Below are positions 1 through 25,993 of a stretch of 25,993 bases of DNA, piece after piece; the first letter of the stretch is position 1; each line of letters opens with the position of its first letter. The notes beneath the pieces were generated by a model that was not told the DNA's origin, ran no database searches, and saw only the letters and a program-made list of their open reading frames with translations. Origin of the DNA: Acidobacteriota bacterium (GTDB lineage: Bacteria > Acidobacteriota > UBA4820 > DSQY01). The stretch lies in contig JBMFSH010000035.1 of NCBI GenBank assembly GCA_049967655.1, positions 1 to 25,993 of the forward strand, given 5' to 3'. A program made the translations under genes and the position numbers.

Positions 1-2703
1 ATCAGCCTCACCGTCCCCCAGGGCGCCACGAGCGGCCCCGTCACGGTCACCACCACCGCCATGGTCAACGGCCAGCCGCTCGTCCAGACCAGCAACTCCG
101 AGGATATCCTGGTGATCTGGACCGACTACAGCCCGCCCTATGGTGGCCGACTCGATGTGTCTTCTTGGTCATCCGCCGTCCTGCCCGGCGCCAATGAGGA
201 TTTGTATGTGGTCAACGGGTATGCGGACTACTGGACGGTAGGTGATTACGTCTACCATATCGACAATCAGGGCCAGGTTTCCGAGACCGGCGGGGCATGG
301 TTTTCCAGGAACAACGGTACGGATGACTATTCGCTGTTCTATTCAGGCATCTCTGCGCGGAATCCGGCCGATGGGCAGGTCTATGGTCTCCTTGCCGAGA
401 ATTTCAACTATCCCAAGTACAATCCGCCCTATATCAACGAGGATATCGTGAATCTAGGAACGAGCTCGGTGGTACTGACCACGCAACAGCTCTTTTCAGA
501 TAGTGGCTGTCCACCTGCCAATGGTGGCTATGGCACGGAGAGCTTTACCATCGCTGCCTTCGGCTTCGACGCCCAGGGCGATCTCCTTGTGGTTGGTTAC
601 CGGTTACCATGCTACCATCTCGTACCCGTCGGCATTGGGACATACGCACCCGTAGTGGACAGGTCTGAAGCCTACGATTTCTGGTGGTTTCCCGCCAGCA
701 GTCTGAACGGCTCGACGGTCGTACTCTCACTGGATTCCGCCCTGCTCCCTTCCCCCATTGAAATGGGGGACTTCCTATCGAACGCCTATGGATTCTTTGG
801 CCCCTTCGGCCTTGCGGTCTCCCCCTCCGGTAATGCGATATGCCGGGTTTTCTGGGCTTCGGGCTGGGCGGGGGGGCAATCTCACGATGAAGTGCAAGAT
901 ACCGTCTGGGCTATCCCTCCCATGGGAAGTCAAGAACCGGTCCAGCAGCTTCCACCGCCTCCGCCAATACCCACGGATTTACAAGGATACTATGGTGCCT
1001 TTGGAACCGTAGCCGCTGATTGCATGGGTCGGTTTTACTTGATGGGGGCCATTGAGTCGGGTTCCAATCAGTCGGGACCCATTGTGGAATATGAGCAGGG
1101 ATCTGGCGGGGGATGGGCCGAAAACCCGTGGACGGCGGCGGCACCAGCGGGAGGGGCGACATGTGCCGCCAGTACGCTCAATTGGCCAGCGTGGCTGTCC
1201 TCCGACGCTTACGGAAATCTATACGAGAGCGGATGGGTCCCCACGCCCAATGGCAACTACAATGAAGATCTCCACCGCTTTTCAGCGTGCGAGCTGGTGG
1301 ACCCCCACTACTACGACAACTTCACCTGCTGCCCGACGGGCGTGCAGTACAAGGACGTGGTGCAGAAGAGCCGGGGGGAAAACGCCGAGCTCTCCTGTTC
1401 GACACTGACGATCAACATCTCCCAGAATGGCCAGACCATACCCGTCACCCAGAACGGGCAGACGGTCACGCTCCCCCTGGGAGCCACGCCAACGTTATCG
1501 CTACTCTCCAACAACCAGCCTGTCTCGGCCACGTGGGGTTTGCAGAAAGTCTGCCGGACGAACGGTCCCGATCCCGATGACCTCTTCCCCAACAACGTTG
1601 TCCTCCTCTTTCTGCCGAACGGTGGCTCCGGTGCGGGCTTGGCCGTTATGCACGTGGGTAGTGTTCAGATTACGGCCACTTCCACCTCAGGCCAGAGCAG
1701 TCTCTCCATTACCGTGAAGACGGTGGCGAGCGGCCCTCTTGGATCGGCCCACCCCGAGCTTGACTCTGCAATCTACACCGCTGCGGAGCAGTTCGGCATT
1801 CTGCCCCAATACATCAAGGCCATGATCCAGAAAGAAAGCACGTTTACGGCCACGGCCTACCGGTACGAGCCCCGAACATGGGACTATGGCGCCAGCCAGC
1901 CGGGATTCCGGCTCCGGCTGGGCGATCCGGCCTTCGCCGCCTTCGCCTTCCAGGAACCCTCCATGACGGGGGTGCCGGGCAGTCCGATTGCCGAAGGGCC
2001 GCTGACCTCAAGCTGGAAGGATATGCGGCTGGATGCACGGTACAGTTTCAAGCTGCTGCCCTCCTTTGCCGTCTGGAATCAGGGGCAGGGCTGCACGGCG
2101 GTGACGGGCGCGGATGGTGATCTTTCGGCCTACGCCTTGAGCTTGGGTACCTCCGCATGGTACGCCGTCGTTCCGGCCGGAAGCCCGTACAAGTATGGTC
2201 CCTGCGGCGAAGGCGAGGACTGGTACAAGCCGGTGAGCGTTTGGGAGTACGACGAATACCGGGCGGGTCGGTGCCCCAGCCTCTCCAATGCGGCTCTCGA
2301 CTTCTTCTACGACAATCCCTATACCGCCCAGACTGTGCTTGCAGCCTCTTACGGGTATATGCAGGTGGGTTTCGAGGCGCTCAAAGAGTTGGGGTGGTTG
2401 GGTATGGGTATCCCAGCCAATCTGGAGGTCGCTGGTAACGATCTCGGCTTGGGTAGCCCCGGTGACCTGGAAACCGCTTATACCAACATCGGCTTGGGGA
2501 GCCATTGGTTGGCGCGGCAACGACGGTATCTGTCGAGATACTACGGCGGCATTGGGCAAACCAGCCTATTGGATTTGCAGGACCACTTCATCTGGCTCTG
2601 CACGCTGTACAACGGGTCTCAGAAAAAGAGTGGCACAGCGTACGGTACAGAGATCGTCCGGACATTGGCCCCACCCTTTCAGCCACAGATTCCGGCCCAG
2701 TGA
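1..2703 (+). CDS. Large, probably extracellular multidomain protein, 5'-truncated by the window: IPT/TIG-like end, NHL/SBBP-like propeller repeats, Ig-like segment, C-terminal SLT-type lytic transglycosylase domain
   Basis: Frame is open from base 1 (ISLTVPQGATSGPVTVTTT...SNS, resembling an IPT/TIG C-terminus), so ATG 61 is internal. Blade-like repeats: GFDAQGDLLVVG, GLAVSPSGN, AADCMGRFYLMG, SSDAYGNLYESG. SLT motifs: AAEQFGILPQYIKAMIQKES (Glu at 1834), ASYGYMQV (~2344), NIGLGSHWL, LYNG (~2605). Confidence 0.8.
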   Translation: MSLTVPQGATSGPVTVTTTAMVNGQPLVQTSNSEDILVIWTDYSPPYGGRLDVSSWSSAVLPGANEDLYVVNGYADYWTVGDYVYHIDNQGQVSETGGAWFSRNNGTDDYSLFYSGISARNPADGQVYGLLAENFNYPKYNPPYINEDIVNLGTSSVVLTTQQLFSDSGCPPANGGYGTESFTIAAFGFDAQGDLLVVGYRLPCYHLVPVGIGTYAPVVDRSEAYDFWWFPASSLNGSTVVLSLDSALLPSPIEMGDFLSNAYGFFGPFGLAVSPSGNAICRVFWASGWAGGQSHDEVQDTVWAIPPMGSQEPVQQLPPPPPIPTDLQGYYGAFGTVAADCMGRFYLMGAIESGSNQSGPIVEYEQGSGGGWAENPWTAAAPAGGATCAASTLNWPAWLSSDAYGNLYESGWVPTPNGNYNEDLHRFSACELVDPHYYDNFTCCPTGVQYKDVVQKSRGENAELSCSTLTINISQNGQTIPVTQNGQTVTLPLGATPTLSLLSNNQPVSATWGLQKVCRTNGPDPDDLFPNNVVLLFLPNGGSGAGLAVMHVGSVQITATSTSGQSSLSITVKTVASGPLGSAHPELDSAIYTAAEQFGILPQYIKAMIQKESTFTATAYRYEPRTWDYGASQPGFRLRLGDPAFAAFAFQEPSMTGVPGSPIAEGPLTSSWKDMRLDARYSFKLLPSFAVWNQGQGCTAVTGADGDLSAYALSLGTSAWYAVVPAGSPYKYGPCGEGEDWYKPVSVWEYDEYRAGRCPSLSNAALDFFYDNPYTAQTVLAASYGYMQVGFEALKELGWLGMGIPANLEVAGNDLGLGSPGDLETAYTNIGLGSHWLARQRRYLSRYYGGIGQTSLLDLQDHFIWLCTLYNGSQKKSGTAYGTEIVRTLAPPFQPQIPAQ

Positions 2704-2713
2704 GGAGGCGACC

Positions 2714-4363
2714 ATGAAGACCAGGCACATTCTCTTAGCGTTCTTGGTGGCCCTGGCTCTGGGGCTCGGCATGACTGTTCTCGCGCAGACCTCCGGCACT
2801 GGACAGCTCTTCTACAACCAGAGCATCCCCGGCAACACCGTCATTCCGGACGGGCTGAAGTCATTGATTATGCAGTACTACCCCCAAGCCTTCACTAGCG
2901 GCTGGGGGTCCTCTGACTACGCTTGCCATCCCGAGATTCCCATCCAGGACGACCTGACCAACGGGCGGATCCAATGTTGGGAACAAGAGCTTTCGTCCAG
3001 TGGGCCTGATGTCTATGTCGTGACTTATAGCCGATGCGGCGAAACGCTTCTGCGGATCTTCGTGAAGGATGCCTCCGGTACCTATCACTATCTCTGGGGC
3101 GCCAACCCCGACGTTTTTGGCGGCACGCTCTGGGACCCCCACTTCGAGGATGTCGAAAACGACGGGATGAAGGACATCCTCTTGTACTGGGAGGACGACT
3201 CCTACAATACGGGTGCGACCGTCAATCAGGGGGTTCTGGTCCTCGCCTACCGGAATGGCGCCATCGTGCCCATCACACCCTACAACCCCCAGAACGGAGC
3301 CGCTTGGGTTATGGGGCCGCCAGCACCAGGTAATACCGATGCATATACCTGCACCTGCTCGGACTCAGGCGTGGGTTTCGTGGACATTGATGGAGACGGA
3401 ATCCCCGAACTTCTGGTCTATCCGGATTACGGGCCCGCTGGGAACCGCGTGTGGCTCGGCGGCACCGAGGTCTGGAAACTCGTGAATGGCGTCTACCAGT
3501 TCCAGTACGAAACGCCCATCGGCACGACCACGCCGAGCGGGGGCGTGATCGGCGCGGCGATCAAGCCGGCGTCTATTCCTCTGGGCGAGCTGCAAGGGGC
3601 GGGGGGAAACACCTCCGTGAAAGGCAAGAGCCAGGGCGGCGGGAATGACCAGGCGATCACGCTCTACGTCATGCCGCCCTCGGGTTTCACGCTAGACGAC
3701 GTGGACTGGACGAGTCTGCGCATCGCCGATTTCACGCAGGCCCCTACGGCCGACGAAGGGGTGACCCCGGCGCCCTACAGCGCCACCTCGCCGCCGGCCA
3801 CAATGATGCCCGTGAGCCGCTTCGGCCAGACCATGCTCCAGGAGGACCTCTCCAAGCCGGATATGTCCTTCACCCAGCAGGACGCGGACCCGGTCTACAC
3901 CATCGGTCCCAGCGGCAGGCTGCACTTCACGACGCCCTATCACGTGTTTGGGTTCTCGAAGACGCTCCTCCTGCCGTGGCTCTACCAGCAGTGGCAGAAC
4001 GGGGCCTCCTCTTCGCCCCTGACCACCTGCGTCTCGCCTGGGCAGAGCTCGTCCTCCGCGAGGAAGGGGGGGACCAAGGCCGGGAGCCAGACGCCGCCGG
4101 CCTCGAAGGCCGCCCCGGCCAAGCCTGCCGGCACGAAGGGGCCCGCCACCAAGGCCCAGCCCGAGAGCCAGGGGAATCCCCACTGCTTCGCGCCCATCAC
4201 CATTCCCATTCGCGTGAACCTGACCAACAACCGCGGCCCCGCCCTCGGGGAAGCCCGCATCTGGATCGACACTGGGGCGCAAGGTTCTTCTTCCGCTGCC
4301 GCTGACGCGGGCGGGACAAAGCAACTCACGGGCCGCAAGGCACGGGCGGACAGCGCCAAGTAG
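2714..4363 (+). CDS. Exported protein (549 aa) with signal peptide and two FG-GAP/VCBS-like Ca-binding motifs; function unknown
   Basis: GGAGG RBS at 2704-2708, ATG 2714. MKTRHILLAFLVALALGLGMTVLA-Q is a Sec signal peptide. Motifs FEDVENDGMKDILL (~3143) and FVDIDGDGIPELLV (~3377). Lys/Ala/Pro-rich linker near the C-terminus. Confidence 0.8.
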   Translation: MKTRHILLAFLVALALGLGMTVLAQTSGTGQLFYNQSIPGNTVIPDGLKSLIMQYYPQAFTSGWGSSDYACHPEIPIQDDLTNGRIQCWEQELSSSGPDVYVVTYSRCGETLLRIFVKDASGTYHYLWGANPDVFGGTLWDPHFEDVENDGMKDILLYWEDDSYNTGATVNQGVLVLAYRNGAIVPITPYNPQNGAAWVMGPPAPGNTDAYTCTCSDSGVGFVDIDGDGIPELLVYPDYGPAGNRVWLGGTEVWKLVNGVYQFQYETPIGTTTPSGGVIGAAIKPASIPLGELQGAGGNTSVKGKSQGGGNDQAITLYVMPPSGFTLDDVDWTSLRIADFTQAPTADEGVTPAPYSATSPPATMMPVSRFGQTMLQEDLSKPDMSFTQQDADPVYTIGPSGRLHFTTPYHVFGFSKTLLLPWLYQQWQNGASSSPLTTCVSPGQSSSSARKGGTKAGSQTPPASKAAPAKPAGTKGPATKAQPESQGNPHCFAPITIPIRVNLTNNRGPALGEARIWIDTGAQGSSSAAADAGGTKQLTGRKARADSAK

Positions 4364-4365
4364 AC

Positions 4366-4387
4366 GCTTCCCCGGCGCCGGGGAAGC
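4366..4387. repeat. Perfect 22-bp palindrome immediately after the stop codon (hairpin; possible terminator or mRNA 3' stabiliser)
   Basis: GCTTCCCCGGCGCCGGGGAAGC is self-complementary; no clear U-tract follows. Confidence 0.7.
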
Positions 4388-4538
4388 CGAAGAAGTAGGG
4401 GAAAGCCCCAAGAAACCCGGGAGGCAAGGCGGGAGGCAAGCGTTATCTTCCGGGTGGCCGCCGCGCCGTTCAAAGCCTCCCGTCCGGGCCACGCTTTCTT
4501 CGTCACTAGCTTATGGGGACTTGGCGAGCAAGTCCGTA

Positions 4539-4571
4539 AGGGGGCGTCCTTCAGGAGTCGGGACGCCTTTT
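4539..4571 (+). terminator. Possible intrinsic terminator
   Basis: GGCGTCC (4543-4549) pairs with GGACGCC (4561-4567), followed by TTTT; the U-tract is short. Confidence 0.4.
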
Positions 4572-4613
4572 GCCCAACCGGCTTTTGCCCAACCGGCTTT
4601 TGCCCAACCGGCT
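4567..4613. repeat. Tandem repeat, 3 exact copies of 15-mer CTTTTGCCCAACCGG
   Basis: Copies at 4567-4581, 4582-4596 and 4597-4611, plus 2 further nt. Confidence 0.95.
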
Positions 4614-4641
4614 GGACAACGGGGAGGGAAGGACTTACTAT
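4613..4641 (+). promoter_or_regulatory. Sigma70-type promoter for ctpA-ffh
   Basis: TGGACA (4613-4618), 17-nt spacer, TACTAT (4636-4641). Confidence 0.6.
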
Positions 4642-4649
4642 GGACCGCT

Positions 4650-6200
4650 ATGGTGCGCCGAGCCGCTCTGCTGATGATATTGTTCCTGATGGCGCTGGGC
4701 ATGGCCGGTGACTGGCCGAGCCAGGATCTGCGCGCGGGCGGCGGCGACCAGGCCAAGGCCGCCGAGAAGCTGTACCTGCAGGTGGCCGACCTGGTCGAGA
4801 CCCGCGGCTACGAGAAGCCGCCGGGGCAGGACCTTCTCAGCGATTCCCTGGACGGCATGCTCCACAGCCTCGACCCGCACAGCAACTACTACTCGCCGCA
4901 GGTCTTCAGGGACCTCATGGAGGACCAGGAGGGCAAGTTTTCGGGACTCGGCATGCTGGTGGCCAAGCCGAGCGCCACCTCCCCCCTCCTGGTGGTGAAC
5001 CCCATCCCCGACACGCCGGCCTGGCGGGCCGGTATCCGGGCGGGCGACGTGATCCTCGAGGTGGACGGGCAGCCCACCGACAAGATGAGCAGCCGTGAGG
5101 CGGTGCGGAAGCTCAAGGGCCCCGACGGGACCCTGGTGACCATCAAGGTGGGCCGCGGGTCGGCGCCGCCCGAGGTGATGACCCTCAAGCGGGCGCCCAT
5201 CCCCAAGCACACCGTGCCCTACGCCTTCATGCTGAAGGACGGAGAGGGCTACGTGAAGATCAACACCTTCGGCCAGACCACGGCCGACGAGCTAGCGGAG
5301 AACCTGGACCGCCTGAGGGACGAGGGGATGACCTCCCTCATCCTGGACCTTAGGGACAATCCGGGAGGGGCCCTGAAGGCGGCCGTGGACGTGGCCTCCA
5401 TGTTCCTCTCGCGGGGCCAGGAGGTGGTGAGCATTCGGGGCCGCTACGCCGGGATCGTCCGGCGTTACGTGGCCTACAAGGACGGCGCTTACTCCAAGAT
5501 TCCCATGGTGGTGCTCATCGACCTGGGGTCGGCCAGCGCCTCGGAGATCGTGACAGGCGCCCTCCAGGACCACGACAGGGCCGAGGTTGTGGGCGAACGC
5601 TCCTGGGGCAAGGGGCTCGTGCAGACGCTGACCCCGCTGGACAACGACGGCGCGGTGGCCATCACCACGGCACGGTACTACACGCCGTCCGGAAGACTGA
5701 TCCAGCGGGACTACAGCCACTCCTACGACGCCTACTACTTTCCCGACGAGCAGCCCAAGGGTGTGGACGAGCCCGTAGAGCCCAAGCCTGAGGCGCACAC
5801 CGACAACGGCCGCCCGGTCTACGGAGGCGGCGGCATCACGCCCGACGTCAAGGTGAAGGCCATGGAGATTCCGGCTCTGGCCCAGCGCCTCGAGAGGCGG
5901 AGGGCCTTCCTGGAGTTCGCCGCGAAGGAGGCCGAGCAGGGGCGCCTGGACGCTAAACGGGCCGAGTCTCCCGAGGTGCTGGACGCCTTCAAGGCCTACC
6001 TCGCCCAGCAGAAGATCGCTTACACGCCCGAGGAGTGGAAGGGCAGCGAAGCGTACATCCGCTGCGCCCTGGGCCGCGAGGCCATGACCATGCTGGATGG
6101 CCAGGCGGCCGGCTACAAGGCCATGATTCCCATGGACCTTCAGCTCCAGAAGGCGGAGCAGATCCTTCAGACCATGACCCACCAGCAGAAGGCGGCGTGA
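4650..6200 (+). CDS. ctpA: Carboxy-terminal processing protease, S41A family (PDZ + peptidase)
   Basis: Hydrophobic N-terminus MVRRAALLMILFLMALG; LDPHSNY; PDZ motif GKFSGLGM; LDLRDNPGG; catalytic SASASEIV and GERSWGKGLVQ; TTARYYTPSGRLIQ. Start chosen at ATG 4650. Confidence 0.92.
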   Translation: MVRRAALLMILFLMALGMAGDWPSQDLRAGGGDQAKAAEKLYLQVADLVETRGYEKPPGQDLLSDSLDGMLHSLDPHSNYYSPQVFRDLMEDQEGKFSGLGMLVAKPSATSPLLVVNPIPDTPAWRAGIRAGDVILEVDGQPTDKMSSREAVRKLKGPDGTLVTIKVGRGSAPPEVMTLKRAPIPKHTVPYAFMLKDGEGYVKINTFGQTTADELAENLDRLRDEGMTSLILDLRDNPGGALKAAVDVASMFLSRGQEVVSIRGRYAGIVRRYVAYKDGAYSKIPMVVLIDLGSASASEIVTGALQDHDRAEVVGERSWGKGLVQTLTPLDNDGAVAITTARYYTPSGRLIQRDYSHSYDAYYFPDEQPKGVDEPVEPKPEAHTDNGRPVYGGGGITPDVKVKAMEIPALAQRLERRRAFLEFAAKEAEQGRLDAKRAESPEVLDAFKAYLAQQKIAYTPEEWKGSEAYIRCALGREAMTMLDGQAAGYKAMIPMDLQLQKAEQILQTMTHQQKAA

Positions 6201-7537
6201 TGTTCGAGCGATTGACCGATCGTATCCAGGGTGCCATCCGCGGCCTGCGCGGCCAGGGGAAGATTACCGAGGGAAACATCCAGGAGGGGCTCCGGTCCGT
6301 CCGCCTCGCGCTCCTGGAGGCGGACGTCCACGTCTCGGTGGTGCGGGACTTCCTGGAGGGTGTGAAGACCAGGGCCCTGGGTGTAGAGGTCCTCCAGAGC
6401 CTCTCCCCCGACCAGCACTTCATCAAGATCCTCTACGACGAGCTTCAGCGCGTGCTGGGGGAGGGTTCGGCCCGCCTCAAGTTCCCCGACGTACCGCCGG
6501 GCATCCTCATGCTGGTGGGTCTCCAAGGCTCCGGAAAAACCACCACCGCGGGCAAGCTCGCGCGGCACTTCCTGGCGGACGGCCACCCCTGCCTGCTCGT
6601 CCCTGCCGACGTCTATCGCCCCGCCGCCAGGCAGCAGCTCGAAACGGTCGGGAAGGCCGTGGGGGCCCAGGTCTTCCAGCCGGAGCCGGGGGACGGCCCA
6701 GTGGCCATCTGCAAGAAGGCCGTCGCCGAAGCGAAGCGCAAGGGCAGCCACAGGGTGATCATCGACACGGCCGGCCGCCTCAACATCGACGAGGTGCTCA
6801 TGGAGGAGCTGGCCCAGATCGTCCGGGCGGTGGCGCCCCACGAGAGCCTCTACGTGGCCGACGCCATGACGGGCCAGAGCGCCATGGCGACGGTGAAGGC
6901 CTTCCACGAGAAGGTGGAGCTGACGGGGGTCATCCTCAGCAAGGCCGACGGCGACGCCAGGGGGGGAGCCATCCTCTCGGTCAAGGCGGTCACGGGGCTC
7001 CCCGTGAAGTTCGTCGGCGTGGGCGAGAAGTACGACGCCCTGGAGGCCTTTTACCCGGACCGTATGGCCTCGCGCATCCTGGGCATGGGGGACGTGCTGA
7101 GCCTCATCGAGAAGGCGCAGTCCACCGTGGACGCCAAGGAGGCGGAGGATATGGCCCGCCGCCTCAAGAAGGCCGAGTTCACGCTGGAGGATTTCCGGTC
7201 CCAGCTCAGGCAGATGCGCAAGATGGGCCCCCTCGAACAGGTGCTCGGCATGATCCCCGGCCTGGGTGCCATGCGCGGCGTGGACCCCTCGCAGATCGAC
7301 GAGCGGCGCCTCAAGCGGGTGGAGGCCATCCTCGACAGCATGACCGCCTACGAGCGGGAGCACCACCAGGTGATCAACGGAAGCCGGCGAAAGCGCATCG
7401 CGCTGGGGGCGGGGGTCGCCGTGTCCGAGGTCAACCAGGTCCTCAAGCAGTACCTGACCATGCGCAAGATGATGCTCCAGTTCAGAAAGGCCGGTTTGAA
7501 AGGCATGCGCCGCATGCTCGGTGGAGTCGGGCGCTAA
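6200..7537 (+). CDS. ffh: Signal recognition particle protein Ffh
   Basis: MFERLTDRIQ...ALLEADV; GLQGSGKTTT; DTAGR; KADGDARGG; PDRMASRILGMGD; M-domain SRRKRIALGAG. Start overlaps the ctpA stop (TGATG). Confidence 0.97.
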   Translation: MFERLTDRIQGAIRGLRGQGKITEGNIQEGLRSVRLALLEADVHVSVVRDFLEGVKTRALGVEVLQSLSPDQHFIKILYDELQRVLGEGSARLKFPDVPPGILMLVGLQGSGKTTTAGKLARHFLADGHPCLLVPADVYRPAARQQLETVGKAVGAQVFQPEPGDGPVAICKKAVAEAKRKGSHRVIIDTAGRLNIDEVLMEELAQIVRAVAPHESLYVADAMTGQSAMATVKAFHEKVELTGVILSKADGDARGGAILSVKAVTGLPVKFVGVGEKYDALEAFYPDRMASRILGMGDVLSLIEKAQSTVDAKEAEDMARRLKKAEFTLEDFRSQLRQMRKMGPLEQVLGMIPGLGAMRGVDPSQIDERRLKRVEAILDSMTAYEREHHQVINGSRRKRIALGAGVAVSEVNQVLKQYLTMRKMMLQFRKAGLKGMRRMLGGVGR

Positions 7538-7578
7538 GGGAGTGCCCGCTACGCCTGGCCCGTGAATCATCAACGGCG

Positions 7579-7607
7579 TTGACAGCCCTATGCCCGGGTG
7601 CTACCAT
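7579..7607 (+). promoter_or_regulatory. Strong sigma70-type promoter with extended -10
   Basis: TTGACA (7579-7584), 17-nt spacer, TGc-TACCAT (7602-7607); 44 nt upstream of ATG 7651, which has a GGGAGG RBS. Confidence 0.8.
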
Positions 7608-7650
7608 ATTCGCACCTGTACCACAGGCTTCTCTGGGGAGAAGGGGAGGC

Positions 7651-10600
7651 ATGACGAAGAAACGGGTTCTCATCGTCGATTACGAGCCGAAACTTCTGGA
7701 CCGCTTGCAGTCGCAGCTGCCGGCGGACCAGTTCGAGGTGGCCACCGCGCAGGACGGCTTCGCCGCCCTCGAGGTCTTCGAGAGCTTCCATCCGGACCTG
7801 GTCTTCCTCCGGACCATGCTGCCCAAGAAGCACGGCTTCCAAGTCTGCCAGGAGATGGTCGAGCGCTCCGGCTCCCGTCGCGTCCCCATCGTCATGCACT
7901 GCAGCATCTACAAGAGCCGGAAGTACCGCAACGATGCCATGAAGATCTACGGCGCCGCCGAGTACCTGGAGGACCCCATCTCGCCGGAGACCCTCCAGAG
8001 CGTGATGAAGGAGCTGCTCGACAAACAGCCCTCGGCCCCCGCGCCCGCCGCTAAGGCGACCGGCCTGCCCGATCTGGCCATGCCGAGTCCTTCCAAGGCC
8101 TCCAAGCCCAAGGGTAGCACCGGCTTCGACGTGGACAAGACCATCGAGGATACGCTCTCGGGCATCAACTTGGGGCTGAAAAAGAGCAAAAAACCGTCGA
8201 TGGAAGAGACAGTTCCCATCGGCGATTTTTCCTCCCCCGAGCCTCCTCCTCCGCCGCCGCCCGCCGCCCCTCCTCCCGAGGCTCCTCAGGTGGGCGAACA
8301 GGGGGTCACGTCGGAGGAGCTCTTCGGGGAGGTGATCCACGATGTGATCGAGCCGGGCCAGGCTTCGCAGCCCTCTGCGGCGGAGTCGTCTTCCACCGCC
8401 GGAGCCCCGGCCGCCGCGCCCCCCCCTCCGCCCCTGCAGGCCAGCACCGCCCCGCCGCGAAGGATGCCCGTGGTGGACGTGAACGCGGCCCTCGGAGAGC
8501 GCTTGCTGACCGCTCCGAAGGGCGAAGATACGGCGGTTCGCCGCCTGAAAGCGAGGAGCCAGTCCGAGCTAGACCGGAAGCTGGAGGAGACCCTCTCCGG
8601 CGTGAAACTGGGAGCCAGGGAGGGAATCCGGCCCACTCCGCCCGCTCCTGCGCCCGTCGAGGCCAAGGCCGCTCCGGTGGCTCCTGTGCCCGCCCCCGAA
8701 TCTCTCCGGGAGGAGGCGAAGCCCGCGCCCACTCCCGAGGCGGCCAAGACGGCCGCGCCCGAACCGCCGAAAGAAAAGGCGGCCGCTGGCGAGGAGGGGA
8801 TTCCTTACGGCCAGTACATGCTCATGGAGAGGATCGCCGTCGGCGGGATGGCCGAGCTCTTCAAGGCCCGCCAGAACGGGCTGGAAGGCTTCAAGCGGAT
8901 CGTGGCCATCAAGCGCATCCTGCCGCACCTGGCCGCCAACCAGGAGTTCGTCACCATGTTCATCGACGAAGCCAAGCTGGCGGCCCAGCTGAACCATCCC
9001 AACATCGGCCACATCTACGACCTGGGCAAGCTGGAGGACTCCTACTTCATCGCCATGGAGTACGTGGAGGGCAAGGACCTGCGGGCCATCATGAGGGAGA
9101 TCGAGGAGCGCAAGCGCCTCATGCCCATCCGCGTGGCCACCTTCATCGCCCAGAAGGTCTGCTCCGCCCTTCAGTACGCGCACCAGGCGAGGGACATGGA
9201 CGGAAAGCCCATGGACATCGTGCACCGAGACGTCTCTCCCCAGAACATCATCATCTCCACGAGCGGAGAGGTGAAGCTCGTGGACTTTGGCATCGCCAAG
9301 GCCGCCTCCAAGGCCAGCCACACGGTCTCCGGAGCGCTCAAGGGCAAGCTGCTCTACATGTCGCCCGAGCAGGCCTGGGGCAAAACCGTGGATCGGCGCG
9401 GGGACATCTTCTCCCTGGGCATCGTCATGGCCGAGATGCTCACGGGAAAGAAGCTCTTCTACGGCGATTCGGAGATGTCCATCCTTGAAAAGGTTCGGGA
9501 AGCCAAGGTGGTGCCGCCCAAGGAGAGCCGCCCGGAGGTCCCCGACGCCCTCCAGCGGATCATCCTCAGGGCCCTCCAGCGCGACCCCGAGCGCCGCTAC
9601 CGGGACTGCAAGGCGATGCAGGCCGAGCTCGAGAAGTTCGCCTACGGCGAATGGGAGACGCTGCCCTCCGCCTACGACGCGGCGGCCTTCCTCACCGACA
9701 TTTTCCCGGAGGTCTACAGGCGCGAGATCCTGGAGGTCCTCAAGAGGGAGCCGGAGGAGACCGCGGAAGCGGCCGCCGACGGAGGTGCCGAGGCTGCGGA
9801 GAAGGCCGAGGCCGCCGCCAGGGCCAAGGCGCCCAAGTCCGAGCGAGGGAAGTACGCGCCCGGAAAAAAGGAGCGGGCCAGGTCCGCCGAGCAACAAGCT
9901 CCGCCCGAGGCCGCCAAGCCGGCCGCCTCCAAGCCTGTGGTACCGGCCCCGGCTCCCAAGCCGGCTCCACCGCCGCCGCCTCCTCCTCCAACTCCGCCTC
10001 CGGCCCCCAAGCAGGAGGAGCGGGCGCCCGAGATGTTCGGTAGCATGGTGGAAGAGAAGTCCGGAAAGAAAAACCTGCTCCTCTTCGGCGGCATCGCGGC
10101 CGCCCTTCTGGTCGTCGCGGTGGTGGCCCTCTTCGTGATAACGGGGAAGAAAAAGCCCGCCGAGGCGTCCCCCTCCCCGCCTGCCGCCCCTCCCGCCGCC
10201 GCGGCCACGTCGGCGCAGACGGCGACCAAGCCGGTGGAGGTTCCGCCTCCGGTCATCGAGGCACCCAAGCCGGCGCCGCCGCCAGCCGCCGCTCCTCCCG
10301 CGACGGACGCCCAGCTCGCCAGCGCCAAGCGGTCGGCCACGAGGACCCTCGGCGAGCTCGCGAATGGGATCGCCGCGCTGGAGAAGGGCAACGCCGCCAA
10401 GTATGCCGCGGCCTCGCTGGATTCCCTCAAGAGGAGCCAGGCGAACCTGTCGGATTCGCTGAGGCGGGCCAAGACCGTGGAGGAGTACCAGGCGGTCCAG
10501 GAGGGCGGCCAGAAGGCGCTGCCGCTCATCAACCAGGTGAGGGACCAGGTCAACCAGGCCAAGGCGGCGGAGGCGGTTCAGGCCGCCGAGGCCGCCCAGA

Positions 10601-11007
10601 AGGCCGAGCAGGAGCAGGCCGCCCAGAAGGCCGCCGAAGCCGCCCAGAAGGCCCAGGAGGCGGCCAAGACCCAGCCGGCGGCCTCCGCCAGCAAGGTCAA
10701 GGCCGGCGACTTCGTGCAGCTCTGGGCGGTGGACGTGAAGCCTCGGATCGTCAATTCGATCCAGGCGCAGTACACCTCCTTGGCCCGCGCCAACCGGGTG
10801 CAGGGCACCATCTATGTTCAGGCGCAGATCGACGAAACGGGTAGGGTAACCAGCGCGCAGGTGGTACGCGGCCCTCAGCCCGACTACGGGCTGGACGAAG
10901 AGTGCGTGAAGGCGGCCCTGAAATCCCGGTATTCCCCCGCGATCAAAGACGGCGTTCCCGTGAAGACGTCCATTACCTATCCGGTGGTGTTCAAGATCGG
11001 CCAGTAG
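7651..11007 (+). CDS. Fusion protein (1118 aa): pseudo-receiver, Pro-rich linker, Ser/Thr protein kinase, TM helix, Pro/Ala-rich TolA-like stalk, TonB C-terminal domain
   Basis: REC fold KRVLIVDYE...PDLVFLRTMLP...YLEDP. Kinase IAVGGMAELFKA, VAIKRI, HRDVSPQN, DFGIAK, YMSPEQ (~8815-9640). TM LLLFGGIAAALLVVAVVALFVI (~10075-10140). TonB_C YTSLARANRVQGTIYVQAQIDETGRV...YSPAIKDGVPV...VVFKI. Confidence 0.9.
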   Translation: MTKKRVLIVDYEPKLLDRLQSQLPADQFEVATAQDGFAALEVFESFHPDLVFLRTMLPKKHGFQVCQEMVERSGSRRVPIVMHCSIYKSRKYRNDAMKIYGAAEYLEDPISPETLQSVMKELLDKQPSAPAPAAKATGLPDLAMPSPSKASKPKGSTGFDVDKTIEDTLSGINLGLKKSKKPSMEETVPIGDFSSPEPPPPPPPAAPPPEAPQVGEQGVTSEELFGEVIHDVIEPGQASQPSAAESSSTAGAPAAAPPPPPLQASTAPPRRMPVVDVNAALGERLLTAPKGEDTAVRRLKARSQSELDRKLEETLSGVKLGAREGIRPTPPAPAPVEAKAAPVAPVPAPESLREEAKPAPTPEAAKTAAPEPPKEKAAAGEEGIPYGQYMLMERIAVGGMAELFKARQNGLEGFKRIVAIKRILPHLAANQEFVTMFIDEAKLAAQLNHPNIGHIYDLGKLEDSYFIAMEYVEGKDLRAIMREIEERKRLMPIRVATFIAQKVCSALQYAHQARDMDGKPMDIVHRDVSPQNIIISTSGEVKLVDFGIAKAASKASHTVSGALKGKLLYMSPEQAWGKTVDRRGDIFSLGIVMAEMLTGKKLFYGDSEMSILEKVREAKVVPPKESRPEVPDALQRIILRALQRDPERRYRDCKAMQAELEKFAYGEWETLPSAYDAAAFLTDIFPEVYRREILEVLKREPEETAEAAADGGAEAAEKAEAAARAKAPKSERGKYAPGKKERARSAEQQAPPEAAKPAASKPVVPAPAPKPAPPPPPPPPTPPPAPKQEERAPEMFGSMVEEKSGKKNLLLFGGIAAALLVVAVVALFVITGKKKPAEASPSPPAAPPAAAATSAQTATKPVEVPPPVIEAPKPAPPPAAAPPATDAQLASAKRSATRTLGELANGIAALEKGNAAKYAAASLDSLKRSQANLSDSLRRAKTVEEYQAVQEGGQKALPLINQVRDQVNQAKAAEAVQAAEAAQKAEQEQAAQKAAEAAQKAQEAAKTQPAASASKVKAGDFVQLWAVDVKPRIVNSIQAQYTSLARANRVQGTIYVQAQIDETGRVTSAQVVRGPQPDYGLDEECVKAALKSRYSPAIKDGVPVKTSITYPVVFKIGQ

Positions 11008-11026
11008 TAGCGAGAAGGAGGCGGCT

Positions 11027-11251
11027 GTGGCGAGTACGCTCACCGAAAAGCAGAAGAAGTTCTATGAAGACGCCCATAGGCAGACGAAGGAAGAGATCAA
11101 GGAGATCGACGCCTCCATCGAAGAGGAGCTGGCCAAGGTGAAGGAGCGGCTCGCCCAGCTTCAGGAAGCAAAGAAGGCGGCCCTCCAGATGCACTCGGCG
11201 GCCTGCATGCGGCTCGGCCTGAAGAACGAGTTCGAGGAGGAGAGCGAGTAG
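11027..11251 (+). CDS. Small charged coiled-coil protein (74 aa), unknown function
   Basis: AAGGAGG RBS before GTG 11027; host-like codon usage; heptad-like EIKEIDASIEEELAKVKERLAQLQEAK. Confidence 0.85.
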   Translation: MASTLTEKQKKFYEDAHRQTKEEIKEIDASIEEELAKVKERLAQLQEAKKAALQMHSAACMRLGLKNEFEEESE

Positions 11252-11266
11252 TTTTTTCCCCGCAGC

Positions 11267-11433
11267 CATCCAAGGTGCCCCTACCGGGGTGAAAAGGGAA
11301 GGCCGTGAAATTCGGCCGCGGCCCCGCCACTGTGAGCGGCGACGAAAGCGGCGATGAGCCACTGCCTCGGAAGAGAGGCGGGAAGGCGCCGTCAGTAGGA
11401 TGACCCGCAAGCCAGGAGACCTGCCTGAGGATG
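11267..11433 (+). ncRNA. Cobalamin (B12) riboswitch
   Basis: AGGTGC...AAAAGGGAA-GGCCGTGAAATTCGGCC-GCGGCCCCGCCACTGTGA...GCCACTG...GGGAAGGC...AAGCCAGGAGACCTGCC (B12 box), closed by CATCC/GGATG; lies upstream of a btu transport operon. Confidence 0.95.
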
Positions 11434-11508
11434 CCCGATTGGGTGCCCCCTCGTGGGAGGGGAACCGAACCGTGCGCCCCCGGAAGCCCCGGTCTATCGG
11501 AGGGTTTC

Positions 11509-12450
11509 GTGAGGCGCATTCGGCTTTCTAAGGCATCCACCTCCAGCTCCGCGGCCGTGCGGAGGGCCCTCGCGCCCGTCTGGTTTCAGGCCGCCTTGCC
11601 GGCGGGGCACCTCCTCCTCGTATCCTTCATCGTCCTCTCACTTCCATTTCTCGCGAGCTGCGGTGGAGGCCCCGTCGCCGCCCGGCCGGCGGCGCACGGC
11701 CGCTGGGTCAGCCTGTCGCCGAGCATGACGGAGGTCCTCTTCGCGGTGGGGGCCGGCCCCGAGGTGGCGGGCGTCTGCGCACCCGCGAGCTACCCGCCCG
11801 AGGCTCGAGTCCTTCCCACGGTGGCCTCCTGGGACCGGGTGGACGTGGAGGCGATCCTGGCCCTGCATCCCCGGGCCTGCTTCACGGTGGAGGGGATGCA
11901 GAGCCCCGAGGTGCTGGCCACGCTGAGGCGGCTGGGAGTGCCGGTCTTCGTCTACCCCATGCGGAACTTGGAGGATCTCTGGCGGTGCATGACGGACGTG
12001 GGAGAGCGGACCGGCCACGGGAGGGAGGCCGGAGACCTGGTGAGCGCCCTCCAGGCGCGGGTGCGCGCCGCCTCTCCGGCGGGCGGTGAAGCGAGGCTGA
12101 GTGCGGTCGTCGTCGTGGGGCTGGATCCGCTGGTGGCCGCCGGGCACGGCTCCTTTTTGGACGGGGTTCTCCGGGCGGCCGGGTACGCGAACGCGCTCGG
12201 CGCCGTGGCGGAGAGCTATCCGGCCCTCTCCGTGGAGCGGGTGGCCGAGGCGGAGCCGGAGGTCCTCATCATGCCCCAGGGGGAGATCCCCGCCGGTCTC
12301 GGAAAGGCCTTCGCGGCGCGGCTGCGAAAGCTGGAGGGCAAGCCCGTCCGCGAGGTCTGGGTGCCGGCCGACCTCCTCGTGCGCCCGGGGCCTCGGACCG
12401 TGGAGGCCATCGAGGCGCTGGCCGCGGCCCGTCGGGGGGTGGCGCCGTGA
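11509..12450 (+). CDS. btuF: Cobalamin ABC transporter substrate-binding lipoprotein (helical-backbone family)
   Basis: Lipobox-like FLASC; RWVSLSPSMTEVLFAVGAG; DVEAILALHP; LLVRPGPR. Start inferred at GTG 11509 after GGAGGG, because ATG 11431 lies within the riboswitch; the exact start is uncertain. Confidence 0.85.
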   Translation: MRRIRLSKASTSSSAAVRRALAPVWFQAALPAGHLLLVSFIVLSLPFLASCGGGPVAARPAAHGRWVSLSPSMTEVLFAVGAGPEVAGVCAPASYPPEARVLPTVASWDRVDVEAILALHPRACFTVEGMQSPEVLATLRRLGVPVFVYPMRNLEDLWRCMTDVGERTGHGREAGDLVSALQARVRAASPAGGEARLSAVVVVGLDPLVAAGHGSFLDGVLRAAGYANALGAVAESYPALSVERVAEAEPEVLIMPQGEIPAGLGKAFAARLRKLEGKPVREVWVPADLLVRPGPRTVEAIEALAAARRGVAP

Positions 12451-13409
12451 GGGCCCGCGAGGGCTGGGCCCTGGGCCTGGCCGCCGCCTGCGCGGCGGGG
12501 ACCTTTGCCGCGGCCATGACCCTGGGCCTGCCCGGGACGGCCGGGGGTTTGGCCGGGCGGATCCTCTGGTCGGTTCGCCTGCCGGAGGCGCTCACGGCGC
12601 TCATCGTGGGAGGCGGGCTGGGCCTGTCCGGGCTCCTGTTCCAGCTCGTGCTCCGGAACCCGCTCGCGGACCCGTACGTGCTGGGCGTGGCGGGGGGCTC
12701 GACCTTCGCCGCCGTGGCCGCCACGCTCTTCCTCGGCACGGCCGCCGCCGGCGGGGGCATGGCGCTGCGGGGGGCCGCGGCCCTGGCGGGTGGACTGCTC
12801 ACCCTGGCCGGGCTCATGAAGCTGGCCGGCGGCAAGCCGGAGACCCTCCTGCTGGGCGGCGTCGTGGCCAACACGGCCTTCGCGGCGGGCGCGCGGATGC
12901 TCACCGTATGGCTCTCGCCCGAGCAGCTTGCCTACGTGACGACCTTCCTCGTCGGTTTCATCCCCACCCCGCCCGCGGCCGTTCCTCTCCTGCTGGGCAT
13001 TCCCTGCCTCTACACGCTGGCCCGGTTCATGCCCCGGGGCAGGGGGCTGGACCTCCTGCTCCTCTCGGACGACGAGGCGCTCGCCACGGGGCTGGAGGTG
13101 GAGCGGGTGCGCCGCGAGGCCCTCCTGCTGGCCACCGTTCTGGCCGCCGCGGCGGTCACGCTCTGCGGCATGCTCGGCTTCGTAGGCCTCGTGGTGCCGC
13201 ACCTGGCCCGCCTGACCGCCGGCCGCCGCCACCGCGTCCTGGTGCCCGCCTCCTTCCTGCTGGGCGCCGCCTTCCTCCTGGCGGCGCTCACCGCGGGGAA
13301 GCTCCTCGGAGGCTCCTGGCTGGCGCCGGTCGGTGTTTACACCAGCCTGGTGGGGGCTCCCGTCTTCCTGGTCCTGCTCGTGCGCTCCAGCCGGAGGGAG
13401 CTGCCGTGA
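12447..13409 (+). CDS. btuC: Cobalamin/iron-chelate ABC permease (FecCD family)
   Basis: VRLPEAL; LRNPLADPYVLGVAGG; DEALATGLEV; GMLGFVGLVVPHLAR; PVGVYTSLVGAPVF. GTGA overlap with btuF. Confidence 0.9.
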   Translation: MRAREGWALGLAAACAAGTFAAAMTLGLPGTAGGLAGRILWSVRLPEALTALIVGGGLGLSGLLFQLVLRNPLADPYVLGVAGGSTFAAVAATLFLGTAAAGGGMALRGAAALAGGLLTLAGLMKLAGGKPETLLLGGVVANTAFAAGARMLTVWLSPEQLAYVTTFLVGFIPTPPAAVPLLLGIPCLYTLARFMPRGRGLDLLLLSDDEALATGLEVERVRREALLLATVLAAAAVTLCGMLGFVGLVVPHLARLTAGRRHRVLVPASFLLGAAFLLAALTAGKLLGGSWLAPVGVYTSLVGAPVFLVLLVRSSRRELP

Positions 13410-14245
13410 TCAAGCTGAGAAAGGTCCACTTCGCCTATCCGGGAGCGCATCGGCTGCTGAAGGGCGCCGACCTGGAGGTCGGGCCGGGGGAGGTGGTGGC
13501 CCTGGCGGGCCCCAACGGGGCTGGAAAGAGCACCCTCCTGCGCATCGCCGCGGGCCTTCTGGCGCCCTCGGAGGGAGAGGCCCTCCTGGACGGACGGCCC
13601 GTCGAGAGCTGGTCGCGGGTCGCGAGGGCCAAGCGGCTCGCCTACGTGGCCCAGAGCCCCAAGACGCCGGAGGAGTGGCGGGTGAGCGAGATCGTGGAGC
13701 TGGGCGACTACCCGCACCGCGAGCAGCCGCCGGCGCCCAGGCCGCTGGCCGTTCGGCTGGAGGAGGTCCAAAGGAGGCTGGGCCTGGCCCCGGTCTGGGA
13801 CCGGCGGGCCGACAGCCTGAGCGGCGGCGAAGCTCAGAAGGTCTCCCTCGCGCGGGCGCTGGTCCAGGACACTTTGAACCTCGTTCTGGACGAGCCGGCG
13901 AGCCACCTGGACCTGGCCAACCAGATGGTTCTCTTCCGGAGCCTCCGTGAGCTGGCCGCCCAGGGGCGCTCGGTCCTCCTGGCCACGCACGACGTGAACC
14001 TCTCGCGCCTCTTCGGGCAGAGGCTCGTCCTGCTCAACGGCGAGGGGATCGTGAAGCCGATGCCGGAGGGAGCCGAGGAGCAGGGGCGGTTGCTGCACCA
14101 GGCCTTCGGCGTCGCCTTCAGGCCCGTGGAGCTCTCGGGGACACTCTGCTGGTTTCCCGATCCGCGCGGGGAGAGGCCGGCCGCGCAGGAGCGGCACGCG
14201 GCCGAAGGCGAGGAGGGCGGGCCGGCGGGGCCCGGCGGGAAATGA
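13406..14245 (+). CDS. btuD: Cobalamin/iron-chelate ABC ATPase
   Basis: GTG 13406 overlaps the btuC stop; Walker A GPNGAGKST; LSGGE; LVLDEPASHLD; ATHD. Confidence 0.9.
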   Translation: MIKLRKVHFAYPGAHRLLKGADLEVGPGEVVALAGPNGAGKSTLLRIAAGLLAPSEGEALLDGRPVESWSRVARAKRLAYVAQSPKTPEEWRVSEIVELGDYPHREQPPAPRPLAVRLEEVQRRLGLAPVWDRRADSLSGGEAQKVSLARALVQDTLNLVLDEPASHLDLANQMVLFRSLRELAAQGRSVLLATHDVNLSRLFGQRLVLLNGEGIVKPMPEGAEEQGRLLHQAFGVAFRPVELSGTLCWFPDPRGERPAAQERHAAEGEEGGPAGPGGK

Positions 14246-14366
14246 CCTCGAGATGGAGTCGGCGCGAGGATGCGCCTTTGCGTGGAAAGCGGCCCCCGGC
14301 TAGGGCCGATGAAGATGCGGACGGGGCCGGGCAGGGTCCGCACCCTTTGATGATGGGAGACGAAGG

Positions 14367-16376
14367 ATGAGAGCCAGAATCGTGGTGGCAGCTACCCTCC
14401 TCGCGGCGGCCCTGGTTACTCCAGTCGCCGCTCAGGAGGCCCAGAACCTCCTGGAGAACTACGGCACGGTCGTCACCGTTTACGGCGAGCGGATACCCGT
14501 GGAGGAGAGGCAGATTCTGAACACGGCGGCGGGCGTTACGGTCATCACTCGAGAGGCCATCCAGAAGATGGGGGCGACGACCGTCCAGCAGGTCCTGGAG
14601 AGCCTTCCGGGCGTGGTGCTGAACAACATCACGGGGAATCCCGTGGAGAGCAGTGCGGACCTCCGCGGCTTCGCCGATGGTACCAGCATGGCCGTCTTCC
14701 TGGACGGTGTCCGCCTGAACGACATCCAGGACAACAGCGTCCGCTGGGACCTCATCCCCATCGAGGACGTGGAGCGCATCGAGGTCTACCCGGGCGCCTC
14801 CGGACCCCTCTATGGCGGCGGCGCCCTGGCGGGCGTGGTCAACATTATTACGAGGCGGGACCCGGGCATCCCGCGACTCGATTTGAAGGGGGAGGCTGGC
14901 TCCTTCGACGCGCGCGAGGCGAGGACCCACGCCTCCGGCAGCTTCGGCCCGTGGGAGTTCTACGCCACCGCGACCCAGAGGCACGCCAAGGGCTGGCGCG
15001 AGAACGACGGCTACCGGCTCGACGACGGGCTCGTCCGCCTGAGCTACACGCCCGACAAAGCAAACCAGCTCGCCCTCCTCGTGAAGTACTCGGGAGGGGC
15101 GATCAGCGATCCCGGCTCGCTGACGGCCAAGGAGATGGCCCAGAATCCCCGCCAGGACCCCTACAACCGCTACGACGGGACCCGCGGCCGGGATTACCTG
15201 GCCAGCCTCCGCTACGCTTTCACCCCCGCCAGTGGATGGAGCTTCTCAGCCCAGGCTTACGGCCGCAAGCAGGACCGCGACACCCTCACCACCGGCCGCT
15301 ATGGCTCCGGCTTTCTCGGATCGGACCAGGAGGACCTCCAGGGACTTCTGGCGGACGCCAGCCGCACCTGGAAGCGGGGGCCCTGGAGCTTCGCAGCCTC
15401 TGGGGGAGCGGACCTCTCCTCGGGGACAGTGAGCGCGGACGGCTTCTATACCGACATCTACGGGCAGAACAAGCGCGCGGCGAGCCGGAACGACCTGAGC
15501 CAGCACAACTCGGGCGCCTACCTCCAGGGCGACCTGGGCTGGGGGAGCCTGCACCTCGTCGTGGGCGCGAGGACCGACCGGAGCGCCTACGGCTACTCGG
15601 ACCTCTTCAGCGCCCGGAACGACCAGGAGCGGGTCTTCAGGGAATCCACCTGGCGCTCGGGCCTGCTCTGGCACACGGGGCCGTGGTCCTCCCTCTTCCT
15701 GACCTACTCGGAGGGCTACCGCATCCCCTCCGTCGTGGAGCTCTTCGCCTACCCGGGCTTCTACTCCAATCCCGACCTGCGCTCCACCCGGGCCGGGGAT
15801 TGGGAGGGGGGATGGCGCTACCTCAAGGGGGGATGGCGCTTCAGCGTGACGGGCTTCCGCATGCACATGACCGACGAGGTGGTCTACGTGCTGACCCATC
15901 CCAAGCTCTTCATCGGCGAGAACATGAACGTGGGGCGCTCCACCCGCAAGGGCGTCGAGGCGGAGGCGCACATCCCCCTGCCGGCTGGCTTCGCCTTCCA
16001 CCTCACGGGCTCTTACCTGGAGAGCGAGGTGACGGCGGGGCCCTACGCGGGTCACCGCCTGCCCATGGTGCCCAGGGGCTCGGGTTCGGCGGGGCTCTCC
16101 TGGTCCAATCCGGACCTGAGCGTGGAGCTCTACGGCCACTGGGTCGGCCCGCAGCCGCTGGACAACGACCTGCTCAACCAACAGCCCGACCTGCCGGGCT
16201 ACTCCACGCTGGATTTAAGCGTGCGCTACGCCTTCCGCGCCGTGACGGTGCAGGGGACGGTCACCAACCTCCTCGACCGGCGCTTCGCCGACCGGGGGAT
16301 CACCAACGGCGCCACGAATTACTTCACCCCCGCCTATCCCCAGGCCGTAAGGTTCTCGTTCATGTGGAGCTTTTAG
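14367..16376 (+). CDS. btuB: TonB-dependent outer-membrane receptor, probably for cobalamin
   Basis: Signal peptide; TonB-box-like TVVTVYG; plug motifs VTVITREAI, LDGVRLN, IERIEV-type VERIEVYPG, LYGGGALAGVVNIITR; NLLDRRF; C-terminal Phe. Substrate inferred from the riboswitch. Confidence 0.88.
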   Translation: MRARIVVAATLLAAALVTPVAAQEAQNLLENYGTVVTVYGERIPVEERQILNTAAGVTVITREAIQKMGATTVQQVLESLPGVVLNNITGNPVESSADLRGFADGTSMAVFLDGVRLNDIQDNSVRWDLIPIEDVERIEVYPGASGPLYGGGALAGVVNIITRRDPGIPRLDLKGEAGSFDAREARTHASGSFGPWEFYATATQRHAKGWRENDGYRLDDGLVRLSYTPDKANQLALLVKYSGGAISDPGSLTAKEMAQNPRQDPYNRYDGTRGRDYLASLRYAFTPASGWSFSAQAYGRKQDRDTLTTGRYGSGFLGSDQEDLQGLLADASRTWKRGPWSFAASGGADLSSGTVSADGFYTDIYGQNKRAASRNDLSQHNSGAYLQGDLGWGSLHLVVGARTDRSAYGYSDLFSARNDQERVFRESTWRSGLLWHTGPWSSLFLTYSEGYRIPSVVELFAYPGFYSNPDLRSTRAGDWEGGWRYLKGGWRFSVTGFRMHMTDEVVYVLTHPKLFIGENMNVGRSTRKGVEAEAHIPLPAGFAFHLTGSYLESEVTAGPYAGHRLPMVPRGSGSAGLSWSNPDLSVELYGHWVGPQPLDNDLLNQQPDLPGYSTLDLSVRYAFRAVTVQGTVTNLLDRRFADRGITNGATNYFTPAYPQAVRFSFMWSF

Positions 16377-16573
16377 GGAGCGAGACGCGAGGAGGAATTC
16401 ACCGCGGAGGGCATGGAGAGCGCGGAGAAGGCTGAGACAGGAGCGCTCTCCCGAGGGCGACAAGGGCGCGCGAGGCGGGGCGCCCGTTGTTTCAAATTCC
16501 GTTTGGGCGTCATACCGTGGGAGGGGCCCCTAAGCGCGACATTCGATCGCGGAATCGGGGCCCGGGCTGCGGT

Positions 16574-16602
16574 TTGACGCTGCCGGGGGCGTGTGGTACA
16601 GT
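16574..16602 (+). promoter_or_regulatory. Sigma70-type promoter with extended -10
   Basis: TTGACG (16574-16579), 17-nt spacer, TGg-TACAGT (16597-16602). Confidence 0.7.
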
Positions 16603-16606
16603 TTGC

Positions 16607-16674
16607 TCCTCTGTCTTGATAGCGATTTCTGTCAGAGAGATCCATGCCGCAAGGCAGAGTCAAAGACGGGAGGA
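16607..16674 (+). ncRNA. Candidate structured RNA (three-way junction) in the 5' leader of the DUF4388 gene
   Basis: Outer stem TCCTCTGTCTTGA / TCAAAGACGGGAGGA; inner hairpins GATTTCT-gtcag-AGAGATC and TGCC-GCAA-GGCA (GNRA loop); begins at the predicted TSS. Confidence 0.45.
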
Positions 16675-16713
16675 CGGGCTCGGCGGGAAGGCATTTCCCA
16701 GAGTCGGGTGTTG

Positions 16714-17553
16714 ATGATGACCTTTCAGGGCTCACTCAAGGAACTGCACCTGCCGGACGTCATCCAGCTCGTCTCCGTGTCGGGCAAGACCGGGTGCTTC
16801 CACCTCGACCGGGAGGGTGAGGCGGGCGCCATCTACCTGGAAAACGGCCGCATCGTCCACGCCTCCCTGGGAAAGCTCGCTGGCGAGGAGGCCGTCTACG
16901 CCCTCTCCACCTGGTCCGAGGGCAGCTTCCACTTCCGCCCTGGCGACGCGGCCCCCGCCCACACCATCACCAAGAACAACACCAACCTGCTCATGGAGGC
17001 GGCGCGCCGGATGGACGAGTGGCGCGTGCTCTCCAAGAAGATCCCCTCCCTGGACAGGGTGCCCCGCTTTCAGGTGCCCGAAGGCAAGCAGGGACAGATC
17101 AACCTGAACACCCAGGAGTGGCTCATCCTCAGCAAGATAGACGGCAAGGCCGACATCGAGACCATCGCCGAGCGGCTCGAGCTCTCCACCTTCGAGGTCG
17201 CCAAGCTCCTGTACGGGCTGGTCACCATGGGGCTGATCGTGCTGGACGCGCCGGCGCCGCGGCCCGCCGACGGTGGGCGCCACGACGAGGTGGAGGAGCG
17301 CCTCCTCCGCCTGGTGGAGCGCCTGCGGGACGAGGCCTTCGCCGTCCTCGGCGAGGCGGGCAGGCCCGTGGTCCAAATGGCCTTCGCCGAGGCCGACCGC
17401 GGAGTCCGCGATGGGCAGGGCACGGAGGCGGTGCAGTCCATGTGTCAGACGGTCATCCAGCACGCCGCCCAGTCCGGCGGCCCCGACGTCCAACGCCAGG
17501 TGGCCGAGCGCTTCCGGGATATCCTCTCCTCCTGGAACGCCGGAGCCTTTTGA
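16714..17553 (+). CDS. DUF4388 (PatA-N) domain protein with a winged-helix-like middle region
   Basis: FQGSLKELHLPDVIQLV...KTGCF...GAIYLENGRIVHA...GEEAVY...WSEGSFHF...LLMEAARRMDEW, then LNTQEWLILSKIDG...AKLLYGLVTMGLI. Start is ATG 16714 or 16717. Confidence 0.85.
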   Translation: MMTFQGSLKELHLPDVIQLVSVSGKTGCFHLDREGEAGAIYLENGRIVHASLGKLAGEEAVYALSTWSEGSFHFRPGDAAPAHTITKNNTNLLMEAARRMDEWRVLSKKIPSLDRVPRFQVPEGKQGQINLNTQEWLILSKIDGKADIETIAERLELSTFEVAKLLYGLVTMGLIVLDAPAPRPADGGRHDEVEERLLRLVERLRDEAFAVLGEAGRPVVQMAFAEADRGVRDGQGTEAVQSMCQTVIQHAAQSGGPDVQRQVAERFRDILSSWNAGAF

Positions 17554-17646
17554 TCCGTTGTTGAAAACCGGGAAGGGGCCCGAGGCCGCGCCGAGAACGA
17601 AGGGCGGCGGGCGGCGGGCCGCGCCCGGCGCCATTCCGGAGGTTCG

Positions 17647-18282
17647 ATGCGCACCCTGATCGTGGTCCGCCACGGCGAGACGGAGTGGAATTCGGAGAAG
17701 CGGATCCAGGGCTCCGTCAACGTGCCGCTCTCGCCGAAGGGCATCGGCCAGGCGGAGGCGCTCGCCGAGACCATGGCCAGGGAGGCGTGGCGCTTCGACC
17801 GGGTCTACACCTCCGATCTCGACCGCTCCCGAACCACGGCCCAGATTCTCGCCGACCGCCTGGAGATCCCGGTGCTCGTCACCTCGCCCCTCCTCCGCGA
17901 GCTCCACTGCGGCCTGTGGGAGGGCCGGGCCATCGAGGAGCTGCGCACCCGCGAGCCCGAGGCCTACGCCTCGTGGCTGGATGACCCCGAGTGGGCCATC
18001 CCCGGGGGCGAGTCGGTCTCCGAACTCTACGGCCGGGTGGTCACCTTCTTCAAGGAGCAGAAGGCCACGCTGGAGGGCTGCCGCGACGTGCTCCTGGTGG
18101 CCCACGGCCTGGCGAACCGGATGATCCTGGCGGCCCTCATGAAGATAGAGCCCCAGCGCGCCCGCTACTTCATTCAGGACAACACGGCCATCAACGTCTT
18201 CAGCTGGCACTCCAACGGGCGGATCTACTGCGAGGGGTGGAACGCCACCTGCCACCTGGAACAGGAGAGCGAGGACGTGTGA
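17647..18282 (+). CDS. Histidine phosphatase family protein (phosphoglycerate mutase-like)
   Basis: VRHGETEWN; YTSDLDRS; LRELHCGLWEG; PGGES; LVAHG; GGAGG RBS. Confidence 0.92.
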   Translation: MRTLIVVRHGETEWNSEKRIQGSVNVPLSPKGIGQAEALAETMAREAWRFDRVYTSDLDRSRTTAQILADRLEIPVLVTSPLLRELHCGLWEGRAIEELRTREPEAYASWLDDPEWAIPGGESVSELYGRVVTFFKEQKATLEGCRDVLLVAHGLANRMILAALMKIEPQRARYFIQDNTAINVFSWHSNGRIYCEGWNATCHLEQESEDV

Positions 18283-18454
18283 GCCGGGCGTGGCCCCGGC
18301 TTAACCACAGAGACACAGAGGGGAGAATGACCAGAGGACGGGGAAGCGGCGAGGCGGCAGGATCAGGCGAGTCCGTTGGAGCCGTCGCCCGACGGCGACC
18401 GCCCCTCGCCTCACCGCCCCCGTTTCGTGCCCTCCTCCCCAAGGAGGTCCGACC

Positions 18455-20560
18455 ATGTTGACGGCCCTATCCGCGTGGCAGGAGGCCCTGTCGGCCGAGA
18501 TCAAGGCCCGCTTCGGGGTGGCGCTCGATCCCGCCCAGATCCCCTTCACCTTTCCGCCCAAGACCGAGCTGGGAGACGCGGCCACCACCGTGGCCTTCGC
18601 GCTGGCCAAGACCCTGAGGCGCCCGCCGGCCGAGATCGCCGGCGCCCTCGCGGGAACCCGACTGCCGGGTGTTCGCGAGATCCGGACCGCGGGCGGATAC
18701 ATGAACCTCTTCCTAGACCGGGGCTGGGCGGTGGAGCGCCTGCTCTCCCGTGGCTTCCTGCCCGCGGGCGTCGAGGGCAAGATCATCGTCGAGCACACCA
18801 ACATCAACCCCAACAAGGCCGCCCACGTGGGCCACCTGCGCAACGCCGTCCTCGGCGACACCCTCGTGCGCTGCCTGCGCTACCTCGGCCGGAAGGTGGA
18901 GGTCCAGAACTACATCGACGACACCGGCGTCCAGGTGGCCGACGTGGTCGTGGGGTTCCAGCGGGTGAAGCGGGTTCCCCTGGCGTCGGTGAAGGAGCTG
19001 GCGGCGGAGTTGACCTCCTTCAGGCCCGAACGGCCAAGCCCCCTGCTGGAGGATCTCGTGGCGCATTGGCGCTCGGCCCTGCCGGGGCTGCTCGCTCGCC
19101 ACGCCGAATGGGGCCCCGTCGCGCCCGAACTGGGACGGTGCCTCGGGCGCTTCGACGCCTTCTGCTGGGAGCTCTACGCCCAGGTCGCCCCCTGGTACGG
19201 CCAGGACGAAGCCCGCAAGGCGGCGCGCCTGGAGACCCTGCACCTCATGGAGGAGGGCGGCAACGAGACGGCCGAGATGGCGGCCCTCGTGGCCGAGGAG
19301 ATGGTCCGCTGCCACCTGCGCACCATGGAGCGCCTCGGCATCCGCTACGACGTCCTGCCCCACGAGAGCGACATCCTCAAGATTGGCTTCTGGGCCTCCT
19401 GCTTCGAGAAGCTCAAGGCGAGCGGCGCCGTCCACCGTGTGCCCGACGACTCGGAGGACAAGAACCGCGGCTGCTGGGTCATGGCCCTTCAGGAGTCGGA
19501 GGAGTTCAAGGGCATGTCCGACGCCGACAAGGTCATCGTCCGCTCCAACGGCACCGTGACCTACATCGGCAAGGACATGGCCTACCAGCTCTGGAAGTTC
19601 GGCCTGCTGGGCCGGGACTTCCACTACCGCCCGTTCCCCGGCGCCCCCTATCCCATCTGGCGCACCGACGCCGTCTCCTCAGAACCCGGCGCTCCCTCGT
19701 GCGGAGGCGGGCAGGCGGTCTACAACGTCATCGACGTGCGCCAGTCCTACCTCCAGAAGATCGTGAAGGAGGGGCTCCGGCAGATGGGCTACGAGAAGGA
19801 GGCCGAGCGCTCCGTCCACTACGCCTACGAGATGGTGGCGCTGGCCACCAAGTTCGTGCGCTCCGAGATGGAGAAGGGCGCCCGCTTCGAGCTCTCCGAG
19901 GAGGAGCTGGCTAAGCCCTTCGTGGAGATGTCGGGGCGGAAGGGTCTCGGCTTCCAGGCCGACCTCCTGCTGGACCGGATGAAGGACCGCGCCCTCTCCG
20001 AGATCGAGTCCCGCGAGCCCGAGCTGGCGACCACCGACCGGGCGCAGCAAGAACACCGCGCCGAGGCCCTCGCCACCGCCGCCCTCCGCTTCTACATGGT
20101 CAAGTACAACAAGAACCAGGTGGTGGCCTTCGACCTCGAACAGGCCCTCGCCTTCGAGGGAGACACCGGCCCCTACCTCCAGTACGCCTGCGTACGGGCC
20201 GAGAACATCCTCCGGAAGGCCGCCGAGCAGGGCCTCGCCGTGCCCGACCCCGCCGACCCCGCCGCGCTCTCCGAGTGCGCCCCCCACTTCGACGAGGAGG
20301 GCTGGGGCCTGCTCTCGCTCTTCATGCGCGTGCCCATCCAGGTGAAGATGGCCGTGGACTCCCTCGACCTGAACATCGTCGCCCGCCAGCTCTACGACTC
20401 CGCCCAGGCCTTCCACGCCTACTACCACCACTTCCCCGTCATCCAGGAGCCCGCCCCCGCCAAGCGCGCCGCCCGCCTCCTCACCGTAGCCCTCTTCGCC
20501 CGCCTGCTCCGCGAGGGCCTGAACCAGCTCCTCGGCATCCCCGTCCCAGAGAGGATGTGA
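18455..20560 (+). CDS. argS: Arginine--tRNA ligase
   Basis: EHTNINPNKAAHVGHLRN (HIGH); NYIDDTGVQ; RSNGTVTYIGKD; YNVIDVRQ; EMSGRKG; FEGDTGPYLQYA; C-terminal PERM; AAGGAGG RBS. Confidence 0.97.
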   Translation: MLTALSAWQEALSAEIKARFGVALDPAQIPFTFPPKTELGDAATTVAFALAKTLRRPPAEIAGALAGTRLPGVREIRTAGGYMNLFLDRGWAVERLLSRGFLPAGVEGKIIVEHTNINPNKAAHVGHLRNAVLGDTLVRCLRYLGRKVEVQNYIDDTGVQVADVVVGFQRVKRVPLASVKELAAELTSFRPERPSPLLEDLVAHWRSALPGLLARHAEWGPVAPELGRCLGRFDAFCWELYAQVAPWYGQDEARKAARLETLHLMEEGGNETAEMAALVAEEMVRCHLRTMERLGIRYDVLPHESDILKIGFWASCFEKLKASGAVHRVPDDSEDKNRGCWVMALQESEEFKGMSDADKVIVRSNGTVTYIGKDMAYQLWKFGLLGRDFHYRPFPGAPYPIWRTDAVSSEPGAPSCGGGQAVYNVIDVRQSYLQKIVKEGLRQMGYEKEAERSVHYAYEMVALATKFVRSEMEKGARFELSEEELAKPFVEMSGRKGLGFQADLLLDRMKDRALSEIESREPELATTDRAQQEHRAEALATAALRFYMVKYNKNQVVAFDLEQALAFEGDTGPYLQYACVRAENILRKAAEQGLAVPDPADPAALSECAPHFDEEGWGLLSLFMRVPIQVKMAVDSLDLNIVARQLYDSAQAFHAYYHHFPVIQEPAPAKRAARLLTVALFARLLREGLNQLLGIPVPERM

Positions 20561-20600
20561 CGCCGTAGGCGTTATTCCGTGGGCCGCGTTCCCATTTCGC

Positions 20601-20721
20601 GTCATTCCGTGGCCTCCTTCAAAGGGCTGCTGACACGGAATCCCGCCGCCGCGAGACTGCGCGGTTCCGGACCCGGCGGGATCCTGAGCCAGGAGCCCTC
20701 TGAAGCGGGCCTCGGGATGAC
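20601..20721. repeat. Palindromic REP/MITE-like element (GTCAT...ATGAC type)
   Basis: Ends GTCATTCCG / CGGGATGAC; inner inverted repeats ATCCCGCCG / CGGCGGGAT and TTCCGTG / CACGGAA. Confidence 0.6.
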
Positions 20722-20768
20722 ACCTCTGCGCGCTTCTCCTGTATACTCCGTGGTGAAAAGGGAGGCCC

Positions 20769-21668
20769 ATGGCGAAGATCCTGTTGGTGGTGAATCCCGT
20801 GGCCGGCCGGGGGAAGACCCTGCGCGCGCTGCCGAAGATCGAGGCGCGCCTGCGGGAGCTCGGCATCGAGTACGACCTCACGCGGACCGAATACCCGGAC
20901 CACGCCGCCGAGATATCGCGGCGGGCCGCGGAGGAGGGCTACGACATCGTGGCCTGCGTGGGCGGCGACGGAACCGTGAGCGAGACGGGCCGCGGGCTCA
21001 TCGGCACCCAGGCCGCGCTGGCCCTGCTCCCCGAGGGGACGGGCAACGACTTCGCCCGCGCGCTGGGGGTCTACCGGAAGCTCGACCTGGCCATCCGCGC
21101 GCTCAAGGAGGGCACCATCCAGCCCATCGACGTGGGCCGCTTCGGCCCCCACACCTTCCTGAACACCGTGGGCGTGGGCTTCGACGGACAAGTGACCCAC
21201 GACAACCTGAAGGTCAAGAAGCTCACGGGCATCTTCTCCTACCTCGTGGTGGTCATGAAGATCCTGCCCACCTACAAAAACCCCTCCTTCCACCTCAAGG
21301 CGCGCGACTGGGAGTTCAAGAGCAAGGGGGTCCTGGTGGAGTTCGGGAACGGCCAGTGCGCCGGCGGCGGCTTCTTCCTCACGCCCCACGCCGACCTCCA
21401 GGATGGCCTCCTGGACGTGACCCTGCTGGGCGACTACGGCCCCATGCAGCGCTTTGTGGCCCTGCCCATGGTGCTCCTTCGCCGCATGAAGATGCTCAAG
21501 GGCGTGCAATCCTTCAAGACCGACATCCTCCAGATCGCCGTGGACCGTCCCACCTACATCCACGTGGACGGCAACCTCCGCCAGATGACCGAGCCCGCCA
21601 TCGTCGAGATTCTCCCCAAGGCCCTCAGGGTCGTCTTCCCGCCGAAGGGGGAGGACGCTATACGCTAG
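20769..21668 (+). CDS. Diacylglycerol kinase family lipid kinase (YegS/BmrU/DagK-like)
   Basis: VVNPVAGRG; VGGDGTVSE; LPEGTGNDFARALG; IDVG; FLNTVGVGFD; DGLLDV; HVDG; GGGAGG RBS. Confidence 0.93.
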   Translation: MAKILLVVNPVAGRGKTLRALPKIEARLRELGIEYDLTRTEYPDHAAEISRRAAEEGYDIVACVGGDGTVSETGRGLIGTQAALALLPEGTGNDFARALGVYRKLDLAIRALKEGTIQPIDVGRFGPHTFLNTVGVGFDGQVTHDNLKVKKLTGIFSYLVVVMKILPTYKNPSFHLKARDWEFKSKGVLVEFGNGQCAGGGFFLTPHADLQDGLLDVTLLGDYGPMQRFVALPMVLLRRMKMLKGVQSFKTDILQIAVDRPTYIHVDGNLRQMTEPAIVEILPKALRVVFPPKGEDAIR

Positions 21669-21772
21669 ACCCTAGACGCGAAGGAGGACTCACCACCGAG
21701 AGCACGGAGAGCACGGAGAGCTGGGGGGCTGAGGGGCTGAGGCCCCGGCACGGCACCCATGCCCCGGTCCCC

Positions 21773-21894
21773 CGTCATCCTGACGACCACCCGCAGGGGG
21801 CTCCCCCGGAAGGATCTCGGGCGGGGTCGCGGGCACCTTCCACCCTTGAGATCCATCGTTTGCGGACCTTCGCAAAGGCGCCCTCAGGATGACG
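21773..21894. repeat. Palindromic REP/MITE-like element (GTCAT...ATGAC type)
   Basis: Perfect 11-bp terminal inverted repeat CGTCATCCTGA / TCAGGATGACG; inner inverted repeat GGATCTC / GAGATCC. Confidence 0.7.
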
Positions 21895-21966
21895 CCACGC
21901 CGGCGAGCCCCGGCGGCGACCTGGCCAGGAAGGGAGCTGTCTCCAGGGTTGGGGACGGGGTGAGTC

Positions 21967-22071
21967 CTATTCCTCTGGCCTCTCGGGTAGCTGCGCGCCG
22001 TGCCAAACCGCGACCACCCAAACGGTCTTGCCCCTGAGTCGGTAGAAGAAGCGGTACGGATTCACGGTCAC
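21967..22071 (-). pseudogene. RelE/ParE-family toxin remnant (34 codons, C-terminal part only)
   Basis: Translated by hand: VTVNPYRFFYRLRGKTVWVVAVWHGAQLPERPEE*, matching the ParE/RelE C-terminal pattern (PYRxxYR...VxVxAVxH). GTGA overlap with the antitoxin stop. Confidence 0.75.
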
Positions 22072-22241
22072 TCCTGGCTCAGAATCGCGTCGGCCTCTCT
22101 GAGAACCTCATCGAGATCGTGCCCCTTGCCGCTCGCGATCTCCTTCTCACCCCTGGCCAGGAGCCGAAGGATCTCCAGTTCGTTCTGAGAATGCTTGTAC
22201 GCCTCGATGCTCAGCATGACCGCGGCGACGCGGCCCCTCTC
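22068..22241 (-). pseudogene. Phd/YefM-family antitoxin remnant lacking its N-terminus
   Basis: RGRVAAVMLSIEAYKHSQNELEILRLLARGEKEIASGKGHDLDEVLREADAILSQE*. Upstream sequence is a 7-mer repeat tract rather than the Phd N-terminus. Confidence 0.75.
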
Positions 22242-22250
22242 CGGTTTCTC

Positions 22251-22303
22251 CGCCTCGCGCGTTTCGCGTTTCGCTTCTAGCGTCTCACGCCTCGCGCGTC
22301 TCG
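22251..22303. repeat. Degenerate 7-mer tandem repeat (CGYYTCG)
   Basis: cgcctcg..cgtttcg cgtttcg cttctag cgtctca cgcctcg..cgtctcg. Confidence 0.75.
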
Positions 22304-22306
22304 CTG

Positions 22307-22792
22307 CTACGGCTGCGCGCCGGCGCGGGGGACGGCGGGCGCGCTGGCGACGTGGCTCACTCCGATGCCCTCCTCGAAGACGAGGCGCCCGCCGTAGAAG
22401 GCGGTGACGACCACGAGGAGAGCGGCCGCGAGGGCGAGGACGGCGATGGTCCAGAGGCTCTGGCCCTCGTACTCCTTCTTGATGAGGGCGATGCCGGAAA
22501 GGATCCCCAGGGCGATGAGGGCTGCCATGGAGTAGAGGCCGAGGTCTTCGTGGCGGTCCAGGAGGGCCGGGGCGCGCATGAACTGGGCCTGGTCCTCCAT
22601 GACCGAGCGGGCCACCTCGCCCGTGACGTAGGTGGGGATGGAGAAAACGGCCGCCAGGCAGAGGACGACGAGGCCGGCGCGGACGGTGGGGGGCTGGCGG
22701 CGCAGGGTTCCCCAGCCCAAAAGGCCCGTGCCCACGAGGCTGAGGGCGACGGGGAAGTGGACGAACATGGGGTGGAGGTAGGCGAGGTTCAT
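22307..22792 (-). CDS. DUF2231-like membrane protein (161 aa)
   Basis: LHPMFVHFPVAL; TYVTGE; conserved-type His in LDRHEDLG; TAFYGGRLVFEEGIGV; four hydrophobic helices. Confidence 0.85.
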   Translation of the reverse strand: MNLAYLHPMFVHFPVALSLVGTGLLGWGTLRRQPPTVRAGLVVLCLAAVFSIPTYVTGEVARSVMEDQAQFMRAPALLDRHEDLGLYSMAALIALGILSGIALIKKEYEGQSLWTIAVLALAAALLVVVTAFYGGRLVFEEGIGVSHVASAPAVPRAGAQP

Positions 22793-22929
22793 GGGCGTAT
22801 TGAAGCACAACGGAACCGAAAGCGGAATTCGGAAGGCGAAAAGAAGCTCACCACAGAGGCAGAGGGGCAGAGAGAAATCTGAGGTTATGGAAAAGGCGGG
22901 ATGGGGGAGCGCGCTTCTGAGCGCGAACA

Positions 22930-22969
22930 GGGGATGCGGTGAGGAGGTGACGAGGAGATGAGGTGATGA
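22930..22969. repeat. Degenerate 8-mer tandem repeat (GGWGANGA)
   Basis: ggggatgc ggtgagga ggtgacga ggagatga ggtgatga. Confidence 0.7.
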
Positions 22970-23035
22970 AGGCGAGGGGAGGCATTCGAATCGGGGAGGG
23001 CCTCGTAGGAGCGCGCCCCAGCGTGCCACGGTTCA

Positions 23036-23075
23036 CCTAATCGCCCAATCGCTTAATTGCCTAGTCCCCCAATCC
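23036..23075. repeat. Degenerate 8-mer tandem repeat (CCYAATCS)
   Basis: cctaatcg cccaatcg cttaattg cctagtcc cccaatcc. Confidence 0.7.
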
Positions 23076-23086
23076 ACACTTCCTTC

Positions 23087-24118
23087 TCACTTCCCCCACA
23101 CGAGCATGGCGTCGCCGTAGGAGTAGAAGCGGTAGCTGTGCGCCAGGGCCTCGGCGTAGGCGGCGAGGGTGCGCTCGCGGCCGGCGAGGGCGGAGACGAG
23201 CATGATGAGGGTGGAGCCGGGGAGGTGGAAGTTGGTGACGAGGCCGGTGACGGCGCGGAACTCATAGCCGGGACGGATGAAGAGGTCGGTCTCGAACTCG
23301 CCGGCCTCAAAGCGCGGGAAGCGGCGGAGCTGGTCCTCCAGGGTGCGCGTGACGGTAGTGCCCACGGCCACGATGCGGCGGCCGGCCGATAGGGCGCGGT
23401 TCAGCGCCGCGGCGGTCTCCGTGCCGAGGGCGTAGGGCTCGAAATCCATGCGGTGGTCCTCCACGCGCTCCGCGGTGACCGGCTTGAAGGTGCCGGGGCC
23501 CACGTCCAGGCGGATGGAGGCCAGCTCGACGCCCCTCGCCCGCAGGGCCGCGAGCACGCGCGGCGTGAAGTGAAGGCCGGCGGTGGGGGCGGCCACGGAG
23601 CGGCCCTCGCGCGCGTAGACCGTCTGGTAGCGCCGCGCGTCCCGCCGGTCGTCTTCGCGGTTGATGTAGGGCGGAAGGGGCACGTGGCCGAAGCGGCGCA
23701 GGATCTGCTCCATGGTGGCGCCCACGGCCCTGACGAGGCGCCGCCCCTCGCCCAGGCGGTCCACCAGCTCGATCCCGCGGCCCTTCTCGTCGAAGAGAAT
23801 CGTGTCGCCAGGTCGGAGCCGCTTGCCGGGTTTCACCATGGCCTCCCATTCCCCCGGTTCGGAGGCCGGGCGCAGGAGGAAGACCTCGGCGCGGCCGCCC
23901 CCCCTGCGGTTTCCCAGGAGGCGGGCGCGCACCACGCGGCTGTGGTTCACGACGAGCAGGTCTCCCGGCGCCAGGAGACCCGGCAGGTCGCGGAAGCGGC
24001 GGTGCAGGAGGGGGCCCTCCGGAGGAAGGACGAGCAGGCGTGAGGCGTCCCGGGGCCTGGCCGGGAACTGGGCGATGCGCTCGGGGGGCAGGTCGTAGTG
24101 GAAGTCGCGCAGGTCCAT
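23087..24118 (-). CDS. queA: S-adenosylmethionine:tRNA ribosyltransferase-isomerase
   Basis: DFHYDLPPERIAQFP; GHVPLPPYI; YQTVYA; SVAAPTAGLHFT; AVGTT; TNFHLPGSTL; YRFYSYGDAM. Confidence 0.97.
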   Translation of the reverse strand: MDLRDFHYDLPPERIAQFPARPRDASRLLVLPPEGPLLHRRFRDLPGLLAPGDLLVVNHSRVVRARLLGNRRGGGRAEVFLLRPASEPGEWEAMVKPGKRLRPGDTILFDEKGRGIELVDRLGEGRRLVRAVGATMEQILRRFGHVPLPPYINREDDRRDARRYQTVYAREGRSVAAPTAGLHFTPRVLAALRARGVELASIRLDVGPGTFKPVTAERVEDHRMDFEPYALGTETAAALNRALSAGRRIVAVGTTVTRTLEDQLRRFPRFEAGEFETDLFIRPGYEFRAVTGLVTNFHLPGSTLIMLVSALAGRERTLAAYAEALAHSYRFYSYGDAMLVWGK

Positions 24119-24159
24119 AGGGAGAGAGGATAAAGGGAAACGGGGCCGACGGGAAGGGG

Positions 24160-24215
24160 GGAACTAGGAGTGGGAAGCGGGGAGTGAGGAGTTAAGAGTA
24201 AAGAGTAAACAGTAA
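24160..24215. repeat. Degenerate 7-mer tandem repeat (RGAGTNR), 8 units
   Basis: ggaacta ggagtgg gaagcgg ggagtga ggagtta agagtaa agagtaa acagtaa. Confidence 0.75.
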
Positions 24216-24251
24216 AGTGGCGGGTGCGGGTGTCTCCCGTCTCCCGTCCGG

Positions 24252-25652
24252 CTATCTCTTTCCTGGCCGCCTCGCCCACTCGAGGAGGAAGGCCTCGGCG
24301 GCGGGGGTGTCGGTGATCGTGCCGTCCACCTGGCGCTCCATGAGGGCGTCGAGGGCCTGCCCTAGCTCGGGGCCGGGGCGCTGGAGGCCGAGGAGTTCCA
24401 TGGCGCGCAGGCCGTCCACGAGCTTGGGAAGGCGGCGGAGCTCGGGGCCGTCGCTGGCGGCCATGGCCATGGTGCGCCGCGAAAGATCGCGAAGCTGGGC
24501 GAGGTTGGATTCCATCTCGGCGCCCCTGGCGGCGGACTTGTCGGCGTAGGCGAGGGCCAGAAGGAGGGGCAGGAGGTCGCCCATGGAATGGATCAGGCGC
24601 CTCAGGGGGGTCCTGCCGGGTTCGGATTTGATGAGGGCCAGCGGCCGGAGGTGGTTGAGGCAGAGGTCCGAGACCTCCTCCGCCTCGGCGTTGGAGAAGC
24701 GCAGGCGGTGCAGGACCTCACGGGCGATCTCGGCGGACGGCTTGGGGTGGCCGTAGAAGTGCACGTTCCCCCCGGCGTCCACGGTGCGGGTGTCGGCCTT
24801 GCCGGTGTCGTGGAAGAGCAGGGCCATGCGCAGCAGGGAGAGCTGGCCGGCGTCCAGGGGCGGCAGGCCCAGCTCCGCGAGCCAGGTGGGAGACCCATCG
24901 AGCTGTTCGAGCGCCTCCAGGGTGTGCTCCAGCACGTCGGCGTGGTGGTAGTGGTTCTGTTGCAGCCCCTTCAGGCGCGCCAGCTCGGGCACCAGGACGA
25001 AGAGCACCTCCGAGGCCGCCATGAGGCGCACGGCCACTCCCGCCCTTGGGGAGGCGAAGAGGTGCGCCATCTCCTGTTGGAGGCGCTCCGTGGGAACCCC
25101 GAGCAGGGCGTCGCGCTGGGCGGAGGCGGTTCGCTCCGTCTCGGGATCGAGACGGAAGCCAGGGAGCTGGGCGACCATGCGGAAGGCCTTGAGAATCCGG
25201 ACCGGATCGTCGAGAAAGGCCCCGGGCGAGGCCATCCGGATGCGCCCCTCGGCCAGATCGTGGAAGCCTCCCGTGGGGTCCAGGAAGCGGCGTTCCTCCA
25301 CGTCGTAGGCGATGGAGTTGATGGTAAAGTCCCGCCGGTTTAGGTCCGCCTCCAGGCTGCCGTCGTGCAGGCCCACCCAGTCCAGGCGCAGCTCGTTCAG
25401 GGGGATGCGGTAGGTGGGCGTGGCCTCCTTGCCGAGCGGCACCACGTGGCTTCCGTAGCGCTTCGCGAAGAAGAGCGCCATGTCGTAAGGATGGAGCGTG
25501 GCGAAATCCAGGTCCACGGGCTGGAGGTCGAGGGCCAGATCGCGGATGGCCCCGCCGACCAGATAGACGGGCTCGCCCCTCTCGAGGCCGGCCTCCAGGA
25601 TGGCCGGTATCAACGGGTGCTCCTGGATGCGGTCGCGGGTCCTGTCGCGCAT
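24252..25652 (-). CDS. Class II tRNA nucleotidyltransferase with HD domain, probably CC-adding type
   Basis: YLVGGAIRD...DLDF; DLNRRDFTINSIA; DDPVRILK; QQNHYHHADVLEHT; LFHDTGK; FYGH; GGGAGG RBS. Confidence 0.88.
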   Translation of the reverse strand: MRDRTRDRIQEHPLIPAILEAGLERGEPVYLVGGAIRDLALDLQPVDLDFATLHPYDMALFFAKRYGSHVVPLGKEATPTYRIPLNELRLDWVGLHDGSLEADLNRRDFTINSIAYDVEERRFLDPTGGFHDLAEGRIRMASPGAFLDDPVRILKAFRMVAQLPGFRLDPETERTASAQRDALLGVPTERLQQEMAHLFASPRAGVAVRLMAASEVLFVLVPELARLKGLQQNHYHHADVLEHTLEALEQLDGSPTWLAELGLPPLDAGQLSLLRMALLFHDTGKADTRTVDAGGNVHFYGHPKPSAEIAREVLHRLRFSNAEAEEVSDLCLNHLRPLALIKSEPGRTPLRRLIHSMGDLLPLLLALAYADKSAARGAEMESNLAQLRDLSRRTMAMAASDGPELRRLPKLVDGLRAMELLGLQRPGPELGQALDALMERQVDGTITDTPAAEAFLLEWARRPGKR

Positions 25653-25682
25653 GGTGACCTCCCGGCGCTACCTTGCTGGTTA

Positions 25683-25712
25683 AGTATAGGGTCTGCCTCG
25701 CGGAGGCGCCAA
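25683..25712 (-). promoter_or_regulatory. Possible sigma70-type promoter for the nucleotidyltransferase-queA genes
   Basis: Minus strand: TTGGCG, 18-nt spacer, TATACT, ~30 nt upstream of ATG 25652. Confidence 0.5.
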
Positions 25713-25993
25713 GATGGAAGAATGCGAAGGGAAAACGGCGAATGGCGACTGGGGAAACGAACGTGCCTGTCCAAGATGAGGCGCCTTGGCGGCTCCGGAC
25801 CACGGCTGGGCCTTGGCCGCGCCGTTGGCGCGGCGCTGGGGGCCTGGTCCGGGCGCGTCCGCGCAAGCGTGGCCGCGCTCCGGCCGCAGTCCCTCAGCCG
25901 CCCTTCGGGCGCCAGCCCCAGCCTCATCGAATACGAACCGTCCCCCCACCCTCCACGGGAGCGCCGGCGGCGACGGACCTCCTGCCGCGTCAG

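Follow-up and report, generated by a model that had tools for sequence, protein, structure and literature searches.

An inserted cassette in an Acidobacteriota genome encodes a candidate Sec-exported lytic transglycosylase with a poly-C tract and an exported, inhibitor-like partner

The window, i.e. the whole stretch of DNA analysed (25,993 nt), opens with two adjacent genes on the forward strand. ORF1, an open frame at 1-2703 (+) encoding 900 aa, is open at its 5' end because base 1 of the window is the first base of contig C35. The missing 5' end was recovered from the terminal stretch of contig G000:C28, which stops 14 nt short of window base 1. This contig, outside the window and not visible to the first-pass annotation, holds a Sec signal peptide, an out-of-frame poly-C tract (C11) and the 5' half of a TIG domain; its last 270 nt are 100% identical to positions 1-270 of G001:C84, which 14 nt further on enters an ORF1 of 96% identity. 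The order within ORF1 is signal peptide, poly-C, TIG, variable propeller, Ig and SLT. GC content is 0.58-0.62 over positions 1-3000 vs 0.64-0.76 from 4001 on.

Of the modules that the first-pass annotation had listed for ORF1, TIG and Ig are confirmed and the propeller is weakly supported. The 3' half of the IPT/TIG domain lies at 1..114 (+); in the 96%-identical orthologue the TIG Pfam match is above cut-off (E 8.3e-6). It is followed by a Cys-rich variable module (118..1290, +), a putative targeting or adhesion part of the protein. Atlas leads to NHL/SGL clusters at 0.86-0.88 and an SBBP match in one homologue weakly suggest a beta-propeller-like structure. A conserved linker block (1271..1386, +), recognised by nucleotide identity among alleles, joins the propeller to the Ig-SLT part. 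The Ig/Big-like beta-sandwich that stands ahead of the SLT in the ORF1 family (1396..1734, +) was modelled by AlphaFold with pLDDT mostly >90 and gives Z 5.9 against a LigA Big domain.

Fold, profile and catalytic Glu place an SLT/GH23-type lytic transglycosylase domain with a large insertion at 1738..2703 (+). All three motifs read in the first-pass annotation are present: IQKES (residues 609-613, with the codon of the catalytic Glu612 at 1834-1836, +), GYMQV (residues 785-789, GYMQ at 2353-2364, +) and YNG (residues 870-872, 2608-2616, +). Structural comparison of the SLT model by VIA gave Z 9.2 for MltC (rmsd 2.8, 134 aligned), 8.9 for MltF and 8.6 for MltE, with rmsd 2.4-3.0 and 129-135 aligned residues across the three; the GH23 chitinase 3w6b (Z 7.4) and a GH124 cellulase (Z 7.2) ranked lower, and Foldseek with the same model gave no match at E<=0.001. 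Slt70 was matched by profile comparison (E 1.7e-5). The Pfam SLT match on ORF1 itself (E 0.13, 12.3 bits vs a cut-off of 21.3) falls below the cut-off because the insertion splits it. The C59 paralogue is above the cut-off (22.3 bits), and 20 of 40 family members match at E<=0.05, the best at 2.7e-13. Glu612 and the Y-G-x-x-Q motif are invariant in 40/40 aligned family members and YN is kept in at least 90%. Across the wider family the catalytic Glu is found in 143 of 156 proteins, with 12 unmatched by the pattern and one carrying Trp, and the first motif and the SYGxMQ motif are 128-225 residues apart (115/156 proteins scored). The C-terminus of ORF1 is thus modelled as the lysozyme-like SLT fold, with its catalytic Glu, that had been proposed.

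ORF2 (549 aa) starts with an ATG at 2714, 10 nt past the TGA of ORF1. Its ribosome-binding site (2703..2713, +) is a GGAGG abutting that stop, from which ORF2 would be translated independently of ORF1. The leader at 2714..2785 (+), called by eye from the sequence, is of typical Sec/SPase I type and carries no lipobox; start, ribosome-binding site and leader all agree with the earlier description. The N-terminal domain (2789..3511, +) is modelled, at pLDDT 78.7, as a partial beta-propeller with two FG-GAP-like motifs; the FG-GAP_3 Pfam match (E 4.9e-5) is below cut-off. VIA gave Z 7.7 for CarG, 7.4 for PliI-Ah (rmsd 2.6 A over 109 of 122 residues, the best-superposing chain by rmsd) and 6.5 for the XAC2610 entry 4qtq; the PliI and XAC2610 values are middling (<8) and close to those of unrelated propellers at Z 7.2, and the top Foldseek ranks are integrin-like propellers. 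One partner-family member clears the Pfam PliI cut-off, over 29 residues, and the Atlas lead for the partner is a PliI cluster at 0.91, 20% of whose members carry PF16743. PliI-Ah, XAC2610 and Tsi1 belong to a single inhibitor fold class (PMC10933484), which the modelled N-terminal domain resembles, making it a candidate SLT inhibitor. Such likeness can mislead, as with the MliC-like PhiA, described as not inhibiting SagA (PMC8334348). Exposed loops of the partner are hypervariable (18-29% identity vs about 50-74% in strands, 11 alleles). The C-terminal domain and low-complexity tail (3521..4363, +), delimited by allele comparison, were assigned to no family; in other lineages unrelated domains take their place, with FIMAH in the L060 partners.

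Prediction of the SLT-ORF2 complex scored 0.50 vs 0.00 for the best control, with runs agreeing in at least 43% of contacts and partner pLDDT of at least 74, and lends weak support to the expected interface. The mark for this score is reached by 116/157 solved pairs and 2/215 mismatched pairs, of which only 18 solved pairs, along with both mismatches, lie at <=0.60. The pass may also reflect likeness to solved lysozyme-inhibitor complexes.

The cassette is bounded by a 99-bp imperfect (88%) direct repeat, with the left copy on C28 and the right copy at 4602..4700 (+) overlapping the start of an S41 C-terminal processing peptidase gene (4638..6200, +; TIGR00225 above cut-off). The latter is a housekeeping flank outside the cassette, found in 5/5 genomes searched, and serves as the landmark of the insertion; the site is empty in G002 and G003. 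Of 30 class genomes, the same 9 carry enzyme and partner; across the phylum the pair is present in 12 of 401 genomes. The cassette is patchy in occurrence, inserted and low in GC. The two genes are also adjacent in Bdellovibrio and other phyla, including three genomes labelled Bdellovibrio (L046, L055, L056), so that the co-location called for by the effector/immunity proposal extends across phyla. A profile built from own-class partners alone found partners beside the enzyme in 10 loci outside the class. The partner lies downstream of the enzyme in 15/18 loci, a count in which 11 partner sequences were themselves part of the search profile; two of the misses are short SLTs. A partner match was lacking at L059, one of 16 insertion-type loci. 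Tandem or orphan partners occur in L050, L055 and L060, a cassette of enzyme tip plus partner is in tandem in L032, and G001 carries four pairs. The family comprises at least 426 clusters (50% identity, E<=1e-30).

Alleles differ by exchange of whole segments. The module at 118..1290 shows 23-31% identity between alleles where TIG shows 55-95%, the linker at 1271..1386 is 85-96% identical in nucleotides between otherwise unlike alleles, and propeller and SLT reassort across it, marking it as a likely recombination junction. A second block, approximately 2400..3450 (+) by identity profile, is exchanged as a unit and comprises the last part of the SLT plus the N-terminal domain of ORF2. Against G001:C84, identity is 99-100% over 1-2400, 61-85% over 2401-3450 and mostly 93-97% beyond. 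In agreement, dS is 1.42 in the partner N-domain vs 0.13 in its C-domain, and among close alleles the C-domain is 89-95% identical where the N-domain is 42-81%. Over all pairs, SLT identity tracks the partner C-domain (rho 0.91) as well as the N-domain (rho 0.90), so this overall correlation reflects relatedness only. The family's N-termini vary most (110 sequences fall into 75 clusters), and all relatives with TIG or linker that are assembled far enough end in SLT except the G013 remnant; the searches were partly SLT-built and could miss rare other tips. The constant N-terminus and swapped C-terminus that the first-pass annotation had set as a check are not what these relatives show, and on them a classical polymorphic toxin of the MafB/CdiA/Rhs type was rejected, the warhead class being fixed and the N-terminal modules varying.

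The poly-C tract sits directly after the signal-peptide cleavage site of ORF1 and ranges from C8 to C14 in 11 leaders. Outside the G013 remnant it is out of frame in 10/10 tract-bearing leaders (six +1, four +2), and no intact gene among the tract-bearing leaders compared has it in frame. In-frame alleles without a tract exist (G024:C275, P0174). A C28-type leader contained in one contig aligns without gaps over a C10 tract, C28 itself having C11. As at contingency loci, a simple repeat lies in the 5' coding region, its length sets the frame, and it differs between strains. Phase variation or slippage via the poly-C is the best reading, and changes in tract length probably switch ORF1 on in a minority of cells. 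It is rather unlikely that the tract is a leak (transcriptional slippage or CCC-C frameshifting) and not a heritable switch, or that it stems from assembly errors or decay. The uniform out-of-frame state would fit these; +1 frameshifts at CCC-C are known and long C/G runs are error-prone in sequencing. However, the mixed offsets (+1, +2) and lengths speak against a programmed shift. Against assembly error, 31 of 32 other C/G runs >=8 in G000 coding DNA keep frame (only 3 of those are >=9) and an identical C11 is shared by two independently assembled genomes. Decay is opposed by dN/dS of 0.16-0.31 between out-of-frame ORF1 copies, indicating that these genes remain under purifying selection. 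There is also precedent for a secreted enzyme whose gene is phase-switched by poly-C (10.1101/2020.09.16.300947).

By its leader, ORF1 would cross the inner membrane by Sec and be released probably via a T2SS, a cluster resembling which lies on contig C1, or in vesicles. A T6SS or T4SS effector was rejected: ORF1 has a Sec leader, and the queries used found neither the VipB nor the VirB4 family in G000, a genome 99% complete.

The best explanation of the cassette, and a reasonably likely one, is a Sec-exported antibacterial enzyme that cuts peptidoglycan, paired with a cognate periplasmic antidote. The proposed effector/immunity pair gains support from the SLT fold, the co-location, the inhibitor-like fold of the partner and, weakly, the complex score. 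Traits of effector-immunity systems were found in adjacency and co-occurrence, orphan partners and cassettes, and co-exchange of tip and immunity. ORF1, having left by Sec and then a T2SS or vesicles, would cleave MurNAc-GlcNAc bonds with Glu612, an activity suggested by fold and residue, while its variable N-terminal modules may choose the cells or surfaces bound. ORF2 would go to the periplasm, where its PliI/XAC2610-like domain may plug the SLT cleft, shielding the producer during passage of the enzyme through its own wall, and against kin. Recombination at the conserved blocks, as seen among alleles, reshuffles the propeller and, separately, the SLT tip with the inhibitor domain. In this genome's family the majority sequence has ORF1 thrown out of frame by the poly-C; slipped-strand changes would arm a minority of cells, and ORF2 keeps its own ribosome-binding site throughout. 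A weakness is that no uptake route was found across the outer membrane of a Gram-negative target, since a secreted enzyme must pass it. More tentatively, the cassette may represent a widespread and so far undescribed family of wall-lytic toxins that are secreted freely and show reversed polymorphism, a fixed SLT warhead being combined with interchangeable targeting modules and with a PliI-like antidote swapped along with the enzyme tip. In this Acidobacteriota family the poly-C would then arm few cells and leave all of them immune, a bet-hedged weapon in a non-pathogenic environmental lineage.

It is unlikely that the enzyme serves predation or scavenging, digesting the walls of prey or dead cells, with the partner only protecting the producer during export, a reading that keeps the chemistry and changes the ecology. 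The pair does occur in the Bdellovibrio-labelled genomes, the highly varied N-terminal modules would suit substrate targeting, and PnpA, a T2SS-secreted wall hydrolase, has been proposed for competition or nutrition (PMC7860986). However, kin conflict better suits the allele-specific co-swapping of tip and inhibitor, the existence of orphan partners and the one genome with four pairs, and a gene that is off by default would be strange for an enzyme used in feeding. Quite unlikely is remodelling of the self wall, by which an accessory transglycosylase opens it for a surface structure and ORF2 is a regulator or chaperone. Both Sec-exported proteins could remain periplasmic, the nearest folds are housekeeping Mlt enzymes, and Brucella SagA/PhiA is such an autolysin pair (PMC8334348). 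Against this stand the restricted occurrence within class and phylum and insertion at an empty site. Orphan partners and such fast reshuffling would not be expected either, the loci read have no secretion or pilus genes beside the cassette, and six other SLT genes cover housekeeping. A non-peptidoglycan substrate (a GH23-type chitinase or similar, with a non-inhibitory surface lectin or adhesin as partner) is very unlikely: the fold is common to chitinase and cellulase, the large insertion could alter specificity and integrin-like propellers top the partner's Foldseek matches, but Mlt/Slt enzymes rank higher, and a strictly linked, exported PliI-like partner would be expected chiefly where the producer itself contains the substrate.

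If the antibacterial pair is real, it would represent a large family of wall-lytic enzymes needing no injection machine, supply the PliI/XAC2610/Tsi1 inhibitor fold with cognate SLT targets and hint at conflict between bacteria in the Acidobacteriota, a group in which few tests of this exist. The separable targeting modules and the allele series would allow specificity rules to be tested directly in E. coli. With the poly-C switch, phase variation, a phenomenon examined chiefly in host-associated bacteria, would reach the control of a weapon dangerous to its own producer. The frameshift would also explain database entries of these proteins without signal peptides.

Among known systems, Xanthomonas XAC2609/XAC2610 (X-Tfe/X-Tfi) and Tse1/Tsi1 likewise encode a wall enzyme followed by an exported partial-propeller partner (PMC10933484); protection against self-intoxication is plausible for the cassette too. 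XAC2609 and Tse1 stay in the cytoplasm until a T4SS or T6SS injects them, whereas ORF1 has a Sec signal peptide and an SLT bearing a large insertion; ORF2 lacks a lipobox and has an extra C-terminal domain. Neisseria MafB/MafI shares signal-peptide export, a downstream immunity gene, cassettes and recombination (PMC4287609). MafB, however, keeps its N-terminus and varies toxin type, the reverse of the ORF1 family, and MafI-type immunity is cytoplasmic whereas ORF2 is exported. PliI-Ah (PF16743), a 122-residue protein that stands alone, inhibits animal i-type lysozyme; the ORF2 domain measures about 240 residues, is fused to a further domain and goes with an enzyme encoded by the cassette itself. 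MltC, MltE, MltF and Slt70 (GH23, Pfam SLT) share the fold, catalytic Glu and GLMQ-like and YN motifs with ORF1, but not its long motif spacing, preceding Ig, varied N-termini or accessory status. Photobacterium PnpA is likewise an exported wall hydrolase with proposed action on competitors (PMC7860986), but is an NlpC/P60 peptidase that spares its own wall, and its abstract mentions no inhibitor. Finally, in Gardnerella nanH3, as in ORF1, a C homopolymer frameshifts a secreted enzyme (10.1101/2020.09.16.300947); here, in contrast, the host is an environmental Acidobacteriota bacterium, and the gene may encode an antibacterial weapon whose antidote is translated separately.

The two genes open the window. 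ORF1, the candidate exported lytic transglycosylase (1-2703, plus strand, 900 aa), lacks its 5' end because the window is the entire contig (C35 of the source genome, G000). ORF2, its partner and candidate inhibitor (2714-4363, plus strand, 549 aa), starts 10 nt past the ORF1 stop with a GGAGG abutting that stop, and the SLT motifs are all present in ORF1, both as described in the first-pass annotation. The GC content of this cassette is lower than that of the remaining window. The cassette is flanked by 99-bp imperfect repeats, with an S41 peptidase gene downstream, and the insertion site is empty in two other genomes (G002 and G003). Immediately 5' of the S41 gene and adjoining the direct repeat, a 15-nt unit occurs three times (4564-4613), in a region not alike in genome G001, and a sigma-70-like site lies at 4613-4641. 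Further along, two features were recognized by eye. A 1,142-aa frame (7579-11007) starts like a response regulator, continues with a Ser/Thr kinase and ends like TonB-C; at 11097-16376 there is what is probably a cobalamin riboswitch, with btuF/btuC/btuD-like genes and a gene for a TonB-dependent receptor after it.

The lysozyme-like fold proposed for the ORF1 C-terminus is borne out by modelling. The Ig-SLT model (pLDDT 80, pTM 0.85), whose first 110 residues are a Big-like domain, matches MltC (Z 9.2, rmsd 2.8, 134 aligned) as well as MltF and MltE, and Slt70 was found by the enzyme profile (E 1.7e-5). Foldseek with this model gave no match at E<=0.001, and an NCBIfam search gave none for ORF1 or ORF2. 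Glu612 is invariant in the Ig-SLT alignment of 40 sequences; among 156 family proteins, 143 have Glu at the catalytic place (12 were not matched by the pattern and one has Trp). The SLT motifs are separated by 128-225 residues in the 115 of these proteins that were scored, and the SYGxMQ motif lies at most 168 residues from the C-terminus in all 127 scored for it. The enzyme profile recovers 426 clusters at E<=1e-30 in a 50% library. By a crude test a hydrophobic leader is present in 92 of 136 Met-starting proteins. The 110 long N-termini fall into 75 clusters, few of which are named by Pfam (TIG, Ig, Big_1, CARDB, LapA and DUF7453, from 75 proteins scanned). Homologues with exchanged C-terminal toxin types, which the first-pass annotation had envisaged, were not seen among the relatives examined; in these the toxin class is fixed and the N-termini are variable. 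Six other SLT genes are present in G000. A phage lysin or prophage gene was rejected as an explanation, the seven viral loci that match doing so weakly, all as short SLTs without the insertion and with no partner hit.

The pair is co-located elsewhere. The own-class partner profile finds partners directly downstream across several phyla, in loci labelled Acidobacteria, Bdellovibrio, Caldithrix, Brevinema and Bacteroidetes. In one set a partner was detected in 15 of 18 loci, the misses being two short SLTs and locus L059. Additional partners, tandem or upstream, occur in L050, L055 and L060, and the second cassette of L032 consists of SLT and partner without the N-terminal part. Of 30 genomes in the class, nine have the enzyme, and these nine are also the ones with the partner; in the phylum sample the enzyme is present in 12 of 401. 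A second pair in G000, on contig C59, is 28% and 27% identical to the window pair, and G001 holds four pairs. L059 and L060 are distant members, labelled Kryptoniota and Bacteroidetes respectively; the former has a downstream gene that looks partner-like without a profile match, and the latter two tandem partners with FIMAH tails.

Within the partner, the N-domain model is a partial propeller (pLDDT 79). A wide structure search with it ranked CarG (Z 7.7) and PliI-Ah (Z 7.4, rmsd 2.6, 109/122) at the top, and 4QTQ reached Z 6.5. The last is the immunity protein XAC2610, grouped with PliI and Tsi1 as loop-inserting wall-hydrolase inhibitors in PMC10933484. These Z values are middling, as unrelated propellers reach 7.2, and Foldseek with the same domain favours integrins. 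An Atlas lead also runs from the partner to PliI, the partner profile finds PliI-Ah at E 0.097, and one partner homologue passes the Pfam PliI cut-off across 29 residues. PhiA serves as a warning that fold likeness is no proof of inhibition (PMC8334348). The predicted ORF1-ORF2 complex lends weak support to the proposed pairing, scoring 0.50 against 0.00 for the best control, with contact agreement of at least 43% and partner pLDDT of at least 74. The mark for such scores is reached by 116 of the 157 solved pairs and by 2 of the 215 mismatched ones, and those passing it at 0.60 or below comprise just 18 solved pairs and both mismatched ones. The partner's C-terminal domain varies between lineages; the idea that secreted proteins commonly carry it as a C-terminal tag is unsupported (hhalign probability 0.7%).

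The propeller and the SLT are found in different combinations on either side of a conserved linker. Alleles P0004 and P0006 have 100% identical propellers and 60% identical SLTs, and P0001 and P0004 share 90% in the SLT and 26% in the propeller. Identity between the window and contig C84 of G001 is 99-100% to 2400, 61-85% to 3450 and mostly 93-97% beyond; the drop at 2400-3450 thus indicates joint movement of the SLT tip and the N-domain of the partner. Compared with G001:C215, identity of the partner is 42% in the N-domain and 93% in the C-domain. The correlation of SLT and partner identity over all loci does not separate the two partner domains and is uninformative, because relatedness drives it. 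Window positions 1-2400 match 285-2684 of L022, the C84 locus, at 99-100% in nucleotides. The S41 proteins of the two species are about 95-97% identical, which suggests recent horizontal transfer of ORF1 between them. At 4650-5852 of L022, after the pair, the S41 gene is present as a broken 5' fragment, and the contig ends in another leader identical to the first, which indicates a tandem cassette array at this site. Two deletion forms were seen: L036 (G013:C16), a remnant with the TIG start fused to the partner C-domain region, and L037 (G017:C51), which has lost the whole propeller and kept Ig-SLT and partner, so that the propeller may be dispensable. A transposon-like remnant immediately precedes the C59 leader (L001, about 12500-12900), and its sequence is also present in C16, C6 and C72. 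By eye, G000:C72 (1-7407) encodes an Rhs/YD-repeat-like protein of >2,400 aa ending in Ig-/PKD-like repeats with no obvious toxin tip; a 77-nt repeat is common to its start and to the DNA ahead of the C59 cassette.

The ORF1 start almost certainly sits on contig C28, since the last 270 nt of C28 are identical to the start of G001:C84 (1-270), and G001:C84 enters the ORF1 orthologue 14 nt later. In the C28 leader a signal peptide of 26 residues comes first, and the C11 run after it leaves TIG out of frame. Runs of 8-14 C occur in 11 of 13 leaders tabulated. Ten of the 11 are out of frame, six by +1 (including that of C46, counted through its match to C59) and four by +2; being related, they are not ten independent trials. 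The eleventh, from a deleted remnant, is in frame; the two leaders that lack a long run comprise one in frame and one, a remnant, out of frame. Of the two loci that the TIG profile recovered from metagenomes, L069 matches the leader of G017 and is not counted again. The tract is most likely a sign of phase variation, and a poly-C switch has a precedent in nanH3 (10.1101/2020.09.16.300947). Some alleles lack the tract and are in frame, and the propeller of one of them is 91% identical to that of the window; the leader of G025, of a sister family, has no tract. Slippage in place of phase variation, and assembly error as the source of the frameshift, remain as alternatives. The frame is kept in 31 of 32 other C/G runs >=8 in G000 coding DNA, few of them equally long, and one contig of a relative carries a C28-type leader, gap-free over a C10 tract, with the propeller replaced. 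Six sequencing runs are listed (shares 0.08-0.16), none of them RNA; four of the six were compared, at the level of contigs. A pseudogene is rejected, out-of-frame copies keeping long open frames at dN/dS 0.16-0.31 vs 0.13-0.14 for the S41 gene; the 0.51 for the window against G001:C84 is owing to the recombined tip, and two comparisons with L068 are left out of these values. G000:C46 (1-130, minus strand) carries one more leader, the third, with a C10 tract as well as a signal peptide, the contig ending 5 nt later. Since the same context in G003 continues directly into a pair, one possibility is a third cassette in G000 that is missing from the assembly; another is that C46 connects towards C59.

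For export, G000 has a T2SS-like cluster (C1, 83-94 kb) whose F, E, secretin and pseudopilin-like genes were assigned by eye and through Pfam hits; the genome also carries type IV pilus genes. Delivery by T6SS or T4SS was rejected, VipB and VirB4 not being found in G000 with those queries. The enzyme would pass the producer's periplasm, where an inhibitor would be needed; exported ORF2 fits this role. To act on a Gram-negative target, the released enzyme would also need a way through to that cell's wall. PnpA (PMC7860986) is a precedent for a wall hydrolase released by T2SS; for pesticin-like effectors PMC9927483 adds only a T6SS example.

In the main texts of the open literature searched, no description of the ORF1/ORF2 family was found, nor any paper combining a lytic transglycosylase effector with FG-GAP immunity; an earlier bioinformatic mention may exist. 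The first 300,000 characters of PMC3482391 contain neither 'transglycosylase' nor 'FG-GAP'. In its proposed chemistry ORF1/ORF2 is like XAC2609/XAC2610 and Tse/Tsi but is not a member of either, no injection machine having been found with the VipB and VirB4 queries. It resembles MafB/MafI (PMC4287609) in export and cassette logic, but again is not a member, its toxin class being fixed and its N-termini variable.

Follow-up and report, generated by a model that had tools for sequence, protein, structure and literature searches.

Architecture of the kinase locus

The window, a stretch of 25,993 nucleotides from an Acidobacteriota genome (here the source genome, G000), contains a gene for a predicted membrane-spanning protein kinase (P0001), followed on the same strand by a small gene (P0002) and a cobalamin riboswitch. 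The features of the locus are as follows:

7579..7607, + strand: sigma-70-like promoter, TTGACA-17-TACCAT with an extended -10 TG, located between ffh and P0001 (consensus match only)
7651..11007, + strand: kinase-TonB_C gene (P0001), 1118 aa (one open frame, Pfam domains, homologs)
7666..8004, + strand: pseudo-receiver domain, residues 6-118 (Pfam, alignment, fold model)
8131..8163, + strand: linker helix motif B, first copy, residues 161-171 (alignment, model)
8308..8328, + strand: linker helix motif A (TSEELFG), residues 220-226 (alignment, model)
8566..8601, + strand: linker helix motif B, second copy, residues 306-317 (alignment, model)
8818..9621, + strand: Hanks-type Ser/Thr kinase domain, residues 390-657, with VAIK, helix-C Glu, HRD and DFG (Pfam, alignment)
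10075..10146, + strand: single transmembrane (TM) helix without His, residues about 809-832 (sequence, alignment)
10306..10668, + strand: periplasmic stalk of predicted helices, residues 886-1006, after a Pro/Ala-rich stretch (model, sequence)
10699..10998, + strand: TonB C-terminal domain with an upstream KxGD strand, residues 1017-1116 (Pfam, model, structure match)
11027..11251, + strand: gene for the 74-aa acidic, helical (coiled-coil-like) protein P0002, a conserved partner (ORF, homologs)
11256..11442, + strand: cobalamin riboswitch, starting 4 nt past the small gene and leading btuF-C-D-B (neighbour)

P0001 displays Pfam matches above cut-off to Response_reg (residues 6-118), Pkinase (390-657) and TonB_C (1039-1116), and all three domains are present in 108 of its 120 top homologs. 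These data bear out the initial annotation, which described one polypeptide joining a pseudo-receiver, a Hanks kinase, a TM helix, a stalk and TonB_C. Misassembly of the fusion, a concern raised at the same time, is rejected by full-length orthologs in independent genomes. From its sequence, P0001 is predicted to be a single-pass inner-membrane Ser/Thr kinase with the pseudo-receiver inside and the TonB C-terminal domain outside. A ribosome-binding site (7643-7649) and the promoter (one found versus 0.3 expected from shuffles) lie 5' of the gene, which makes the ATG at 7651 the probable start codon. A longer open reading frame from the TTG at 7579 was rejected, as this TTG sits in the -35 box and homologs begin at the receiver.

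Kinase, membrane helix and periplasmic domain

The kinase domain contains the VAIK (418-421), HRD (525-527) and DFG (545-547) motifs, as originally reported, and an alignment of 120 homologs retains the Lys in 119, the helix-C Glu in 119, and HRD and DFG in all 120. Its Hanks-type catalytic motifs are intact and activity is predicted. The top solved relative is PknB (E 2e-45); P0001 scores 302 bits against NF033483 (PknB/Stk1 PASTA kinase), below the cut-off of 450, and Pfam found no PASTA repeats in the protein. The kinase-TM-extracytoplasmic sensor layout is shared with the PknB/StkP PASTA kinases, but P0001 carries TonB_C in place of PASTA and an extra N-terminal pseudo-receiver, resides in a diderm host and has a dedicated pseudokinase paralog.

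Energising TonB proteins require a conserved His in the TM helix. In P0001 this helix starts near residue 809, after a large cytoplasmic part, unlike the N-terminal signal anchor of energising TonB. In the family it displays little sequence conservation, and His occurs in only 2 of 119 TM windows, both times at the edge. Four separate His-bearing TonB/TolA proteins are encoded by the source genome. The view that P0001 is a conserved, His-less TonB_C protein is upheld, and a role as energising TonB is unlikely.

The C-terminus matches PF03544 at 51.3 bits. The predicted structure of residues 879-1118 (pLDDT 89.7) is closest to TonB C-terminal domains (6i97_D, E 2.4e-5, TM-score by target 0.84), with TolA domain III far behind (E 0.39-0.9); the model therefore assigns the fold to the TonB type, not TolA, resolving a point on which the initial interpretation depended. 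The description of the stalk as TolA-like is appropriate for the helical form found in this order, but does not extend to other lineages, where the stalk is Pro/Ala/Thr-rich. TonB (Escherichia coli, Pseudomonas aeruginosa; PF03544/TIGR01352), part of the ExbB-ExbD-TonB energiser, likewise combines a single TM helix, a long periplasmic linker and the C-terminal TonB fold; P0001 differs in that some 800 residues of cytoplasmic sequence precede its helix, in the missing TM His and in a single-copy, housekeeping-like locus.

Pseudo-receiver, linker motifs and the small downstream protein

The receiver of P0001 has Arg54 at the Asp acceptor site, Tyr11 in the acidic pocket and Asp108 replacing the conserved Lys, and its model keeps the fold of a receiver (about 0.9 in TM-score by target). 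The acceptor site is occupied in 110 homologs, by Ser in 56, Arg in 22, Asp in 18, Thr in 11 and Ala in three; none of the 18 with Asp has the acidic pocket or the conserved Lys. Judged by these residues, the domain is an Aspartate-less (pseudo-)receiver without the features of a phosphorylatable one; Aspartate-less receivers are reported to be frequent in Acidobacteria (PMC4395418).

A survey of taxonomic distribution, suggested with the initial annotation, placed the kinase in 113 of 301 Acidobacteriota genomes, as a single copy in 112 of these. The small gene, which has its own ribosome-binding site (11015-11021), is found in 119, and 104 hold both. In 100 of the 104 the two genes are adjacent on one strand with the small gene downstream; in the other four they lie on different contigs. 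Conversely, 72 of 74 loci picked by the small gene have a domain of the kinase-TonB_C family just upstream. The small protein has 1225 homologs, mostly named 'hypothetical', and its Atlas clusters are unnamed. It matched no Pfam family and gave a single weak NCBIfam match far below cut-off; its profile against solved structures returned generic coiled-coil matches only, with no RomX to E 1. The small gene does not feature in the initial account of the locus.

Within the linker, F225 of motif A (34 orthologs) and T314, L315 and G317 of the second motif B copy are nearly invariant, and the motifs were detected in 57 of the 74 small-gene loci. Where motif A was detected at a small-gene locus, its Ser/Thr is kept in 39 of 40 cases; 33 other rows have no motif match. 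In five genomes (G035, G115, G126, G147 and G122) for which a search lacking a positive control did not find the small gene, motif A is either degenerate or without its Thr. These data offer a hint that motif A is a candidate binding site for the small protein. The eight FHA proteins encoded by the source genome bear on motif A as a putative FHA-binding phosphosite.

An unlinked pseudokinase paralog

The source genome encodes a second protein of related design, P0122 (G000:C63), an unlinked pseudokinase-TM-TonB_C paralog with 22% identity to the kinase over the kinase fold and a weak match to PF00069 in this region. In 59 homologs of this twin, HRD and VAIK-like motifs are found in none, the DFG string in two and a TM His in none, and the GxYSPTTFN motif is kept in 58. 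By these motifs P0122 is a pseudokinase, a kinase fold without the catalytic Lys, the HRD Asp and the DFG Asp. This paralog had no place in the initial annotation.

The twin occurs in 69 genomes, 68 of which hold the kinase or the small gene, and has no conserved gene neighbours. In the best 150 of 342 rows of a profile search, twin-type rows were present in 39 of 51 kinase genomes, in none of 12 genomes with the small gene but without a kinase match and in none of 17 controls. Reading 12 of the candidates identified ten true twins and two other kinases (G149 and G175), whose removal leaves 37 genomes; in these rows the twin was not found in 14 of the 51, including all eight of family f20.

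In 11 genomes the kinase-fold tree splits live from dead proteins at an early stage (support 100), and grouping by lineage is rejected (AU p 2.7e-15). By contrast, in the TonB_C tree, built on about 110 columns with a bootstrap that has not settled, the domains of kinase and twin group by lineage (own-order clade 100/99), and a single all-kinase TonB_C clade is rejected (AU p 4.9e-7). This lineage-wise grouping could reflect occasional gene conversion without shared function. In all five genomes read in which the kinase has lost TonB_C (G133, G154, G181, G084 and G271), the twin keeps it; the kinase stops after the TM region in four of these and lacks the TM region in G084.

Proposed mechanism

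The kinase, the small gene and the twin likely constitute an unstudied trans-envelope signalling unit in many Acidobacteriota. Our tentative reading, possible if somewhat short of probable, is that kinase, twin and 74-aa protein form a non-energised receptor unit with a shared periplasmic or outer-membrane ligand, the small protein acting as adaptor. By β-strand addition, one TonB-box-like strand, belonging to a conserved protein of the periplasm or outer membrane, would pair with both TonB_C domains, and this shared ligand would bring kinase and pseudokinase together. The dead fold may then control the live kinase through its invariant C-terminal GxYSPTTFNxAF helix, while the pseudo-receiver and the acidic linker helices would provide docking sites on which the small helical protein serves as adaptor. 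As output, a central process of the cell envelope or of polarity would be phosphorylated, the MglA/type IV pilus module being the most plausible candidate, although the complete chain of events is doubtful. The broadest formulation, a phylum-wide kinase/pseudokinase pair whose co-evolving TonB-type grips are joined by one ligand and direct Ser/Thr phosphorylation via the 74-aa adaptor to MglA-type polarity GTPases, is unlikely.

Domain loss and gene neighbourhood

In families f32, f42 and f86 the kinase no longer carries TonB_C, and a kinase without TonB_C lies beside the small gene at L115, L139-L141, L146, L119, L136 and L105. Conversely, among loci without the kinase, receiver and TonB_C persist beside the small gene (L107, L128, L130, L191 and L192), as does the receiver alone (L131) or a TM-TonB_C-only form (L120 and L143). 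As several lineages have a kinase without TonB_C or the converse, what is conserved at the core is not a strict relay from TonB_C to kinase within a single polypeptide; the kinase-less loci with receiver, TonB_C and small gene, or with the receiver alone, show that phosphorylation is not invariant either. The persistence of the small gene beside all these forms favours a scaffold, in which the core would be the membrane-anchored pseudo-receiver, its acidic docking helices and the small protein; TonB_C would merely tether or position it, and the kinase would be optional and controlled from the cytoplasm, with no outside signal. This is also consistent with the stronger conservation within the order of the small protein (75-95% identity) than of the large protein (typically 45-80%), and with the housekeeping context, accD (24 of 53 distant loci) and folC (26 of 53) being the commonest distant neighbours. 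Such a scaffold is nevertheless rather unlikely, given that kinase and TonB_C occur together in most lineages, that the twin retains TonB_C where the kinase has lost it and that the best 150 of 342 profile rows included no twin from the 12 kinase-less genomes.

The initial annotation proposed a sensor of outer-membrane receptor state or load. In such a model TonB_C would sample the exposed TonB boxes of substrate-loaded transporters, such as the BtuB-like receptor in the window, and the kinase would report occupancy or load. The closest structural matches of the domain are indeed TonB domains whose structures were solved with transporters, and equivalents of Tyr1041 (YP in 67 and YT in 40 of 120 homologs) and of Arg1046 (Arg in 79 of 120) are common. 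Plug-domain receptors are present in all 53 genomes checked (eight in the source genome), and in this order riboswitch-btuFCD-btuB consistently lies 3' of kinase and small gene (all 10 loci examined have the riboswitch). However, a single-copy kinase faces 2 to 33 receptors per genome, and receptors are not among the commonest distant neighbours: btuF follows or flanks the kinase in 5 of 53 distant loci, and btuB was detected in none (flanks mostly 4-8 kb). The cobalamin neighbour is probably not part of the module. TonB-type domains also bind non-transporters, as predicted for GltG/GltJ with GltD and GltF (PMC11761067), and the kinase families without TonB_C likewise argue against transporter sensing, which is quite unlikely. 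The claim of a sensor specific to receptor state is thus not sustained, in view of receptor numbers, the accD/folC neighbours and the loss of TonB_C or kinase in some lineages.

That the window lacks exbBD, as first observed, is correct but has little meaning, as exbB and exbD are present elsewhere in the source genome and exbB-exbD-exbD-tonB lies divergently upstream of the kinase in 9 of 53 distant loci. This cluster and the long periplasmic part of the homologs (median 269.5 aa) might suggest a motor-coupled TonB/GltG-like arm that works with ExbBD or TolQR despite the missing His and whose kinase controls or monitors the motor, but this is very unlikely, as the cluster has its own tonB and the TM helix is little conserved and His-free, against the four His-bearing proteins of the source genome.

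Relation to known systems and a possible link to polarity control

In Gram-positive bacteria, receptor-like kinases have been studied in depth. The non-energised receptor unit proposed here would bear on how those of diderms reach or read the outer membrane: a TonB-type grip would replace the usual sensor, at an ancient single-copy locus found in about a third of the sampled Acidobacteriota. Receptors that pair a kinase with a pseudokinase exist, and a live/dead pair with lineage-tracking outer domains would, if true, be their bacterial parallel. The system divides into soluble, testable pieces: two TonB_C domains, two kinase folds, the pseudo-receiver and the 74-aa protein. Our search, with most subscription papers outside its reach, found no paper on a kinase-TonB_C fusion or a pseudokinase twin, and the main text of the 2025 bacterial kinase atlas contains neither 'TonB' nor 'Acidobacter', although its supplements may list the architecture.

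Among described proteins, GltJ and GltG, from the focal adhesions of Myxococcus xanthus, resemble P0001 in cytoplasmic interaction domains, disordered linkers, a TM helix and a TonB-like C-terminus, and the TM helix of the TonB_C protein GltJ is not predicted to bind the motor (PMC11761067). In P0001, kinase and pseudo-receiver replace ZnR-GYF or FHA, neither of which is matched by Pfam, and no glt cluster is nearby. M56 peptidase-TonB_C fusions (Bacteroides, Xanthomonas) also combine TonB_C with a possible signalling domain; such extra-domain TonBs are termed uncharacterised, and the fusions carry a protease, not a kinase, with no partner gene or dead paralog described in the available part of PMC10350073.

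M. xanthus RomR/RomX and FrzS (PMC3441718, bioRxiv 2024.02.20.581209 and PMC11580455) share with P0001 a receiver or pseudo-receiver and a low-complexity linker for docking, and the RomR receiver is bound by a small helical partner. RomX is a three-helix bundle (PDB 8ZNA). In the source genome, by comparison, a RomR-like protein is encoded by a separate gene, and the profile of the small protein picked up no RomX among solved structures to E 1. RomR as a fixed partner was not supported, a RomR-like receiver being found in 54 of 113 kinase genomes (14 candidates scored per genome). MasK, a membrane-associated kinase of M. xanthus and in this respect similar to P0001, is reported to bind MglA and to influence type IV pilus motility; the portion of PMC3546991 consulted mentions neither TonB_C nor a receiver in it.

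An MglA-like GTPase, which PF03029 missed and which was identified beside a Roadblock gene, is present in 128 of 128 genomes with kinase or small gene versus 218 of 301 overall, counts that are confounded by kinship. The kinase gene is not next to mglBA. A link of the kinase unit to MglA-type polarity control is plausible from this co-occurrence, and the unit could explain the regulation of the many MglA paralogs in these bacteria. Besides its RomR-like protein, the source genome encodes mglBA and four more MglA-like proteins, and its pilM-Q operon ends in a Roadblock gene.

The kinase-TonB_C fusion and a small partner gene

The fusion architecture described in the initial annotation stands: the gene is a single open frame in which receiver (residues 6-118), kinase (390-657) and TonB_C (1039-1116) domains all score above the Pfam cut-offs. 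The same reading of the locus, however, overlooked a 74-aa partner gene immediately downstream.

Features of the kinase locus
7579-7607, +: promoter-like site ahead of the kinase gene
7651-11007, +: kinase-TonB_C gene, 1118 aa
11027-11251, +: small gene, 74-aa ORF, starting 19 bases after the kinase gene
11256-11442: cobalamin riboswitch, beginning 4 nt past the small-gene stop

The small gene follows the kinase gene in 27 of 30 ortholog loci, and two of the three exceptions stop at contig edges. It is present in 119 of 301 genomes of the phylum, a set that includes one unpublished genome (G051), on which alone no claim depends. Both genes occur in 104 genomes, adjacent in 100 and on different contigs in four. 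Conversely, a domain of the kinase's family lies upstream of the small gene in 72 of 74 loci, most of these upstream forms being full length.

Reduced forms beside the small gene
Kinase without TonB_C: L105, L115, L119, L136, L139-L141, L146
Receiver and TonB_C without kinase: L107, L128, L130, L191, L192
Receiver alone: L131
TM and TonB_C alone: L120, L143

In L107 (3749-7087, genome G033) receiver and TonB_C are joined by a very long Glu-rich linker in place of the kinase. L144 (G277, contig C7) holds a second small-gene copy from which the large upstream gene is absent.

The receiver is predicted to fold normally (pLDDT >90). As its acceptor site is Arg54, and the 18 of 110 homologs with Asp at this position all lack the acidic pocket and the conserved Lys, the domain is predicted to be incapable of Asp phosphorylation. 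Two short helices of acidic character are retained within the low-complexity linker, one TSEELFG and the other of a repeated LEETLSG type; F225, T314, L315 and G317 are near-invariant across 34 orthologs. One or both motifs were found in 57 of the 74 small-gene loci, and motif profiles detected no other occurrence in this genome. Searches of Pfam, solved structures, clusters and homologs yielded no family, structure or name for the small protein. Short acidic helices of CheZ and FliM dock on receiver domains; we infer that the small protein binds at the receiver or linker helices.

Conservation across the phylum

The kinase matched all 24 same-family genomes, all four same-order genomes and 34 of 41 in total, and 108 of its 120 best database homologs contain all three Pfam domains, so the fusion is not a misassembly confined to one contig. 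At ortholog level the kinase domain is matched in 113 of the 301 genomes, as a single copy in 112. Homologs that carry a name are for the most part called 'TonB family protein' and come from Acidobacteriota or unnamed bacteria; related records are assigned to Acidobacteriota, Thermoanaerobaculia and Aminicenantes. In the alignment, 119-120 of 120 homologs retain the catalytic Lys and Glu together with HRD and DFG, which supports the intact kinase motifs reported initially. One homolog, P0086, has TPR domains listed where TonB_C would be.

A pseudokinase twin and conflicting trees

An unlinked paralog, P0122 (contig C63, 8507-10435; L038:8507-10435), combines a kinase fold, TM, coiled coil and TonB_C. 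Among 59 homologs of this twin none has an HRD or VAIK-like motif, none a TM His, and 58 share GxYSPTTFN, which in P0122 takes the extended, invariant form GxYSPTTFNxAF. With a single sequence as query, the twin was located in 69 of 301 genomes; 65 of these also have the kinase, and 68 have kinase or small gene. A selected set of 80 genomes (51 with kinase, 12 with the small gene without a kinase hit and 17 controls) was searched with a profile and counted on the 150 matches listed of 342. Among these, twin-type rows occurred in at least 39 of the 51 kinase genomes, and in none of the 12 or the 17. Of 12 rows inspected, ten proved to be genuine twins carrying TonB_C, one of them a weak match at 15.5 bits; the remaining two were other kinases, whose removal leaves at least 37 of 51. 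L203 (G149, contig C12) encodes another receiver-kinase-fold protein without HRD or DFG, and with no TonB_C in the stretch inspected.

The trees of the two domains conflict. Kinase folds from 11 genomes separate into live and dead groups (support 100), grouping by lineage being rejected (AU p 2.7e-15). By contrast, in the TonB_C tree (41 rows) the live and dead domains of this genome's order form one clade (100/99), and the AU test rejects a single clade of all kinase TonB_C domains (p 4.9e-7, 22 rows). Within the genome, kinase and twin TonB_C domains are 58% identical, versus 25-27% to two His-bearing TonBs. This pattern, from a short alignment, would fit either homogenisation on repeated occasions or co-evolution with a ligand in common. 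A third His-less TonB_C protein (contig C28, 21803-23725), GltJ-like in layout, bears Cys-rich repeats resembling zinc ribbons at its N terminus and an additional domain at its C terminus; its TonB_C falls within the kinase/twin clade on a long branch.

A possible mechanism

PknB-type kinases are activated by dimerisation. Our tentative first choice, held at somewhat less than even confidence, is a non-energised receptor kinase with a pseudokinase twin. The TonB_C domains of both would grip one periplasmic or outer-membrane strand, drawing the proteins together and altering phosphorylation, while pseudo-receiver, linker helices and small protein would form the docking side. A model of the C-terminal 240 residues upholds the fold proposed initially: besides three long helices it shows a domain of TonB type, whose nine structure matches at E ≤0.001 are without exception TonB-type C-terminal domains, with TolA III far weaker. 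A scaffold in which TonB_C merely positions the protein is unlikely, though it ranks next; in all five genomes in which both genes were inspected and the kinase lacks TonB_C (G133, G154, G181, G084, G271), the twin has one. The transporter-state sensor first proposed is a little less probable again and fails as a one-receptor pairing, since a single kinase faces 2-33 plug-domain receptors per genome (53 genomes). A motor arm is improbable, and would have to work independently of the TM His: as initially noted the TonB-type residue is missing, His occurring in only 2 of 119 homolog TM windows, each time at the edge. Four other TonB_C proteins of the genome possess it; the three that lack it, this kinase among them, each have cytoplasmic N-terminal domains.

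The kinase-TonB_C protein resembles PknB in layout and GltJ in spanning the envelope, but belongs to neither group. The system is a real, ancient and unstudied variant of receptor-like kinases, to which the present work adds, beyond architecture, the small gene downstream, the nested distribution of the twin and the disagreement between the two domain trees. Our literature searches found no paper on kinase-TonB_C fusions, and a passage in PMC10350073 states that TonB proteins with extra domains had not, to its authors' knowledge, been functionally characterised. Parts of PMC11761067, PMC4395418, bioRxiv 2024.02.20.581209, PMC9389320, PMC8262864, PMC11580455, bioRxiv 2025.01.12.632604 and PMC3546991 provide background.

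Gene neighbourhood

The context of the kinase locus is housekeeping. In this genome's order, kinase and small gene lie between ffh and a cobalamin riboswitch (10 of 10 loci) with btuFCD-btuB. Given the 4-nt spacing and the lack of a promoter-like match near the riboswitch start, transcription from the kinase promoter may continue into the btu genes. Across 53 distant loci the commonest neighbours are folC-like genes (26) and accD (24), both downstream; others are a DUF4388 gene (15), divergent exbB-exbD-exbD-tonB (9) and btuF (5). A DUF4388 protein is also encoded at window 16714-17553, with homologs near the kinase in many loci of its own order. A TPR lipoprotein-tonB-exbB-exbD-exbD cluster (contig C3, 139200-142471; L040) encodes a His-bearing TonB, and the TPR protein it encodes might act as a periplasmic partner. 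Two large genes of lower GC (58-62%) may represent an insertion at this end of the contig: 61-2703 encodes an 880-aa protein with no Pfam match, in which residues around 585 may, by eye, form a lytic-transglycosylase-like motif, and 2711-4363 an exported protein of 550 aa that matches FG-GAP weakly.

Possible output through MglA-type polarity

Each of the 128 genomes that have kinase or small gene contains an MglA-like GTPase, versus 218 of 301 overall, and at least three copies occur in 93 of 119 small-gene genomes versus 14 of 182 others; as kin genomes are not independent, this is only a hint of a tie. RomR-like receivers turned up in just 54 of the 113 kinase genomes, so the case for a constant link with the Myxococcus circuit is weakened. 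The names MglA, MglB and RomR are applied in this genome on the basis of sequence motifs and of the architecture that PMC3441718 describes, with no family match. The genome encodes a Roadblock-GTPase pair adjoining recR, four further MglA-like proteins and a RomR-like protein.

MglA-like GTPases of the genome
C4:132185-133321
C7:46277-47425
C20:16916-17956
C24:19062-20600
C58:3957-6125

Four of the five have C-terminal extensions. By eye, the C7 and C20 tails contain short acidic helices loosely resembling the kinase linker motifs; the motif profiles gave no match there. On contig C34 (L194:1813-9945) lies a pilM-N-O-P-Q operon, after which come a TPR gene, a Roadblock gene of MglC-like type, and efp.
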